Shown here one piece after another: positions 1 to 64,000 of a DNA stretch of 64,000 nt. The stretch is from an uncultured Chloroflexia bacterium (GTDB lineage: Bacteria > Chloroflexota > Dehalococcoidia > DSTF01 > JALHUB01), in NCBI GenBank assembly GCA_963703345.1, contig OY969814.1:416001-480000 (forward strand), in the 5' to 3' direction. The position numbers and the translations under genes are program-made. The notes under the pieces are model-generated. The model did not search any database. It was given only the letters and a program-made list of their open reading frames with translations, and was not told the origin of the DNA. Position 1 is the stretch's first letter. The number at the start of each line of letters is the position of its first letter.

Positions 1-492
1 GAGCGCGTGCTGGCGGAGGTGCTGCCGCAGGACAAGGTTCAACAAGTGCGCCTTCTCCAGGCGGAAGGGAAGACGGTGGCCATGGTCGGCGACGGCATTA
101 ACGACGCGCCGGCGCTCGCTCAGGCGGACATCGGCATCGCCATCGGCACGGGCACCGACGTGGCGATGGAGGCCTCAGACATCACGCTCATCCGCGGCGA
201 CCTCGACGGTGTGGCGACGGCCATCGCCCTCAGCCGGCGCACGATGGGGACGATTCGACAGAACCTGTTCTGGGCTTTCGCGTACAACGTCGCGCTCATC
301 CCGATCGCGGCGGGCGTCCTCTATCCGCTGTTCTCGCAGACCGGCGTTCCGGCTGTGCTGGAGCCGTTCTTCGGGACGCACGGCTTCCTCAACCCGATGC
401 TGGCGGCCGCCGCGATGGCATTCAGCTCTGTCTCCGTCATGACGAACTCGCTGCGACTGCGGGGCTTTCGGCCCGAGCCGACGAAGAGATAG
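1..492 (+). CDS. copA: Heavy-metal (Cu+) P1B-type ATPase, C-terminal part (5' truncated by window)
   Basis: [16 protein letters not shown] hinge motif; YN and MAFSS transmembrane motifs typical of P1B-1 ATPases. Confidence 0.9.
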
Positions 493-519
493 ACTTAAGA
501 CGGTGCTCTACTCATTTGG

Positions 520-544
520 CGGGAGGACTGAAGTCCTCCCCCAC
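520..544 (-). repeat. REP-like palindrome (GTRG + hairpin family)
   Basis: Minus strand GTGG-GGGAGGAC-TTCA-GTCCTCCC; same architecture as copies at 52885, 52937 and 63684. Confidence 0.6.
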
Positions 545-588
545 GTTCGCGCACCCAGCGGTCTGGCTCTTGTCCCGCGAGGAATCCG

Positions 589-1989
589 ATGGCAAGAATA
601 CGGTTGACGGCGGCGATAGCGGCCGGCAAGCTGGCCGGCATTGCCAGTCGCGCGTTCGGACGCGGCGGCGGCACGGCGCTTCCCGGCGTCCTCGCTGAGA
701 GGATAAATCCCCGCCTCGTCGAACGACTGGCGGCGCAGCTTGGCCACGGCTCCGTCATGGTCACCGGCACCAACGGCAAGACCACTACGGCCCACATGCT
801 GAGCAGCGTCGCCGCGAAGGCCGGCTACCTGCCGCTCCACAATCGCAGCGGCTCCAACCTGATGCGCGGCGTCGCTACCGCCCTCCTAGACAAGGCTGGC
901 CCCCTCGGCAGGCTGTCGCAGGCGGAGCGCCGGCTCGGCATCTTCGAAGTCGACGAAGCTACGCTGCCGGAGGCCGTGGCCGCCGTCAGGCCGCGCGTCC
1001 TCATCTTCACCAACCTTTTCCGCGACCAGCTCGACCGCTACGGCGAGGTCGATTCGATTGCTGCGCGTTGGCGGGACGCGCTGCGAGCGGCGCCCGAGTC
1101 AACGACGGTGGTGCTGAACGCGGATGACCCGTCGGTTGCCGCGCTCGAAGCTTCCGCCCATGGCCATGTGGTCTCCTACGGCATCGATGACCGCGCGCCC
1201 GCTCTTGCCGCGCCCGAGCACGCCGCCGACTCACGCTGGTGCCCTGATTGCGGCGGCGAATACCGCTACGATCTGCTTTTCTATGGCCACGTCGGACACT
1301 GGCGCTGCCCGGGCTGCGACAAGCGTCGTCGCGAGCCGGATGTACGCGCAACGAACGTCCGCCTGGAGGCTGGCGCGACGCGTCTGAGCGTCGCGACGCC
1401 GCGGGGCAACGTCGGGCTGTCGCTGCGTCTCAGCGGCCTCTACAACGCCTACAACGCCCTCGCCGCTCTCGCCGGCGGCCTGGCCCTGGGAATCGACCCG
1501 GCGGTTGTGTGCGAGGGCATCGAGGCGGTCGCCGCGGCCTTCGGACGCCAGGAGCGCTTCCAGATCGACGGTCGGCGGGTGCAGGTCTTCCTGGGGAAGA
1601 ATCCCGCCGGCCTCAACCAGGTGCTGCGGACCATCGCCGCGCTCCCCGGCGAGAAGCGACTGCTCCTTCTCCTCAACGACGACATAGCGGACGGGCGCGA
1701 CGTCTCCTGGATCTGGGACGCCGATTTCGAACTGCTGGCCGGCAAAGCGGTTTGGACGGCGGCGTCGGGGCGGCGCGCCGAGGACATAGCGCTGCGACTG
1801 AAGTACGCGGGCTTCCCGCCGGACCTGCCGGTCGTCGGCAGCGCGGAGGAGGCGCTCAAGCTGGCCCTTCGCAATACGCCCGCTGGCGGCGATCTCTACG
1901 TCCTGCCCACCTACACGGCCATGCTGGAAGTGCGCGCGCTGCTGGCCAAGCGCGGCGGCGTAGCGCCCTACTGGGAGGAGCAACCGTGA
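589..1989 (+). CDS. murT: Lipid II isoglutaminyl synthase subunit MurT (Mur ligase + DUF1727)
   Basis: GTNGKTT P-loop, NLFRDQLDRYGE, CPDC/CPGC zinc finger, KNPAG, DGRDVSWIWD, PTYTAML; GAGGA RBS. Confidence 0.95.
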   Translation: MARIRLTAAIAAGKLAGIASRAFGRGGGTALPGVLAERINPRLVERLAAQLGHGSVMVTGTNGKTTTAHMLSSVAAKAGYLPLHNRSGSNLMRGVATALLDKAGPLGRLSQAERRLGIFEVDEATLPEAVAAVRPRVLIFTNLFRDQLDRYGEVDSIAARWRDALRAAPESTTVVLNADDPSVAALEASAHGHVVSYGIDDRAPALAAPEHAADSRWCPDCGGEYRYDLLFYGHVGHWRCPGCDKRRREPDVRATNVRLEAGATRLSVATPRGNVGLSLRLSGLYNAYNALAALAGGLALGIDPAVVCEGIEAVAAAFGRQERFQIDGRRVQVFLGKNPAGLNQVLRTIAALPGEKRLLLLLNDDIADGRDVSWIWDADFELLAGKAVWTAASGRRAEDIALRLKYAGFPPDLPVVGSAEEALKLALRNTPAGGDLYVLPTYTAMLEVRALLAKRGGVAPYWEEQP

Positions 1990-2723
1990 ACCTCTCGCTT
2001 CGGCTGGCCCATCTCTACCCCAAGCTCATGAACCTCTACGGCGACCGCGGCAACATCATCTGCCTGCGCTGTCGCTGCCGGGCGCGGGGGATCGAGCTCC
2101 TGGTCGACGAACTGGACATCGGCGACGCGCTCGACCCGAAAGGTTGCGACCTAATCTTCATGGGCGGCGGCCAGGACCGCGAGCAGCGTCGGATCGTGCG
2201 GGACCTGCTCGACGTGAAGGGAGAGTCGGTCCGGCAGGCCGCCGAAGAGGGCGTGACGGCGCTGGCCGTCTGCGGCGGCTATCAATTGTTCGCCCGCTAC
2301 TACCGGCCGGCCGTCGGCGATGACCTGCCCGGGCTCGGAATCTTCGATGCTCATACGGAGCATCCGGGCGAGAACGTGGCGCGTTGCATCGGCAACGTCG
2401 TCGCGGAGTGGGAAGGGGACACGCTTGTCGGCTTCGAGAACCACGGCGGCCGCACCTTCCTCGGCCCGAAGGCGCGCCCTTTAGCTATGGTCCGCTCCGG
2501 CTACGGCAACAACGGCTTCGACAAGACCGAGGGCGCGGTGCACAAGAACGCCTACGGCACGTACCTACACGGCTCGCTCCTTCCCAAGAACCCGCGTTTC
2601 GCCGACCATCTGCTGCGCCTCGCCCTGCGCCGTCGCTACGGGGAAGAGGTCGATCTGGCGCCGCTGGACGATTCCCTCGAGCAGGCGGCGCACGAAGCGG
2701 CAATTCGCGTCGCTTCCCACTGA
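1986..2723 (+). CDS. gatD: GatD/CobQ-like glutamine amidotransferase
   Basis: GTGA overlap with murT stop; MNLYGDRGN, CGGYQ, GFENHGG, YLHGSLLPKN (3' part of ORF 1248..2723). Confidence 0.95.
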   Translation: MNLSLRLAHLYPKLMNLYGDRGNIICLRCRCRARGIELLVDELDIGDALDPKGCDLIFMGGGQDREQRRIVRDLLDVKGESVRQAAEEGVTALAVCGGYQLFARYYRPAVGDDLPGLGIFDAHTEHPGENVARCIGNVVAEWEGDTLVGFENHGGRTFLGPKARPLAMVRSGYGNNGFDKTEGAVHKNAYGTYLHGSLLPKNPRFADHLLRLALRRRYGEEVDLAPLDDSLEQAAHEAAIRVASH

Positions 2724-2810
2724 CGGCGACTGTTTGCGTTGGGTTGCCACACTCGCTAGAGGGCGGTTATCCTTGAAGCTGGTCCGAGCACTATCGAGGA
2801 GGAAGGCGTT

Positions 2811-3524
2811 CTGACACGCGCGGCGGCGGCACTCATTGCAATCACCTCGCTATTCGGTCTTGCGTTCGTTGCCTGCGGGGGCGGCAGTTCGAACGCCACT
2901 CCGACGCAGGTGCTAATAATAGTCACCCGCTCTCCTTCTCCTTCGCCCGGCCCGCCTGACCTGACCGGCTTCGCCTTCCCTCTCGCGGGCGGCTGCCTCC
3001 CTCAGGGCGATCAGCTTATGCCGGGCGCGCCGCGTGAGTACCGTCAGGGAACGCATGAGGGCATCGACTTCTACGATTCGGACAATTGCACCTCGATTGG
3101 CGTAGGTACCCCGGTTCTGGCGGCCAAGGCGGGGACGGTGATAAGGGCCGACTGGGACTACACGCCGCTTACCCAGGCAGTGCTCGATGAGTTGCAGAAC
3201 CAGACTCCCGTTAACGGCCAGACGGACGAGCACTCGCTTGACCTCTATCGCGGCCGGCAGGTCTGGATCGACCACGGCAACGGCGTCGTCACCCGCTATG
3301 CGCACCTGAGCCGCATTGCCGATGGCATCAACGTGGGGGTTTCCGTAAGCCAAGGCCAACTGATAGCATATGTTGGGAACACCGGTACGCCGGAGTCGGT
3401 TGCCGATCCGAGCGCCGAGATGCACCTGCATTTCGAGCTTCGCGTCGGCGACATCTACCTTGGAAAGGGCCTGTCCCCTTCGGAGGTAAGATCGTTGTAT
3501 GAGAAGGCTTTCGGCCTTAAGTAA
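2811..3524 (+). CDS. M23 family metallopeptidase, predicted lipoprotein (CTG start proposed)
   Basis: HEGID, YAHL and HLH motifs; in-frame upstream extension LTRAAAALIAITSLFGLAFVA-C carries a lipobox; GGAGG at 2798-2802. Confidence 0.85.
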   Translation: MTRAAAALIAITSLFGLAFVACGGGSSNATPTQVLIIVTRSPSPSPGPPDLTGFAFPLAGGCLPQGDQLMPGAPREYRQGTHEGIDFYDSDNCTSIGVGTPVLAAKAGTVIRADWDYTPLTQAVLDELQNQTPVNGQTDEHSLDLYRGRQVWIDHGNGVVTRYAHLSRIADGINVGVSVSQGQLIAYVGNTGTPESVADPSAEMHLHFELRVGDIYLGKGLSPSEVRSLYEKAFGLK

Positions 3525-3530
3525 CCTGGT

Positions 3531-4385
3531 ATGGCAGAGGGGCTGCTAATGAATGACCTGCTATTGACCATCAAGATGGGCATCAACCCGGAGATCGGCC
3601 ACCTGGGCGGCCTTCTCCTGACCTGGCACGGCATTTTCATCGCTTTGGGCATCGGCCTGGGCGTATGGCTCGGCGTCTGGTTCGGGCGCAAGGCGGGCTT
3701 CACGGAGGACGACGCCTACACGATAGCCCTTATCGGCGTGCCTGCGGGCATCATCGGCGCCCGCGTCCTCTTCGTGCTGGAGAACCGCAGCGACTTCGCG
3801 AACGCGCCGCTCGATGTCTTCCGCATCAATCAGGGCGGCATTTCCTTGTACGGCGCGCTCATCGGCGGCGTCGGAGTTTGCCTCCTGTACGGCCTCTGGA
3901 AGAAGCTGCCCTTGCTTCGTGGCATGGACGCCGCCGCCTTCGGCATGATCCTTGGTCAGGGGATCGGACGCATCGGCTGTCTGGTCGCGGGCGACATCAT
4001 CGCCAAGTCGAGCTCGTTGCCCTTTGCCGTCGAGTACACGAACATCAACAGCCCGAGCTTCGCCTTGCGGCCGATGCAGTTCGTCACCGCCTACGAGGTG
4101 CTGGGCGACTTCATTATCCTGGGACTGCTGGTAGCGCTCTGGAAGTTCCGCGTCTTCAAGCGCGACGGCTTTCTTTTCTTCACTTACGCCGCGGCCTACT
4201 CGGCCATGCGATTTGGCATTAGCTTCATGCGCCTGGACAAAGAGGTCTATCTTGGTCTACGCATGGCCCAGTGGCTGGCCCTGGGCGTGATCGGCGTGTC
4301 GATCATTGCCTTCGCCCTGCTTCTCCTGCGCGGCGTCCGCGCGGCGCGACAGGCCGTTCCCGTGGAGCCGGCTGTCTCCGGCTAA
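3531..4385 (+). CDS. lgt: Prolipoprotein diacylglyceryl transferase
   Basis: GIIGARV, GGISLYG, GQGIGRIGC, YSAMRF motifs; multiple TM helices. Confidence 0.85.
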   Translation: MAEGLLMNDLLLTIKMGINPEIGHLGGLLLTWHGIFIALGIGLGVWLGVWFGRKAGFTEDDAYTIALIGVPAGIIGARVLFVLENRSDFANAPLDVFRINQGGISLYGALIGGVGVCLLYGLWKKLPLLRGMDAAAFGMILGQGIGRIGCLVAGDIIAKSSSLPFAVEYTNINSPSFALRPMQFVTAYEVLGDFIILGLLVALWKFRVFKRDGFLFFTYAAAYSAMRFGISFMRLDKEVYLGLRMAQWLALGVIGVSIIAFALLLLRGVRAARQAVPVEPAVSG

Positions 4386-4461
4386 CGAAGCGGCGCCCGC
4401 CGCGGCGCAAGGCGACGATTCCGGGCGGCACCGGACCGGCGATTGCTAGACGGGGGTTCTC

Positions 4462-5355
4462 TTGCCCGGGGAAGCGAAGGCCCTGCTGGCTGCTGCGCTC
4501 TGGGCAACCTGCGGCATCGTGTTTGCCGCCCAGGTCCGCCGCCTTGGCCCGGTAGCGCTCAACGTCATACGATGCTCGGCGGCCGTCCTCTTCATCTGCC
4601 TTCTTGCGCCTTTCATGGGCGCGGGCGACGAGTTGCGCCATGTCTCCGCTGCGACCGTCGTTGCCATGATAGGCACCGGCATCCTGGCGACAGGCCTCGG
4701 CGACAGTCTCTTCTTCGTAAGCCTGCCGACGCTCGGCGCCTCCCTGGCGGTGCCCGTCTCCAGCAGCGCCTATCCGTTGCTCACCCTCTTCATCGCGGCA
4801 GTCTGGCTCGGTGAGAGCGTCACTATCGCAGTCGTGGCCGGGAGTGTGCTCATCGTCCTTGGCATCTTTCTCTTGCTCTGGCGGACGGAGCCGGTGGTGA
4901 CCCCCTCCGTCGATGTCCAGCAACCAAGCGGGGTTGGCGTTCGCGCCGCGGTCCTGTTGCTGATGGTCGCCACCGTCTTCTGGACGGCCTCGACCCTCTG
5001 GTTAAGAGCAGGCACGGGGAACCTGGGGCCAGCCTCCGCGGGACTTCTGCGTACCGGCGCCGCGGGCGCATTCCTGCTGGCGGCGCTTCGCCCGCTGGAA
5101 GGAAAACGCGCGTCCCGATTCGACGTTGGCAGCGCGATCTGGGTGGCAGTCGCCGGCATCATAGGCCTCGGCCTGGGCAGCCTCTTCTACATCGCCGCCG
5201 TCGAAGAAGCGGGCGCCGGCAAGACAGCGGTCCTTACTTCCACCATGCCGCTTTTCAACCTGCCGCTCGTCGTCCTGTTCCTGAAGGAGCGCGTCACTCC
5301 CAGAATCGTCTTCGGCACCATCACCTGTGTCGCCGGCATATCACTTATCATATGA
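4462..5355 (+). CDS. DMT/EamA family transporter
   Basis: About 10 hydrophobic helices in two repeats ending WLGESVT and FLKERVT. Confidence 0.85.
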   Translation: MPGEAKALLAAALWATCGIVFAAQVRRLGPVALNVIRCSAAVLFICLLAPFMGAGDELRHVSAATVVAMIGTGILATGLGDSLFFVSLPTLGASLAVPVSSSAYPLLTLFIAAVWLGESVTIAVVAGSVLIVLGIFLLLWRTEPVVTPSVDVQQPSGVGVRAAVLLLMVATVFWTASTLWLRAGTGNLGPASAGLLRTGAAGAFLLAALRPLEGKRASRFDVGSAIWVAVAGIIGLGLGSLFYIAAVEEAGAGKTAVLTSTMPLFNLPLVVLFLKERVTPRIVFGTITCVAGISLII

Positions 5356-6197
5356 GCGATCAACGGAACTGGAGTGGCATGAACAGGGCGCGAATCGGGC
5401 TGGCGTTGGGAGCCGGCGGTACGAAGGGCACCGCCCACGTCGGCGTGCTCAAGGTGCTCGACGAAGCCGGCGTGCCCGTCAACCTCATCGCCGGATCAAG
5501 CATCGGCGCGGCCTACGGCGCTGCTTACGCCGCTGGAGCCTCCACCGCCTCCATGGCCGAGGACGTCTCGCGCGTTTCTCCCGCTGACGTCTTCGCCTTC
5601 TTCCGGCACCACCTGAAGCTCTCCCCGAATGACGCCATCGGCCGCGCCTTCTTCGAGCGCTTGGACGGCCTCTCCTTCGCTGATCTGAGCGTCCCGTTTG
5701 CCGCCGTCACTTCCGACCTGTTCCAGCGGCGTCCCGTCGTTGTCCGCAGGGGGCCGCTGCTGAGGGCGGTGGAGGCGAGCATAGCGGTGCCGCTGATGGC
5801 CGCGCCGGTGAGGTATGCCGGACGCTATCTTGTCAACGGCGGCTTCTGGGAGCAGGCGCCGGCTCGGGTCGTCGCCCGGATGGGGGCAGAGAGAACCATT
5901 CAGGTCGTGCTGGGCGATTCGATTGCGATCCCACGTCGCTTCTGGCCGCTGACGCGACGCCTGGTGCGCGCTCTCGACGGTCCCGCGCGCCGCTCCGGGC
6001 CTAGCCTGGTGGCCTCGGCGCTGTTCTTGCTCTACACGCTCACTTACGTGCCGGCGCCGTCTCAAGCGGACGTGACAATTCGTCCGGACGTGGTGAGCAT
6101 CAGCGCCAACTCGCCGTTCCACATAGCGGTGGCGATGCAGCGAGGCGAACAGGCGGCGCGCGCAGCTCTGCCGCAAATTGAAGCGTTGTTGGCGTAA
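5352..6197 (+). CDS. Patatin-like phospholipase family protein (DGG motif reads NGG)
   Basis: GAGGTKG oxyanion loop, GSSIG nucleophile elbow, ASIAVP, LVNGG. Confidence 0.85.
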   Translation: MSDQRNWSGMNRARIGLALGAGGTKGTAHVGVLKVLDEAGVPVNLIAGSSIGAAYGAAYAAGASTASMAEDVSRVSPADVFAFFRHHLKLSPNDAIGRAFFERLDGLSFADLSVPFAAVTSDLFQRRPVVVRRGPLLRAVEASIAVPLMAAPVRYAGRYLVNGGFWEQAPARVVARMGAERTIQVVLGDSIAIPRRFWPLTRRLVRALDGPARRSGPSLVASALFLLYTLTYVPAPSQADVTIRPDVVSISANSPFHIAVAMQRGEQAARAALPQIEALLA

Positions 6198-6213
6198 ACA
6201 GGGGGCTTGAAGG

Positions 6214-9200
6214 CTAGGCGGCTTTCTTCTGCGGCTTGTGCATGACGCGCAAGTTCTTGAGGAAGGCATCCACGATGCCGGGGTCGAATTGAGTGCCGGC
6301 GCCATTCCGCAGCTCTTTGATCGCCTCTTTCTGTGATAGCGCCTTTCGGTAAGGCCGGTCCAGCGTCATCGCGGAGTAGGCGTCGACGACGGCGAGGATG
6401 CGCCCCAGCAACGGTATCTCGTCGCCCTTGAGCCCGCGCGGATAGCCCTTGCCGTCGATGCGTTCGTGGTGCGTCGCCACCGGCTCGATGGCGTCGGAGA
6501 TCTGGGCGATTCCCCTCACGATCATCTCGCCGAAGCGAACGTGCTGTTGCATGACCTGCCACTCGGCGCTGTCCAGGGGCCCGGGCTTGAGTAGCGTCTG
6601 GTCCGGAATCGCGATCTTGCCGACGTCGTGCAGAAGGGCCGCCTTACGCAAAGACTCCGTGTCCTCAGCGTTAAGGTTCAAGGTTCCCGCCACCATGTCA
6701 ACGTAGCGGACGTTGTCTTCGCAGTGTCGCCTGGTATAGGGGTCCTTGTGAGCTATGGCGTTGAGCAGCCCCTGGAGGAGACCGAAGCCCAAACTCTGCG
6801 ACGGCGTGGCGCCAAACGCCGATGCCGCCATCGCCCGGCTGCCACCCAGGCGCTTTGCGTCGTAAAGAGCGCCGTCGGCGAGCATGATGAGCTCGTCGAG
6901 CCTGGTACTGTCGTGCGGATAGCAGGCGATGCCGATGCTCATTCCAATAGTGACGGATGAAGTCTCCGAATCACCGATGACGAAGGGCGTATCCGACAGA
7001 TTAGTGGTTATGCGATGCGCGACCTCTTCCGCGGCCTCACGCATCGTATCCGGCAGGACGACCAAGAACTCGTCACCACCGTAGCGCCCGACGATGTCCG
7101 TTCCTCGTACTGTTTCCCGCAGTCTCTTGCTAATAAACCGCAGCGCCTCGTCGCCGTGGAGGTGGCCGTACGTGTCGTTGATGTCCTTGAACTTGTCTAC
7201 GTCCGTCATCATCACGGCGAACACCGAACTACTGCGTTCGGCGCGCGCGAACTCCTCTTCCAGCCGCTTGTGGATGTGCCGGTGGTTGAAGAGACCGGTC
7301 AGATGGTCGGTTATCGCCTGCTCCTGGAGCTGCTCGTGGAGGCGGGCGTTCTCGATGACCACGGCGGCCTGGCGGGCTATCGCCGCGAGAGTCTCGGTCT
7401 CCTCCTTGGGGAACTGGACCTTCTGGCGGAAAGCATCGACGCTCATGAGGCCGATGGTCCTGTCCTTGATCCGCAGGGGGTAGTGCACGATCGACTTAAC
7501 CTGGAAGGCATCGAGCCACCACTTTGGTACGAGCGACGACGTCAACGCGTCTTCGATGATTAGGGGCTCCTCCATTTCCGACAGCCTGCCGTAGAATTGC
7601 CGCAGGTCCGCAGAGGTTGCAGCTGCTCCGGCAAGGGCCTGGGAATTGCGGAAGCGCTCCCATGCCTCGGGATCTTCGACGCCCAGCGACATCTTGGGCG
7701 CCAGGCGCCCGTTTTCGTCCATCATGAATATGCTGCAGCGGTCGGCGACGCTCATGTCCACCGCCGTCTGGCATATCTTGACCAGCACCTTGTTCAAACC
7801 GAGGTTCGACGCGGCAGTCGTAAGCACATCAACCAGGGCCTCAGACCGCCGCCGCTGCTCCTGCTCCCTCTCGTAGACGCGGGCGTTCTCGATGACTACT
7901 GCGGCCTGCTTGGCGATGGCCGCCAGGGTATCGATTTCCCCCTTCGGAAAGTGCACCTGGTGGCGGAAGGCGTCCACCGTCATCATGCCGATGGTCTGGT
8001 CCTTCACCCTCAACGGGTATTGGGCGATCGACTTGATATCAAAGGTGTCGAGCCACCATTTCTCCAGCACCGGCGACAAGCTCGCGTCATCCCAGACGAT
8101 CGGCTCTTCCATCGTCATGACCGACTGGAACAGCTTCATCGACTCCGGCGCAAACTCGAATCCGGGACGCGGGTTGCGGAATCTCTTCCACAGCTCGGGG
8201 TCTTCGAGACCCAGCGACATAACGGGCTCCAGGTGCGAGCCGTCTTCGGCCATTAGGAAGATGCTGACGCGGTCGGCGACGCTGATGTCAACGACCGACT
8301 GACACAGCTTCGCCAGCACGGGCTTGAGGCTGAGCGTTGAAGCCGCGGCTGTCAAGACGTTCACGAGGGCCTCGGCGCGCTGCTGCTGTTGCTGCTGCTG
8401 CTCGTATAGCCGCACGTTCTCGATGATGACCGCCGCCTGCCTGGCGATTGCCGTCAGCGTCTCGACCTCGTCTTTGGGGAACTTCCGCTCACTGCCCATA
8501 GCTCCCACCATCATCATGCCGATGGTCCTGCCTTTGACGTTGAGGGGGTAGTAGACGATGGTCTTCACATCGAAGCTCTCCGCCCACCATCTGTGGAGGT
8601 AGGGGGAGGAAGAAACGTCCTCTACGATGACAGGCTTTCGCCGGCGGGCAAGAAGCTGATTGCAGCGACGCGCTTCGGGGCTCGCCATCACTTCGAGAGG
8701 AGGATTCAAGAACCGCTCTGCCGCCTCCGGATCGCCGTGATTCACGGTCGCCACGGGGCGGTCTCTGTCGAAGAGGAAGATCGAGACATTATCTCCAACG
8801 GTCAGTTCGAACGTCGCCTCACAGATTTTCGTACATGTTTCATTGACGCCGAGACTCGAAGAGGCGGCCGCAAGAACCTTCGTCAGCGTCTCACTGCGTT
8901 GGCGCTGCCTTTGTTCCCGCTCATAGAGACGCGTATTCTCGATGAGGACGGCGGCCTGCTTGGCAACGGCCGTCAGCATCTCTATTTCCGCCTGCGGGAA
9001 CTTCCGCTCCTCACCCATGGCCGCGGCGCATATGAAGCCGATGACCCTGCCCTTGACTCTCAGCGGGTAGTAGGCAAGCGACTTCAGCTTGAAGCTATCC
9101 ACCCACCATTTAATCGTATACGGAGAGGCAGCGACATCCTCAACAACCACGGGCGTCCGCCTCTTGGCCAGGGCGCGACTGAAGAGCCGCATGTCGGAGC

Positions 9201-11019
9201 TCGCGAGGATTCCCGGCGGTGGGTCCAGAAATATCTTCATTTTCTCTGAACCGCCCGCACCCGATGACGCCATGGGCACAACGCCCTTCTTCTCGTCAAA
9301 CAGGAAGATGGAGATGTTATTGCCCACAGTCAGATCGAGGGCCGTCTCACACACCTTGACGCATGCCTGGCGGAGGCTGAGCGTGGAGGAGGCGGCGGCC
9401 AGCATTCTCGCCAGTGCGTCGCTGCGTTGTCGCTGCTTTTGTTCCCGCTCATACAGGCGCGCGTTCTCGATGATGACCGCCGCCTGTTTGGCAATGGCCG
9501 CCAGGGTACCAATCTCCTCCAGGGAGAACTTTCGCTTTTCCCTGGCTGCCGCCACGCAGAGGAAACCGATCATCTTGCCCTTTGCTCTGAGGGGATAGTA
9601 CGCGATCGACTTCAAGTGGAAGCTCTTCATCCACCATGAGTCCGAGTGGGGTGAGGTTGCCACATCCTCTACGATATAGGGTTTCCGCCGTTTGGCCAGC
9701 ATACGGTCGAAGAGCAATAGCCCTGGGCTCGATTGGACCTCCGGCGGGGGATTGCGGAACGACTCCCGTTCTTCTCGGCCGCCTTTGCCGAGCGCGCTGA
9801 CGGGCATGTAGCTCCGGCTGTCTTCCCGCTGGAGGAAGATAGAGACGGTGTCGCCTACGGTCAGGTCGAGCGTTGCCTCACAAACCTTGGCGCACACCTG
9901 GCGGAGGCTGAGCGTGGAGGAGGCAGCGGCCAGCATTCTTGCCAGTGTGTCGCTGCGCTGTCGCTGCCGCTGTTCCCGTTCGTAGAGGCGCGTGTTCTCG
10001 ATGAGCACAGCTGCCTGCTTGGCAACGGCCGTCAGTGTGACCACTTCCTCCGGAGGAAACGACACGTAGTCGTCGTAGCTGTAGACGACCATCAAGCCCA
10101 CGGCCTTACGACGGCAAGCCAGCGGATAGCCCGCGGCCGACTTCACTTTGAAGTGCTTCAGCCACCTTTCCGGGACGAAGCCCGGGCGCGTCACGCGCTC
10201 CTCGATGATCGGGCGGAGGTTGCCGTCGTTGAGGGCGGCAAGGAAGGTCGTCGGGTCAAGGTCCGCCAGCAGCAGCTCCTGGCCAGCGTTCCAACGAAGT
10301 GGGCGGTCGCTGCCCTGGGCCATGACCGCTTCGACTGCCTGGTGGTTCTCGTTTAGCACGAATATGGCGCAGCGCTGCCCAACGCTAAGCTTCAGGACGG
10401 CGCGGGATAGCTTGGTCAGCAGCGTCTTCAGGGAAAGGCCCGGGCGCGGCGTTCCGATGATATTAACCATCGTGTCGGAGCGCTTTCGGGCGCTGCGCTC
10501 GCTCTCGAGAAGCGCCTCCGTTTGGATTCCTATCGTCGCGTAGCTTGCGAAGAGACCTGCCAGCCGCAACTCCCGCCGCGTGAGCCTGTGGTCCCTTTTG
10601 TAACCCACGGCGAAGCAGCCAACGATAGACCTTCCGTTCTTCAACGGCACCAGCAGAAGGCCCTTAAGCGGAACGGCCGGCGCCAGCTCTTCAAGGTAGG
10701 CGCGGTCGGTGACGATGTGAGGATGGCCTTTTGTGAATACCGAGCCGAAGGGGCCATCGCCGGCGCGGACCTTCCATCTAGCCACGCAGTCACCGGGCAG
10801 GCCGACGTGGCTCCGTATCGTAAGGAAACCCTCTTCGTCCACCAGCGAGATGGCGGCGATATCGCCCTTGAGGATTTCGCAGGCCAGTCTGGCCGCCGCG
10901 TCGAGCGTCTCCTGCGGGTTCACGGAGTAATTTGAGCGCGCCGCACGGCGTGCCGGTCGCGGCTTCTCTGCGAGCGTTCGCAGTCGTTTCTTCTTGGCTG
11001 GGCTCGTAGGTACGGACAT
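6214..11019 (-). CDS. Multi-GAF (7x) diguanylate cyclase / HD-GYP phosphodiesterase
   Basis: Repeated GAF units ending AKQAAVIIENARLYE; TDHLTGLFN, RGTD..RYGGDEF; HDVGK, HHERIDGKGYP. Confidence 0.93.
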   Translation of the reverse strand: MSVPTSPAKKKRLRTLAEKPRPARRAARSNYSVNPQETLDAAARLACEILKGDIAAISLVDEEGFLTIRSHVGLPGDCVARWKVRAGDGPFGSVFTKGHPHIVTDRAYLEELAPAVPLKGLLLVPLKNGRSIVGCFAVGYKRDHRLTRRELRLAGLFASYATIGIQTEALLESERSARKRSDTMVNIIGTPRPGLSLKTLLTKLSRAVLKLSVGQRCAIFVLNENHQAVEAVMAQGSDRPLRWNAGQELLLADLDPTTFLAALNDGNLRPIIEERVTRPGFVPERWLKHFKVKSAAGYPLACRRKAVGLMVVYSYDDYVSFPPEEVVTLTAVAKQAAVLIENTRLYEREQRQRQRSDTLARMLAAASSTLSLRQVCAKVCEATLDLTVGDTVSIFLQREDSRSYMPVSALGKGGREERESFRNPPPEVQSSPGLLLFDRMLAKRRKPYIVEDVATSPHSDSWWMKSFHLKSIAYYPLRAKGKMIGFLCVAAAREKRKFSLEEIGTLAAIAKQAAVIIENARLYEREQKQRQRSDALARMLAAASSTLSLRQACVKVCETALDLTVGNNISIFLFDEKKGVVPMASSGAGGSEKMKIFLDPPPGILASSDMRLFSRALAKRRTPVVVEDVAASPYTIKWWVDSFKLKSLAYYPLRVKGRVIGFICAAAMGEERKFPQAEIEMLTAVAKQAAVLIENTRLYEREQRQRQRSETLTKVLAAASSSLGVNETCTKICEATFELTVGDNVSIFLFDRDRPVATVNHGDPEAAERFLNPPLEVMASPEARRCNQLLARRRKPVIVEDVSSSPYLHRWWAESFDVKTIVYYPLNVKGRTIGMMMVGAMGSERKFPKDEVETLTAIARQAAVIIENVRLYEQQQQQQQRAEALVNVLTAAASTLSLKPVLAKLCQSVVDISVADRVSIFLMAEDGSHLEPVMSLGLEDPELWKRFRNPRPGFEFAPESMKLFQSVMTMEEPIVWDDASLSPVLEKWWLDTFDIKSIAQYPLRVKDQTIGMMTVDAFRHQVHFPKGEIDTLAAIAKQAAVVIENARVYEREQEQRRRSEALVDVLTTAASNLGLNKVLVKICQTAVDMSVADRCSIFMMDENGRLAPKMSLGVEDPEAWERFRNSQALAGAAATSADLRQFYGRLSEMEEPLIIEDALTSSLVPKWWLDAFQVKSIVHYPLRIKDRTIGLMSVDAFRQKVQFPKEETETLAAIARQAAVVIENARLHEQLQEQAITDHLTGLFNHRHIHKRLEEEFARAERSSSVFAVMMTDVDKFKDINDTYGHLHGDEALRFISKRLRETVRGTDIVGRYGGDEFLVVLPDTMREAAEEVAHRITTNLSDTPFVIGDSETSSVTIGMSIGIACYPHDSTRLDELIMLADGALYDAKRLGGSRAMAASAFGATPSQSLGFGLLQGLLNAIAHKDPYTRRHCEDNVRYVDMVAGTLNLNAEDTESLRKAALLHDVGKIAIPDQTLLKPGPLDSAEWQVMQQHVRFGEMIVRGIAQISDAIEPVATHHERIDGKGYPRGLKGDEIPLLGRILAVVDAYSAMTLDRPYRKALSQKEAIKELRNGAGTQFDPGIVDAFLKNLRVMHKPQKKAA

Positions 11020-11090
11020 ATCTACCGGAATTATCGGTAGCGGTCGGCAGAGGCTGAGGGTGTGGACGCGCTAGAAGGGGAGAAATGTTT

Positions 11091-11513
11091 TCAATCTATG
11101 AGATGAAGCTCTTCTTCGACGACGGTGCCGCCGTCCAGGCAAAAAGCCCTGACGCATGGAGGAGTCTCCGCCAGCGAGACGATGACGTGGACGACGCCCG
11201 GCCAGAGGTCAACCGCTCCGTCCGGCGCGCGCGACATGGCAACGTCGCTCCGCGAGGGGCGGGCTTCACCGGCCGGATGAGAATGGTAGATTGCCAGGAA
11301 CTGCCAGCCCGCGGCCTCGGCTTCGGCGTGGATCCGGCAACGATCGCCGTCGTCGATGGCGAAGCGATAGGGGCTGTGTTCGGCGTTGACGGCGCGGTAG
11401 AGCTTGCGGACTTTGCCGTCCTTTCCCGCGAGGATACCGCAGCACTCGTTCGGCGCTTCCTCGCGGGCATGAGCGACGATCTCTTCGACGTGGCGCCGAG
11501 GGAGATCGAACAC
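11091..11513 (-). CDS. mec: JAB/MPN (M67) metallopeptidase, Mec-like CysO-cysteine peptidase
   Basis: PNECCG and YHSHP...PSRSD JAMM motif; adjacent to cysM and cysO. Confidence 0.85.
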   Translation of the reverse strand: MFDLPRRHVEEIVAHAREEAPNECCGILAGKDGKVRKLYRAVNAEHSPYRFAIDDGDRCRIHAEAEAAGWQFLAIYHSHPAGEARPSRSDVAMSRAPDGAVDLWPGVVHVIVSLAETPPCVRAFCLDGGTVVEEELHLID

Positions 11514-11521
11514 GTGGCGGC

Positions 11522-12427
11522 CTAGCCGGCGCCCTCTTGCTTGGCGCTCCAGAGGCCTGTGGAGAGATACTTCCAGCCGCCGTCACCGACGAGGAGGACG
11601 AAATTGCCGCGCTCGAACCCGTCGGTGAAGGTGCGCGCTGCCTGAAGGACGGCGCCGGCGGAGACGCCTGCAAAGATGCCTTCGCGATCGGCCAGCTCGC
11701 GTGTCGCCGCGAAGGCGTCTCCGGCGCTGATGATCGCGTGCTCGTCCACAATTGTCTCGTCGAATACACCTGGCAAGAAGCCTTGCATCGTGTGCAGGCC
11801 TTCGATTAGCTCGCCAGGCTTCGGCTCAACACAGACAATCTTCACCTGCGGACGGCGCTCCTTGAGGTAGCGGCCGACGCCGGCAAGCGTGCCGCCGGTG
11901 CCGGCCCCGGCGATGAAGGCGTCGACCTCCGGCAGGTCGCGAAGGATCTCCGGTCCCGTTGTGTCGTAGTGGGCCCGGGGGTTGTCGGCATTGTCGAACT
12001 GGCATGTCAGGAAGTAGCTGCGGTCATCGCTTGCCATGCGATTTGCCAGCTCTATGGCCCCGTCCGTGTATTTTGCGCCGTCGGTGAGAATGACGTCCGC
12101 CCCGAAGGCGCGCATCACCAGCGTGCGCTCGATGCTGACGTTATCCGGCATAACCACTTTGATAGGATAGCCCTTGATCCGCGCGATCATCGCCAGCGAA
12201 ACACCGGTGTTACCGCTTGTCGCCTCGATGATCGTCATCCCCGGTCGCAACTCTCCCCGCTCTTCCGCGCGCTCTACCATATACAGAGCGATGCGGTCCT
12301 TCAAACTCCCGCCCGGGTTCTGCCCTTCCAGTTTGGCGAAAAGGCGGATTCCCGGCCGTGGGCTCAGGGACGGCATCTCTACCAGGGGCGTATTGCCGAT
12401 GAGGTCGATGAGACGGTTGTAGAGCAT
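11522..12427 (-). CDS. cysM: PLP-dependent cysteine synthase, CysM type (alternative start 12484)
   Basis: IGNTPLV, NPGGSLKDR, EATSGNTG, GTGGT, GWKYLSTG. Confidence 0.88.
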   Translation of the reverse strand: MLYNRLIDLIGNTPLVEMPSLSPRPGIRLFAKLEGQNPGGSLKDRIALYMVERAEERGELRPGMTIIEATSGNTGVSLAMIARIKGYPIKVVMPDNVSIERTLVMRAFGADVILTDGAKYTDGAIELANRMASDDRSYFLTCQFDNADNPRAHYDTTGPEILRDLPEVDAFIAGAGTGGTLAGVGRYLKERRPQVKIVCVEPKPGELIEGLHTMQGFLPGVFDETIVDEHAIISAGDAFAATRELADREGIFAGVSAGAVLQAARTFTDGFERGNFVLLVGDGGWKYLSTGLWSAKQEGAG

Positions 12428-12556
12428 CGCAGTCACTTCTTCGCGGCGGCGGCGCAGAACGCGTCGCAGCTCATCAAGCTCCATACTGGAAAACGGCGGA
12501 AGCGGTGGCTCGTAGCGCGACCTAGCACGATTGGCTCCGCGGCTCGAAAGGGTTTG

Positions 12557-12832
12557 CTATCCGCCGGCCGTGGCGGGAATTATCGCCACCTCGTCGCCGT
12601 CCTTGAGCTCTGTGTCCATGCCGTCCCTTGAGCTTATCTCCTGGCCGTTCACGTAAACCTTGATATGCGGCGGTATCCCGCCTTGCTCGTCGAGCAGTAT
12701 ACTACTGAGTCCGGGAAACTGCGTGTCCAGGTCGGCAAGCAAAAGGCCGATCGTGACGCCGCTCCCCCTCACGCGCGGCCGGTTGCCGGTGAGTCGCCGG
12801 AAGGGCGCCGGAATGCGAACCTCGACTGCCAT
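12557..12832 (-). CDS. cysO: MoaD/ThiS-family sulfur carrier (CysO-like)
   Basis: 91 aa beta-grasp pattern, C-terminal IIPATAGG; GGGAG RBS. Confidence 0.85.
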   Translation of the reverse strand: MAVEVRIPAPFRRLTGNRPRVRGSGVTIGLLLADLDTQFPGLSSILLDEQGGIPPHIKVYVNGQEISSRDGMDTELKDGDEVAIIPATAGG

Positions 12833-13010
12833 AGCATCTCCCTATCGATCAACGACGAAAACGGCGGCTTGTTGCGACCGGTCGGCGCCGGGCGACAGCA
12901 TAGGATGTGAGAAGCTCCACCTAATTCTACCAGCAATCGCTTCCGCAGTCTTGAGGCCGGCGACGACAGGATTGCGCACGATCTGCCGATTATCTGCTTG
13001 GAGGCAAGAG

Positions 13011-13208
13011 ATGGTGAGCAGCAAAGGGCAAGAGCAGGAAGCGCTCCTCGCGTGCATGCTGGACGGCGACGACGGCGCCTGGCTGCGACCACTGCTGGCG
13101 GGAACGCGCGAGAGGACGCTTTCGCAGCCCGATTCGCTGGCGGTGGACCGCATCCGCGAGGCCGTCCTGAGCCGGATAGAGCGTGGAGCCGTCCCGCTCG
13201 TTGCCTAG
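13011..13208 (+). CDS. Small hypothetical protein (65 aa)
   Basis: GGAGG at 13000-13004 before ATG; fills the intergenic gap; sigma-28-like motif upstream. Confidence 0.6.
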   Translation: MVSSKGQEQEALLACMLDGDDGAWLRPLLAGTRERTLSQPDSLAVDRIREAVLSRIERGAVPLVA

Positions 13209-13303
13209 CGGCTCGCCGTCGCCTGCCTCCGACCCTCGCCTGGTATCGTTCCGCTCTCCCTTCGTCTGAAACGCCCGCAATCCCAAGGCGACTGATCACG
13301 TCC

Positions 13304-13333
13304 TTGTCGACGCCTCAGCGCGGCTGCTAGAAT
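13304..13333 (+). promoter_or_regulatory. Sigma70-type promoter, probably giving a leaderless folP mRNA
   Basis: TTGTCG-18-TAGAAT with extended TG; 6 nt to ATG 13340; no SD. Confidence 0.55.
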
Positions 13334-13339
13334 CGCCCC

Positions 13340-14200
13340 ATGACGGCGATTCCGACGGCACCTCTGCCCCTGACCATCGGCGGTCGCGGGTTCGCCTGGG
13401 GAAGCCGCACCTTCCTCATGGGCATCGTCAACGTTACGCCCGACTCCTTCTCCGGCGATGGCCTGGGGACGGACGCTAACGCCGCGGTCGCGCTGGGCCT
13501 GCGCCTGGAAGCGGAGGGCGCCGACGTAATCGACGTCGGCGGCGAGTTGACGCGGCCGGACGCGACGCCGGTTAGCGCCGAGGAGGAGCTGCGTCGCGTC
13601 CTCCCCGTTGTCGGGAGGCTGGCGAAGGAAGCAACCGTACCGGTGAGCATCGACACGTCGAAAGCGGAGGTCGCCGCGGCGGCCCTGGAAGCGGGCGCGG
13701 CCATGGTGAACGACGTCTGGGGCCTGCGCCGCGACCCCGACATGGCCGCCGTCGTCTCCCGCTTCGGAGTGCCAGCGGTCGTGATGCATAATCAGCGCGG
13801 TCGCTCTTTCCACGATGTCATCGGCGATATCAGGGCAGGGCTGGAGACCAGCATCGCGCTGGCCGAAGCGGCGGGAGTGCCGCGCGAACGTCTGATCCTC
13901 GATCCCGGCTTCGGCTTCGGCTGGAGCGTCGGCCACAACCTGGAGATACTGCGCCGCCTGCAGGAGCTGCGCTCGCTCGGACGGCCGCTGCTCGTCGGCA
14001 CCTCCCGCAAGTCGACGATCGGCGCCGTGCTCGACCTTCCCGCGGACGAGCGCCTTCTCGGCACGGCAGCCAGCGTCGCCATTGCCATCGCCAAGGGTGC
14101 CGACATCGTCCGCGTCCACGACGTGAAGGAGATGCTTCAGGTCTGCCGCCTGGCCGACGCCGTCGTACGCGGCTGGACGCCGTTGGAGGAAGCGCAATGA
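13340..14200 (+). CDS. folP: Dihydropteroate synthase
   Basis: MGIVNVTPDSFSGDG, SIDTSK, DPGFGFG, GTSRKS, IVRVHDV. Confidence 0.96.
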   Translation: MTAIPTAPLPLTIGGRGFAWGSRTFLMGIVNVTPDSFSGDGLGTDANAAVALGLRLEAEGADVIDVGGELTRPDATPVSAEEELRRVLPVVGRLAKEATVPVSIDTSKAEVAAAALEAGAAMVNDVWGLRRDPDMAAVVSRFGVPAVVMHNQRGRSFHDVIGDIRAGLETSIALAEAAGVPRERLILDPGFGFGWSVGHNLEILRRLQELRSLGRPLLVGTSRKSTIGAVLDLPADERLLGTAASVAIAIAKGADIVRVHDVKEMLQVCRLADAVVRGWTPLEEAQ

Positions 14201-14751
14201 GCGACGGCGAGGGCGTGTATCTCGGTCTCGGCGCGAACCTGGGTAACCGGGCGGAGAACCTCCGCCTAGCGCTCCGCTACCTGTCGTCGCTGGCGCCCGC
14301 GCAGGAAGTCTCCTCGCTGTACGAGACCGTTCCCCTGGGCGACGCCGAACAGCCCGCATTCTACAACGCCGTCTGCCGTGTCGCGACGGGGCTGACGCCG
14401 CAAGCGCTGCTCCAGTACTTGAAAAGCGTCGAGTTTGAGATCGGCCGGCGGCCCGCACCGCGCTGGGCGCCGAGACCCATCGACCTGGACCTGCTGCTGT
14501 ACAGTCAGCGGATTATCGAGAAGCCCGAATTGACGGTCCCGCATCCGCGGCTGGCCGAGCGTGCATTCGTGCTCGTGCCGCTGGTGGAGATAGCGCCAGA
14601 CTTGCGACATCCCCTCCTCGGCCGCAGCATCTCCGAGATGGCGTCGTCGCTGCCGGCAGACGACCTTGCCGGCGTGCGCCGGCTGGAACCTTCAGGCTGG
14701 GAAAGAGCGCTGGAACGAGAAGGGCCGCCCGAGAAAGGCGGCCCCTGTTAG
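14197..14751 (+). CDS. folK: 2-amino-4-hydroxy-6-hydroxymethyldihydropteridine pyrophosphokinase
   Basis: YLGLGANLG, SSLYET, PRPIDLDLL, PHPRLAERAFVLVPL; ATGA overlap. Confidence 0.96.
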   Translation: MSDGEGVYLGLGANLGNRAENLRLALRYLSSLAPAQEVSSLYETVPLGDAEQPAFYNAVCRVATGLTPQALLQYLKSVEFEIGRRPAPRWAPRPIDLDLLLYSQRIIEKPELTVPHPRLAERAFVLVPLVEIAPDLRHPLLGRSISEMASSLPADDLAGVRRLEPSGWERALEREGPPEKGGPC

Positions 14752-14998
14752 CGAGTGGATGACCGAAGGTTAGGGGTTCGACGAACTCCTCCAACTCCGC
14801 GTTGTCCGGAAGCTCCGGCTCCGTCGTTAGCATCGTCCAGCCCACCCAGACGGCGAGCAGGTTGACGGCGCCGAGCGAGAACAGAAGGGGGATTGCCAAT
14901 GCCAGGTAGCTGCGCCGGACGACACCGATGACGAATACCATCATCTCCGTTACGGCCCCGAGGATGATTAGCAGCCCGAACATCTGTGACTTATCCAT
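14513..14998 (-). CDS. Small two-TM membrane protein with acidic tail; true stop probably at 14770 (1-nt slip)
   Basis: GGAGG RBS, two hydrophobic helices, then TTEPELPDNAELEEFVEP; the read-through part overlaps folK antisense. Confidence 0.65.
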   Translation of the reverse strand: MDKSQMFGLLIILGAVTEMMVFVIGVVRRSYLALAIPLLFSLGAVNLLAVWVGWTMLTTEPELPDNAELEEFVEPLTFGHPLANRGRLSRAALLVPALFPSLKVPAGARRQGRLPAATTPSRRCCGRGGDVASLALSPPAARARMHARPAADAGPSIRASR

Positions 14999-15037
14999 AG
15001 TTGCACTTACCTCCGCCAGCTCCCGTTTCCCCGGGCG

Positions 15038-15229
15038 CTAGCTTTCGCTCTTGCGCAGCTCCGGCGGGAGGAGATTGGGAATGCTTTCGCTTATCGGATA
15101 GCGCTCATCGCAGTGGGCGCAGTAGAGGCTGCCCTCGACCACCTCATCGCCCTCTTCTTGGTCGACCGTGAGCGCCAGGGTCCCCTTGCACATCGGGCAG
15201 GCAAGGATATCCATGAGGTCTTTTTTCAC
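15038..15229 (-). CDS. Trm112-like protein
   Basis: MKKDLMDILACPMCKG...LYCAHCDERYPISESIPNLL; AGGAG RBS at 15238-15242. Confidence 0.9.
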   Translation of the reverse strand: MKKDLMDILACPMCKGTLALTVDQEEGDEVVEGSLYCAHCDERYPISESIPNLLPPELRKSES

Positions 15230-15269
15230 GATAAGCACTCCTGGGCGAGACGTTCCGGAAAACAGAAGA

Positions 15270-15298
15270 ATTGTACGTTAAGGCGATCCTGCTGTCAA
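15270..15298 (-). promoter_or_regulatory. Near-consensus sigma70 promoter of the trm112-like operon
   Basis: TTGACA-17-TACAAT on the minus strand. Confidence 0.75.
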
Positions 15299-15318
15299 TT
15301 CTCGTGGCAATTAGGTAC

Positions 15319-15347
15319 TTGACACACCTGCCCATCTGTGCTATTCT
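15319..15347 (+). promoter_or_regulatory. Transposase promoter overlapping the left inverted repeat
   Basis: TTGACA-17-TATTCT with extended TG; GGAGG at 15362-15366. Confidence 0.7.
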
Positions 15348-15374
15348 CTAGGTAGATTCTTGGAGGTTAGCATC

Positions 15375-16355
15375 ATGGAAGGTAGCGAAGTCGGATTCCT
15401 CAAGGTTCTCCAGTGGAGCGAAGAACAGTGCCGCGAGTATCTGGAGCGGCAACGTTGGCCGGACGGCGCACACTGTCCGAAGTGTGGCGCGGCTGAGCCG
15501 TGGAAGATCACGCGCAAGACGGCGAGCAAGAACGCTGTCCGCTCGCTCTACCGCTGTCGCGCCTGTAAGCGGCAGTTCACGGCGACAGTCGGCACGATCT
15601 TCGAAGACTCCAAGATTCCCCTCAACAAGTGGTTTGCGGGCATATACCTGATGTGCTCCTCCAAGAAGGGCATCAGCGCCCATCAGTTGCACCGCGAACT
15701 AGAGATCACCTACAAGTCGGCGTGGTTCATGTGTCACCGCGTCCGCGAAGCGATGGGCGAGACTTATGATGCGCCCCTGAGCGGCACGGTTGAGGCCGAC
15801 GAAACCTACGTGGGTGCGCGGAGACGGCGCGGCCACAAGGTGATGCACGAGCGCATCAACGATGAGATTGAGATGGGCCTGCGACCACGGGCGCACCATG
15901 AGTTTAGCCACAAGGAAGTCGTGTTCGGCATACTGGAGAGGGGCGGAGGCGTTCGGACGTTCCATGTGACGGATGCGATAGCGCGAACTCTGAACCCCAT
16001 CCTCAAGGGCCACATGGACAAGGATGCGCGACTGATTACGGACGGCCATCCGGCCTACCGGATGATAAAGAACCACCTACAGCACGACGTGATTGACCAC
16101 GAAATCGAGTACGTGCGCGGGGACGTGCATACCCAAGGCATCGAGGGGTATTGGAGTATCCTCAAGCGCGGGCTCTATGGCGTCTTCCAGCACGTCGATG
16201 CGCGGTACTTGAGCGAGTACCTACGGGAGTTCGAGTTCCGCTTTAACCGTCGTGGGCTTCGCGATCAGGAGCGCTTTGCTCAGTTGCTGGCGCAGACTCA
16301 GGGGCGGGTTCAGTGGTATTGCCGGACGCCTCAGCCTCAGAATCCGTTCGCTTAG
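15375..16355 (+). CDS. IS1595-family DDE transposase
   Basis: CPKC/CRAC Zn ribbon, KKGISAHQL HTH, VEADETY, LITDG, TQGIEGYWSILKR, YLREFEFRFNRR. Confidence 0.96.
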   Translation: MEGSEVGFLKVLQWSEEQCREYLERQRWPDGAHCPKCGAAEPWKITRKTASKNAVRSLYRCRACKRQFTATVGTIFEDSKIPLNKWFAGIYLMCSSKKGISAHQLHRELEITYKSAWFMCHRVREAMGETYDAPLSGTVEADETYVGARRRRGHKVMHERINDEIEMGLRPRAHHEFSHKEVVFGILERGGGVRTFHVTDAIARTLNPILKGHMDKDARLITDGHPAYRMIKNHLQHDVIDHEIEYVRGDVHTQGIEGYWSILKRGLYGVFQHVDARYLSEYLREFEFRFNRRGLRDQERFAQLLAQTQGRVQWYCRTPQPQNPFA

Positions 16356-16437
16356 CTTGAGCGAGCCGCTTCATCGCCTCATCGAAGGGCATGTCGAGTC
16401 TAACGGTCGTGTCTTCGTGCTTGCGAGGCTTGTTCAC
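16243..16437 (-). CDS. Small IS passenger protein (64 aa), antisense overlap with transposase 3' end
   Basis: GTG start overlaps the HEPN stop (GTGA), with a GGAGG-like RBS upstream; LDMPFDEAMKRL amphipathic helix. Confidence 0.55.
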   Translation of the reverse strand: MNKPRKHEDTTVRLDMPFDEAMKRLAQAKRTDSEAEASGNTTEPAPESAPATEQSAPDREAHDG

Positions 16438-16904
16438 TGCCGCCTCCTATACGCCTGCAGGGAGCCTATATCAGGCACGAGGCTTCGAGCCTTTACCATC
16501 GCAGTCCTAGCCAGTCCAGACCATCCGCTTACCCGATAGTGCTGGAACAGTTGCCCCTTTATCTGCTCTCTGTCTGAATTGCGATAGTAGTCGGCCTGAT
16601 GCCTCATTGATCGGAGTTCGCCAAGTTCATCTGATAGGCGCTTGGCAAACCCAGCGCGCATCCCAGTATTCTGCTTTATGGCATTGGAGACGATCTCATG
16701 TTCTGAGGCGTGCTTATCGCCGCCTAGCGATTTGCGAACTGTCCGGGTTAATGCAGCGTGATCGTCACCGAACATTCGGTCACGCGCCATGAGATGACAC
16801 GCGTAATAGGCGCGGTTGATCGCAGTTCGGAGTTCGGCTTCGGTGGAACCCTCGGCAAGCCTCTCGCCGAGCGTCAGGCATTCCATTGGATCGAAGAGGG
16901 GCAT
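16434..16904 (-). CDS. HEPN domain protein (putative RNase toxin)
   Basis: RTAINRAYYACH, conserved H, LRSMRHQADY: pattern of the UPF0332-type HEPN group. Confidence 0.85.
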   Translation of the reverse strand: MPLFDPMECLTLGERLAEGSTEAELRTAINRAYYACHLMARDRMFGDDHAALTRTVRKSLGGDKHASEHEIVSNAIKQNTGMRAGFAKRLSDELGELRSMRHQADYYRNSDREQIKGQLFQHYRVSGWSGLARTAMVKARSLVPDIGSLQAYRRRQ

Positions 16905-16907
16905 TGG

Positions 16908-17462
16908 TTACTCGCTCCAAGAGAAGCGGAGAGCCACGTTCTTCAGGAGCACATCTCGATCATAAATCGGCAGTCGGCCAAGCCACCTGTCAACATCGAT
17001 ATCAAGAGACTTCCAAAGGGCAAACGCCTGACTCGAATTGCCTGATACATGTACCACCAAGATTGTCTGGCTCCCGCTCCCTTCGCTCTCCTCCTCGCCA
17101 CCGATCTCGCCATCAACGTGCAATCCTGATTGGAGCGCCTTGCTTCGAACAATGGACCATAATCTATTGGCGACATCGAGCCGCTTATCTGTGAAGGCGT
17201 GGTGGTTTTTCGGATGGCGTTCTAGCGGCCGAAACCGCTGCAGTGGCGGAACCCTTCGTTCGGTTGATGGTTTTCGGCCTAGCCGGTGGTCTGCGCGCAC
17301 CTCGTTCTCGTCTCGTGCACCGTTATCATCGATAATCCGAACCATCGGTTCCCGATCTTCAAGAGGAGACCATGCAATCTCCTGTCCCTCGGATAGCCGG
17401 AGAAGCAAGTCGCCAAGCGACGAAGTGTTGCGTTCGAGACTCGCGATGTTCGCCGTTACCAT
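16908..17462 (-). CDS. Hypothetical IS passenger protein, putative HEPN partner/antitoxin (alternative start 17504)
   Basis: Ends 3 nt before the HEPN start; polar N-terminal half plus compact alpha/beta C-terminal ~90 aa. Confidence 0.7.
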   Translation of the reverse strand: MVTANIASLERNTSSLGDLLLRLSEGQEIAWSPLEDREPMVRIIDDNGARDENEVRADHRLGRKPSTERRVPPLQRFRPLERHPKNHHAFTDKRLDVANRLWSIVRSKALQSGLHVDGEIGGEEESEGSGSQTILVVHVSGNSSQAFALWKSLDIDVDRWLGRLPIYDRDVLLKNVALRFSWSE

Positions 17463-17472
17463 GATCTCTTGC

Positions 17473-18153
17473 CTATCTTGTGATGTCGTTGAGAATGCGG
17501 TCAATCAAACCGTCCGCAGATTCGGCCACCGCCTCGGTCGCTTCGCTTTCCTCATTGCGGTAGATCATATCTATGTGGAACCGGGCATGAGCGGCAGTGT
17601 TCACGGGGACAATGGTAAGTTCCGCCCAATTCTGTCTGTTGGGATCAAGGCCAGAGGGCGCAAACCTGATTCCATAAGGCGCAAACGCCGTACCGTCAGA
17701 CTGGAAAGAATCTGCTAACGCTCGTCCGAGGGCCTCCGTTTTGTCAACGCCACTCCACCACCTGGCGATCACGTCTATCGGGTCAACCCCCTGCTTTCGC
17801 GCTTGGCCGATGTACCGAAACTCAGCGTAGTCCACGGCAACCGTCGGGGCAAAATCGCTCACCTCGCGAGCCGCCTGTTGTAGTTCGCGATACCCCGAAA
17901 GCACTTCAGCGGTGTCGTTGCCAGTCACACCGAGGACATTATTCTTTTGGTCGAGGATCAGCCGAAGGTTGCCCCGCTTCGGGGCTTTTGTTCTTATTCC
18001 CTCCTCATCCTCGATTCGCTCCTCCACCACCCAGCCCAATTCGGGGACGCGGTCTAGAAGAGGAAGTAGGTTGATAGGGTAAAACACACTGTCGAAGCGC
18101 TGAATCAGAGTGACTCTGAGCGGGATTCGTTCCCAGGTAGTATCTGGCATCAT
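17473..18153 (-). CDS. Hypothetical IS passenger protein, possibly TIGR04255-like
   Basis: 226 aa, first gene of the cargo operon; AEFRYIG and FHIDMIY resemble motifs of that family (by eye). Confidence 0.7.
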   Translation of the reverse strand: MMPDTTWERIPLRVTLIQRFDSVFYPINLLPLLDRVPELGWVVEERIEDEEGIRTKAPKRGNLRLILDQKNNVLGVTGNDTAEVLSGYRELQQAAREVSDFAPTVAVDYAEFRYIGQARKQGVDPIDVIARWWSGVDKTEALGRALADSFQSDGTAFAPYGIRFAPSGLDPNRQNWAELTIVPVNTAAHARFHIDMIYRNEESEATEAVAESADGLIDRILNDITR

Positions 18154-18207
18154 CTACCCGCCGCCCCCGATGATTCGGGCGGCCCAAACTCATATATCTG
18201 CGCCCCC

Positions 18208-18236
18208 ATTTGATCATATTCGTCAGCATTTGTCAA
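18208..18236 (-). promoter_or_regulatory. Putative promoter of the IS cargo operon
   Basis: TTGACA-17-TCAAAT on the minus strand, inside the element. Confidence 0.5.
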
Positions 18237-18477
18237 GACGACCAGTGCCACTACCCCTAAGCGGCGTTCGCATCGCGCCCCGATCCTACGACTTTCCCTC
18301 AAGGTGTGTAAAGTAGTCAATTGCCATTCTCGTGAGCCCTAAGGCGGCTGGGCGCAACCTGCGCCTCTGGAGTTACCGTGCTCTTGCGCCGACATATCCA
18401 GCAAATACCGTCGCTATGGACGCCTTCCTGAATGAGTTCCTATAATTGAGCAAGGAGTTGAATAAGAAGCCAAACTG

Positions 18478-19263
18478 ATGCTGGATTCGATGGCCGCTGG
18501 CCGATCCGAAGATCAACCGTACCTGTCGCTCGTTCTGCCTGCCTACAATGAGGAGCAGCGGCTCGGCGCCTCGCTGCGAAGGCTGGCCGACTACCTGGGG
18601 CGGCAGACGTATGAATGCGAGATCCTGGTCGTCGATGACGGCAGCAGCGACGCCACTGCGGATGTCGCCGAGAAGGTCGCTGCGTCGATGCCCGATACCG
18701 TCAGGCTGCGCGTGCTCAGTCATCATCAGAACCTGGGCAAAGGAGCGGCGGTGAAGACGGGCTGCCTTACCGCCGCAGGCCGCTACGTGCTGTTCATGGA
18801 CGTCGACCTGGCGACGCCGCCGGAAGACTGCGGGGGGATCATCCGGGCGCTGGCGCAATCCGCCGACGTCGCTGTGGGCACGCGGCTGCAGCCTGAGGGT
18901 TACGACATGCGACGTTCACAGCCGATGTCGAGGAGGCTGATGGGAAGCCTCTTCACTTTCTTTCGCAAGCGCCTGCTCCTTCCCGACATCGAAGACACGC
19001 AGTGCCCGTTGAAAGGCTTCCGGCGGGAAGCGGCGCGGCGTATATTCGCCCAGCAACGGCTCGACGGCTGGGCCTTCGACGTCGAGATCCTCTATCTGGC
19101 GCGTCGGTTTGGCATGAAGACGGAGCAGATACCTGTGAGCTGGCATCACGTCGGTGGCTCCAAACTGCGAATGAGCCCGCCGATGGCGCTGCGCGTGTTC
19201 TGGGACCTGCTGCGCCTGCGCTTCGTGCATGCGCGGGCAGCACAACAGGAAGTCGGCGGCTGA
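18478..19263 (+). CDS. GT2 glycosyltransferase, polyprenyl-phosphate glucosyltransferase-like
   Basis: LPAYNEE, VVDDGSSD, GKGAAV, FMDVD, DTQCPLK, FDVEIL. Confidence 0.9.
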   Translation: MLDSMAAGRSEDQPYLSLVLPAYNEEQRLGASLRRLADYLGRQTYECEILVVDDGSSDATADVAEKVAASMPDTVRLRVLSHHQNLGKGAAVKTGCLTAAGRYVLFMDVDLATPPEDCGGIIRALAQSADVAVGTRLQPEGYDMRRSQPMSRRLMGSLFTFFRKRLLLPDIEDTQCPLKGFRREAARRIFAQQRLDGWAFDVEILYLARRFGMKTEQIPVSWHHVGGSKLRMSPPMALRVFWDLLRLRFVHARAAQQEVGG

Positions 19264-19264
19264 C

Positions 19265-20215
19265 ATGCGCGGCGCCGTCATGCACCCGGAGCACATCCTG
19301 AGAATCCCGCCCGCGGCGCGGCGGCTCCAGATCGCCATGCTGCTGACGGCCGTAATCCTGGTCGCCGAAGTCACTACCGGCTTTGTCGCAAACAGCCTCG
19401 CCCTCCTCTCAGATGCCGGCCACGTCCTGACCGACCTGTTCGCGCTCGGGCTGAGCTTCGTCGCTGTGCGCCAGGCTGCTCGCGCTTCCACGGGCCGCAT
19501 GACCTACGGCTACCATCGCATCGGGATTCTCGTCGCCGTCCTTAACGCGATCATCGTGGCGGTTGTAGCGATTCTCATCTTCATCGACGCTGGCCGTCGG
19601 CTGCAGGAGACGCCGCAGATCAAGGGGGGCCTGCTGCTGGCCATGGCCGTTGTCGGCGGTCTGGTGAACCTGGGCGTCGCGGCGATCTTGCGGGAAGAAA
19701 GCGCCCGCAGCCTCAACGTGAGGAGTGCCTTCCTGCACGTCGTCGGCGACCTGCTCGGGTCCGTGGGGGTCCTCATCGCCGCTATCGCGGTGCTTACGGC
19801 CGGCCTCGTCTGGGTCGACGCCGCGGTGAGCGTCTTCATCGGCCTCATCATCCTTGTTGGTGCGGCGCGCATCCTGCGAGAGGCGATCGGCGTCTTCCTC
19901 GAGGCCTCGCCGCCACACATCGACATCGATGAGCTCGTGCTCGAGATGAAGGCGTTGCCCGGCGTGAAAGGCATCCACGATCTCCACGTCTGGTCCATAA
20001 CACCGACGATCCATGCCCTGAGCTGCCACCTTCTCGTCGAGGACCGGACGATTAGCCAGGGCTGCGCCATGCTGGAGGGAATAAACGAGCTCCTCTCCAC
20101 GCGATTCGCCATTGCCCACAGCACGGTACAGATGGAGACGGAGGCCTGCGATCCCAACGCTCTCCACTGCTACCTTGCCCCGGAAGGGCTGCTCGGCGGC
20201 GACCACGAGCACTAG
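19265..20215 (+). CDS. Cation diffusion facilitator (CzcD/ZitB-like)
   Basis: SLALLSDAGHVLTD, SAFLHVVGDLLGS, HDLHVWSI, HSTVQME. Confidence 0.92.
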   Translation: MRGAVMHPEHILRIPPAARRLQIAMLLTAVILVAEVTTGFVANSLALLSDAGHVLTDLFALGLSFVAVRQAARASTGRMTYGYHRIGILVAVLNAIIVAVVAILIFIDAGRRLQETPQIKGGLLLAMAVVGGLVNLGVAAILREESARSLNVRSAFLHVVGDLLGSVGVLIAAIAVLTAGLVWVDAAVSVFIGLIILVGAARILREAIGVFLEASPPHIDIDELVLEMKALPGVKGIHDLHVWSITPTIHALSCHLLVEDRTISQGCAMLEGINELLSTRFAIAHSTVQMETEACDPNALHCYLAPEGLLGGDHEH

Positions 20216-20289
20216 CCGTAATTGACGGGCGGCGGCCGGACGCCTTATTCTTTTCTTGTCCCCACGGACCTGCGGAAGGCGGAAAAGCG

Positions 20290-21135
20290 ATGCCCCAAGC
20301 CCGGTTTCGCCTCGGCAAACTCGAACTCTTGGTGATGTCCGACGGCTCTTACTTCCTGGACGCCGGCGCCGTCTTCGGCGTCGTCCCGCGCGAGCGCTGG
20401 GAGCCGTACGCCGGCCCAATGGACAGCCACCACCGCTTGGGCGTCGGCACGAACTGCCTGGCGCTTCGTTCTCAGGGCAAGGCGATCCTCATCGAGACCG
20501 GCGTGGGGGACAAGTCGATGCGGGCGGACGCGACGCCGCTGGCGGAAGGCAATCTTCTCAGCGAGCTGAAGTCTGGCTTCGGTGAGCCGGATGACGTGGA
20601 CGTCGTCATCAACTCGCACCTCCACGGCGACCACTGCGGCTGGAACACCCGCTACGTCGACGGCAAGCTGGCGCCGACTTTCGTCAACGCCGACTACCTG
20701 GTCCAGCGATCGGAGTGGGAAGCGGCGACGCACCCGAACGAGAGGACCCATACGACCTACCTGGCGGAGAACCTCGTCCCCGTCGCGGAGAGCGGACGCC
20801 TGCGCCTGCTCGACGGCGAGACGCGAGTGACCGATGAAGTGACGATAATCCCGACGCCCGGGCACAGCCCAGGGCATGCCAGCGTCGTCATCACCTCCGG
20901 CAACGAGATGGCCATCTACGTCGGCGACATGGTGCAGCAGGCCGTCCAACTGGAGCGCACCGCCTGGGTAGCCGCCTTCGACGTGCTGCCCTTGATGTCG
21001 ATGGAGTCGAAAAAGCGGCTGGTGGAGCAGGCGATCGAGAACAACGCACTCCTCATTTGCGTGCACCTGCCGTTCCCGGGCGTCGGCCGCATGACGCGCA
21101 CAGCCGATGGCTACAAGAAGTGGCAGCCCGTCTGA
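20290..21135 (+). CDS. MBL-fold metallohydrolase (YtnP-like)
   Basis: LDAGAVFGVVP, SHLHGDHCG, TPGHSPGH. Confidence 0.9.
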   Translation: MPQARFRLGKLELLVMSDGSYFLDAGAVFGVVPRERWEPYAGPMDSHHRLGVGTNCLALRSQGKAILIETGVGDKSMRADATPLAEGNLLSELKSGFGEPDDVDVVINSHLHGDHCGWNTRYVDGKLAPTFVNADYLVQRSEWEAATHPNERTHTTYLAENLVPVAESGRLRLLDGETRVTDEVTIIPTPGHSPGHASVVITSGNEMAIYVGDMVQQAVQLERTAWVAAFDVLPLMSMESKKRLVEQAIENNALLICVHLPFPGVGRMTRTADGYKKWQPV

Positions 21136-21160
21136 GCACGGGCGTAGTCGGAAGGAGCCG

Positions 21161-22261
21161 ATGATTCAACTGACCGCCCTCAAGCAAAGCCCCCTCGACG
21201 ATGTGCACCGCCGAATGGGCGCCAAGATGGTGGCCTTCGCCGGCTGGTCGCTGCCGCTCCAGTTCACCGGCATCATCGAAGAGCATAACGCCGTCCGCGG
21301 TGCCGCCGGCATCTTCGACATCTCGCACATGGGACGTTTCTTCGTCGATGGCCCGGACGCCGGCGCGCTCATCCGAAGGGCCGTCACTTACAACGTCTGC
21401 CGCCTCCAGGCAGGACAGGCGCACTACGCCGTGATGTGCGAGGAGGACGGCGGCATTATCGACGACGTCTTCGTCTACCGCCTGGCGCCCGACCGCTTTC
21501 TCGTCGTGGGCAACGGCGTCAACGCGAGTACCGACCGCGATCACGTCGCCTCGCTCCTGACGCCGGGAATGAGGGCGATCATCGACGACATCCAGCCTCG
21601 CACCGCTATGATCGCCGTCCAGGGGCCGGAATCGGAGGAGCTGCTGGCATCGACGCTGACGGGTGCTGTCGTCCGGATGCTGCCGCGCCACGGCTGCATG
21701 GAGTTCGAGCTGCTCGGCGCGCCCGCCTTCATCGCCCAGAGCGGCTACACAGGCGAGAATGGTTACGAGGTCATCGTCGAAGCGGGAAGGGCGCATGCCT
21801 TCTGGCAGGGCCTTTTGGCGGCGCGCGCTCAACCCTGCGGCCTCGGCGCCCGCGACACGCTTCGCCTGGAGGCGGCGCTGCTCCTCTACGGCAACGACAT
21901 CGACAGGACGACTAATCCGTTTGAAGCGGGTCTCGGCTGGCTCGTGGACCTCGACGATGGGTCGTTCGTCGGCCGGGAGGCGCTGCGACGACTGAAGGAG
22001 CAGGGCGTTACGAGGCGGCTGGTCTGTCTGAAGGCGACCGACAAAGGCATCATGCGGCCCGGCTATCCCGTCTTGCACGAGGGCGAGGCTGTTGGTAGAG
22101 TAACCAGCGGCGGTTTTTCCCCCACTCTGGGCATCAGCATCGGCATGGCCTACGTTCCCTCACAGCTTGCCTCCGTTGGGACCGGCCTGTCGGTGGACGT
22201 GCGCGGCCGGCCGCTGCCCGTAACGGTGGTAAGGAGACCTTTCTACACGCGGCCCGATTGA
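21161..22261 (+). CDS. gcvT: Glycine cleavage aminomethyltransferase
   Basis: FDISHMG, GGIIDD, GYTGE, GLGARDTLRLEA; AAGGAG RBS. Confidence 0.95.
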   Translation: MIQLTALKQSPLDDVHRRMGAKMVAFAGWSLPLQFTGIIEEHNAVRGAAGIFDISHMGRFFVDGPDAGALIRRAVTYNVCRLQAGQAHYAVMCEEDGGIIDDVFVYRLAPDRFLVVGNGVNASTDRDHVASLLTPGMRAIIDDIQPRTAMIAVQGPESEELLASTLTGAVVRMLPRHGCMEFELLGAPAFIAQSGYTGENGYEVIVEAGRAHAFWQGLLAARAQPCGLGARDTLRLEAALLLYGNDIDRTTNPFEAGLGWLVDLDDGSFVGREALRRLKEQGVTRRLVCLKATDKGIMRPGYPVLHEGEAVGRVTSGGFSPTLGISIGMAYVPSQLASVGTGLSVDVRGRPLPVTVVRRPFYTRPD

Positions 22262-22288
22262 CAGGGAAGCGATTCGAGGGAGCGAACG

Positions 22289-22687
22289 ATGGCCAGCAGC
22301 CCGAAAGACCGGCGCTACACCCGAGAGCACGAGTGGGTCCTTTCTAAGGACGGCGAAGCGCTCGTCGGCATTACTGATTTCGCGCAGGAGCAGCTTGGCG
22401 ACCTCGTCTACTTCGACCTTCCGGACGCCGGCAAGCAGCTACGTCAGAACGACAAGCTCGGCGAAGTCGAGTCGGTGAAAGCTGTGTCTGAGATCTACGC
22501 GCCGCTCAGCGGCGAGGTGATCGCCATCAACCCGCAAGTCAACGAATCGCCGGAGCTGGTGAATCGCGACCCGTACGGCGAGGGCTGGCTGCTCAAGCTG
22601 AAGCCGGCGGACCCGAACGAGCTCGGCAAGCTGCTATCGCCGGAGGAGTACGATGCGCTCGTGGCGACGGCCGAAGCTGAGCACTAG
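22289..22687 (+). CDS. gcvH: Glycine cleavage H protein
   Basis: EHEW, GITDFAQ, VESVKA lipoyl lysine, PYGEGW. Confidence 0.97.
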   Translation: MASSPKDRRYTREHEWVLSKDGEALVGITDFAQEQLGDLVYFDLPDAGKQLRQNDKLGEVESVKAVSEIYAPLSGEVIAINPQVNESPELVNRDPYGEGWLLKLKPADPNELGKLLSPEEYDALVATAEAEH

Positions 22688-22701
22688 CGGCTAAGACGAA
22701 C

Positions 22702-24012
22702 TTGCCTAGTCCCTACATCCCGAACACCGACGACGACCGCCGGCTGATGCTGGAGCGCATCGGCATCGCCTCCGTGGCTGAGCTCTTCGACGACATTCCC
22801 TCGCAGTGCCGCGATCCCGGACTGACGCTGCCGCCGCCCTTGAGCGAGCTGGAGCTCCAGCGCGAGCTATCGGAGATGGCCGCTCGCAACCGCCCCGCCG
22901 GCCAGATGCCTTGCTTTCTCGGCGCCGGCGCCTATCGCCACTTCATCCCCAGTGTCGTCAACCACATCGTCCGCCGCGGCGAGTTCGCCACCGCCTACAC
23001 GCCCTACCAGCCGGAGATAAGCCAGGGGACGCTTCAGGCCATCTTCGAATTCCAGTCGCTGGTCTGCGAGCTGACGGGCATGGACGTCGCCAATGCCGGC
23101 ATGTACGACGGCGCCAGCGCTCTTGCGGAGGCCTGCCTGATGGCGGTGCGCATCAACGGGCGCCGCCGCCTGGCGCTGCTCTCGACGCTCAACCCCGCGT
23201 ACGAGCAGGTCGTCCGGACATACGCCGGCGGCCACGACCTTGCCGTCGACGTCGTCGAGCCGGGCGACGCCGCTCTGACGGACGAGCACGCCTGCCTGGT
23301 CGTGCAGCAACCGAATTTCTTCGGCTACCTGGAGGACGCGGCCGCTTTGGCCACCAAGGCGCGAGAAGCCGGCGCGCTCTACATCGTCGTCCCCGATCCG
23401 ATATCGCTTGGGCTGTTCCGGCCTCCCGGCGATTACGGCGCGGACATCGTCGTTGCGGAGGGGCAACCGCTCGGCGTGCCGCTCAGCTTCGGCGGGCCCT
23501 ACGTCGGCCTCTTCGCCTGCCGCAGCGAGCACATCCGCCAGATGCCGGGCCGGCTGGTCGGCCGCACGCAGGACGTCGAGGGCCGTACCGGCTACGTCCT
23601 AACGCTTCAGACGCGGGAGCAGCACATCCGGCGGGAGCGTGCCACCTCCAACATCTGCACGAACGAGCAGCTCGTCGCGCTGGCGGTCACGGTCTACCTG
23701 TGCGCGATGGGCAAGCAGGGGCTGCGACGTGTCGCGGAGCTCTGCTACCACAAATCGCACTACGCCGCCGGGCGCATCGCCGCTTTGCCCGGCTACTCGC
23801 TGCCGCTGGCCGGCGTCTTTTTCAAAGAGTTCGTCGTGCGCTGCCCGCGGCCGCCGAGCGAGGTGAACGCGGCGCTGCTCGAGCGCGGCATAATCGGCGG
23901 GGTCGACGTGTCGGAGCGGGTCGACAAGGGCCTGCTGCTCTGCGTGACCGAGATGAACAGTCGCGACGAAATCGACCGGCTTGTGGCGGCGCTGAAGGAG
24001 ATCGCGACGTGA
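22702..24012 (+). CDS. gcvPA: Glycine dehydrogenase subunit 1
   Basis: [33 protein letters not shown]. Confidence 0.96.
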
Positions 24013-25475
24013 GCGACGGAGAGCGCCGCGACATCGGCTCCAGGCTCAGCTTCGACCGCGGCCGTCGCGGTCGCAGCGCCGTCACGCTTCCGGATTGCGA
24101 CGTGCCGCTCGCCGAGATGCCGCCGCCGTCCCTCCTGCGCGACGACCTGCCGCTGCCGGAGATGTCGCAGCCGGAGGTCGTCCGCTACTTCACCAACCTC
24201 GCCTGCCTCAACTACGGCGTCGACGACGGCTTCTATCCGCTCGGTAGCTGCACCATGAAGTACAACCCGAAAGTGCACGAAGACATCGCGCGGTTGCCGG
24301 GCTTCGCGCAGATCCATCCGTTGCAGCCGGTCGAAACGGTGCAGGGCGCCCTGGCGCTCATGCATGAGCTCCAGCAGATGCTGGCGGAGATCACCGGCAT
24401 GGACGCTGTCACGCTCACCCCTGCGGCGGGCGCGCACGGCGAGCTCACGAGCATACTCGCCGTGAAAGCGTACCTGGAGTCGCGGGGCGAGTCGCGGCAC
24501 AAGGTGCTCGTGCCCGACTCGGCGCACGGCACGAACCTGGCGACCGTCTCGGCGGCGGGCTTCCGCTGCGTTGCTATCGCCTCCGACGCCGACGGCAACA
24601 CTGACGTCGAAGCTCTGGCGGCGGCGCTGGACAACGATGTGGCGGCGCTGATGCTGACGCTTCCCAACACGCTGGGCCTGTTCGACCGCAACATCCTGCG
24701 GATCGCGGAGATGGTGCACGCCGTCGGCGCTCAGCTCTATTGCGACGGCGCCAATCTCAACGCGCTTCTCGGCCAGGTGAAGGCGGGCGACCTCGGCTTC
24801 GACGTCGTGCAGATGAACCTGCACAAGACGTTCAGCACCCCACACGGCGGCGGCGGCCCCGGCTCGGGTCCCGTCGCGGTGAAAGCGCATCTGGCGCCGT
24901 TCCTGCCCTCGCCGCGCGTTGTCCGCTACGCGGAAGGCCGCTACGATTTCGAGCAGCCGGAGCGGAGCATCGGCAAGGTCGGCCTCTTCCACGGCAACTT
25001 CGGCGTCATGGTCCGTGCCTACGCCTATATCCGCAGCCTGGGCGCCGCCGGCCTGCGCGAGGTGAGCGAAAACGCCGTCATCAATGCCAACTACCTCTCC
25101 GCCTGCCTGCGCCAGGCGTATCCGCTTCCCTACGACCGCCGTTGCCTCCACGAAGCGGTCTTCGCCGGCGTGCTGCGTCGGGCGAAGGGCGTGCGGACGC
25201 TCGACATCGCCAAGCGGCTCATCGACTACGGCTTCCATCCGCCGACGGTCTACTTCCCGCTCATCGTCGACGAAGCGCTGATGATCGAGCCGACTGAGAC
25301 GGAGAGCAAAGAGACGCTCGACGCCTTCTGCGAGGCGATGCTTGCGATTGCGCGCGAGGCGGAAGAAGAGCCCGACTTGCTGAAGAGCGCGCCGCACAAC
25401 GCTCCCTTGCGCCGTCTGGACGAGGCGACGGCCGCCCGTCATCCGGTTCTCCGCTGGCAGCCCCCGGTCGACTAG
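24009..25475 (+). CDS. gcvPB: Glycine dehydrogenase subunit 2
   Basis: GTGA overlap; [34 protein letters not shown]. Confidence 0.96.
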
Positions 25476-25633
25476 ACGTTCCCGATTCGCTGCATCCCCC
25501 GTCGTCGACAAAGCCGTAGGGAAAGCGCACGACAAGCGAAAGCCACGCGTCAAGCAATCCGCCATGGCGGGTGCTAGCTTGTTCCTCGACAGCCCGCTCA
25601 ACCGACGCAGGAAGGCTATCGAGGAGGACCATC

Positions 25634-28276
25634 ATGACGAACACAACTCGCTCGCTGAGGTCACGGCTGTCGCGACGCCTGCGCTGCATGCTCGTCGCGC
25701 TGGTCTTGACGGCGTTGCTGCTGCCTGGCGCGGTCCCGGCTACCGCCCAATCAGCCTCCGACCATTGGTTCCAGTGGGGACCTGCGCGGCCGCCTTCAAT
25801 CGACGGACCGCTGGCGAATCCAGATGTTCAACAGGCCCTGTACTTAGCAGTGGACGAGAACGCGGTCTCGCAGCGTGTCCTCGGCAAGCCATCGCTGGTA
25901 ATGGAGACGGAGGATGCCTCGTATCCCCAGGAGTTCTACGAAGAGAACGAGTTCGAGCCGTGGAAGGCCAGGATAATACTGGAAGACGATGGCATCACCG
26001 ACCTAGCGCTGACCATCGCGCCGGACCCGTCGGTGCCCGAGGCGCGGGCACTGGCGCAGGCCGTGGCGGATGAACTGCGGAAGAACATCGGCGCGCAGGT
26101 GACGGTTGTCGAGGGCGATGCCGACCTCCTCGTGACGCGCTCTCTCGGCAAGTCGCCGTCAGCCGCGCCCGGAACCATTTCGCTGGAGACAAGCTGTACG
26201 CCTGACACCTTTCGTCCCAACGAATGGACCGTCGTCGAGTGCGAAAGCACGGTAAAGAACAGCGGCCAGGCCGATCTCATCTACAACCTCGTGGTCGTTC
26301 AAGACGATCCCCCCGGCCCCGGCGTTATGGAGTATGCGATCGTCTCAGGTGAACGAAACGAGAAATCCGAGACTGCTTGGGGGCGCGATTTGTCGCCTGC
26401 AAAGCTGGCTGCCGGTGAAACGGCCGTCCATCGAAGGTTGATGCTCCTGCAGGCAACAGCGGAAGGCACGTATGAATTCAGTGCCCGTGTCATCGTCGCG
26501 AGAGACGTGCCGGCAAGCGTGCCCCTCCATTTCACGGCCTCTTCTCAGGCGAGCCCATCCCCAAGCGACCTGGAAGTGACGAGGCAGTTGACGAAGAGGT
26601 GGGCGGCCGACGGCTATCAGTATGCGTCCTTTGAGACGAAGATAACGAATCGCGGTTCGCAGACGGCCACCGACCTGAGGGTGACTGATCGCAATGATGA
26701 TACGCTTGCTTACGTATCGGAGCGCCAGCCGCCGCCCGACTACCAGGACGAAAGCGGTCAGTTCGTTTCGTGGAGCTCGTTTCCGACCGCCCTTGCCCCG
26801 GGGGCGTCGATGGCCCTGCAAACGGTCTTCAGATCAACGAAAAAGGAACCGTATTTATCCGTCAACGCCGCCGGGATGGTCGAGGCGGAGGTCGGAGGAA
26901 CGGTGGAGCGGTATGCCGCGCCGGCAACGTTGAGCGAAGGCCTGAGCGGCGGCTGTGGTGACTGCGGCGGTAGCGGGGGCGGCGCTTCGCCGGCCGCTGA
27001 CACGCCGTCGTCTCTCGGTCACGAAGGCGATGGCCCAGGTGGTTCCGGCCGCGGCGTGGTCTGGACTGCAACGTTGCTCGCGGTTGGCGGCGCTGTGCTG
27101 ATCGGAGGCGGCCTGGCGCTTCCAAGGAGGGCGGGACGGCACGGCCTCCCGCTGCTCGTCGCGCTGGTGATGGCGTCGCTGCTGCCGTCGGCCGGTGCTC
27201 ACGCACAGCCCATGCCTATCGGCAGGCAGGCGCCGACACCGCCGGCACCTCCCAGCACTGTTTCGCTTGGAGTTACCTGCTCGCCGGACATCTTCCCGCC
27301 GGATCAGTGGGTCGTCGTGGAATGCGCGACGCAGCTGACGAATCGCGGCGAGAATCCCGTATCGGACGTCGGCGTCAACATCGGCGCGCAAGACGGCTGG
27401 TCCGATGACCCGCTCCCCAACTACTACTGGATTTCGCACATCCGCGACGGCCGGATGATGCCGATAAGCGGCCAAACGCTCGGGTTCGACAGCGATGACG
27501 TGCTGCAACCGGGCCAGACAATCGAATCGCGCCTGACGGTGCTCCTGCGGATGCGCGAGGGCACGTGGCACGGGCAGGACACGCTGTCGGTTGACGGCCA
27601 GCAGGTACTGGCGGTGCCGGTGCAGTTCACGGCGAGCGCCGATGCTCCGACGTTGCCGGATAACTTTCTCATCATACAGACGTTCTCTAACGTGTCAGCA
27701 CCCGGAGTGCGGGTGCCAACCGTGACCTACGAGACGAAGATTACGAATCAGGGATCGAGTCCAGTGACGAACCTGAAGATTACCGAACATGCAGATAACG
27801 CCACGTTGCTTTGCACGAACCCGGCGCCTTCGGAGCGTAACGATGATCTGGGCCTCGTCTCCTGGGACCTGACGTCGTTCGGCGCCGGATCGCTGATACC
27901 CGGCGAATCGCTGATCCTGCACAGCACGTACGGCCCCTTCGAGGAGGACTCGTGCATTGGCATGAGCGCGGGGACCGTCGTCGAGGCCGACGTTGACGGG
28001 ACGACCGAGCGCTACGGCGTCGGGCCGAACGAGTTTCCGCTGGTTGGGAAGTGCCCTGACTTTACCAGGAGGCCGGCGATGAGCGACAGCGACTTGTGGG
28101 TGCTGCGCCATGACGGCGCGCTCCTGGATCCCGTCGCACCGGCTGGAATCGTGAGCGCCGGTGACGGACCTGCAGGTCGGACGTTCGATTTCATCTGGGT
28201 GGCATTCTGCTTTGCGGCGGCCGGCGCGGGGCTGGTCGCGGCGGCACTTGTAGCGCGAAGGAGGCTACGTTCATGA
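25634..28276 (+). CDS. Secreted surface protein (880 aa) with SBP-family-5-like fragment, two Ig/DUF11-like modules, internal and C-terminal anchors
   Basis: GAGGAGG RBS; signal peptide; two TC.P..F.P..W...EC modules; two GDGP + TM + basic segments. Confidence 0.85.
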   Translation: MTNTTRSLRSRLSRRLRCMLVALVLTALLLPGAVPATAQSASDHWFQWGPARPPSIDGPLANPDVQQALYLAVDENAVSQRVLGKPSLVMETEDASYPQEFYEENEFEPWKARIILEDDGITDLALTIAPDPSVPEARALAQAVADELRKNIGAQVTVVEGDADLLVTRSLGKSPSAAPGTISLETSCTPDTFRPNEWTVVECESTVKNSGQADLIYNLVVVQDDPPGPGVMEYAIVSGERNEKSETAWGRDLSPAKLAAGETAVHRRLMLLQATAEGTYEFSARVIVARDVPASVPLHFTASSQASPSPSDLEVTRQLTKRWAADGYQYASFETKITNRGSQTATDLRVTDRNDDTLAYVSERQPPPDYQDESGQFVSWSSFPTALAPGASMALQTVFRSTKKEPYLSVNAAGMVEAEVGGTVERYAAPATLSEGLSGGCGDCGGSGGGASPAADTPSSLGHEGDGPGGSGRGVVWTATLLAVGGAVLIGGGLALPRRAGRHGLPLLVALVMASLLPSAGAHAQPMPIGRQAPTPPAPPSTVSLGVTCSPDIFPPDQWVVVECATQLTNRGENPVSDVGVNIGAQDGWSDDPLPNYYWISHIRDGRMMPISGQTLGFDSDDVLQPGQTIESRLTVLLRMREGTWHGQDTLSVDGQQVLAVPVQFTASADAPTLPDNFLIIQTFSNVSAPGVRVPTVTYETKITNQGSSPVTNLKITEHADNATLLCTNPAPSERNDDLGLVSWDLTSFGAGSLIPGESLILHSTYGPFEEDSCIGMSAGTVVEADVDGTTERYGVGPNEFPLVGKCPDFTRRPAMSDSDLWVLRHDGALLDPVAPAGIVSAGDGPAGRTFDFIWVAFCFAAAGAGLVAAALVARRRLRS

Positions 28277-30090
28277 AGACGACAAATCAAAAGATCGGGA
28301 TGTCACTCCTCTTCGGCATAGCGGCCGCGTTGGCGCTCCTCGCCCCGCGCGGCGCACCTGCGGCGTCGGCGGATGCGTCGGACCTGAAGATCGAGGAGAC
28401 GTGCAGTCCGCATGTCTTCCGTCCCAACGAGTGGACGCTGCACGAATGCCTGATCCACCTCACGAACGTTGGCGATACGCCACTCTCGAACCTGTCGAGC
28501 GTGTGGGCCTCTTCGTCCGGCGTTAATCCCGACTACTACTTCGTACTCTACGAGGTCGACGGTCAGCCAAGGCCGATCAATCCGACGGGGCTCAGCTTCG
28601 GTACCAGCGGCACGCTGCAGCCGGGGCAAAGTTCTGATGTCCGGCTCGACGTGCTGCTGAGAATGCCCAGTGAGGGCATCTACGATGGCGAATGGCATGT
28701 GGAAGCGGATGGGAACGTGGTGGCGGAGTCGCCGCCGGTTCACTACGAGGCGAAGGCCGACGCGGCCGACCCGCCGACCGACCTCGCGGTCAGCCAGGTC
28801 GGGTATAGGAAGAGCACAACGACGACAGTTTTCGATACCACGATAACTAATAACAGCGCGTCGGCGGTAACCCAGCTATCGGTCACGGAGCACTATGGCC
28901 CGTCTTTGAAGCCGGCGGGGACGCAATTCACCCCCAGCGAGTCGCTGCCGGACGCCAACCTGATGAAATGGGACCTGGCGTCGTTGGGGGTGCAGTCGCT
29001 GGCGCCGGGGGAGAGCCTGAAGCTCAGCACGACCTACACCACGGATGATCCATCAAGCCCCGTCCAGTCAGGCGTGATGGTGGAAGCGACGGTCGGTGGG
29101 AAACAGCAGCTCTACGGTTCCAGCGGCGTGGCTCCGGCGTACGTCCCGCAGTTGAAGATCGAGGAGACGTGCACCCCGTATGTCTTCCGTCCCAACGAGT
29201 GGACGCTGCACGAATGCCTGATCCAACTCACGAACGTCGGTGATACGCCCCTCTCGAACCTATCGGGCGACTATGCCAGCTCGTCGGGCGTCATTCCAGA
29301 CCACTACTTCATCCTGTACGAGGTCGATGGCCGGCCGAGGCCTATCGATCCGACGGGGCTCAGCTTCGGTAACAGCGATACCCTGCAGCCCGGGCAAACG
29401 TCGAACGTCCGACTCGACGTGCTGCTGAGGATGCCCAGCGAGGGCATCTACGACGGCGAGTGGCCGGTAGAGGTGGATGGCGTGATCGTGCCCGGTTCGT
29501 TGCCGGATCATTACGAGGCGAAGGTCGGCGCGGCGGACCCGCCGACCGACCTCGCGGTCAGCCAGGTAGGCTATCTGAAGGGGACGAGAACAGCCGTATT
29601 CGACACGACGATCACTAACAACAGCGCGTCGGCGGTAACCCAGCTATCGGTCATGGAGCACTACGGGGCCTCTGCGAAGCCGGCGGGGACGAAGTTCAAC
29701 CCCAGCGAGTCGGTGCCCAGCGCCAATCTGATGAAGTGGGACCTGGCGTCGCTGGGCAAGCAATCGCTGGCGCCGGGGGAGAGCCTGAGACTGAGCACGG
29801 TCTACATGACCGACAGTTCGGCCGGCCCAGTAGAATCAGGTGTGCTCGTGGAAGCGACTGTTGATGGGAAGCAGCAGCTATACGGTTCCAGCGGCGGCAG
29901 CGTCTGCGTCGCCTGCGATCAGGAACCCGCTGCGGCGCCGGCGACAGGCTTGAACTCCGTTTCTGCGCCCAGGACAGGCGACGGGCCGTCGGGCAACAGC
30001 GTGCCTCTCACGCTCGACGTCGCGCTGGCTGCCGCTGGCGTAGCGCTTGGAAGCGTGGCACTCGTGGCCCGCAGGAAGGTTCGTCGCTAG
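28273..30090 (+). CDS. Secreted surface protein with two tandem Ig/DUF11-like modules and a PxTG sorting signal
   Basis: ATGA overlap; signal peptide; internal 256-aa repeat; APRTGDGP + TM + RRKVRR. Confidence 0.88.
   Translation: MKTTNQKIGMSLLFGIAAALALLAPRGAPAASADASDLKIEETCSPHVFRPNEWTLHECLIHLTNVGDTPLSNLSSVWASSSGVNPDYYFVLYEVDGQPRPINPTGLSFGTSGTLQPGQSSDVRLDVLLRMPSEGIYDGEWHVEADGNVVAESPPVHYEAKADAADPPTDLAVSQVGYRKSTTTTVFDTTITNNSASAVTQLSVTEHYGPSLKPAGTQFTPSESLPDANLMKWDLASLGVQSLAPGESLKLSTTYTTDDPSSPVQSGVMVEATVGGKQQLYGSSGVAPAYVPQLKIEETCTPYVFRPNEWTLHECLIQLTNVGDTPLSNLSGDYASSSGVIPDHYFILYEVDGRPRPIDPTGLSFGNSDTLQPGQTSNVRLDVLLRMPSEGIYDGEWPVEVDGVIVPGSLPDHYEAKVGAADPPTDLAVSQVGYLKGTRTAVFDTTITNNSASAVTQLSVMEHYGASAKPAGTKFNPSESVPSANLMKWDLASLGKQSLAPGESLRLSTVYMTDSSAGPVESGVLVEATVDGKQQLYGSSGGSVCVACDQEPAAAPATGLNSVSAPRTGDGPSGNSVPLTLDVALAAAGVALGSVALVARRKVRR
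28384..29895 (+). repeat. Intragenic tandem duplication, 768-bp period
   Basis: (C/T)TGAAGATCGAGGAGACGTGC at 28384 and 29152; CAGCAGCT.TACGGTTCCAGCGGC at 29104 and 29872. Confidence 0.9.
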
Positions 30091-30290
30091 CTCCCGGCGC
30101 CCTCGCCCTTTCGCCTCGCGACGACGATATGTTAAGGTAGAGGGCACATATGCCGAACAGCGAGAAGTCACACGTCGCCAGAAAGGCCCGCCTAAGCCCC
30201 CGAGTTCCTCGGGGGCGGGCGATCAGCGCTGCCTCCGCGTTCATCGCCTGACCAATCGCTGCTAATCCCCGGAAGGAGGCATATCCTCAG

Positions 30291-31868
30291 ATGAAAGTCG
30301 AATTGTACGACACGACGCTCCGCGACGGCACGCAGATGGAGGGAATCTCCCTCTCCGTCGAGGACAAGCTCAAGATCGCCCGCAAGCTGGACGAGCTGGG
30401 CGTCGATTACATCGAGGGCGGCTGGCCCGGTTCCAACCCCAAGGACGCCGAGTTCTTCGCCGCCGCCCGCTCGCTGCACCTTCAGAACGCCCGGATCGCC
30501 GCCTTCGGCAGCACGCGGCGCGCCGGCATTGAGGCTGAGAACGACCCCAACCTGCGCGCCCTCATCGACGCCGCGACGCCGGTGGTGACGCTGGTCGGCA
30601 AAGCGAACGAGATGCACGTGCGCCACATTCTCGAAACCTCGCTGGAAGAGAACCTGGCGATGATCGCCGATTCGGTCGCCTACTTAAAGGGCCGCGGCCT
30701 GATGGTCTTCTTCGACGCGGAGCACTTCTTCGACGGCTTCCGCGACAACCCCGACTACGCGCTCGCCTGCCTGCGCGCCGCCGCAGAGGCGGGCGCCGAT
30801 TGCCTGGTCCTCTGCGATACGAACGGGGGCACTATCCCTTCCAAGATCACTGAGGCTATCGCGGCGGCGCGCCGTGTGGGCGCCCCTCTGGGAATCCACG
30901 CTCACAACGACGCCGACCTCGCTGTCGCCAACACCCTCGCTGCCGTCGAGGCCGGCGCCACGCATGTGCAGGGCACGATAAATGGCTACGGCGAACGCTG
31001 CGGGAACGCCGACCTCGTCAGTATCATCGCCAATCTCAAGCTGAAGATGGGCATCGACTGCGTCAGCGACGAGCAACTGGCGCGCCTGACGGAGGTCTCG
31101 CACTACGTCAGCGAGGTCGCGAACATGGCGTCGAATCCGCAGGCGCCCTACGTCGGACTCAGCGCCTTCACGCATAAAGCCGGCATTCACGTCGCTGCCA
31201 TGGTCAAGCATCAGTCGAGCTACCAGCACATCGACCCGGCGCTGGTCGGCAACGAGAAGCGCGTGCTCGTCTCGGAGCTTGCCGGCTACCGGAACGTGAT
31301 GGCGAAGCTCAAGGAGCAAGGGTTCCACTTCGCCCTGAACAGCGACGACGCTAAGCGTCTCCTTCAGCAGGTGAAGGTGATGGAGTCGCAGGGCTACCAG
31401 TACGAAGGCGCCGAGGCCTCCTTCGAGCTGCTGGCCTGTCGCAGCCTGCCCGACTACCGGCCGCCGTTCGAGCTGCGCGACTTCCTGGTCGTCGTGCGCC
31501 GTCACAGCGACCCGGAGCGCGGCGAGGCCGGCGAGATGCTTGCCGAGGCGGCCGTCAAGGTACGCGTCGGCGACGAGACGATGCATACGGTGGCGGAGGG
31601 CGACGGCCCGGTCAACGCCCTCGACCTCGCGGTGCGCAAGGCGCTCACGGAGTTCCATCCGCTCCTGCAGACGGTGAAGCTAGTTGACTACAAGGTGCGT
31701 ATCGTCGACAGCCCGTCAGGCACGGCGGCCATCGTGCGCGTGCTCCTGGAATCGACCGACGGCGAGCATACATGGACGACCGTCGGCTGCTCACCGAACA
31801 TCATCGAAGCGAGCTGGCTGGCCCTGTCCGATAGCCTGGAGTGGTGGCTCACGCGCCGTCCCCACTGA
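30291..31868 (+). CDS. cimA: Citramalate synthase (LeuA-like family)
   Basis: YDTTLRDGTQ, IEGGWPGSNPKD, FDAEHFFDG, HAHND, GYGERCGNA, C-terminal regulatory domain. Confidence 0.92.
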   Translation: MKVELYDTTLRDGTQMEGISLSVEDKLKIARKLDELGVDYIEGGWPGSNPKDAEFFAAARSLHLQNARIAAFGSTRRAGIEAENDPNLRALIDAATPVVTLVGKANEMHVRHILETSLEENLAMIADSVAYLKGRGLMVFFDAEHFFDGFRDNPDYALACLRAAAEAGADCLVLCDTNGGTIPSKITEAIAAARRVGAPLGIHAHNDADLAVANTLAAVEAGATHVQGTINGYGERCGNADLVSIIANLKLKMGIDCVSDEQLARLTEVSHYVSEVANMASNPQAPYVGLSAFTHKAGIHVAAMVKHQSSYQHIDPALVGNEKRVLVSELAGYRNVMAKLKEQGFHFALNSDDAKRLLQQVKVMESQGYQYEGAEASFELLACRSLPDYRPPFELRDFLVVVRRHSDPERGEAGEMLAEAAVKVRVGDETMHTVAEGDGPVNALDLAVRKALTEFHPLLQTVKLVDYKVRIVDSPSGTAAIVRVLLESTDGEHTWTTVGCSPNIIEASWLALSDSLEWWLTRRPH

Positions 31869-31892
31869 CGGCTGAACGTTTTCGAGGCCGAG

Positions 31893-33188
31893 ATGAACAT
31901 TCTCATGCTCTCCGCCCTCGACGTGTGGTCGCTGGCGGACGGCCGCGGCGCCCCAAGCCTCTACCGCACCCTGAAAGCGTACGGGGAGCGCGGGCACCAC
32001 GTCCACTATCTCGCGCCGACCGTCGGCGCCAACCACTTCGGGCCCGTGGACGAGATGGCGACGAAGTCACCTCTGCCGCAGATACCCAACGTCACCTTCA
32101 CTCGCTTCGAGGTGCCCGGCCTGCCGCGCCGCCTGCCTGCCGGTAGGCATGGTCTGCCCTGGCCGTCGCTGGCGCTCAAGCTCGACCAGAAGATGCGGTT
32201 CGCCGCCGCCTTCCCGTTCGTCGCCGCCCGTCGTGCCGAGGAGGCCCTTCGCGCGTCACCGTTCGACCTGATCTACGGCTATGAGGTGCACGGCGTCCTG
32301 GCGGCGCGCCTTCTGCGACGCCGCTGGAAGCTGCCGGCCGTCTCGCGTTTCCAGGGTACGGTGATGTACCCGGCGCTGGACAACGTCCTCCTCCGCTTCC
32401 GTCGCTACGAGGAAGCGCTCGCCCTGCGCGCGCCCGCCGGCCTCTACATCATGACCAACGACGGTACCCGCGGCGACGAAGTCCTGGCCCGCCTCAACCC
32501 GGGCTCTCGGGGCCGCGTCCGCTTCTGGCGCAACGGCCTGGACATGGTCAATCTGAAGCCCGCGGCGCCGCGACAGGCTGTTGCTGCCCGCGAGGCGCTC
32601 GGGATCGCCGGAGATCGCTTCATGCTGCTGACGGCCTGCGTCCTGCTGCCCTGGAAGCGTGTCGACCGAGCGATCCGCGCCCTTTCCGCGATTCGCCGCC
32701 GGTTGCCGGAGGCGCTGCTGGTGGTGTTGGGCGACGGTGAAGAGCGTGGGCACCTCGAGACACTGGCGCGCGAGCTGCGCGTCGGCGATGCTGTCCGTTT
32801 CGAGGGCGCGGTGCCGCAGGCGGACGTCCGCCGCTACCTCTGGGCCGCCGATGTCTTTCTCTCGCTGAACGACCTCTCGAACGCCGGCAACCCGCTCCTG
32901 GAGGCGATGGCCTGTGGCAAGCCGATCGTCACCATCGACAACGGCGCCACGGCTGAGCTTATCCGCGACGGCGAGACGGGGTTGCTGCTGCCGTCGGGCG
33001 GGCCGCGGCGCGTCGCTGAAGCCGTCCTGCGCCTCGCGGCGGAGAAGACGGTCCGCCGGCAAGTGGCCAAGGGCGCGCGCTCCTACGCGACGGCGAACTT
33101 CTGGACGTGGGAGCAGCGTCTGGCGGCGGAGCTGGAGGAGGTAGAGCGCCTCGTCGCCAAGCCGCCCCAGGCGCCTGCCCGCCGGTAG
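31893..33188 (+). CDS. GT4 family glycosyltransferase
   Basis: WRNGLD, WKRVD, NPLLEAMACGKP. Confidence 0.9.
   Translation: MNILMLSALDVWSLADGRGAPSLYRTLKAYGERGHHVHYLAPTVGANHFGPVDEMATKSPLPQIPNVTFTRFEVPGLPRRLPAGRHGLPWPSLALKLDQKMRFAAAFPFVAARRAEEALRASPFDLIYGYEVHGVLAARLLRRRWKLPAVSRFQGTVMYPALDNVLLRFRRYEEALALRAPAGLYIMTNDGTRGDEVLARLNPGSRGRVRFWRNGLDMVNLKPAAPRQAVAAREALGIAGDRFMLLTACVLLPWKRVDRAIRALSAIRRRLPEALLVVLGDGEERGHLETLARELRVGDAVRFEGAVPQADVRRYLWAADVFLSLNDLSNAGNPLLEAMACGKPIVTIDNGATAELIRDGETGLLLPSGGPRRVAEAVLRLAAEKTVRRQVAKGARSYATANFWTWEQRLAAELEEVERLVAKPPQAPARR
32132..32152. repeat. 20-21 bp palindromic mini-element, in frame inside the GT4 gene
   Basis: CCTGCCTGCCGGTAGGCATGG encoding LPAGRHG. Confidence 0.65.
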
Positions 33189-33193
33189 GCAGG
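33174..33193. repeat. 20-bp palindromic mini-element supplying the GT4 stop codon
   Basis: CCTGCCCGCCGGTAGGCAGG; TAG at 33186-33188. Confidence 0.7.
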
Positions 33194-33227
33194 TGACTTC
33201 GCCGCCGGAGCCTCGTACACTAGGGGC

Positions 33228-34603
33228 ATGACAAGGCACGGCGCTCCGGCCCTCCTGAAGTCCCTTCGCGACATCAACTTCGTCTTCGCCACCTACGTCG
33301 CCGGCTACCTGCTGGCGTTTGTGCTGCAGGTGCTCGTGGCGCGCGGTCTGGGCACGAGCGGTCGCGGGACGTACGAGATCGTGCTTCTCACGATGTCGCT
33401 AACGCAGGCCGTGCTGAGCATGGGCGTCGGCGTCGCCAGCCTCTACTACGTCGGCAAGCATGCCTACCCCCTGCGCGATCTCCTGTCGAACAGCCAGTGG
33501 GTCGTCCTGGCGTCGACGCTGCTGAGCGCGCTGGTCGTCCTGGTGGCCGCCGCCACCTTCGGCCCCGGGCTCCTGTCGACCGTGGCGTGCCTTACTGGAT
33601 ATTCGTCTTCGGTATGCCGCTCTTCCTCAACTTCAACCTGCTGATCGCCTTCCTCCAGGCGCAGAACCGCTTCCTGGCAATGAACTCCGTGATCCTCGTA
33701 CGGCCGGCCTTGTTGCTTGCCCTGCTGGTCGGCGGCGTCTTTGCAGGCGGTCTTACGACGACGAACGTCTTCGTCTTCTGGTCGGTCGCGCTGCTCTTCT
33801 CCGTCCTCCTGGCTCTGTCGCTGCTCGGGCTGCGCAACCTGCACCTTCCGACGATTCTGTGGCCGCGGTGGCCCGTGTTAAAGGCGCAGGTGAAGTTCGG
33901 CGTCCAGGGACAGGCCGGGAACATCCTCCAGCTCCTCAACTATCGCGTCGACAAGTACGTGGCGCTTGCTTTCGTTGGCACATCCGGTGTCGGCATCTAC
34001 GCCATCGCCGTCGGCGTCACCGAGAGCATCTGGTTCATCGCCAACGCGGTCTCCGTCGTCCTGGTGCCGCGCCTCACCCGCGCTCATAGGGACGAGGCCG
34101 CGGAGTTGACCCCGCTTTTCTGCCGTCACACCGTCTTCCTGAGCCTGCTGGGCGCCGCCGCAGTGGGCGTGGCCTCGCCCGTGCTGCTGCCGCTCATGTT
34201 CGGCGATGCCTTCTCGCCGGCGGTCGCGGCGGTCTGGTGGCTGTTGCCCGGCACCGTCGCCCTTGCCGCGACGAAGGTCCTGGCCGGCTACATCTTCAGC
34301 CAGGGCAAGCCACTCATCAACAGCTACATCACCGTCGCCAGTTTGGTCGTAACCATCGCTGCGGACCTGGCACTGATCCCGATCTTCGGCGTGCCCGGCG
34401 CGGCGGCAGCCTCATCGCTCGCCTACACGACCTCCCTCGTCCTTAGCCTGGCGGCCTACCAGCGCCTTTCCGGCCGGTCCGCCTGGCGGACGCTCGCCAT
34501 CAACGCCGGCGACCTACGCCTTTACCTGCTTGCCGCCCGCTTCGTCCTGACGCGACGCCCGCCGGCGCAGCCTGTTGCCGGCGACCTGGAGGGCGAAGCT
34601 TGA
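33228..34603 (+). pseudogene. wzx: Wzx-type polysaccharide flippase, frameshifted near 33575 (pseudogene or assembly error)
   Basis: N-terminal ORF 33228..33644 (ARGLGTSGRGTY) and C-terminal ORF (NYRVD, GIYAIA, FGVPGAAAAS) join if one base is added at CTG^TCGAC. Confidence 0.85.
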
Positions 34604-35808
34604 GCGAAAGCGCCGATCAGTTGCGGCTCTGCGTTCTGGGCGACTTCGACAGTATCCACACGCGGCGCTGGCTGGAGCCCTTCGTCGAGCGTGGCCACGA
34701 CGTGCACGCCATCTCTTACTACCGGCCGCTGGCGTCGCTCCACGGCGTCACGCTCCACGTCCTCGACGACCGCGGCAATCGGACTACCGGATCGGCCACC
34801 GAGGCGCGAACAAGGACTTCCGCGCGAGTCCCGCCCAACCTGTTACGTCTCGTCAACGCCCTGCGCTATCGACGCCGTGGCCTCGCCCACATGGTACGCC
34901 AGATACAGCCGGACGTCCTGCATGCTCACTACCTGCCGGAATACGGCTTTTTCGCCGCGGCCACCGGCTTCCATCCGCTGGTCGTCAGCGCCTGGGGCTC
35001 CGACGTGCTCGTCGACGCCGACGCGTCGCCGCTGGCCCGCCTGATCACCGCCTACACGCTGCGTCGCGCCGACCTCATCACCTCGAACAACGAGTACATG
35101 AGCGGCAGGCTGCGGGAGATGGGCGTGCCGGCGGAAAAAGTGGCGACGATCGTCTTTGGGCCCGACGCCTTCTATCTGGAAGGCCCGGAAAGCGTTAACG
35201 CACGACAGCCCGAGGCCTCGCATTCGCCGACCGTAATCAGCACGCGTTCGCTGGACTCGCCGCTCTACAACGTCGATCTCATCCTGCGGGCGATGGCGCT
35301 GCTCTGCGCTCGCATTCCGACGGCGCGCTTGCTTGTTGCCGGCGCCGGACGGCTCCGGCCGCGATTGGAGGCGCTGACGCAGGAGATCGGCCTCGGCGAC
35401 AGCGTCTGCTTCCTCGGCTTTCTCGACGCCGCGGCCCTGCGCGACGCCTTCGCCTCGTCGGAAGTTTACGTCTCGGTCCCCAGCTCCGACGGCACATCCG
35501 TCGCGACGCTCTCGGCGATGGCCGCCGGCTGCTTTCCAGTCGTCTCGGACCTACCGACGCAGCACGAGTGGATTCAGGACGGCGTGAACGGCTTCCTCGT
35601 GCCGCCGGGGAATGCGCACGCCCTGGCGCGGCGCCTCGGCGATGCGCTGGACAACGCGGCGTTGCGACGAGAGGCCGCCGCGCGCAATCGTCGCATCGTC
35701 GAAGAGCGTGGCGTCTGGCAGAAGAACGCCCTGCTGATGGAAGAGTGGTACCGGCGCCTGGCGCAGCGAAAGGAAACGCAGGCCGATGCGTCTCTGCTAC
35801 CTGGCTGA
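34600..35808 (+). CDS. GT4 family glycosyltransferase
   Basis: SIHTRRW, PDVLHAH, SAWGSDV, SSDGTSVATLSAMAAG. Confidence 0.9.
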   Translation: MSESADQLRLCVLGDFDSIHTRRWLEPFVERGHDVHAISYYRPLASLHGVTLHVLDDRGNRTTGSATEARTRTSARVPPNLLRLVNALRYRRRGLAHMVRQIQPDVLHAHYLPEYGFFAAATGFHPLVVSAWGSDVLVDADASPLARLITAYTLRRADLITSNNEYMSGRLREMGVPAEKVATIVFGPDAFYLEGPESVNARQPEASHSPTVISTRSLDSPLYNVDLILRAMALLCARIPTARLLVAGAGRLRPRLEALTQEIGLGDSVCFLGFLDAAALRDAFASSEVYVSVPSSDGTSVATLSAMAAGCFPVVSDLPTQHEWIQDGVNGFLVPPGNAHALARRLGDALDNAALRREAAARNRRIVEERGVWQKNALLMEEWYRRLAQRKETQADASLLPG

Positions 35809-36856
35809 TGCGCCGTATGTCCACACGGAGCGCTGGGTGCGGCACTTCGTCGATCGAGGCGACGCCGTCAACGTCATCTCCTTCCGGCCGGCGGAGATCG
35901 AGGGCGCCCGCGTCCACTACGTCGACGGCTGGGAGCGAGCGGGTAAGCTGCGCTATCTCATCCACGCCCGACGCGTTCGTCGCCTGGTCCGTTCCCTCGA
36001 GCCGGACCTTGTGCACGCGCTCCACCTGACCAGCTACGGCTTCCTGGCCGCTTTCGCCGGCGTCCATCCGCTGGTCACCTCAGTCTGGGGCACCGACGTC
36101 CTCGAGGCGCCGCGTCTGACGCCGTTCCACTGGCTGATCACCCGTTACGCTCTCGCCCGCGCCGACCGCGTGTCCGCCACGGGCCTGCGGCTGGCCGAGG
36201 CGACGCTGCGCTACATGCCGCAGGGCAAGGACGTCGCCGTTGTCCCTTACGGCGTCGACCTGAGCCAGTTCTCGCCAAGAGAGCGGGGCAGCGACGATTC
36301 CCTGGTCGTCGGCAGCGTCGGCAGACTGTCGCCGGAGAAAGGGCTGAAGTACCTCCTGCAGGCGATGGCGCTGGTTACGCGCGAGGAGCCCCGCGTGCGC
36401 GTACTCCTCGCCGGCGACGGTCCCGAGCGCGGCGCGCTGGAAAGGCTGGCTTCGCGGCTGGGGCTGACCGTCGAGTTCGCGGGCGAGGTGAAGCACGAGC
36501 GTGTGCCCGACGTTCTTGCCCGCATGGACGTCTTCGCTATGCCGTCGACGTGGGAAGGGTTCGGCGTCGCGGCGCTGGAGGCGGAGGCGATGGAAGTGCC
36601 GGTGGTCGCCTCGAACATCCACGGCATACCGGACGTCGTGGAGGACAGCGTCAGCGGCATCCTCGTCCCGCCGAAGGACGTCGACGCCCTCTCGCGCGCC
36701 CTTCTACGCCTGCTGCGCGATGCCGAGGAGAGGCGGCGCACGGGCCGCGCCGGCCGCGAGCTCGTCGCGTCCCGCTACTCCTGGACGGAGAGCACTCGCC
36801 GCATGGAAGCGCTCTACGACGAGCTGCTCTCCGCGCCCGCGGAGCATCGTTCGTAG
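35786..36856 (+). CDS. GT4 family glycosyltransferase
   Basis: WGTDV, GRLSPEKG, EGFGVAALEA. Confidence 0.92.
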   Translation: MRLCYLADAPYVHTERWVRHFVDRGDAVNVISFRPAEIEGARVHYVDGWERAGKLRYLIHARRVRRLVRSLEPDLVHALHLTSYGFLAAFAGVHPLVTSVWGTDVLEAPRLTPFHWLITRYALARADRVSATGLRLAEATLRYMPQGKDVAVVPYGVDLSQFSPRERGSDDSLVVGSVGRLSPEKGLKYLLQAMALVTREEPRVRVLLAGDGPERGALERLASRLGLTVEFAGEVKHERVPDVLARMDVFAMPSTWEGFGVAALEAEAMEVPVVASNIHGIPDVVEDSVSGILVPPKDVDALSRALLRLLRDAEERRRTGRAGRELVASRYSWTESTRRMEALYDELLSAPAEHRS

Positions 36857-36973
36857 CTTCGTCGCGGCGCCCCATTGCTTGATCCGCCGCGGCGCCCCAT
36901 GCTAATCTTCAGACGCCCTCGCCGGAAGCTTTGATGGCCACGACTTGACGATAACGAGGTGCGCCCCCGAACG

Positions 36974-37999
36974 ATGACGAACGGCACGAAGCCCCTCGTC
37001 TCAGTGCTTGTCCCGATGCGCAACGAGGAGCGCTACATCGAGGCCTGCCTGCGCAGCCTCGCCGAGCAGGATTATCCGCGCGACCGCTTCGAAGTGCTGG
37101 TTATCGACGGCGACTCGACCGACCGCTCGCGAGAGCTGGCGCAGCGCTTCGCCGCTGTTGCCGGAATCGACCTCCGCCTTCTCGACAACCCGGCGCGGAG
37201 GACGGCGCCCGGCCTCAACGTCGGGCTGGTGGCCGCCCGCGGCGAGGTCATCGTCCGCGTCGACGCCCACGCCGAGGTCTACTCGGACTTCCTCAGCGAG
37301 AGCGTCACGACCCTGGAGGAGACCGGCGCCGACGCTGTGGGCGGGCCAATCGAGAGCGTCGCCGAAGGGCTGGTCGGCGAGGCGATAGCGCTGGCTATGT
37401 CCTCCCCGTTCGGCATCGGCAACGCCCACTTCCGTTACAGCCACGAAGCCTGCTACACGGACACGGTCGCCTTCGCCGCCTACCGTCGCGACGTTTTCGA
37501 GCGCATCGGCGTCTTCGCCGAGGATATCGACTACGGCGAGGACGATGAGTTCAACTACCGCCTCGGCGAGCACGGGGGCCGGATTCTCCTCACCCCGCGC
37601 ATCCGCTCCATCTACCACACGCGTTCCGACCTGCCGGCGCTGTTCCGTCAATACAGGGCCTACGGTCGTGCCAAGTTCCACGTTCTGCGCCGCCACCCCG
37701 GCCAGGCGCGGCTGCGGCAGTTCGTGCCGGCGTCGTTTCTTGGGACCCTGGTCGGCCTGTCGCTAACGTCGCGAATCGTCCGCCCCTTGCGACGGGCGCT
37801 GCCGCTGGTGCTGGGCCTCTATGCCGTCGTGGCCGTCGCCGCGTCGCTGCGGATCGCCTCGCGGAACGGCTGGCGATACGCGCCGGTGCTGCCGCTGGCC
37901 TTTGTTTGCCTGCACGTGTCGTATGGCCTGGGCTTCCTGGAGAGCCTGCTCGCCGCAAGGCTGTCCACGTCCACGCCGGACGTTCGAGGGGAGGAATGA
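36974..37999 (+). CDS. GT2 family glycosyltransferase (ExoA-like)
   Basis: VPMRNEE, DGDSTD, RVDAH, EDDEFNYRL, C-terminal TM helices. Confidence 0.9.
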   Translation: MTNGTKPLVSVLVPMRNEERYIEACLRSLAEQDYPRDRFEVLVIDGDSTDRSRELAQRFAAVAGIDLRLLDNPARRTAPGLNVGLVAARGEVIVRVDAHAEVYSDFLSESVTTLEETGADAVGGPIESVAEGLVGEAIALAMSSPFGIGNAHFRYSHEACYTDTVAFAAYRRDVFERIGVFAEDIDYGEDDEFNYRLGEHGGRILLTPRIRSIYHTRSDLPALFRQYRAYGRAKFHVLRRHPGQARLRQFVPASFLGTLVGLSLTSRIVRPLRRALPLVLGLYAVVAVAASLRIASRNGWRYAPVLPLAFVCLHVSYGLGFLESLLAARLSTSTPDVRGEE

Positions 38000-38000
38000 C

Positions 38001-39197
38001 ATGACGCAATCGCAGCCCGGCGAGGCGGCGACGCGGCAGGAGCTTCCGCCGCTGCCCTTTTGCCGGCCCGACATAACCGAGGACGAGATCAACGAAGTCG
38101 TCGACACCATCCGCTCCGGCTGGCTGACGACCGGTCCAAAGACGCGTCTTTTCGAGGAGCGCTTCCGCGACTACGTCGGCAGCCGCTACGCCGTAGCCGT
38201 CAGCTCCTGCACGGCGGGATTGCATCTCATGCTCATGGCCGCCGGCATCGGCGAGGGCGACGAGGTGATAACGACGCCGCTTACCTTCTGCGCTACCGTC
38301 AACACCATCATCCTCCAGCGCGCGACGCCGGTCCTCGCCGACATCTGCCTGGACGACTACAACATCGATCCGCAGCAGGTCGAGGCGAAGATCACGCCGC
38401 GGACGAAGGCGATTGTCGCCGTCCACTACGGCGGTCAGCCCTGTCGCATGGACGAGCTGGCGGAGATTGCCCGCCGTCACAACCTCCTGCTGTTCGAGGA
38501 TGCCGCCCACGCCTCCGGCGCGTCCTATCGCGGCAAGATGATCGGCTCCATCGGCGACGCCACGGCTTTCAGCTTTTACGTCATCAAGAACATGACCACC
38601 GGCGAAGGCGGCATGGTCACCACCAACAACCCGGAGCTCGAAGACAAGGTGCGCCTGCTGCGGCTGCACGGCATGAGCCACGACGCCTGGAAGCGCTATG
38701 ACGCCAAGGGCTCCTGGTACTATGAGATCCTCGCCTGCGGCCTCAACTACAAGATGACTGACGTGCAGGCCTCGCTGGGCCTTCACCAGCTCGCCCGGCT
38801 GGACGGCTTCATCGAGCGCCGGGCGCAGATCGTCGCGGAGTACAACCGGCGGCTGGCGCGACTGCCGGAGCTCGTCCTGCCGAAAGCCCGCCCGGAGATC
38901 CACCACGCCTGGCACCTCTACCCGGTCTGGCTGCAAGGCGAGGGGCTACGCATCGGCCGCGACGAGTTGATCGAGGAGCTGAAGGCGCGCGGCATCGGCA
39001 CGTCGGTGCACTTCATCCCGATTCACTACCATCCCTACTATCAGCAGACGCTCGGCCTCAAGCAGGGGGACTACCCGAACACTGACCGCCTGTTCGCCGG
39101 CTTGCTCTCGCTGCCGCTTTTCCCGCTGATGACGGACGGAGACGTCGCCCGCGTGAGCGACGCCGTAGAGGAGATCATTGTCAACAACCGACGCTGA
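38001..39197 (+). CDS. DegT/DnrJ/EryC1/StrS sugar aminotransferase
   Basis: SGWLTTGPK, EDAAHA, FSFY..KNMTTGEGG, SVHFIP; GGAGG RBS. Confidence 0.93.
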   Translation: MTQSQPGEAATRQELPPLPFCRPDITEDEINEVVDTIRSGWLTTGPKTRLFEERFRDYVGSRYAVAVSSCTAGLHLMLMAAGIGEGDEVITTPLTFCATVNTIILQRATPVLADICLDDYNIDPQQVEAKITPRTKAIVAVHYGGQPCRMDELAEIARRHNLLLFEDAAHASGASYRGKMIGSIGDATAFSFYVIKNMTTGEGGMVTTNNPELEDKVRLLRLHGMSHDAWKRYDAKGSWYYEILACGLNYKMTDVQASLGLHQLARLDGFIERRAQIVAEYNRRLARLPELVLPKARPEIHHAWHLYPVWLQGEGLRIGRDELIEELKARGIGTSVHFIPIHYHPYYQQTLGLKQGDYPNTDRLFAGLLSLPLFPLMTDGDVARVSDAVEEIIVNNRR

Positions 39198-39801
39198 AGG
39201 CCCGTCGCTCGGGCCGGAGCTCTTTGATCGCGTCGCCGCTATGCTGGGCATCGCCGCCGCGGCGCCGGTAATGGTGCTCCTGGCGCTGCTCATAAAGCTC
39301 GACTCGCCGGGCCCGGTGCTGTTCACGCAGAAGCGCATCGGCCTCAAGGGCAAGCCCTTCACGATGTACAAGTTCCGCACGATGACGGCCAACGCCCACA
39401 AAGAATGGCACCCGCCACAGCGCGTGAACGACTTCTCGAGTTTCGTCTTCCACTCCATCTGGCCGGACAAGCGGGTGACGCGTCTCGGCCGCATCCTGCG
39501 CAACAGCAGTCTCGACGAGTTGCCTCAGCTAATCAACGTCGCCCGCGGCGACATGCGCCTGGTCGGGCCGCGTCCGGACGAGCCCTACCTCGTCGAACAG
39601 TACCGGCAGGAGTTCCACCGCCGCCACGACGTCAAGCCGGGCATAACGGGACTAGCTCAAGTGAACGGCCGCTCAGATTTGACCTACTCTCAAATGATGG
39701 CGTACGATCTCGACTACGTAGACGATCACTCCTTCCGCCGGGACCTGTCGATCCTTGCTCGGACGCTGGCGGTGGTCGCACGCAAGGAAGGAGCCCGTTG
39801 A
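39178..39801 (+). CDS. Priming sugar-1-phosphate transferase (Bac_transf)
   Basis: YKFRTM, SLDELPQL, LVGPRP, KPGITGLAQVNGR. Confidence 0.93.
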   Translation: MSTTDAEGPSLGPELFDRVAAMLGIAAAAPVMVLLALLIKLDSPGPVLFTQKRIGLKGKPFTMYKFRTMTANAHKEWHPPQRVNDFSSFVFHSIWPDKRVTRLGRILRNSSLDELPQLINVARGDMRLVGPRPDEPYLVEQYRQEFHRRHDVKPGITGLAQVNGRSDLTYSQMMAYDLDYVDDHSFRRDLSILARTLAVVARKEGAR

Positions 39802-39851
39802 CCCCCTAGCCCGTGACGCAACCCCCTGGGGAGTGAGGAGGGGACGGCTAG

Positions 39852-41750
39852 ATGAGATTGCTTCCTTCGGACCAGCTCAGGCTGTTTGTGCGCGCTCTGC
39901 CGGCGCTGGCCATCGACTTCGTCATCGTGATGGGGAGCTACGCCGCTGGCCTGCTCCTCCGCTTCGACGCCCACGTCCCCCGCGAGTCCTGGCACTGGCT
40001 TTTCTGGGCCGTACCCGTCATAGCCGCGGCGTACCTTCTCGCGAATCTCGTTTTTGGCGTTTATCGGACCGTCTGGCTCTACGGCGGCATCATGGACGCC
40101 ATCTACCTGGCGCTGCCCGTGAGCCTGGTCACCGTCGCCGTCTTTGGCGTCAACGCCATGCTGCGACACCGTCCGCTGCCGCTGAGCGTTAACCTCATCA
40201 GCGGCGCCATCATCCTCCTGGCGATGGGCCTCGTTAAGCTCGCGCCGCGTCTCATCTCCGGCAACGACACGCCTCTGCGCGGCTGGGGCGGAAGGCGGAC
40301 GCAACAGGTTCTGATCGTCGGCGCGGGCAGCACCGGCCAGCTCCTGGCCAGCGAGCTTTTGCGCAATCGCCACTGGCAGTACCGCCCTCTCGGCTTTGTG
40401 GACGACGACCCCCGCAAGCTGCACACCCGCATCCACAGCGTGCCCGTACTCGGCAATCGCTACGACATTCCTTCGCTCGTCGACAAGCACAATGCCGATC
40501 TCGTCGCCCTGGCGATACCCTCCGCCAGCGGTGCCAGCATTCACGAGCTGCTCTCGCTCTGTGAGTCGACTCACGTGCCGGTGCGCATCGTGCCCGGCCT
40601 GGACGCCATCGTCAGTGGCAAGGCGAAGCCCGGCGAGATGCGCGAGGTGACAATCGAGGACCTCATCGAGCGCGACCCCGTGGACATCGACAAGCAGGGC
40701 TGTCGCGAGCTCATCGCCGGGCGCTCCGTTCTGATCACCGGCGCGGCGGGATCGATCGGCTCCGAGCTGGCCCGGCGACTGCTCAGCTTCGGTCCGGCAA
40801 GCCTCCACCTCTTCGACGCCAACGAGGGCGGCCTGCACGAGTTGCGCGTGGAGCTCAGCCAGCGCTCGGAAGACTGCCTGATTAAGCCCTGGATGGGCAG
40901 CATAGGCGACCGCAACAAGGTGTTCCAGGCGTTCGAGGCCGCGCGGCCGCACGTCGTGTTCCACTCCGCCGCCTACAAGCACGTCCCGCTGCTCGAAGAG
41001 AACCCCGACCAGGGATTCTTCGTTAACGTCCTCGGCACGCTGAACGTCCTTCAGGCGGCCAACCAGGTCGGCACGGAGAAGGTCATCTACCTCTCGAGCC
41101 ATGCCGCCATGAACCCTTCCAGCGTCATGGGAGCGACGAAGCGGATCGGCGAGCTCATGGTGCGCTCGCTCGGCCGGCGCGGCACGACTTTCGCTGCGGT
41201 GCGCCTCGCCAACGTCATCGACAGCCGCGGCGGCGTGGTCAGCACTTTCTGGCGCCAGATCCAGAAAGGCGGCCCCGTTTCCGTCACACACCCGGACGTC
41301 GCCCGCTACTTCCTGACCGTGCACGAAGTCGCCAGCCTCATCATCCAGGTCGCGCTCGTGGCCGAGCCCGGCGGTATCTACGTGCTGGACGTCGGCGAGG
41401 AGATCAAGATAGCCGACCTGGCGGAGCGCATGATCCGCGCCAAGGGCATGGAGCCCGGCCGCGAGGTGGAGATCGTCTTCACCGGCCTGCGCCCGGGCGA
41501 GAAGCTCCGCGATGACCTCCTCGGCGAAGGCGAAGAGTTGATGCCGACCTCGCATCCGAAGGTATTCAGCGCCCGCGGGCCATCCGCTTGTCCGCCGGAA
41601 GACCTCCTGCGCCGCATCGGCGAGATGGAGGTCGGCCTCCACCGCACGCCGGAGGCGATAACAGTGCGACTACACGAGCTGGCCCGCCTCGACCTCGCGG
41701 AAGGCCGGCGAGAGTCACCCGCCCGTACGCCTCCTAGCAGCCCTAACTAG
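39852..41750 (+). CDS. PglF/CapD-like membrane nucleotide-sugar dehydratase homologue (catalytic TDK absent)
   Basis: 4 N-terminal TMs, GAGSTG, ITGAAGSIGSE, AAYKHVP, MGATKR, GLRPGEKL. Confidence 0.88.
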   Translation: MRLLPSDQLRLFVRALPALAIDFVIVMGSYAAGLLLRFDAHVPRESWHWLFWAVPVIAAAYLLANLVFGVYRTVWLYGGIMDAIYLALPVSLVTVAVFGVNAMLRHRPLPLSVNLISGAIILLAMGLVKLAPRLISGNDTPLRGWGGRRTQQVLIVGAGSTGQLLASELLRNRHWQYRPLGFVDDDPRKLHTRIHSVPVLGNRYDIPSLVDKHNADLVALAIPSASGASIHELLSLCESTHVPVRIVPGLDAIVSGKAKPGEMREVTIEDLIERDPVDIDKQGCRELIAGRSVLITGAAGSIGSELARRLLSFGPASLHLFDANEGGLHELRVELSQRSEDCLIKPWMGSIGDRNKVFQAFEAARPHVVFHSAAYKHVPLLEENPDQGFFVNVLGTLNVLQAANQVGTEKVIYLSSHAAMNPSSVMGATKRIGELMVRSLGRRGTTFAAVRLANVIDSRGGVVSTFWRQIQKGGPVSVTHPDVARYFLTVHEVASLIIQVALVAEPGGIYVLDVGEEIKIADLAERMIRAKGMEPGREVEIVFTGLRPGEKLRDDLLGEGEELMPTSHPKVFSARGPSACPPEDLLRRIGEMEVGLHRTPEAITVRLHELARLDLAEGRRESPARTPPSSPN

Positions 41751-41758
41751 GCTTTGCC

Positions 41759-42805
41759 GTGAAGATCGTCTCCGTCGTGGGGGCGCGACCCCAGTTCATC
41801 AAGGCCGCCGCGGTCTCGCGCGTTCTGCGCCGCCATCACGAGGAGATACTCGTCCACACCGGCCAGCACTACGACCCGCTGCTCTCCGACGTCTTCTTCG
41901 CCGAGCTCGACCTGCCCGCGCCGGACCATCACCTCGGCGTCGGCTCCGACAGCCACGCCCGCCAGACCGCGCGCATGCTGGAAGGCGTCGAGGAAGTGCT
42001 CCTCGCCGAGCGGCCCGACCGCGTACTCGTCTACGGCGACACGAACTCGACTCTTTCCGGCGCGCTGGCCGCCGCTAAGCTTGGCTTACCGCTCGCTCAC
42101 GTCGAGGCCGGCCTGCGCAGCTACGACCGCTCGATGCCGGAGGAGCTGAACCGCGTCCTCACCGACCACTGCGCCGACCTCCTCTTCTGCCCCAGCGCCG
42201 TCGCCGTCGACAACCTGGCGCGCGAGGGGATCAGCGCCGGCGTCCACCTCGTGGGCGACGTCATGTACGACTCGCTGCTCCGGCAGGTGGAGGCCCTGCA
42301 TGGCGCGTCGCTTTCCCGCTGGGAGCTTGAGGTGGGGCAGTACGCCCTGGCCACCGTTCACCGCGCCGCAAACACCGACGACCCGTCGCGCCTCGGCTCC
42401 ATCCTTGCGGCGCTGGGTCGGCTGGCGGGGACGGTCGTCCTTCCGGTTCATCCGCGCACGCGCAAAGCGATGCTCGATGCTGGCCTGGAGGCGCCGGGCA
42501 ACGTGCGCCTCCTCGACCCGCTGGGCTACCGCGACATGCTTCTCCTGGAGAAGAACGCCCGCTGCGTCCTCACCGACTCCGGCGGCGTCCAGAAAGAGGC
42601 CTTTTTCTTCGCCGTTCCCTGCGTTACTCTGAGGGACGAAACGGAGTGGCCGGAAACCGTCGACTGCGGCTGGAACGTGCTTGCCGGCTGCGACGCGGAG
42701 CGAATCGTCGCGGCCGCGGACCGTCCGCTGCCGGAAGGCAGGCCGCCGCAGCTCTTCGGCGATGGACACGCCGTTGAGCGAATCATTGAGGTCCTGGACA
42801 GTTGA
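41759..42805 (+). CDS. wecB: UDP-GlcNAc 2-epimerase family, non-hydrolysing (WecB/WbpI-like)
   Basis: GARPQFIK, HTGQHYD, HVEAGLRS, DSGGVQKEA. Confidence 0.92.
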   Translation: MKIVSVVGARPQFIKAAAVSRVLRRHHEEILVHTGQHYDPLLSDVFFAELDLPAPDHHLGVGSDSHARQTARMLEGVEEVLLAERPDRVLVYGDTNSTLSGALAAAKLGLPLAHVEAGLRSYDRSMPEELNRVLTDHCADLLFCPSAVAVDNLAREGISAGVHLVGDVMYDSLLRQVEALHGASLSRWELEVGQYALATVHRAANTDDPSRLGSILAALGRLAGTVVLPVHPRTRKAMLDAGLEAPGNVRLLDPLGYRDMLLLEKNARCVLTDSGGVQKEAFFFAVPCVTLRDETEWPETVDCGWNVLAGCDAERIVAAADRPLPEGRPPQLFGDGHAVERIIEVLDS

Positions 42806-43392
42806 TGATCCATCCCACCGCTGACGTCTCGCCCGAGGCGACAATCGGCGCCGGCACGCGCATCTGGAACGACGCTCAGGTCCGCGAGGGCGCCGTCGTC
42901 GGCGAAGAGTGCATCCTCGGCAAGGACGTCTACATCGACAGGGACGTCGTCGTAGGCAATAGGGTGAAGATTGAGAACCACGCCAGCCTCTATCGCGGCG
43001 TCCGGGTCGAGGACGGCGTCTTCATCGGTCCGCACGCCGTCTTCGCCAACGACCGCTATCCTCGCGCCATCAACCGGGAAGGCCGCCTTCTAGACGACGA
43101 CGACTGGCGTCCCAAACCGACGCTGGTCCGTTACGGCGCGTCGGTTGGCGCCGGCTCCGTCATCCTGCCCGGCGTCACTATCGGCCGCTGGGCGATGGTC
43201 GGCGCCGGCTCGCTCGTCACTCGCGACGTGCCCGATCGCGCGCTGGTCATCGGACGGCCGGCGCGGCTGGCCGGCTATGTCTGCGAGTGCGGCCGACCTC
43301 TGGACAGCAACGAATCAGAGGCGGCCGGCTGGCGATGCCCGGCATGCGGCGCCACCTATAGCCTTCCCGCCGACAGGACAAGACAGACGTGA
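42802..43392 (+). CDS. Hexapeptide N-acetyltransferase (WbpD/WlbB-like)
   Basis: IHPTADV, left-handed beta-helix repeats, VFANDRYPR, C-terminal CECG/CPAC. Confidence 0.9.
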   Translation: MMIHPTADVSPEATIGAGTRIWNDAQVREGAVVGEECILGKDVYIDRDVVVGNRVKIENHASLYRGVRVEDGVFIGPHAVFANDRYPRAINREGRLLDDDDWRPKPTLVRYGASVGAGSVILPGVTIGRWAMVGAGSLVTRDVPDRALVIGRPARLAGYVCECGRPLDSNESEAAGWRCPACGATYSLPADRTRQT

Positions 43393-44492
43393 TCCCCATC
43401 GCCAGGCCGCTCATCGGCGACGAAGAGAAGGCCGCCGTCCTGGCCGTCCTCGATTCCGGGCACCTGGCTCAGGGCCCGCGCGTCCGCGAGCTGGAGGAGC
43501 GCTTCGCCGCGATGTGCGGCACGCGGGAGGCCGTCGCCGTCTCCTCCGGCACCTCCGCGCTGATGGTCGCTTTCGCCGTCCAAGGCATCGGCTCCGGCGA
43601 CGAAGTCATCACGACACCCTTCACCTTCGCCGCGACCGCCAACGCCGTCCTGTTCACCGGCGCCCGCCCCGTCTTCGTCGACGTGCGCGACGACTTCAAC
43701 ATCGACCCCTCGCTCATCGAGGCGGCGATAACGCCGCGGACGCGCGCGGTACTGCCCGTCCACCTCTACGGCCAGCCCTGCGACATGGCCGCGATCGAGG
43801 TTGTCGCCCGGAAGCACAGCCTCCTCATCGTCGAGGACGCCTGCCAGGCGCACGGCGCGAGCGTCGGCGGCAGGATGGCCGGCAGCTTCGGCACCGGCTG
43901 CTTCTCCTTCTACGCGACGAAAAACATGACGACCGGGGAAGGCGGCATGATAACGACGGACGATTCCGCCATCGCCGAGAAGGCGCGCCGCTTCCGCAAC
44001 CACGGCGAGAGGTCGCGCTACGTCTCCGAAACCCTGGGCTACAACTTCCGCATGAGCGACATCCTGGCCGCCATCGGCCTCGTGCAGCTCGAAAAGCTGG
44101 CAGCGCGGAACGAGCAGCGGCGGGCCAACGCCGCCTTCCTCTCCGAACGCCTCCGGGGTGTCGTCCCTCCGCGCGAATTGCCCGGCCGGCGCCACGTCTT
44201 CCACCATTACACCGTCCGCGTCCCCTCGACCGACGGCACGGCCTCCGCCCGCGATGCCCTGGCGGCGGGGCTGGCCGAAATGGGCATCGAGACCGGCGTC
44301 TACTATCCGACGCCCGTTCACCGGCAGCCTTTGTACCGCAATTTGGGCTATCGCGACGAGCTTCCCGTGGCCGAACGGCTCAGCCGCGAGGTCCTCTCTC
44401 TGCCGGTGCACCCGGCGCTCAGCCGCGACGACCTGGGGGCCATCGTCAGCGCTGTCAACGAGGTAACCGCGGCGGCGGGAGGCGGCTCGTGA
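43389..44492 (+). CDS. DegT family aminotransferase (WbpE/WlbC-like)
   Basis: PVHLYGQ, EDACQAHG, FSFYATKNMTTGEGG. Confidence 0.92.
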   Translation: MIPIARPLIGDEEKAAVLAVLDSGHLAQGPRVRELEERFAAMCGTREAVAVSSGTSALMVAFAVQGIGSGDEVITTPFTFAATANAVLFTGARPVFVDVRDDFNIDPSLIEAAITPRTRAVLPVHLYGQPCDMAAIEVVARKHSLLIVEDACQAHGASVGGRMAGSFGTGCFSFYATKNMTTGEGGMITTDDSAIAEKARRFRNHGERSRYVSETLGYNFRMSDILAAIGLVQLEKLAARNEQRRANAAFLSERLRGVVPPRELPGRRHVFHHYTVRVPSTDGTASARDALAAGLAEMGIETGVYYPTPVHRQPLYRNLGYRDELPVAERLSREVLSLPVHPALSRDDLGAIVSAVNEVTAAAGGGS

Positions 44493-45484
44493 CGGCGGCA
44501 AACGGGAAGCGCAAGCTCCGCGCCGGTGTCATCGGCTTCGGTTCGATGGGAGCGAACCACGCCCGCGTCTACGCCGAGATGGAAGGCGTGGAGCTGGCTG
44601 CCGTCGCCGACGTGTCACCCGAACGTCTAGCGCGGGCCGCGACCGCCGCGACAATCTATGACGACTACCGCCGAATGCTCGCCGAAGAGCGCCTCGACCT
44701 CGTTTCCGTCTGCGTCCCGACGCTGCTGCACCACGAGGTCGCGCTCGCGACGATTCGAAGCGGCATCGCCCTGCTCGTCGAGAAGCCGATAGCGGCGACG
44801 CTGGAAGAGGGGCGGAACATGGCGCGGGCGGCGCGAGAGGCGGGCGTCCCGCTGATGGTCGGCCACGTCGAGCGCTTCAACCCCGCGGTGCTGGAGGTCA
44901 AGCGCCTGCTAGCCGCGGGCCGGCTCGGGCGCGTCTTCCAGGTGTACGCCCGTCGCACCGGCCCCTTCCCGCAGCGCGTCCGCGACGTAGGCGTCGTCCA
45001 CGACCTGGCGCCGCACGACATCGACATCATGTCTTTCCTGCTGGAATCGCCGGTGGAGCGGGTCTACGCGGAGACCTTGCGCGGCATAAGCACCGAGCAT
45101 GAGGACCTACTCTCCGGCGTCTTGCGCTTTCTCAGCGGCGTCATTGGCATCCTCGACGTCAACTGGCTAACGCCGCTGAAGGTCCGGCAACTGGCGGTCC
45201 TGGGCGAAAAAGGCCAGCTCCAGGCCGACTACCTCTCGCAGGAGGTGCGCTTCCATCCGAAGGAAGGCGAGGCTGCAAGAGCCGCGTCGCCGGAGCTGGT
45301 CCGGGTCGAAAACAAGGAGCCGTTGCGTCTGGAGATGGAGGCGTTCGTGGAGGCCGTGCGCAGCGGCCGCGAACCGCCGGTCACGGCCGAGGACGGCCTG
45401 TCGGCGCTGGAGATCGCCTCGCTGCTCGTGGAATCGGCGCGCCGGGGCGAGGTGATGACGTTGGAACCGCGGAGAGCCGGCTGA
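44489..45484 (+). CDS. Gfo/Idh/MocA oxidoreductase (WbpB/WlbA-like)
   Basis: GTGA overlap; GFGSMG, LVEKP, GHVERFNP, DLAPHDID. Confidence 0.92.
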   Translation: MTAANGKRKLRAGVIGFGSMGANHARVYAEMEGVELAAVADVSPERLARAATAATIYDDYRRMLAEERLDLVSVCVPTLLHHEVALATIRSGIALLVEKPIAATLEEGRNMARAAREAGVPLMVGHVERFNPAVLEVKRLLAAGRLGRVFQVYARRTGPFPQRVRDVGVVHDLAPHDIDIMSFLLESPVERVYAETLRGISTEHEDLLSGVLRFLSGVIGILDVNWLTPLKVRQLAVLGEKGQLQADYLSQEVRFHPKEGEAARAASPELVRVENKEPLRLEMEAFVEAVRSGREPPVTAEDGLSALEIASLLVESARRGEVMTLEPRRAG

Positions 45485-46755
45485 TGGGCGAGTTTTCGGT
45501 GTGCGTTATCGGGCTGGGCAGGATTGGCCTGCCGCTCGCCGTCCAGTGTGCTTCGAAAGGGATGCGCGTGACCGGTGCCGACATTGACGCCGCCCTTGTC
45601 GAGAAGATCGACGCCGGCGTCTGTCCCTATCCGGACGAGGCCGGCCTCGCGGAGGCGATGCGGTCCGCTCACGAAGCGAGCCGCCTGAGCGCGACGACCG
45701 ATACGACGGAGGCGGTGCGCCGGAGCAACTTCGTCGTCATCGTCGTGCCGGTGGGCCTCACGGTAGAGAAGCATGCCGACTTCGCCGCCCTCGACGCTGC
45801 TGCCCGGGCTGTTTCCGCCGGCCTTCAGCCGCAGACGCTGGTCTTGCTGGAGACTACCGTTCCCCTCGGCACGACGCGCCGTCGGCTGGGTGCAGCGCTG
45901 GAGGCGTCCGGCCTGCGGCTCGGGAGCGACCTCTTTCTTACCTACAGCCCGGAGCGGGTCTTCGTCGGCCGCGTCCTTATGGACCTGCGCCGCTACCCCA
46001 AGATCGTCGGCGGCGTGGACGACGAGAGCGCGCGTCGCGGCGTCGCCTTCTACGAGAGCGCCCTCGATGCGCCCGTCCTCAGGCTCGCGAGCTGTGAGGC
46101 GGCAGAGCTCGTGAAGCTGGCCGAGACCACGTACCGCGACGTAAACATCGCCCTCGCCAACGAGTTCGCCCGCATCGCCGATGAGCATGGCGTGGACGTT
46201 ACGGAGGTGATAGCGGCCGCCAACTCGCAGCCGTTCTCACACATCCACCAGCCGGGCGTGGGCGTCGGCGGCCACTGCATCCCCGTCTACCCGCGCTTCC
46301 TGCTTGAAGGCGCAGCGGCAAGGCTGCCGGAGGCGGCGCGCGAGATCAACGACGGCATGGCCGCCTACGCCGTCGAAAAGCTGGCGCAGGCGCTGGGCGG
46401 ACTGAAGGGCAAGACTGTTATAATCCTCGGTCTCTCCTACCGGCCCGACGTGAAAGAAGCCGCGTTCTCCAGCGCTTTCCTCTTGGCGAATGAGCTTACG
46501 GCGCGAGGAGCGCGCGTTCTAGTCCACGATCCGCTTTTCAGCGTCGACGAGGTGCGGGCGCTGGCATTGGAGCCGTCGGAGCCCTTTCCGCCCACGCACG
46601 CCGACGCCGTCATCGTCCAGGCTTTCCACGAGGCATATCGGGAGCTTGACTTTCGCGCCTTCCCCGGCTGTCGGATCGTCCTGGACGGGCGCGATGCGCT
46701 GTCGCGGGAGAGGGTCGAAGCGATGGGGTTGCGCTATCTGGGGATCGGGCGCTAG
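45484..46755 (+). CDS. UDP-N-acetylhexosamine 6-dehydrogenase (WbpA/WecC-like)
   Basis: GLGRIGLP, SPER, KLAETTYRDVNIA, GVGGHCIP. Confidence 0.92.
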   Translation: MGEFSVCVIGLGRIGLPLAVQCASKGMRVTGADIDAALVEKIDAGVCPYPDEAGLAEAMRSAHEASRLSATTDTTEAVRRSNFVVIVVPVGLTVEKHADFAALDAAARAVSAGLQPQTLVLLETTVPLGTTRRRLGAALEASGLRLGSDLFLTYSPERVFVGRVLMDLRRYPKIVGGVDDESARRGVAFYESALDAPVLRLASCEAAELVKLAETTYRDVNIALANEFARIADEHGVDVTEVIAAANSQPFSHIHQPGVGVGGHCIPVYPRFLLEGAAARLPEAAREINDGMAAYAVEKLAQALGGLKGKTVIILGLSYRPDVKEAAFSSAFLLANELTARGARVLVHDPLFSVDEVRALALEPSEPFPPTHADAVIVQAFHEAYRELDFRAFPGCRIVLDGRDALSRERVEAMGLRYLGIGR

Positions 46756-46851
46756 GCCAATCCGCGAGGATATCAAGAGGTCGCAAAGACGCAGCGACAC
46801 ACGCCACACCGACGCGATTCGTGTTTGCCCTAGACCAGGCGGCTGGAGAAC

Positions 46852-47064
46852 CTACCGGTAGCGGGGAGTGTGCAGCGCGCCGCTAGTAATGGGTTCGTCC
46901 ACATAAAGGTCCCCGTTGCGGATCTTGATGTTGAAGCCGCAATCGGGGTTCGTGCAGGCCCATGCCTTGTAGTGAATAGGTGCGCCCTGACTGCCGAAGT
47001 CAGAAAGTGGCACCAGGTCTCCTGCCTTGCACTTCTGACACTTGGGTAATACCGGGATGTCCAC
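46852..47064 (-). CDS. Small zinc-ribbon protein (70 aa)
   Basis: CQKC ... CTNPDC; GGAGGT RBS before GTG. Confidence 0.8.
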   Translation of the reverse strand: MDIPVLPKCQKCKAGDLVPLSDFGSQGAPIHYKAWACTNPDCGFNIKIRNGDLYVDEPITSGALHTPRYR

Positions 47065-47451
47065 GAACCACCTCCCCAGCCAGCATCGCCCTTGCCACCC
47101 ACCTCATGTCCTCTGGCACGGGCGACAGGCGGGCCTTCGCGTCCCCGCCCCCGCGGCAGGTCTTACGATGGCCGGAGTATAGCAGAGCAGATCGCAATTT
47201 GGCAACAGTTTCCCATGCGGCGGTATTTAGGAAGGGCATCTTTTTCGCCAAATCCGGTCGTGACAGCACGCGAGATCGGCGTCGGTGTTCAGACTCCTGT
47301 TAGCACTCTCTTAACAATTCCTTGTTGCTGGTTTATCCCTTTCGGCCCGATAATCTAAACACGTGGCAGGCATGCCTTCGCCTGATTGCGCGTGCCTACC
47401 CCTCTATTTAACGCTGTTGATAGTGTACAATTGTTGCGATAGGTTGTAAGC

Positions 47452-48150
47452 ATGCCATCACGCGTCTTGGTCGTCGACGACGAACGCAACATCGTCCAAC
47501 TCGTGCGCCTCTACCTGAGCAAGGAGGGGTTCGACGTCGACAGCGCCTTCGACGGCAAGCAGGCCCTCGACAAGGTCCACAGCCATCGCCCGGACATTAT
47601 CGTCCTCGACATCATGATGCCGGAGATGGACGGCCTCAGCGTTTGCCGGGAGCTGCGCAAGACCAGCAACGTGCCAATCATTATCCTTACGGCCCGCACC
47701 GACGACGTCGACAAGGTCGTCGGGCTGGAGCTGGGTGCCGACGACTACGTGACGAAGCCCTTCAACCCGCGCGAGCTCGTCGCCCGCGTCAAGGCCGTTC
47801 TCCGTCGCAGCCAGGGCGCCGCTGAGCCCGCTCTCGTCCTGGAATCCGGCGACGTGCGCCTCGATGTCCCCCGCCGTGAGGCGACGCTCAAGGGCGAGCC
47901 GCTCAATTTGCGCGCCAAGGAGTTCGACCTGCTTGCCGCTTTCATGCAAAACGAAGGCCTCGTGATGGACCGCGAGAGGCTGATCCAGCGCGTATGGGGC
48001 CACGACTTCTACGGCGACAGCCGGACGATAGACGTGCACGTCGCCTGGCTCAGAGAGAAGCTTGCCGGCTCCAGCGTACAGATCCAGACGGTCTGGGGTA
48101 TTGGCTACAAGCTCGTGGTGACATCAGATGTTGGCGAGCCTCAGAAGTAA
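47452..48150 (+). CDS. OmpR/PhoB-family response regulator
   Basis: VVDDE, LDIMMP, GADDYVTKPF, RTIDVHV, TVWGIGY. Confidence 0.96.
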   Translation: MPSRVLVVDDERNIVQLVRLYLSKEGFDVDSAFDGKQALDKVHSHRPDIIVLDIMMPEMDGLSVCRELRKTSNVPIIILTARTDDVDKVVGLELGADDYVTKPFNPRELVARVKAVLRRSQGAAEPALVLESGDVRLDVPRREATLKGEPLNLRAKEFDLLAAFMQNEGLVMDRERLIQRVWGHDFYGDSRTIDVHVAWLREKLAGSSVQIQTVWGIGYKLVVTSDVGEPQK

Positions 48151-49582
48151 ACTCATCCTGGCGTTTGCCGCCGTCATCTTCCTTTGCCTCCTGTCGGCGG
48201 GCAGCGCCTTCGTGCTCTTCCTTCGCAATCATGAGACCGAGCAAGCGCGGGAGAAAGTCGGCCGTCTGGCGCAGCCTATCGCCCTGCGCGTGACCTACCT
48301 TGAGTGGAACGGCCTCTCGCCGGAAGATATGCGGCCCTACCTCCAGGACTACGCCTCCAGCGTCGACGTCCGCATCCTGCTGGTCGACAAGGTGACCTCG
48401 AGCGTCCTCGTCGACACCGAACAGCGGCTGGAGGGTCAAACGGTGCAGCCGCTGGAAACTTCCGGCGGCAACGAGCGCGTGGGCCCGATCTGGGTCCGAC
48501 AGGTGAAATTCGACGCCGGCGGTGAACACCTTCTCCTCTACACGCCGCTCGATAGCGTAACCACGCAGCCGCCGAGCGCCGAGCTCCTCAGTCGCTATCG
48601 CGCGGTGGTGGCCGTCCCCGAAGCGACGATCAACTCCGCCTGGCGCGATGTCTTTCCCGGCGTCGGTATCGCCGGCGGAATAGCGCTTCTCATCTCGGTG
48701 GTAATCGCATTCATCCTCTCCCGCTCCATCTCCGGCCCCCTCGACGAGATCACCCGCGCTTCCGAGGAGATGGCGTGCGGCAACTTCGACCAGCAGATCG
48801 CCGTGCGCGGCCGCGACGAGGTCGCCCGCCTGGCGACGGCCTTCAACGCTATGGCCCGGGAGGTCAACCAATCGCAGGCGACGCTGCGTCAGTTCCTCGC
48901 AGACGCCTCCCACGAGCTGCGTACGCCGCTCACGTCCATTCAAGGCTTCAGCCAGGCCATGGCGGAGGGCGCCATCGATCAGCCGGCGGAGATGTCGGAT
49001 TCGGCTCGCATAATAAACGAGGAGACGCAGCGAATGCGCGCCCTCGTCGACGATCTTCTCTACCTGTCGCAGATCGAAGGCGGGCAGGCCAGGATACAGC
49101 CCGAGCCGCTGAAGCTGGACAACCTCCTGCGCGACTGCGTCGAGCGATTTCAGCGGCGGGCGCAGGAGAAGGGTCTTCAGGTCAAGACCGACCTGCCGCC
49201 GCTTCCTCCGCTGCAGGGCGACGTGCGCCGCCTGGAGCGCGTCTTCTCCAACCTGCTCGACAACGCCATCAGGCACACGCCGAAAGAGGGCGCCATAACC
49301 GTCGCCGCGGAAGCCGCCAACGGCAGCGTGCGCGTCGGCATCCACAACACCGGCTCCTGGATACCGCCGGAACATCTGCCCCACGTTTGCGAGCGCTTCT
49401 ACCAGGTCAACAAGTCGACGAACGACGAGGGGCACACCGGCCTCGGCCTGGCGATCGCCTCCGAAGTCGTCCACGAGCACGGCGGCACGCTGTCGGCGCA
49501 GAGCTCGCAGCGCGACGGGACGGAGTTCAGCGTAACCCTGCCGCTGACAGGCCCATCTCCGGCGTCACCGACTCCAGCCTAG
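48128..49582 (+). CDS. HAMP-domain sensor histidine kinase
   Basis: Two TMs, HAMP, SHELRTPL, NLLDNA, GLGLAI. Confidence 0.95.
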   Translation: MLASLRSKLILAFAAVIFLCLLSAGSAFVLFLRNHETEQAREKVGRLAQPIALRVTYLEWNGLSPEDMRPYLQDYASSVDVRILLVDKVTSSVLVDTEQRLEGQTVQPLETSGGNERVGPIWVRQVKFDAGGEHLLLYTPLDSVTTQPPSAELLSRYRAVVAVPEATINSAWRDVFPGVGIAGGIALLISVVIAFILSRSISGPLDEITRASEEMACGNFDQQIAVRGRDEVARLATAFNAMAREVNQSQATLRQFLADASHELRTPLTSIQGFSQAMAEGAIDQPAEMSDSARIINEETQRMRALVDDLLYLSQIEGGQARIQPEPLKLDNLLRDCVERFQRRAQEKGLQVKTDLPPLPPLQGDVRRLERVFSNLLDNAIRHTPKEGAITVAAEAANGSVRVGIHNTGSWIPPEHLPHVCERFYQVNKSTNDEGHTGLGLAIASEVVHEHGGTLSAQSSQRDGTEFSVTLPLTGPSPASPTPA

Positions 49583-49604
49583 CCGCCGCAATCCGGCACG
49601 GGAC

Positions 49605-49633
49605 TTGACCGGTTCCGCCTTGACTGGCATTCT
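49605..49633 (+). promoter_or_regulatory. Putative sigma70 promoter for the acyl-CoA synthetase pair
   Basis: TTGACC-17-CATTCT with extended TG. Confidence 0.5.
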
Positions 49634-49696
49634 GGTGACGAATTCCAATTCTTCCATCTGACTTGATCGGACCCAATTTGCGGAGGAAAGGCTACC

Positions 49697-51253
49697 ATGA
49701 TTGTCACCAGCTACTGGCCCAGTCAGGCGCCCTACGAGGAGATACCGCTCTACGAGTTGCTTAGGCGAACGGCGAGCACACAGGGCGGCAAAACGGGCGT
49801 GATAGGGGCGGATGGTACTACCCGCACCTACGAGCGCATCTGGAGCGACGCCCGCAAGGTGGCGCGCCTCCTTCAGGACAACGGCATCCAGAAGGGCGAC
49901 AAGGTCGGCATCTTCTCACCCAACCATATCGATTTCCCCGCCGTGTTCTTCGGCTCGCTCCTCGCCGGCGCAACCGTCACCACGCTCAACCCGTTGTATA
50001 CGCCGCATGAGATTGAGCACCAGCTCTTGGACGCCGAAGCGGTGATCCTGTTCGCCTTCTCGTTTATGAGGCCCGCTGCCGAGGAGGCCCGCAAGAACCT
50101 CCCTCTGCTCCGCGACATCTTCACCATCGACGCGCTGCCAGGGCTCCTGGAGGGCGTGTCCGAAGAGTACCGTCCGGTAACCATTAACCCCCGAGAGGAC
50201 GTCGCGGCCCTCCCCTATTCCAGCGGCACAACCGGTCTCCCCAAGGGGGTCATGCTCACACACTACAATATCACCTGCGATGTCAAGCAAGGGCACGGGA
50301 CGAGGGAGATACCGCCGGACATGATAGGCCTCTGGTTGCTCCCCTTGTTTCACATCTATGGGATGACCGTGCTCATGAGCAGTGGCATCGCGAGCGCCAA
50401 CACGGGCGTTGTTATGTTGCGCTTCGACGTCGAGCAGATGATGCAGCTCATCGAGAGGTACCGGATCACCGACCTCTATCTCGCCCCGCCGGCGATACTA
50501 GCGATGGTCAACCTGCCGGATCCTTCCCGCTACGACACGTCGTCGCTGCGGCTCATCAGCTCAGGGGCGGCGCCGCTGGCGCTGGAGCTGGGCGAGCGGG
50601 CGAAGGCGATGTTCAAGTGCATCGTCTCGCAAGGGTATGGCATGACGGAGACTAGCCCCACGGTCAACACCCAGCCGTTCGAAAAGATAAAGCTGGAGTC
50701 GGTCGGTCCGCCCTTCCCGGACACTCTGGAGAAGATCGTTAGCCTGGATAGCGGCGAAGAGCTGCCCGTCGGCGGCGTCGGCGAGCTGATGGTGAAGGGT
50801 CCGCAGGTCATGAAGGGCTACTGGAACAACCCGAAGGAGACGGCGGACTGCCTGACGGACGACGGCTGGCTGCACACCGGCGACATCGCCCGCTTCGACG
50901 AGGACGGTTATCTGTACCTCATCGAGCGGAAGAAAGAGATGATCAAATACAAGGGCTATCAAGTAGCGCCGGCGGAGTTGGAGGCATTGCTCTACCAGCA
51001 TCCCGCGGTGCTTGACGCGGCGGTTATACCGAAGCCGGACGAGGCGGGCGGTGAGATACCGAAAGCGTGCGTCGTGCTAAGGCCGGAGAAACAGGCGAGC
51101 GCCGAAGAGCTGATGGCGTTCATCGCTGGGAAAGTGGCGCCGTACAAGAAGATCCGCGAAGTTGAGTTCATGGACGCCATACCGAAGACGCTATCGGGCA
51201 AGATACTGCGTCGCGACCTGATCCAGCGGGAGAAAGAGCGCCTGGCCAAGTAG
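49697..51253 (+). CDS. Acyl-CoA synthetase (4-coumarate-CoA ligase-like), copy 1
   Basis: YSSGTTGLPKG, QGYGMTE, LHTGD, KYKGYQV, SGKILRR. Confidence 0.93.
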   Translation: MIVTSYWPSQAPYEEIPLYELLRRTASTQGGKTGVIGADGTTRTYERIWSDARKVARLLQDNGIQKGDKVGIFSPNHIDFPAVFFGSLLAGATVTTLNPLYTPHEIEHQLLDAEAVILFAFSFMRPAAEEARKNLPLLRDIFTIDALPGLLEGVSEEYRPVTINPREDVAALPYSSGTTGLPKGVMLTHYNITCDVKQGHGTREIPPDMIGLWLLPLFHIYGMTVLMSSGIASANTGVVMLRFDVEQMMQLIERYRITDLYLAPPAILAMVNLPDPSRYDTSSLRLISSGAAPLALELGERAKAMFKCIVSQGYGMTETSPTVNTQPFEKIKLESVGPPFPDTLEKIVSLDSGEELPVGGVGELMVKGPQVMKGYWNNPKETADCLTDDGWLHTGDIARFDEDGYLYLIERKKEMIKYKGYQVAPAELEALLYQHPAVLDAAVIPKPDEAGGEIPKACVVLRPEKQASAEELMAFIAGKVAPYKKIREVEFMDAIPKTLSGKILRRDLIQREKERLAK

Positions 51254-51293
51254 GGGAGGTTCGCGTCCTCGATGAGTGGAGGGAGGTGACGGC

Positions 51294-52847
51294 ATGATCG
51301 TCTCCAGTTACTGGCCCAGTCAAGCGCCGTACCAGGAAGCCCCGCTGCCGGACATCCTCCGCAAGTCCGCGGAGACCTTCGGCGAGAAGACCGCGCTGAT
51401 CAGCGCCGATGGCTCGACGCGCACTTACGCCCGCGTTCTCAGCGACGCCCGCAAGGTGGCACGCCTCCTCCAGGACAACGGCGTCCAGAAGGGCGACAAG
51501 GTCGGCATCTTCTCGCCCAACCACATCGAATACCCGGCCGTCTTCTACGGCTCGCTCCTCGCGGGCGCCACGGTTACGACGCTCAACCCGCTCTACACGG
51601 CGCACGAGATCGCGACCCAGCTCAGCGACGCGCAGGCCGTCTTGCTGTTTGCCTTCACGCCGATGGCCGCCGCCGTCGAAGAAGCGCGCAAGGACCTGCC
51701 GCTCCTCCGCAAGGTCTTCCCGATAGACGACCTCCCTTCGGTCCTGGAAGGCGTTTCGGAGGGCTTCCAGCCGGTAGAGATTGTTCCCAAAGAAGACATC
51801 GCTGCCCTTCCCTACTCCAGCGGCACCACCGGCCTGCCCAAAGGCGTGATGCTAACCCACTACAACATCTTCTCCAACGTCACCCAGGGGCTGGCCACGC
51901 GCTTCTTTAGCTCGGACATGGTGGGCCTCTGGACGCTGCCCCTCTTCCACATCTACGGCATGACGGTGCTGATGAGCGCCGCCGTGGCCCGCGGCGGCAC
52001 CGGCGTGGTGATGGCGCGCTTCGACGTCGAACTGATGCTCCAGCTCATCCAGCAGCACAGGATAACCGACCTCTATCTGGCGCCGCCGGCCATCCTGGCG
52101 ATGGTGAACGCTCATCCCGAGCGCTACGACACGTCGTCGCTCCAGGTGATCGGTTCGGGCGCGGCGCCGCTGCCGCTGGAGATAGGCGAGCGCGCCAAAT
52201 CGCTGTTCAAGTGCATCGTCTCGCAAGGGTATGGCATGACGGAGACGAGCCCGACGGTCAACACGAACCCCTTCGAACGCATCAAGCTGGAGTCGGTCGG
52301 CCCACCCTTTCCGGACACCCTGGAGAAGATCGTCAGCCTGGACAGCGGCGAAGAGTTGCCCGTCGGCGGCGTCGGCGAGCTGATGGTGAAGGGTCCGCAG
52401 GTCATGAAGGGCTACTGGAACAACGCCAAGGAGACGGCGGACTGTCTTACCGACGACGGCTGGCTGCACACCGGTGACATCGCCCGCTTCGACGAGGACG
52501 GCTACCTGTACCTCATCGAGCGGAAGAAAGAGATGATCAAGTACAAGGGCTACCAGGTAGCGCCGGCGGAGCTGGAGGCGCTCTTGCACCAACATCCCGC
52601 GGTGCTTGACGCGGCGGTTATACCGAAGCCGGACGAGGCGGGCGGAGAGATACCGAAGGCCTGTGTCGTCCTGAAGCCGGAGAGCAAGGCGAGCGCCGAA
52701 GAGTTGATGGCGTTCATCGCCGGGAAAGTGGCGCCGTACAAGAAGATCCGGGAAGTGGAGTTCATGGACGCCATACCGAAGACGCTATCGGGCAAGATAC
52801 TGCGTCGCGACCTGATCCAGCGGGAGAAAGAGCGGCTGGCCAAGTAG
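51294..52847 (+). CDS. Acyl-CoA synthetase (4-coumarate-CoA ligase-like), copy 2
   Basis: Same motifs; GGAGGTG RBS; tandem paralogue. Confidence 0.93.
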   Translation: MIVSSYWPSQAPYQEAPLPDILRKSAETFGEKTALISADGSTRTYARVLSDARKVARLLQDNGVQKGDKVGIFSPNHIEYPAVFYGSLLAGATVTTLNPLYTAHEIATQLSDAQAVLLFAFTPMAAAVEEARKDLPLLRKVFPIDDLPSVLEGVSEGFQPVEIVPKEDIAALPYSSGTTGLPKGVMLTHYNIFSNVTQGLATRFFSSDMVGLWTLPLFHIYGMTVLMSAAVARGGTGVVMARFDVELMLQLIQQHRITDLYLAPPAILAMVNAHPERYDTSSLQVIGSGAAPLPLEIGERAKSLFKCIVSQGYGMTETSPTVNTNPFERIKLESVGPPFPDTLEKIVSLDSGEELPVGGVGELMVKGPQVMKGYWNNAKETADCLTDDGWLHTGDIARFDEDGYLYLIERKKEMIKYKGYQVAPAELEALLHQHPAVLDAAVIPKPDEAGGEIPKACVVLKPESKASAEELMAFIAGKVAPYKKIREVEFMDAIPKTLSGKILRRDLIQREKERLAK

Positions 52848-52884
52848 GCACCCGTTTCTCCCGATCCGCCTGCGATTCCGAAGA

Positions 52885-52961
52885 GTAGAGGAAGGCTTCA
52901 GCCTTCCACATCGAGTGTGCGCGGACGAGGCGTGAGGTGGAGGGCTAAAGCCCTCCTCTAC
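52885..52961. repeat. Inverted REP doublet (REPIN-like)
   Basis: GTAGAGGAAGGCTTCAGCCTTCCAC (52885-52909) and inverted GTAGAGGAGGGCTTTAGCCCTCCAC (52937-52961). Confidence 0.8.
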
Positions 52962-52977
52962 TTTTGTCCGTCGGCAG

Positions 52978-53013
52978 AAAAAGAAGAGAGGCGGGACAAC
53001 TCCCGCCTCTCTT
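52978..53013 (-). terminator. Rho-independent terminator for the minus-strand surface protein gene
   Basis: 13-bp stem AAGAGAGGCGGGA/TCCCGCCTCTCTT, 4-nt loop, T-tract on the minus strand. Confidence 0.8.
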
Positions 53014-53086
53014 GCAATTTCTAACAGAGTCCCTTCCTGCCCTTACGCAGGCCTTGATTTCGCTTTCCCGTGATCGCTAGGCTATC

Positions 53087-53917
53087 CTAGCGTGCCCGCT
53101 TGACGAGCACCGTGCCCGAGGCCAGCAGCAGGACGCCGCCCAGCAGACCCAACGCAATCGGCAGCGTGTTTGAGCCGCCGGACGATGGTCCCGTGCCGGT
53201 GGTCGGTACCGTTACCGACGGGGCAATAACCGGCGGAATCACCGGCCGGGCCGTCGGGATCACGACCGTCGGCATGGGCGTTGACGTTGGGCCGGCCGTC
53301 GGCGTCTCAGTGGCGCCCGATACCGTGATTCTGGCGCTGTCGCACTTCAGGTTGGCGGGCTCGGTGATGCACGCCTCGTTGGTTATCCTGTCGCCGTCGC
53401 TCGCGCCGGAGGTCAGGTCAAGGGACAGATCGACGACAATCTGGTCACCACTGTTGAGGGTGGAGGTGGTGCTCCACGTAACTGTCCCCGAGGTGTCGCA
53501 GCCGTCGATCGTAAAGTGGCTGTCGGAGATGTCGGAGGACGAATCGACGCTGGCGTCAGAGCAGTCAGTGTCGCTCGGTATGACATCGCTGACTTCCATC
53601 GTCGGCGTGCAGTCGTTGTCGCCGTCGTTGGTCACTGTGATGGTGTAGTCAGCGGTGCCGCCTTCCGGCACGGTCGAGTCTGAGACGTCCTTGGTGATAC
53701 TAAGGTCGCAGACGGGAGTTGCCGTCGGCGTCACCGGCGTGTTCGTGCTTGTCGGAGCCGTCGTGTTCGTCGGGGTAGCCGTCTCGCCCTGGGCGTTCGC
53801 GACGGGCGGGCTGATCGACCCGCTGCCTGACGACAGCATGACCGCTACCATAACTAGGGCGAGCCCCGCTCCCGCGGCCACCGCCCACAACCAGGATCCC
53901 TTCCATAGTCTTTCCAT
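53087..53917 (-). CDS. DUF11-like domain surface protein with Thr/Pro linkers and PxTG sorting signal
   Basis: AAGGAG RBS; signal peptide ANA-Q; DLSITK..YTITVTNDG; VPTTGTGP + TM + KRAR. Confidence 0.88.
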   Translation of the reverse strand: MERLWKGSWLWAVAAGAGLALVMVAVMLSSGSGSISPPVANAQGETATPTNTTAPTSTNTPVTPTATPVCDLSITKDVSDSTVPEGGTADYTITVTNDGDNDCTPTMEVSDVIPSDTDCSDASVDSSSDISDSHFTIDGCDTSGTVTWSTTSTLNSGDQIVVDLSLDLTSGASDGDRITNEACITEPANLKCDSARITVSGATETPTAGPTSTPMPTVVIPTARPVIPPVIAPSVTVPTTGTGPSSGGSNTLPIALGLLGGVLLLASGTVLVKRAR

Positions 53918-53985
53918 ACTGAGTCTCCTTCTCAACTAGTGTCCGCCGCGGCGGACGCATGCGGTCCCCGCCTTTTACAAACGAT

Positions 53986-54015
53986 ATTGTGAACGATGAG
54001 CGGAATCTTTGTCAA
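53986..54015 (-). promoter_or_regulatory. Putative sigma70 promoter
   Basis: TTGACA-18-CACAAT on the minus strand. Confidence 0.5.
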
Positions 54016-54161
54016 GTCCGCTGCATCGGGGATGAATAGCTCCTGATCCGTTGCTGTTCCCCGGCAGAGCCGGGACAGAAGGGAAAGTCGGAATTTGTAA
54101 CAAATTCTGAGAGAAAATCGCTTGCCGTAGCCGAGAAGACTGCCTGCCTACGCTGTGGCAA

Positions 54162-54430
54162 TTCTGAGGGATAAATCCCTCAGCCTGTGTCCGGCACAGC
54201 TTCTGCCGAAGGCTGAGCCTGCCTGCCGGTAGACAGGGCTTCCAACCCTCAGAACCGTTTCCCCTCCCCACGTCGCCCCTAAGCGATTGGAATGCCCGGC
54301 GCCGCGAAGGCGGCGCAGAGAATCAGTTCTGAGGGTTAAAACCCTCAGCCTTCGCCAACAACGTTCTTCTGGGAGGCTGAGGGACTCATCCCTCAGAGGT
54401 GTTCTTCTCACCATGGTCCGGAGGGATTTA
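54162..54430. repeat. Cluster of CTGAGGG-N6-CCCTCAG palindromes arranged as two inverted doublets
   Basis: Units at 54164-54183, 54213-54252 (interrupted), 54329-54348 and 54377-54396; half-site near 54418-54430. Confidence 0.8.
54218..54237. repeat. 20-bp palindromic mini-element nested in a CTGAGGG palindrome
   Basis: CCTGCCTGCCGGTAGACAGG. Confidence 0.7.
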
Positions 54431-54465
54431 TACGCTGCGGCTTCGACGGACGGGTGCAGGCGTCG

Positions 54466-55713
54466 CTACGCGACCGGAATGCCCGGCGCCGGGAAAGCCG
54501 AGCAGAACTCCTTCACCTCGTTGCGCACACGCTCCAGCGTCTGCTCATCGTCCACGTTGGCGATGACTTCGTCCATCCAGGCGACGACGCGGCGCATCTC
54601 CGGCTCCTTCATGCCGCGCGAGGTGACGGCCGGGCTGCCGATGCGAATGCCGCTGGGGCTGAACGGCTTGCGCGGGTCGAAAGGGACCGTGTTGGCGTTG
54701 ACGACGATGCCCGCCTGGTCCAACGCCCTCGACGCCTTCTTCCCCGTCACGCCCTTGTTCGTCAGGTCGATCAGGATTAGATGGTTGTCGGTGCCGCCGG
54801 AGACGAGCTGGAAGCCGCGCTCCAGCAGCTCGCCGGCCATCGCCTTGGCGTTGCGCACCACCTGCACGCCGTACTCCTTGAACTCCGGCGTCGACGCTTC
54901 CTTCAGGGCGACGGCGATGGCGGCCGTGGTGTGGTCGTGCGGGCCGCCCTGGAGCGCCGGGAAGACCGCGCGGTCGATGCTCTGGGCGAATCGCTCACGG
55001 CACATGATCATGGCGCCGCGGGGGCCGCGCAGAGTCTTATGCGTCGTTGTGGTGATGACGTCGGCGTAGGGCGCCGGGTCGGGATGGACACCGGCGGCGA
55101 TGAGCCCGGCGACGTGGGCGATGTCGGCCAGGAAATAGGCGTCCACCTCCTTCGCGATGTCGGCGAAGGCCTTGAAGTCCCACAGGCGCGGATAGGCCGT
55201 GGCGCCGCAGACGATGACCTTCGGCCGCGCCTCCTTCGCCAGCGCCCGCACGGCGTCGTAGTCTACCAGGTTCGTCTGTCTGTCGACGGTGTACTGGACG
55301 GAGCGATAGAAGCGGGCGGAGAAGTTGACTTCCCAGCCGTGCGTCAGGTGGCCGCCGTGAGGGAGGCTGAGGCCCATTATCGTCTCGCCGGGCTCCAGGA
55401 GCGCGTAGTAGGCGGCCATGTTCGCCGGCGAGCCGGAGTAAGGCTGGACGTTGGCGTGCTCGACGCCGAAGAGGCTCTTCGCCCGCTGGATCGCCAGCTC
55501 CTCGATGGCGTCGACGTAGCGCTGCCCTTCATAGTAGCGCTTGCCGGCGTACCCCTCGGAGTACTTGTTCGTCAGAACGGAGCCCAGCGCCTCCATGACC
55601 GCTGCGGACGCATAGTTCTCCGATGGGATGAGGCGCAGCGTCTCGAACTCGTAGCGCGTCTCCGCCTCGATGAGCGCGTAGACCTCCGGGTCGACCTGCT
55701 GCAACTGCTTCAA
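54466..55713 (-). CDS. glyA: Serine hydroxymethyltransferase
   Basis: LIPSENY, NKYSEGY, GGHLTHG, TTTTHKTLRGPRG, SGIRIGS. Confidence 0.97.
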   Translation of the reverse strand: MKQLQQVDPEVYALIEAETRYEFETLRLIPSENYASAAVMEALGSVLTNKYSEGYAGKRYYEGQRYVDAIEELAIQRAKSLFGVEHANVQPYSGSPANMAAYYALLEPGETIMGLSLPHGGHLTHGWEVNFSARFYRSVQYTVDRQTNLVDYDAVRALAKEARPKVIVCGATAYPRLWDFKAFADIAKEVDAYFLADIAHVAGLIAAGVHPDPAPYADVITTTTHKTLRGPRGAMIMCRERFAQSIDRAVFPALQGGPHDHTTAAIAVALKEASTPEFKEYGVQVVRNAKAMAGELLERGFQLVSGGTDNHLILIDLTNKGVTGKKASRALDQAGIVVNANTVPFDPRKPFSPSGIRIGSPAVTSRGMKEPEMRRVVAWMDEVIANVDDEQTLERVRNEVKEFCSAFPAPGIPVA

Positions 55714-55803
55714 ATCAACCTCCTCGGCGCTCTGCTACGACGGTTGAGCCGGTCCCTCGCTTCGCGGGCCCTGGTTCTTGCGGCCGCGCCCGCCTCGACG
55801 GCG

Positions 55804-56751
55804 TCAACGGCGTCTTGGCTGGCCTTCGCTCTTTTCGCCGGCGGGCTGCTCCGGCGGCTGCGACTGAGGCGCCCTCTCCACGGCCCGTAGCTCTTCCTTC
55901 ACCAGCTCGGCGGGCCGCACCACCGTGCCGTACTGCCCACGCAGCTCCTCGATCGGCATTTCGACGATGGTGAGGCTGTCTGCGACACGGAGCGATACGG
56001 TCTGCTTGAGAACGTGCACGGCTACGAGCTTCGCCTCCCCGGCGGGCGTCGAAAGCAACTGCCCCACCTTCGGCAGCTTGCCTCGGAGTTCGCGGTATTG
56101 CTCGTGCTCGTAGGCCAGGCAGCAGAGGAGGCGGCCACAAACGCCGGATATCTTGGACGGGTTCAGCGGCACGTCCTGTTCCTTCGCCATCCGGATCGAG
56201 ATCGATGGGAAGGCGGCGAGCCAGGAGCGGCAGCAGAGCGTGTAGCCGCACTGGCCGATATCGCCGACCAGCTTAGCGCGGTCGCGCTCGCCCACCTGCA
56301 GGAGCTGCACCCGCTTCTGGAGCGCGGACGAGAGGTCGCGCACCAGGGCTCGGAAGTCCACCCGCTGCTGGGCGGTGAAGTAGAGCGTCAGGCGGGAGCC
56401 CTCGAGGTTGGAATCGCCGCCGACGAGGTGCATGTCCAGGCCGTGCTCTTCCACTTTGCGGCGGGCGAGCGTCAGGTCCTCGTGCACGGCGCCTCGGAGC
56501 GACTCCGTCTTCGCGATATCTTCGTCTGTGGCGATGCGGAGGATCGGATCGAGCGGATCGCCGATCTCTTCGGCGACCACCTGCTCCGGGGCGATGACCA
56601 CTCGCCCTAGGGAGGAGCCGTGGGTCGTCTGAACGACGACCTGCTGGCCAATCTTCAACTCGATGTCTTTGGCGTCGAAGTAAATTACTCTTCCGGCGCC
56701 GTCGAAGCGTACACCGGCAATGCGACGCGCTGTCGCGGATTCTTCGGTCAT
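55804..56751 (-). CDS. yaaT: PSP1-domain protein, YaaT/RicT-like
   Basis: RVDFRALV, GQCGYTLCC, KISGVCGRLLCCLAYE; directly downstream of holB. Confidence 0.9.
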   Translation of the reverse strand: MTEESATARRIAGVRFDGAGRVIYFDAKDIELKIGQQVVVQTTHGSSLGRVVIAPEQVVAEEIGDPLDPILRIATDEDIAKTESLRGAVHEDLTLARRKVEEHGLDMHLVGGDSNLEGSRLTLYFTAQQRVDFRALVRDLSSALQKRVQLLQVGERDRAKLVGDIGQCGYTLCCRSWLAAFPSISIRMAKEQDVPLNPSKISGVCGRLLCCLAYEHEQYRELRGKLPKVGQLLSTPAGEAKLVAVHVLKQTVSLRVADSLTIVEMPIEELRGQYGTVVRPAELVKEELRAVERAPQSQPPEQPAGEKSEGQPRRR

Positions 56752-56774
56752 ATCTGCAAGCTCTCCGGTCCGTC

Positions 56775-57848
56775 TCAGCCCGGCCTCGCGGCGGCCCCGG
56801 CGAGCTGTCTCTCCTTTCTTGGTGCCGGCATCTGGAGCGTCAGCGCCTCCAGCGCCAGTTGCGGGTTCACGTTGTCGGACAGGTACTCCGCCGTCCGTCC
56901 CAGCGCCCGCAGAAATGACACAATGTCTCTTATCATATATTTTCCGGCCATCAGGGCCAGTCTGTCCAGAAGACCGGCGTTGATGACGATATCCGACTGA
57001 CCGGCCGCCGTCAGCAGCACGTCGCGCCACCACTCACGCCACAGTTCTAGCACAGCGAAAACGTTGCAACGGTCGCGGTAGAAGCGCCTCGACATCTCCG
57101 CCGCCCAGGCGAAGCGCTCATCGCGGCCGGCGGCGCTCAGGCGGTAGACGTCCTCCAGCACCGACTCGCGGGCTGGCAGCACCGTTTCGTCCTCCCACGC
57201 CGCCACCGCCCAGCCGAGTCGCCCGCTGCTCAGCCTGGCGAGCACCGCCGCGTCCTCGGGCGGCACCTCCCAGGTCTCCCGCAGCGCCGTCACCACCGCG
57301 GCTGCGGACATCGTGCTGAAGGGCACCAGGCGGCAGCGCGAGCGGACCGTCGGCAGCAGCGCCTCCTCGCGGCTCGTCACGAGGACGAGCACGAGGGAGG
57401 ATACGGGCTCCTCCAGCGTCTTCAGCAGCGCGTTCGACGACTCGGCGTTCAGGGCGTCCGCCGGATCAATTATGGCGACGCGGAAGCGGCCCTCGAACGG
57501 CGCTCTGCTGGCGATCCGCTTCAGCCGCCGTATCTGGCAGATGCGTATCTCCTTCGAGCCGTCCGCCGCGTGGTCCTTGTGCTCCGGGCCCGCCTCTTCG
57601 CAGAGGCCGCCGATGCCGATGACCTCGACGTCGGGATGTCTACCTTCCTCGATCAGACGGCACTGGCGGCAGCGGTGACAGGGCGGGTCTTCGCCGCGGC
57701 AGTTCAGCGCCTGCGCGAACTCCAGCGCCGTCGTCGCCTTGCCGACCTGCGGCGGTCCAACGAAGAGATAGGCGTGAGCAGCGCGCCCTTCCGCCAGCGC
57801 GCGGCTTAGTGACGCCTTCGCCCGCTCTTGACCGATGATCTTCCACAT
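56775..57848 (-). CDS. holB: DNA polymerase III delta prime
   Basis: HAYLFVGPPQVGK, C-C-C-C Zn site, HPD, NALLKTLEEP, TVRSRC. Confidence 0.93.
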   Translation of the reverse strand: MWKIIGQERAKASLSRALAEGRAAHAYLFVGPPQVGKATTALEFAQALNCRGEDPPCHRCRQCRLIEEGRHPDVEVIGIGGLCEEAGPEHKDHAADGSKEIRICQIRRLKRIASRAPFEGRFRVAIIDPADALNAESSNALLKTLEEPVSSLVLVLVTSREEALLPTVRSRCRLVPFSTMSAAAVVTALRETWEVPPEDAAVLARLSSGRLGWAVAAWEDETVLPARESVLEDVYRLSAAGRDERFAWAAEMSRRFYRDRCNVFAVLELWREWWRDVLLTAAGQSDIVINAGLLDRLALMAGKYMIRDIVSFLRALGRTAEYLSDNVNPQLALEALTLQMPAPRKERQLAGAAARPG

Positions 57849-57852
57849 GACG

Positions 57853-59187
57853 CTAACCCACCGGTCCGTCGCCGCACTCGCAGCGCAGCAGGTCGTCGTA
57901 GCTCTCGCGACGGCGCACGAGGCGGGCCCATCCATCCTTCACGAAGACGACGGCCGGCCGCAAAGAGGCGTTGTAGTTGCTGGCGAGCGGCAGGCAGTAG
58001 GCGCCGGCGACGGGGATGGCTAGAAGGTCGTCAGACTGCAGCTTCGGCAGCTCGACGTCGCGGACGAGCACGTCGCCGGACTCGCAGTACTTGCCGGCGA
58101 TCGTCACGCGCTCCAGCGGCCCTTCTTCGTCGGCGCGATTGGCTAGGAGCGCTTCATAAGCGGCGCCGTAGAGGGCGGGACGGATGTTGTCCGCCATCCC
58201 TCCGTCAACGCAGGCGTACGTGCGCACGCCGGCGATCTCTTTGCGCCCGCCCACGCTGTAGAGCGCTAAGCCAGCGCGGGCGACCAGCGACCGTCCGGGC
58301 TCGATGACGAGCCGTGGCGGCGGCAGGTCGAATGCCTGGCACGACTCCTTGAGCGTCGTGACCAGCGCCTCGGCGTACTCACGTCGAGAGGGCGCGGGCA
58401 GGCCGCGCTGGTATTGGACGGCAAAGCCGCCGCCGGCGTTGATCTGCGCGAACTGGTGGCGCCCCTTCAAGCGTGCGGCGAACTCGACGAGGGCCCCGAG
58501 CGACTGCTGGAAGGGCTCAATCTCGAATATCTGCGAGCCGATGTGAGCGTGCAGGCCAGCGAGGTCGAGCGCCCTGGATGCTGCAATCGCTTCGATGGCC
58601 TCTTCCGCCTGTCCCGTTGCGAGCGGCACGCCGAACTTCGAGTCGAGCGCGCCGGTCGAGATGTAGCGGTGCGTGTGCGGATCGACGTTCGGCGAGACGC
58701 GCAGGAGCACCGCCTGCCGCTTTGCCATCGTGGCAGCCAACTCGTCCAGAAGGGCTATCTCGCGGAAGTTGTCGATGACGATGTGGCCGACGCCGGCGTC
58801 CAGCGCTTCGCGCAACTCCTGCGGCGACTTGTTGTTGCCGTGCACGTAGATGCGCTCCGCGGGGAAACCGGCCGCCAGGGCAATCGCCAGCTCGCCGCCG
58901 GAGGCAACGTCCAGGCTTAGCCCTTCTTCGGCGAAAAGCGAAGCGATAGCGCGCCCGAGGTAGGCCTTCGCGGCATAGACAACGGTTGTCTCGGGGTACG
59001 ACGGGTCGAAGGCGGCGAGCCATTCGCGGGTGCCCTCCCGCAGCTCAGTCTCGTCGAACACGTAGAGCGGCGTCCCGAACTCCCGCGCCAGATCGACAGC
59101 GTCGCAGCCGCCGAGGCTGAGATGGCCCTGCGGCGTCAGACCGGCGGTGCGCGGCAGTATTGGAACCAGGGCGGGATCGAGAGACAT
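57853..59187 (-). CDS. lysA: Diaminopimelate decarboxylase
   Basis: FGTPLYV, YAAKA, HGNNKS, HIGSQ, EPGRS, CESGD. Confidence 0.96.
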   Translation of the reverse strand: MSLDPALVPILPRTAGLTPQGHLSLGGCDAVDLAREFGTPLYVFDETELREGTREWLAAFDPSYPETTVVYAAKAYLGRAIASLFAEEGLSLDVASGGELAIALAAGFPAERIYVHGNNKSPQELREALDAGVGHIVIDNFREIALLDELAATMAKRQAVLLRVSPNVDPHTHRYISTGALDSKFGVPLATGQAEEAIEAIAASRALDLAGLHAHIGSQIFEIEPFQQSLGALVEFAARLKGRHQFAQINAGGGFAVQYQRGLPAPSRREYAEALVTTLKESCQAFDLPPPRLVIEPGRSLVARAGLALYSVGGRKEIAGVRTYACVDGGMADNIRPALYGAAYEALLANRADEEGPLERVTIAGKYCESGDVLVRDVELPKLQSDDLLAIPVAGAYCLPLASNYNASLRPAVVFVKDGWARLVRRRESYDDLLRCECGDGPVG

Positions 59188-59220
59188 GGCTTTTCCTGAA
59201 AGATGCGTTTCCTACGAATG

Positions 59221-59249
59221 ATTATACGGTGCTGAAATGGGAGGGTCTA
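59221..59249 (-). promoter_or_regulatory. Sigma70 promoter for lysA-holB-yaaT
   Basis: TAGACC-17-TATAAT on the minus strand. Confidence 0.65.
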
Positions 59250-60125
59250 GGCGAGCCGCCCGCCGGGCAATGCGGCGAGGATCTCGCTGTCTTCCGTCCG
59301 CAGGCTCACTCTGCCTTCGTCGCGAAGCTTGCAGAGATGGGATATCAACTGGCCCGCGGCCATCCCTTTCAGGTGCGACGATAGCTCCGGGTAGATCCGC
59401 CGCCGCAGCGTGGACACACTCAACTCGCCTTCGCGCAGCAACGACAGCAGTTGCTCTTCACGCTCATGGCGGTGGTCGATGAGCTCCTGTATTTTGCGCT
59501 CCGGCTCCCGCACCGGCGGGCCGTGGCCCGGGCAAAGCAGCGCAGCGCCGAGCGTTTTCATGTGCTCCAGGGAGCGGACGTAGAGGGTCATGTCGCCTTC
59601 GGGAGGCGGTGGTATCGCCGTCGTGCCCAGGCCAAGCACGTTGTCGCCGCTGAAGAGCACCGCTTCCTCTTCCAGGAAGAAGCAGAGATGGCCGGCGCTG
59701 TGGCCGGGGGTTAGGACAACCCGCAGCCGGAGATGCCCCGCCGACAACGTCTCGCCGTCTGCAAGCGGCGGGCCGAAGCGGACGTCGGGATGCCGTCGCT
59801 TCAGGTCGTCGCGGAGGAGGCGTTCCTCTTCGGCGTGCATCCGAATCGGTGCGCCTGTGGCCGCGGCGAGCAGGAAGGCGCCGCCGGCGTGGTCGCGGTG
59901 GTGGTGCGTTACCGCGATCAGCTCGACCTGCGGTCCGCCGAGCTCCGCCAGGTATGTCAGCCGCTCGTTTGTCCCCGTTTCGTCTTCAAGGCCGCCGTCG
60001 ATAATGATCGCCCTCCCGCCGTCGACGACAAGGTACACATTCGGCTCATAGGGGCCGGCATAGCGAGCGGAGGGAGCTCGCAAGACGTGAATGTTGGCCG
60101 TGAGCTGCAAGTCGCTACCTCGCAA
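59247..60125 (-). CDS. MBL-fold hydrolase, LACTB2-like with C-terminal winged helix
   Basis: THHHRDHAGG, TPGHSAGH, FSGD, PGHGP, HRHERE. Confidence 0.88.
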   Translation of the reverse strand: MRGSDLQLTANIHVLRAPSARYAGPYEPNVYLVVDGGRAIIIDGGLEDETGTNERLTYLAELGGPQVELIAVTHHHRDHAGGAFLLAAATGAPIRMHAEEERLLRDDLKRRHPDVRFGPPLADGETLSAGHLRLRVVLTPGHSAGHLCFFLEEEAVLFSGDNVLGLGTTAIPPPPEGDMTLYVRSLEHMKTLGAALLCPGHGPPVREPERKIQELIDHRHEREEQLLSLLREGELSVSTLRRRIYPELSSHLKGMAAGQLISHLCKLRDEGRVSLRTEDSEILAALPGGRLA

Positions 60126-60321
60126 ACAGTCGCGAGATCATTGTACAGGCGTCCACTTGCTGCTGCGACGGGTGCGCCAGGCGCCGTTCGTTGGCTGGGA
60201 GCCACGTGCGATGGTCGCGCTCTCGGTGCGCCCGCCGCAGGCGGGCGCCTAAGAGAAACGAACAAAGTGTGGGAGCGAGGGGACCTTGACCGAGTATGTG
60301 AGTCGTTGGGTTAGGGGACGC

Positions 60322-61911
60322 CTAAGCTACCTGCACCGCCTGAGAGCGCGAGCAGACGATGTTCCCGCCGCTGGATTTCGCCTCGTAGAGGGCCGCATCG
60401 GCCGTCGCGATCAGATCCGGCGCCTCCGGCAGCGCCCGGCAGTTCGCTTCGGCAACGCCCAGGCTTACGTTGAGGGCCAGCGTACAGCCGCGCGGGAGAT
60501 GGAAGGGCTGTCTCTCCACCCTGCTGCGGAACCGCTCGCCGAAGCGCAGCGCAGCGCCTAGGTCGGCCTCGGGCAGCACGAATAGGAACTCATCGCCGCC
60601 GTAGCGTCCGACGACGTCTCCCTTGCGACAGCTCTGACGGGCAAGTCGCGCCAGTTGCAGGAGCACTTTGTCGCCGGCGTCGTGGCCGAACTCGTCATTG
60701 ACGGCTTTCAGCTTGTCCACGTCCAGAAGGCCCACGCTCAGCGCCCTGCCATGGCGAAGGGCGCGGGCGCGCTCCGCCTCGATCACCTCTTCGACGTAGC
60801 GGCGGTTGGGGATGCCGGTAAGGGCGTCCGTGCGCGCCAGCCGGTGTTCGATCTCCGTGTTTTCCTGGAGTTGTCGGGAGTACCTTTCGAGTTGTTGCTT
60901 CGATTCCGCCAGCGCCGCGTAGATGTTCCTTGCCTTCAAGCCCACCGCCAGTTGAGTGGCGATCGTCTTAAAGCCCTCCACCTCCTCCGGCGGGAACGTG
61001 CGCGGGCGGAAGCTGGCAAAGGCGATCAGTCCCAGCATCTCGTCGGCGAAAAGTATAGGCACACGCGCCGCCGAGACCAGCATAACCCACTTGAAGTACT
61101 CGCGCTCGTCCGCCGTGACTATCGGGTCGTTTTGAATGTCGCGCATGAGCACGGGTTCGCGCGTGCGGATAACCTCCAGCAGCGGCCCGTCGACCAGCGA
61201 CGTATCTCGCCACCGCTGACCGACCGGAGTGCTCTGCCAGCGGGGGCTGTTGAGGGCCTGCGTTACCATACGCTGCGACGCCTCGTCCCAGATATCGATC
61301 CGCACTATCTCATAGCCCATGTTGTCGGAGATGGCGCTGGCCAAGTTCGACAACAATGAATCCGTGTCCTCCGCCTGCGTCAGCACCTCGGCCGCGTTCG
61401 CCAGGGCGGACATCTGCTGGCGCTGGCGCTCTGACCAGCGCGCGTTCAGCATCCGCTCGAGGAACATGATGAGCGAGGGTCGCGCGGCTTCGATGAACGT
61501 GAGCAGATTTTGGTCTATTCCCTCGTCCCAGGGGCCGCGGATGATCACCATTTCGGCAGGGCTCTCTCGGGTCGGAATCCTGACGCCCAGGCATTCGCGC
61601 TCCGGTCCGCCGGTAGCGCTCACGAGGTCTTGAACGCGCCCCGCCCGAATGTTGAAAGCGACGGGCTCCTTTTGCGTTTGTGTGCGCTGCTGCACCAGCC
61701 AGAGCCCTTTCTCGCCGGTGCCGATCTCATCGCCGCAGTGGGAATCGCCGCAGCGCAGCCAGTCCAGACCTTCGGCGTAGACAAAGCACACCTGTTCCGC
61801 GCCGAGCGCTTCCTTGAGGGCGTCGGCTATGCGCGTAAGTCCCAGCCTGCTGGCCGGTCCCCTGGCGGCGAGATCGGCGAGTTGCTGGAGGGTATCAAGG
61901 CCGGGCTTCAC
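60322..61911 (-). CDS. GAF-GGDEF diguanylate cyclase (GTG start proposed at 61911)
   Basis: TDALTGIPNRR, RKGD I-site, RYGGDEF; GGAGAG RBS before GTG. Confidence 0.9.
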   Translation of the reverse strand: MKPGLDTLQQLADLAARGPASRLGLTRIADALKEALGAEQVCFVYAEGLDWLRCGDSHCGDEIGTGEKGLWLVQQRTQTQKEPVAFNIRAGRVQDLVSATGGPERECLGVRIPTRESPAEMVIIRGPWDEGIDQNLLTFIEAARPSLIMFLERMLNARWSERQRQQMSALANAAEVLTQAEDTDSLLSNLASAISDNMGYEIVRIDIWDEASQRMVTQALNSPRWQSTPVGQRWRDTSLVDGPLLEVIRTREPVLMRDIQNDPIVTADEREYFKWVMLVSAARVPILFADEMLGLIAFASFRPRTFPPEEVEGFKTIATQLAVGLKARNIYAALAESKQQLERYSRQLQENTEIEHRLARTDALTGIPNRRYVEEVIEAERARALRHGRALSVGLLDVDKLKAVNDEFGHDAGDKVLLQLARLARQSCRKGDVVGRYGGDEFLFVLPEADLGAALRFGERFRSRVERQPFHLPRGCTLALNVSLGVAEANCRALPEAPDLIATADAALYEAKSSGGNIVCSRSQAVQVA

Positions 61912-62003
61912 AACTACTCTCTCCGAATCGACATCATCAACCCGTCCAATTATTACATTCGGCAGGGCGGCTGGCTTTCTAAATACCGATATACGACCTG
62001 CCC

Positions 62004-63599
62004 TCAAGCGGCATTTTTCCGAGTCGCCAGCGAGCACGTCTTGTTGCCGCCCTTGGCCTTCGCTTGATAGAGGGCTTCGTCGGCCTTCTTGATCAGCGCG
62101 AAGGGCTTCTGGGCCTTTCCGGGGTCAAGTTGGGCGACGCCGATGCTGATGCTCAATTTCGCGCTGCCGTCGCTGGCGAAATCAAGGACCTCTCTGGCGA
62201 CCACCGTGCGGAAGCGGTTTGCGAATCTCTCCGCAGCGGCAAGGTCCGCCCGGGGCAGGACGAAGATGAACTCATCGCCGCCGTAGCGCCCGACGACATC
62301 GCCGCGCCGGCACGTCCGCCTGGCAAGGTCGGCAAGCTGCACAAGAGCGGCGTCTCCCGCTTTATGGCCGTAGTTATCGTTTATTCCTTTGAACTTGTCG
62401 AGATCGGCCAGCGCAACGCAAAGGAACGTCTTGTGGCGGATCGCCCGCGAGCACTCGCCCTTTATTACCTCATCGATATAGCGCCGATTTGGAATGCCGG
62501 TTAGAGCGTCCGTCCGGGCGAGGCGGTGCTGTACCTCCATGCTGGACTGCAGCTCCTCAGAGTATTCCCGTAGCTGTCTTTCTGACTGAGCTAGCGATCT
62601 GTACATCTCCAGCGCCTTGAGAGCCGCGCCCAACTGGCTGGCGAAGCCGTTCAACACCTCCACTTCTGTCTCGCTGAAGTTTCGCGGCCGCTGGCTGCCG
62701 ACTCTTAATACGCCCAGGAACTCGTCGCGGAAAGTGATCGGGAACTGGGCGGCAGAGAATATGTGAGCCTGCTTGAAGAACTGCCGTCCTCGTTCCGGTA
62801 TCCTCTCGTCGTTTTGAAGATCGGGGAGCAACAGCGGCTGGCGCATGACCATCGCCGCCTTAAGAAGCGCTTCGGGATAAAGAGTGACGGTCTGTCGCCG
62901 CTTCCATTCGTCGCCGAGAGACGTGTCTATTTGCGGTCCGCGGTTCAAGACGCTGAGCACAAAAGACCGCGATTCCTTGTCAAAAACGTCTATCGTCACG
63001 AGGTCGTAGCCGGTGGAATCGGAGATCGCGTTCGCCAGGTCTCTAAGGACCGGCGATATGTGCTCCGCCTGGATTAGCAATTGAGCGGCATCGGCCACAG
63101 CGGACATTTGCTTCCTCTGGCGGTCGGCCTTGGCTACGCTGAGCACGCGACCGAGGACGAGGGCCATGGCCGGTGTTGCGGCCTCGATGAAGGCGAAGAC
63201 GCCAGCGTCCGCGGGGGAATTGGGACGGGTCCTGACTACGAGCATCTCGCCGCTGCCGCTGTCAAGCTGGAAGGCGAGATGTCGCCTCTCGGCGGCCTGC
63301 GGAGCGCCCACTATGTCGCTGACGCGCCCGCCCGCTATGTCGAAGGCAACGGGCCCTTCCACGATCTCGCACTGGTGCTGGACCAGCCACAATCCCATCT
63401 GGTTTGTGCCCAGTCCTTCCCCAGCGCTCGAATCGCCGCAGACCAGGAAATCCTTATCTTCGGGATAGACGAGAAAGACGCGTTCCGCCGCCACCGCATC
63501 ACGAACCAGGTCGGCGATGCGCACGAGTGATTGCTCGTCCGCCTGGCCGTCGATGGCAGCGCCCGCCAGCTTACGAAGAGAAGTGACCTTGTCAGTCAC
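62004..63599 (-). CDS. GAF-GGDEF diguanylate cyclase, tandem paralogue
   Basis: TDALTGIPNRR, RRGD I-site, RYGGDEF. Confidence 0.92.
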   Translation of the reverse strand: MTDKVTSLRKLAGAAIDGQADEQSLVRIADLVRDAVAAERVFLVYPEDKDFLVCGDSSAGEGLGTNQMGLWLVQHQCEIVEGPVAFDIAGGRVSDIVGAPQAAERRHLAFQLDSGSGEMLVVRTRPNSPADAGVFAFIEAATPAMALVLGRVLSVAKADRQRKQMSAVADAAQLLIQAEHISPVLRDLANAISDSTGYDLVTIDVFDKESRSFVLSVLNRGPQIDTSLGDEWKRRQTVTLYPEALLKAAMVMRQPLLLPDLQNDERIPERGRQFFKQAHIFSAAQFPITFRDEFLGVLRVGSQRPRNFSETEVEVLNGFASQLGAALKALEMYRSLAQSERQLREYSEELQSSMEVQHRLARTDALTGIPNRRYIDEVIKGECSRAIRHKTFLCVALADLDKFKGINDNYGHKAGDAALVQLADLARRTCRRGDVVGRYGGDEFIFVLPRADLAAAERFANRFRTVVAREVLDFASDGSAKLSISIGVAQLDPGKAQKPFALIKKADEALYQAKAKGGNKTCSLATRKNAA

Positions 63600-63683
63600 C
63601 GCGCGAATCCCAAAGAGATTGGCCTCTCAGGCCTCTGCTATTAGGTTCGGCAAGCGAAGACCGATCCAGCAGATGCAGAAAAC

Positions 63684-63708
63684 GTGGAGGAGGGCTTTAG
63701 CCCTCCAC
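63684..63708 (+). repeat. REP-like palindrome (GTRG family)
   Basis: GTGGAGGAGGGCTTTAGCCCTCCAC, 24/25 identical to the inverted copy at 52937-52961. Confidence 0.8.
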
Positions 63709-63839
63709 GTCGCCGCTTGTCCACGGCGCATTGCCTTGCCTGCGGAGGGGAGGAAAAGTCTGACGGCTGAACCTCGACCTTCGTCAGTTAGTTGAAAAGG
63801 TCGCCTGGCCGCCTTTAGAATGACCTCAAGGGCAAATAG

Positions 63840-64000
63840 ATGGGCGACGAAGATTACCAGCGGACGACTCTGAGCAATGGGCTGCGTGTCGTAACGGCAC
63901 CGATGCCCTTCACGCGCTCGGTCAGCGTCAGCATCTATCTCGGTGCCGGCTCGCGCTATGAAGACGCCGCTCACGCCGGCATCTCCCATATGGTAGAGCA
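63840..64000 (+). CDS. M16 (pitrilysin) family peptidase, 5' part; not in the ORF track
   Basis: Manual translation MGDEDYQRTTLSNGLRVV...GAGSRYE...GISHMVE(H) = HxxEH; TTGAAA-18-TAGAAT upstream. Confidence 0.88.
   Translation, partial: MGDEDYQRTTLSNGLRVVTAPMPFTRSVSVSIYLGAGSRYEDAAHAGISHMVE

Follow-up and report, generated by a model that had tools for sequence, protein, structure and literature searches.

The window, a stretch of 64,000 nucleotides from an uncultured Chloroflexia bacterium, contains an IS1595 element with a transposase and four minus-strand open reading frames, named g1 to g4 in their direction of reading. The features of the locus are:

15298..15305, no strand: left target-site duplication, ATTCTCGT, single copy at the empty site of genome G687
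15306-18325: IS1595 element, 3020 bp
15306..15329, plus strand: left terminal inverted repeat, its first 23 bases identical in the elements of genomes G340 and G791
15360..16355, plus strand: DDE transposase of the IS1595 family, carrying a zinc ribbon; 331 aa when read from the TTG
16243..16437, minus strand: g4, 64-aa ORF antisense to the transposase 3' end, with a similar ORF in the elements of locus L002, G340 and G791
16434..16904, minus strand: g3, HEPN protein of 156 aa and putative RNase toxin, type retron-IX/AF0298 (R..ADY)
16908..17462, minus strand: g2, 184 aa, predicted antitoxin with an N-terminal extension of about 91 residues and a 93-residue alpha/beta core
17473..18153, minus strand: g1, acidic protein of 226 aa from an unnamed family, with a predicted role in binding the tail of g2
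18283..18312, minus strand: promoter-like site TTTACA-18-TAGGAT, 9/12 consensus match, beginning in the right inverted repeat
18302..18325, minus strand: right terminal inverted repeat
18326..18333, no strand: right target-site duplication, ATTCTCGT

A sequence-only reading of this DNA had described an IS1595 element with 19/23 inverted repeats and a perfect 8-bp target duplication, and this is confirmed. The transposase matches the IS1595 model NF033547 (E 2e-60, 204 bits at a cut-off of 75) as well as PF12762 and PF12760 (N-terminal zinc ribbon), the inverted repeats agree at 19/23 and 20/24 positions and are the longest inverted pair of the region, and the empty site with one copy of ATTCTCG(T) is found in the same-genus genomes G687 and G791. 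Membership of the family is thus borne out by the transposase type, the terminal inverted repeats and the 8-bp duplication. Carriage of passenger genes is known for IS1595 elements, and the present one resembles them in its transposase, repeats of about 24 bp, 8-bp duplication and antisense cargo. The transposase more likely starts at the ATG at 15375, which is preceded by GGAGG, than at the TTG. A sigma70-like site (TTGACA-17-TATTCT, 15319-15347) points toward the transposase, with its -35 box inside the left inverted repeat. Sections of the element are represented in the contigs from one DNA run; one contig spans the left junction, and none shows a joint across the element. No RNA run was listed as containing it.

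The cargo occupies 1970 of the 3020 bp (65%) and has a GC content of 55.6% vs 64.4% for the genome, a value equally low in 0.4% of the 2-kb genome windows, so that the description of two thirds of the element as AT-richer cargo stands. The ORFs of 226, 184, 156 and 64 aa are all read from the minus strand and are separated by 10, 3 and -4 nt. The TTGACA-type promoter that had been proposed for them is not confirmed: upstream of g1, TTGACA (18236-18231) and TATGAT stand at a spacing of 12 nt, and the scan made no call there. The inward-pointing site that it did call is the promoter-like one at 18312-18283, and L002 has TAGAAT at the corresponding place.

The tight arrangement had been taken as a four-gene operon. 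The four minus-strand ORFs and their short gaps are real, but g4 goes with the insertion sequence and the conserved cargo comprises three genes. The overlap of g4 with the transposase 3' end amounts to 113 nt, its dN/dS against L002 is about 0.06 (27 codons outside the overlap), and plasmid and phage searches gave no noteworthy match to it. In G340 and G791 it sits on the same backbone with other, nuclease-like cargo, and it is found in only 2/12 loci with the three-gene arrangement, both of them IS-borne. A four-gene operon is therefore ruled out, and g4 is part of the IS backbone and lies outside the toxin module. The IS1595 lineage exchanges cargo between close relatives, while the backbone itself is ordinary.

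Of the 14 distinct g1 loci whose downstream sequence is available, that of the window included, 12 keep the order g1-g2-HEPN. The count excludes locus L004, whose contig breaks off within g1, and L052 (E 8e-4), which has no HEPN; L006 and L021 were treated as one locus. In the two remaining loci, g1 is followed by a different partner, and this in turn by a PIN gene (PF01850, E 2e-9) or the contig end. A failure of the genes to co-occur in other genomes had been set beforehand as the refuting outcome, and the triad was found to recur; the view that the three genes form a recurring unit, and not a classical HEPN-MNT pair, is upheld. The proposal of an undescribed system likewise agrees with what was found, as PADLOC, Pfam and NCBIfam return no named system, only a weak HEPN match. 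The named PADLOC systems (2023 library) gave no meaningful match for g1 or g2, and no description of the module was found in a literature search that covered mainly open papers and the main texts of bioRxiv preprints. Beyond the triads, there exists a g2-HEPN pair without g1: at 16 of the 17 places where g2 occurs without g1, a HEPN gene follows directly downstream.

Most triad loci are situated among housekeeping genes and not in defence islands. Two loci, L025 and L030, adjoin defence-type ORFs that were named from their sequence appearance (R-M-like and PIN/HicAB-like).

In a sample of 401 genomes from the class of the host, g1 occurs in 9, g2 in 22 and a HEPN of the g3 type in 36; within the order of the host, g1 is present in 1/93 genomes. 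This sporadic distribution could mean that the module is a toxin-antitoxin unit serving its own maintenance, that of the IS, or a stress response, with no role against phages, with g1 as an accessory regulator and a purely structural link to the g2 tail. The occurrence as low-GC insertions amid housekeeping genes, and as a single copy on an IS, would fit as well. However, parts of IS1595 accompany only 3/12 triads and are absent from the fetched flanks of the other nine, the same IS backbone holds other nuclease-like cargo, and among characterised HEPNs the closest type serves as an effector against phages (10.64898/2026.07.14.738597). We therefore regard this explanation as unlikely, though it is the strongest of the alternatives.

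The identification of the 156-aa protein as a HEPN with the signature NRAYY...RHQADY proved right in part. HEPN profiles match and the arginine is conserved, but the histidine of RHQADY (H102) occurs in 1/27 g3 sequences. Conserved across these 27 are R26, R31, Y33, H69, R101, D105 and Y106, with R101 in 27/27, H69 in 26/27 and Y106 invariant; the canonical Rx4-6H motif is absent from them, and R..AD-Y is found instead. Because the RHQADY histidine is not conserved, R101A and H69A would be the corresponding mutants. The sole profile match of g3 from the window is PADLOC HEPN_IX (E 4e-4), which matches 7/15 members of the family (best E 6e-8), and the cut-off of the Pfam HEPN family PF05168 is passed by 2/8 g1-free relatives. 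PDB matches are weak (9xbd, 36ht, 9xbc and 2hsb, E 0.06-0.9). The HEPNs are basic, with pI >8 in 22/27.

Two known groups share the unusual site. In the AF0298/UPF0332-type HEPN-T clade, the arginine is kept and an N-terminal histidine is described in place of the Rx4H histidine (PMC3710099, available part). The HEPN of retron-Kva2 (retron type IX), whose PADLOC family HEPN_IX is the best match of g3, also has a histidine plus arginine site without Rx4-6H; it relies on H64 and R122, is by itself toxic, and cleaves tRNA as well as rRNA (10.64898/2026.07.14.738597). Judged from family and spacing rather than from a structural alignment, H69 and R101 of g3 appear equivalent to H64 and R122. The element differs from a type IX retron in consisting of a transposase and four ORFs, with no RT or winged-helix gene, no apparent ncRNA and other control parts. 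An RNase activity of g3 is likely.

The g2 protein, whose start is the ATG at 17462 shared by all four close homologues, ends with its folded core. The earlier reading saw in this C-terminal part an MNT-sized fold lacking the GS/DxD motif. The missing motif is confirmed, as F/Y-G-S is absent from all 28 cores and no DxD is conserved. The fold itself is less clear: nucleotidyltransferases are among the matches, but they tie with RimP at Z <=7.2 (RimP rmsd 2.6, 74 aligned; Rel 2.7, 80; CapRel 3.5, 93; CdnE), and the best Foldseek match is OsmC (E 1.7e-3). A match to RpoS (E 0.006, 28 residues) was taken as chance. The nearest ESM Atlas cluster is unnamed (0.90), with recognition below the threshold of the tool. 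The cores are acidic in 20/28 cases.

As in the HEPN-MNT pairs of type VII and type II, the partner gene lies upstream of a small HEPN (PMC3710099, available part), and the g2 core is possibly nucleotidyltransferase-like. It might hence be argued that the locus is an ordinary type VII pair preceded by a bystander gene, g2 being a minimal nucleotidyltransferase that is active and modifies Y106 of the HEPN by AMPylation. In favour are the gene order, the invariance of Y106 and the titles of the 50 top fold rows, about 21 of which name nucleotidyltransferase-superfamily enzymes. We consider this highly improbable, given the motif pattern of the cores, no match to a Pfam nucleotidyltransferase in 13 further g2 proteins, the RimP and OsmC results, and the fact that the g2 tail goes with g1. 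The module further differs from HEPN-MNT pairs in that g2 matches no Pfam family, in its long tail and in a third gene that looks obligatory in the g1-linked branch. An antitoxin role of g2 is probable.

The length of the g2 extension follows the presence of g1. In 12/12 g1-linked loci, 91-191 aa (median 96) precede the core, whereas the extension of g1-free g2, counted from the first possible start, is at most 57 aa in 13/16 loci; four of these short forms come from one genus. The other three have long possible extensions (115-128 aa): one lies at a contig edge (G678), one has a 228-aa ORF upstream with no significant similarity to g1, at E 0.24 (G419), and for the third (G541b) neither a contig edge nor an upstream ORF accounts for the missing g1. 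On a tree of the g2 cores, in which several contrasts are weakly supported, the g1-linked label needs 5 changes, 2 of them forced by well-supported branches, so that the link to g1 is not one inherited event. Because extension length follows g1 presence, the idea of g1 as a chaperone or sensor gains comparative support.

With a dN/dS near 0.12 in the comparison with L002, the extension is coding; it is poorly conserved, and has a pLDDT <50 in a model from an alignment of 5 sequences. FoldIndex is lower in the extension than in the core in 11/12 g2 proteins, with the tail scored as outright disordered in only 3/12.

The g1 family comprises at least 143 sequence clusters. Neither the window protein nor any of 128 members belongs to a family in the Pfam, NCBIfam or PADLOC libraries, and PDB sequence searches returned nothing significant. 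A plasmid search gave no match to g1 or g3, nor did a phage search with one distant g1; a RecX match was taken as chance. The nearest ESM Atlas cluster is unnamed and archaea-rich (0.94, recognition below the threshold of the tool). The predicted model (pLDDT 95) is a saddle-shaped alpha/beta sheet. Its best matches are TBP, with about 160 residues aligned at Z 8.1-8.3 and rmsd 5.7, and arginine kinase/McsB, at Z 7.8-8.1 and rmsd 3.6-4.2, so that the modelled fold is tied between TBP and guanido-kinase folds and by itself reveals no function.

The kinase side of this tie, with its lower rmsd, raises the question whether g1 is an enzyme of the glutamine-synthetase/guanido-kinase fold, like the arginine kinase McsB, and controls antitoxin turnover by modifying either the toxin or the tail of g2. 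R199 is invariant (128/128), E111 is present in 124/128 members and the g2 tail in the window is Arg-rich. However, conserved polar residues are few (E111, R163 and R199), identity to the kinases is 5-10% with no sequence match in Pfam, NCBIfam or PDB, and the Z-scores are close to the background quoted for the tool, which makes an enzyme quite unlikely.

TBP as the top match recalls RnlAB/LsoAB, in which a HEPN RNase and a small alpha/beta antitoxin share an operon with two TBP-like lobes (PMC8266594, available part). RnlA is built as TBP1-TBP2-HEPN and depends on TBP1 to bind its substrate, so g1 could be a free TBP1-TBP2 substrate-binding part that docks on the HEPN and activates it, with g2 as the RnlB-like antitoxin. 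This split arrangement is, if anything, slightly less likely than an enzyme: the g2-HEPN pair exists without g1 in 16 loci, g1 also stands upstream of a PIN pair, it is acidic (pI <6 in 105/128), RnlA has the Rx4-6H motif that g3 lacks, and the g2 tail would be left unexplained. According to the available part of the same source, TBP and HEPN are fused in RnlA, whereas they are separate genes in 12/12 triads, and RnlB is wholly folded; no sequence link was found. RnlA, LsoA and SecB are not among the fold rows listed for g1, which carries no weight against them, and its two halves show no significant sequence repeat (E 0.07).

The suggestion that g1 resembles TIGR04255 proteins was not sustained as regards membership of that family. 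At the cut-off of 30 bits, neither g1 of the window nor any of the 128 members matches, hhalign gives E 0.15 (local) and 0.96 (global), and membership is thus ruled out; sequence or profile similarity is not detectable. The TIGR04255 loci nevertheless have the same layout: in the phylum of the host, where the model matches in 23/231 genomes, they contain, in this order, TIGR04255, a partner with a long N-terminal part and a variable gene. This gene is a HEPN of the g3 type in 4/24 loci (E 4e-15 to 4e-8), the cores of the partners show a weak match to g2 at E 6e-4 and 28% probability, and the TIGR04255 protein is acidic like g1. No paper on TIGR04255 was found in the literature search.

Our preferred reading is that of an IS1595-borne HEPN toxin with g2 as antitoxin and g1 as tail-binding partner, similar to toxin-antitoxin-chaperone (TAC) systems; as a whole, we give it an even chance. 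In this model, g3 would be an RNA-cutting toxin silenced through binding by the folded g2 core, and g1 would hold the long N-terminal tail so that the antitoxin stays functional. A phage protein or stress would draw g1 away, the freed tail would lead to loss of the antitoxin, and the HEPN dimer thus released would arrest the cell by cleaving the tRNA or rRNA of the host. For binding of g1 to the tail, the balance tips slightly in favour; a phage as the trigger is a more tentative proposal.

Known TAC examples are HigBAC, CmdTAC, MqsRAC and M. tuberculosis HigBA1-SecB; an antitoxin tail of 96 residues is described for such systems, the removal of which yields an ordinary two-gene pair (10.1101/2024.02.24.581848, as for all TAC features given here). 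The present module shares with them three coupled genes, a toxin predicted to target translation, an unstructured antitoxin extension of about 96 residues accompanying the third gene (here at least 91 aa, with an uncertain degree of disorder), swappable toxins, and two-gene forms without the tail. It would differ in having an unrelated fold where those systems have SecB, and in placing the tail at the opposite end. The third protein is not SecB-like (226 aa, TBP/guanido-kinase folds; 0/128 members match the SecB families of Pfam and NCBIfam), the tail is N-terminal with no C-terminal disordered ChAD element, the order is third gene, antitoxin, toxin, and the toxin is a HEPN, a term that does not occur in that paper.

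More speculatively, and with the odds somewhat against it, one could envisage a second class of chaperone-addicted toxin-antitoxin systems, independent of SecB, in bacteria and probably archaea, where saddle-fold g1 proteins bind N-terminal addiction tails on unrelated antitoxins and thereby turn HEPN, PIN and other pairs into phage-sensing switches, with TIGR04255 as a parallel or distant sister family of g1.

TAC systems are among the few toxin-antitoxin designs with an understood phage trigger, and those treated in 10.1101/2024.02.24.581848 all use SecB. If our reading is true, the same antitoxin-HEPN pair with and without tail and third gene would be a natural series in which the TAC logic has re-arisen with another fold. 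It would also provide a function for two unnamed families, g1 and the g2 core, and would suggest one for the TIGR04255 operons. The module adds a small, predicted non-canonical HEPN nuclease, and the IS1595 lineage is a carrier that exchanges nuclease-like cargo among close relatives.

The cargo genes g1 (226 aa), g2 (184 aa) and g3 (156 aa, a HEPN protein) were found repeatedly in one and the same order. We collected 15 distinct g1 loci including that of the window, of which one stops inside g1, leaving 14. In 12 of these, g2 and then a HEPN gene follow downstream of g1, with the HEPN gene split by a frameshift in genome G140; one further locus has a different partner followed by a PIN gene (E 2e-9), and another, at a contig edge, a partner with a weakly DUF5678-like end (E 0.1). 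The closest named g1 locus (L001) belongs to a Dehalococcoidia genome. The module is rare and patchily distributed, g1 being present in 9/401 genomes of the class, 2/401 of the phylum and 1/93 of the order. Compared with locus L002, g1, g2 and g3 are under purifying selection (dN/dS 0.09, 0.12 and 0.15, respectively). The frameshifted triad of G140 (L012:2509-4202) adjoins ORFs that look terminase- and portal-like by the appearance of their sequences, i.e. it lies at a prophage edge.

The following features of the window are relevant here:

15306-18325: IS1595 element, inverted repeats matching at 19/23 bases, ATTCTCGT flanking both sides
15360-16355: IS1595 transposase ORF, by family match
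16243-16437 (-): g4, a 64-aa ORF overlapping the transposase end in antisense
6214-11019 (-): elsewhere in the window, a 1601-aa ORF, read as about six tandem GAF-like repeats, then GGDEF- and HD-GYP-like domains

The repeats, the duplication and the transposase bear out the IS1595 element proposed by the sequence-only reading, as does the AT-rich cargo, which it had put at two thirds and which makes up 65% of the element (GC 55.6% versus 64.4% for the genome). IS1595 parts lie beside only three triads (window, L002 and L001), which form a single branch in both trees, and the flanks retrieved for the remaining nine triads showed none; we therefore infer that the module predates its carriage by this IS. 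The window's element is a single copy in the host genome. The one other IS1595 there (L014, G000:C1:1640625-1642340) carries different cargo, a 188-aa passenger; it has an 8-bp duplication and, at its left end, a small antisense ORF of its own. Each inverted repeat contains an inward-pointing -35-like box (sites 15319-15347 and 18312-18283), so that the right repeat may supply whatever cargo is present with a ready-made promoter.

The intergenic site that holds the element seems to be a hot spot for insertion. It is uninterrupted on one contig, with a single target copy, in two of five further genomes of the genus (G687 and G791), and in G340 another element, which has TG...CA ends and inverted repeats of about 24 bp and is presumably IS21-like, lies within 1-2 bases of the same target (end of L010, start of L009). 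The sequence of G790 also seems to diverge immediately past the target.

The four-gene operon originally proposed is to be reduced to three genes, since g1-g2-HEPN recurs as a unit but g4 accompanies the IS backbone, in G340 and G791 beside different cargo. A g4-type ORF is kept in all four elements with this backbone, with the common stretch HxDT..L...FDEAM..LAQAKR, and may regulate the IS. The G340 element (L013:2103-5199, 3097 bp, perfect 8-bp duplication) carries a g4-like ORF, a 149-aa ORF and one of 292 aa that contains an RxxxxH motif; ARAGORN calls a tRNA-Ala(AGC) within its cargo (4048-4121 of L013), an anticodon unusual for bacteria. In G791 (L110, backbone identity 91%), a g4-like ORF is accompanied by a 79-aa ORF of HNH-like appearance and a 130-aa ORF.

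The HEPN identity of g3 is supported by profile matches. The sole match of g3 itself is PADLOC HEPN_IX (E 4e-4), which 7/15 relatives also match (best E 6e-8), and two of eight more distant relatives pass the Pfam HEPN cut-off. R26, Y33, R101, D105 and Y106 occur in all 27 sequences of the alignment and H69 in 26, whereas the histidine of the RHQADY motif occurs in one. The same pattern, an upstream histidine in place of the motif histidine, is described for AF0298-like HEPNs in PMC3710099, and according to 10.64898/2026.07.14.738597 such a HEPN, that of retron-Kva2 (H64, R122), is a toxic protein that cleaves tRNA and rRNA. We predict that g3 is an active RNase acting through H69 and R101.

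The partner g2 is predicted to be a binding antitoxin, because of its gene position and its direct pairing with HEPN in 16/17 places without g1. In its model (five-sequence alignment), pLDDT is below 50 for residues 1-90 and close to 70 for the core, which is about 93 residues long. Fold matches of the core to RimP, Rel/SpoT, CapRel and CD-NTase are tied (Z up to 7.2), and Foldseek favours OsmC (E 1.7e-3); judged from the model, a nucleotidyltransferase origin is possible. That g2 is an active MNT is very improbable: the GS/DxD motif was noted earlier as lacking in the g2 of the window, and an F/Y-G-S motif is absent from all 28 cores checked.

The length of g2 tracks g1. With g1 upstream, its stop adjoining the g2 start, 91-191 residues precede the g2 core in 12/12 loci (median 96); where g1 is absent, no more than 57 residues precede it in 13/16 loci when the earliest possible start is taken (median over the 16 loci, 40). 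For this association the nominal p is 0.003, which is an overstatement, because four short forms come from one genus. On the g2 tree the g1-linked label requires five changes, two of which strong branches make unavoidable, and short forms stand beside or among long ones. Of the three long-tailed exceptions, one is at a contig edge, one lies behind a 228-aa ORF (L050:2088-2771, minus strand) and one has no explanation. The 228-aa ORF has no significant match to g1 or TIGR04255 and possibly represents another family, the third to occupy this position. By its folding score the extension ranks below the core in 11/12 loci, but it is called disordered outright in only three.

The g1 profile search gave 143 clusters at 50% identity. 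The structure model is confident (pLDDT 95), and its best matches, to TBP (Foldseek E 1e-4, TM 0.38; Z 8.1-8.3, rmsd 5.7) and to arginine kinase/McsB (Z 7.8-8.1, rmsd 3.6-4.2), are tied and near background; a McsB-like enzyme is an unlikely reading of g1. The family is acidic (pI below 6 in 105/128), which weakly favours protein binding over nucleic-acid binding.

In toxin-antitoxin-chaperone (TAC) systems, according to 10.1101/2024.02.24.581848, the antitoxin has an unstructured tail to which a SecB-like chaperone binds, an antitoxin without the tail forms an ordinary toxin-antitoxin pair, and a phage protein competing for the chaperone frees the toxin. The natural series of g2-HEPN with and without g1 and tail fits this logic, the fold being other than SecB-like and the tail N-terminal. 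We give even chances to such a TAC-like mechanism. An addiction or stress unit with no defence role is a good deal less probable, and a split RnlA (for RnlA, PMC8266594) is improbable. On the features tested, membership in TAC, HEPN-MNT, RnlAB, retron IX and TIGR04255 was rejected, in keeping with the candidate undescribed system suggested earlier. A literature search, with subscription papers largely outside its coverage, found no description of the module. What is new is the combination of parts and the link between tail and g1; the IS is ordinary and the parts are of known kinds.

The resemblance of g1 to TIGR04255 proteins, also suggested earlier, applies to layout but not to sequence. Pfam, NCBIfam and PADLOC gave no meaningful family match, to TIGR04255 or otherwise, for any of 128 aligned g1 members. 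We compared 24 TIGR04255 loci from the phylum (L086-L109; one further locus was left out), in most of which, from reading of the ORFs, the TIGR04255 gene is followed by a partner gene whose product has an extended N-terminal part, and then by a third gene that varies between loci (HEPN and PDC-M32B-like genes among others). In four loci the HEPN is of the g3 type, and the partners there have a weak match to the g2 core (E 6e-4). PDC-M32 models match three other partners and a single downstream gene. The TIGR04255-led loci are an unnamed three-gene family worth separate study.
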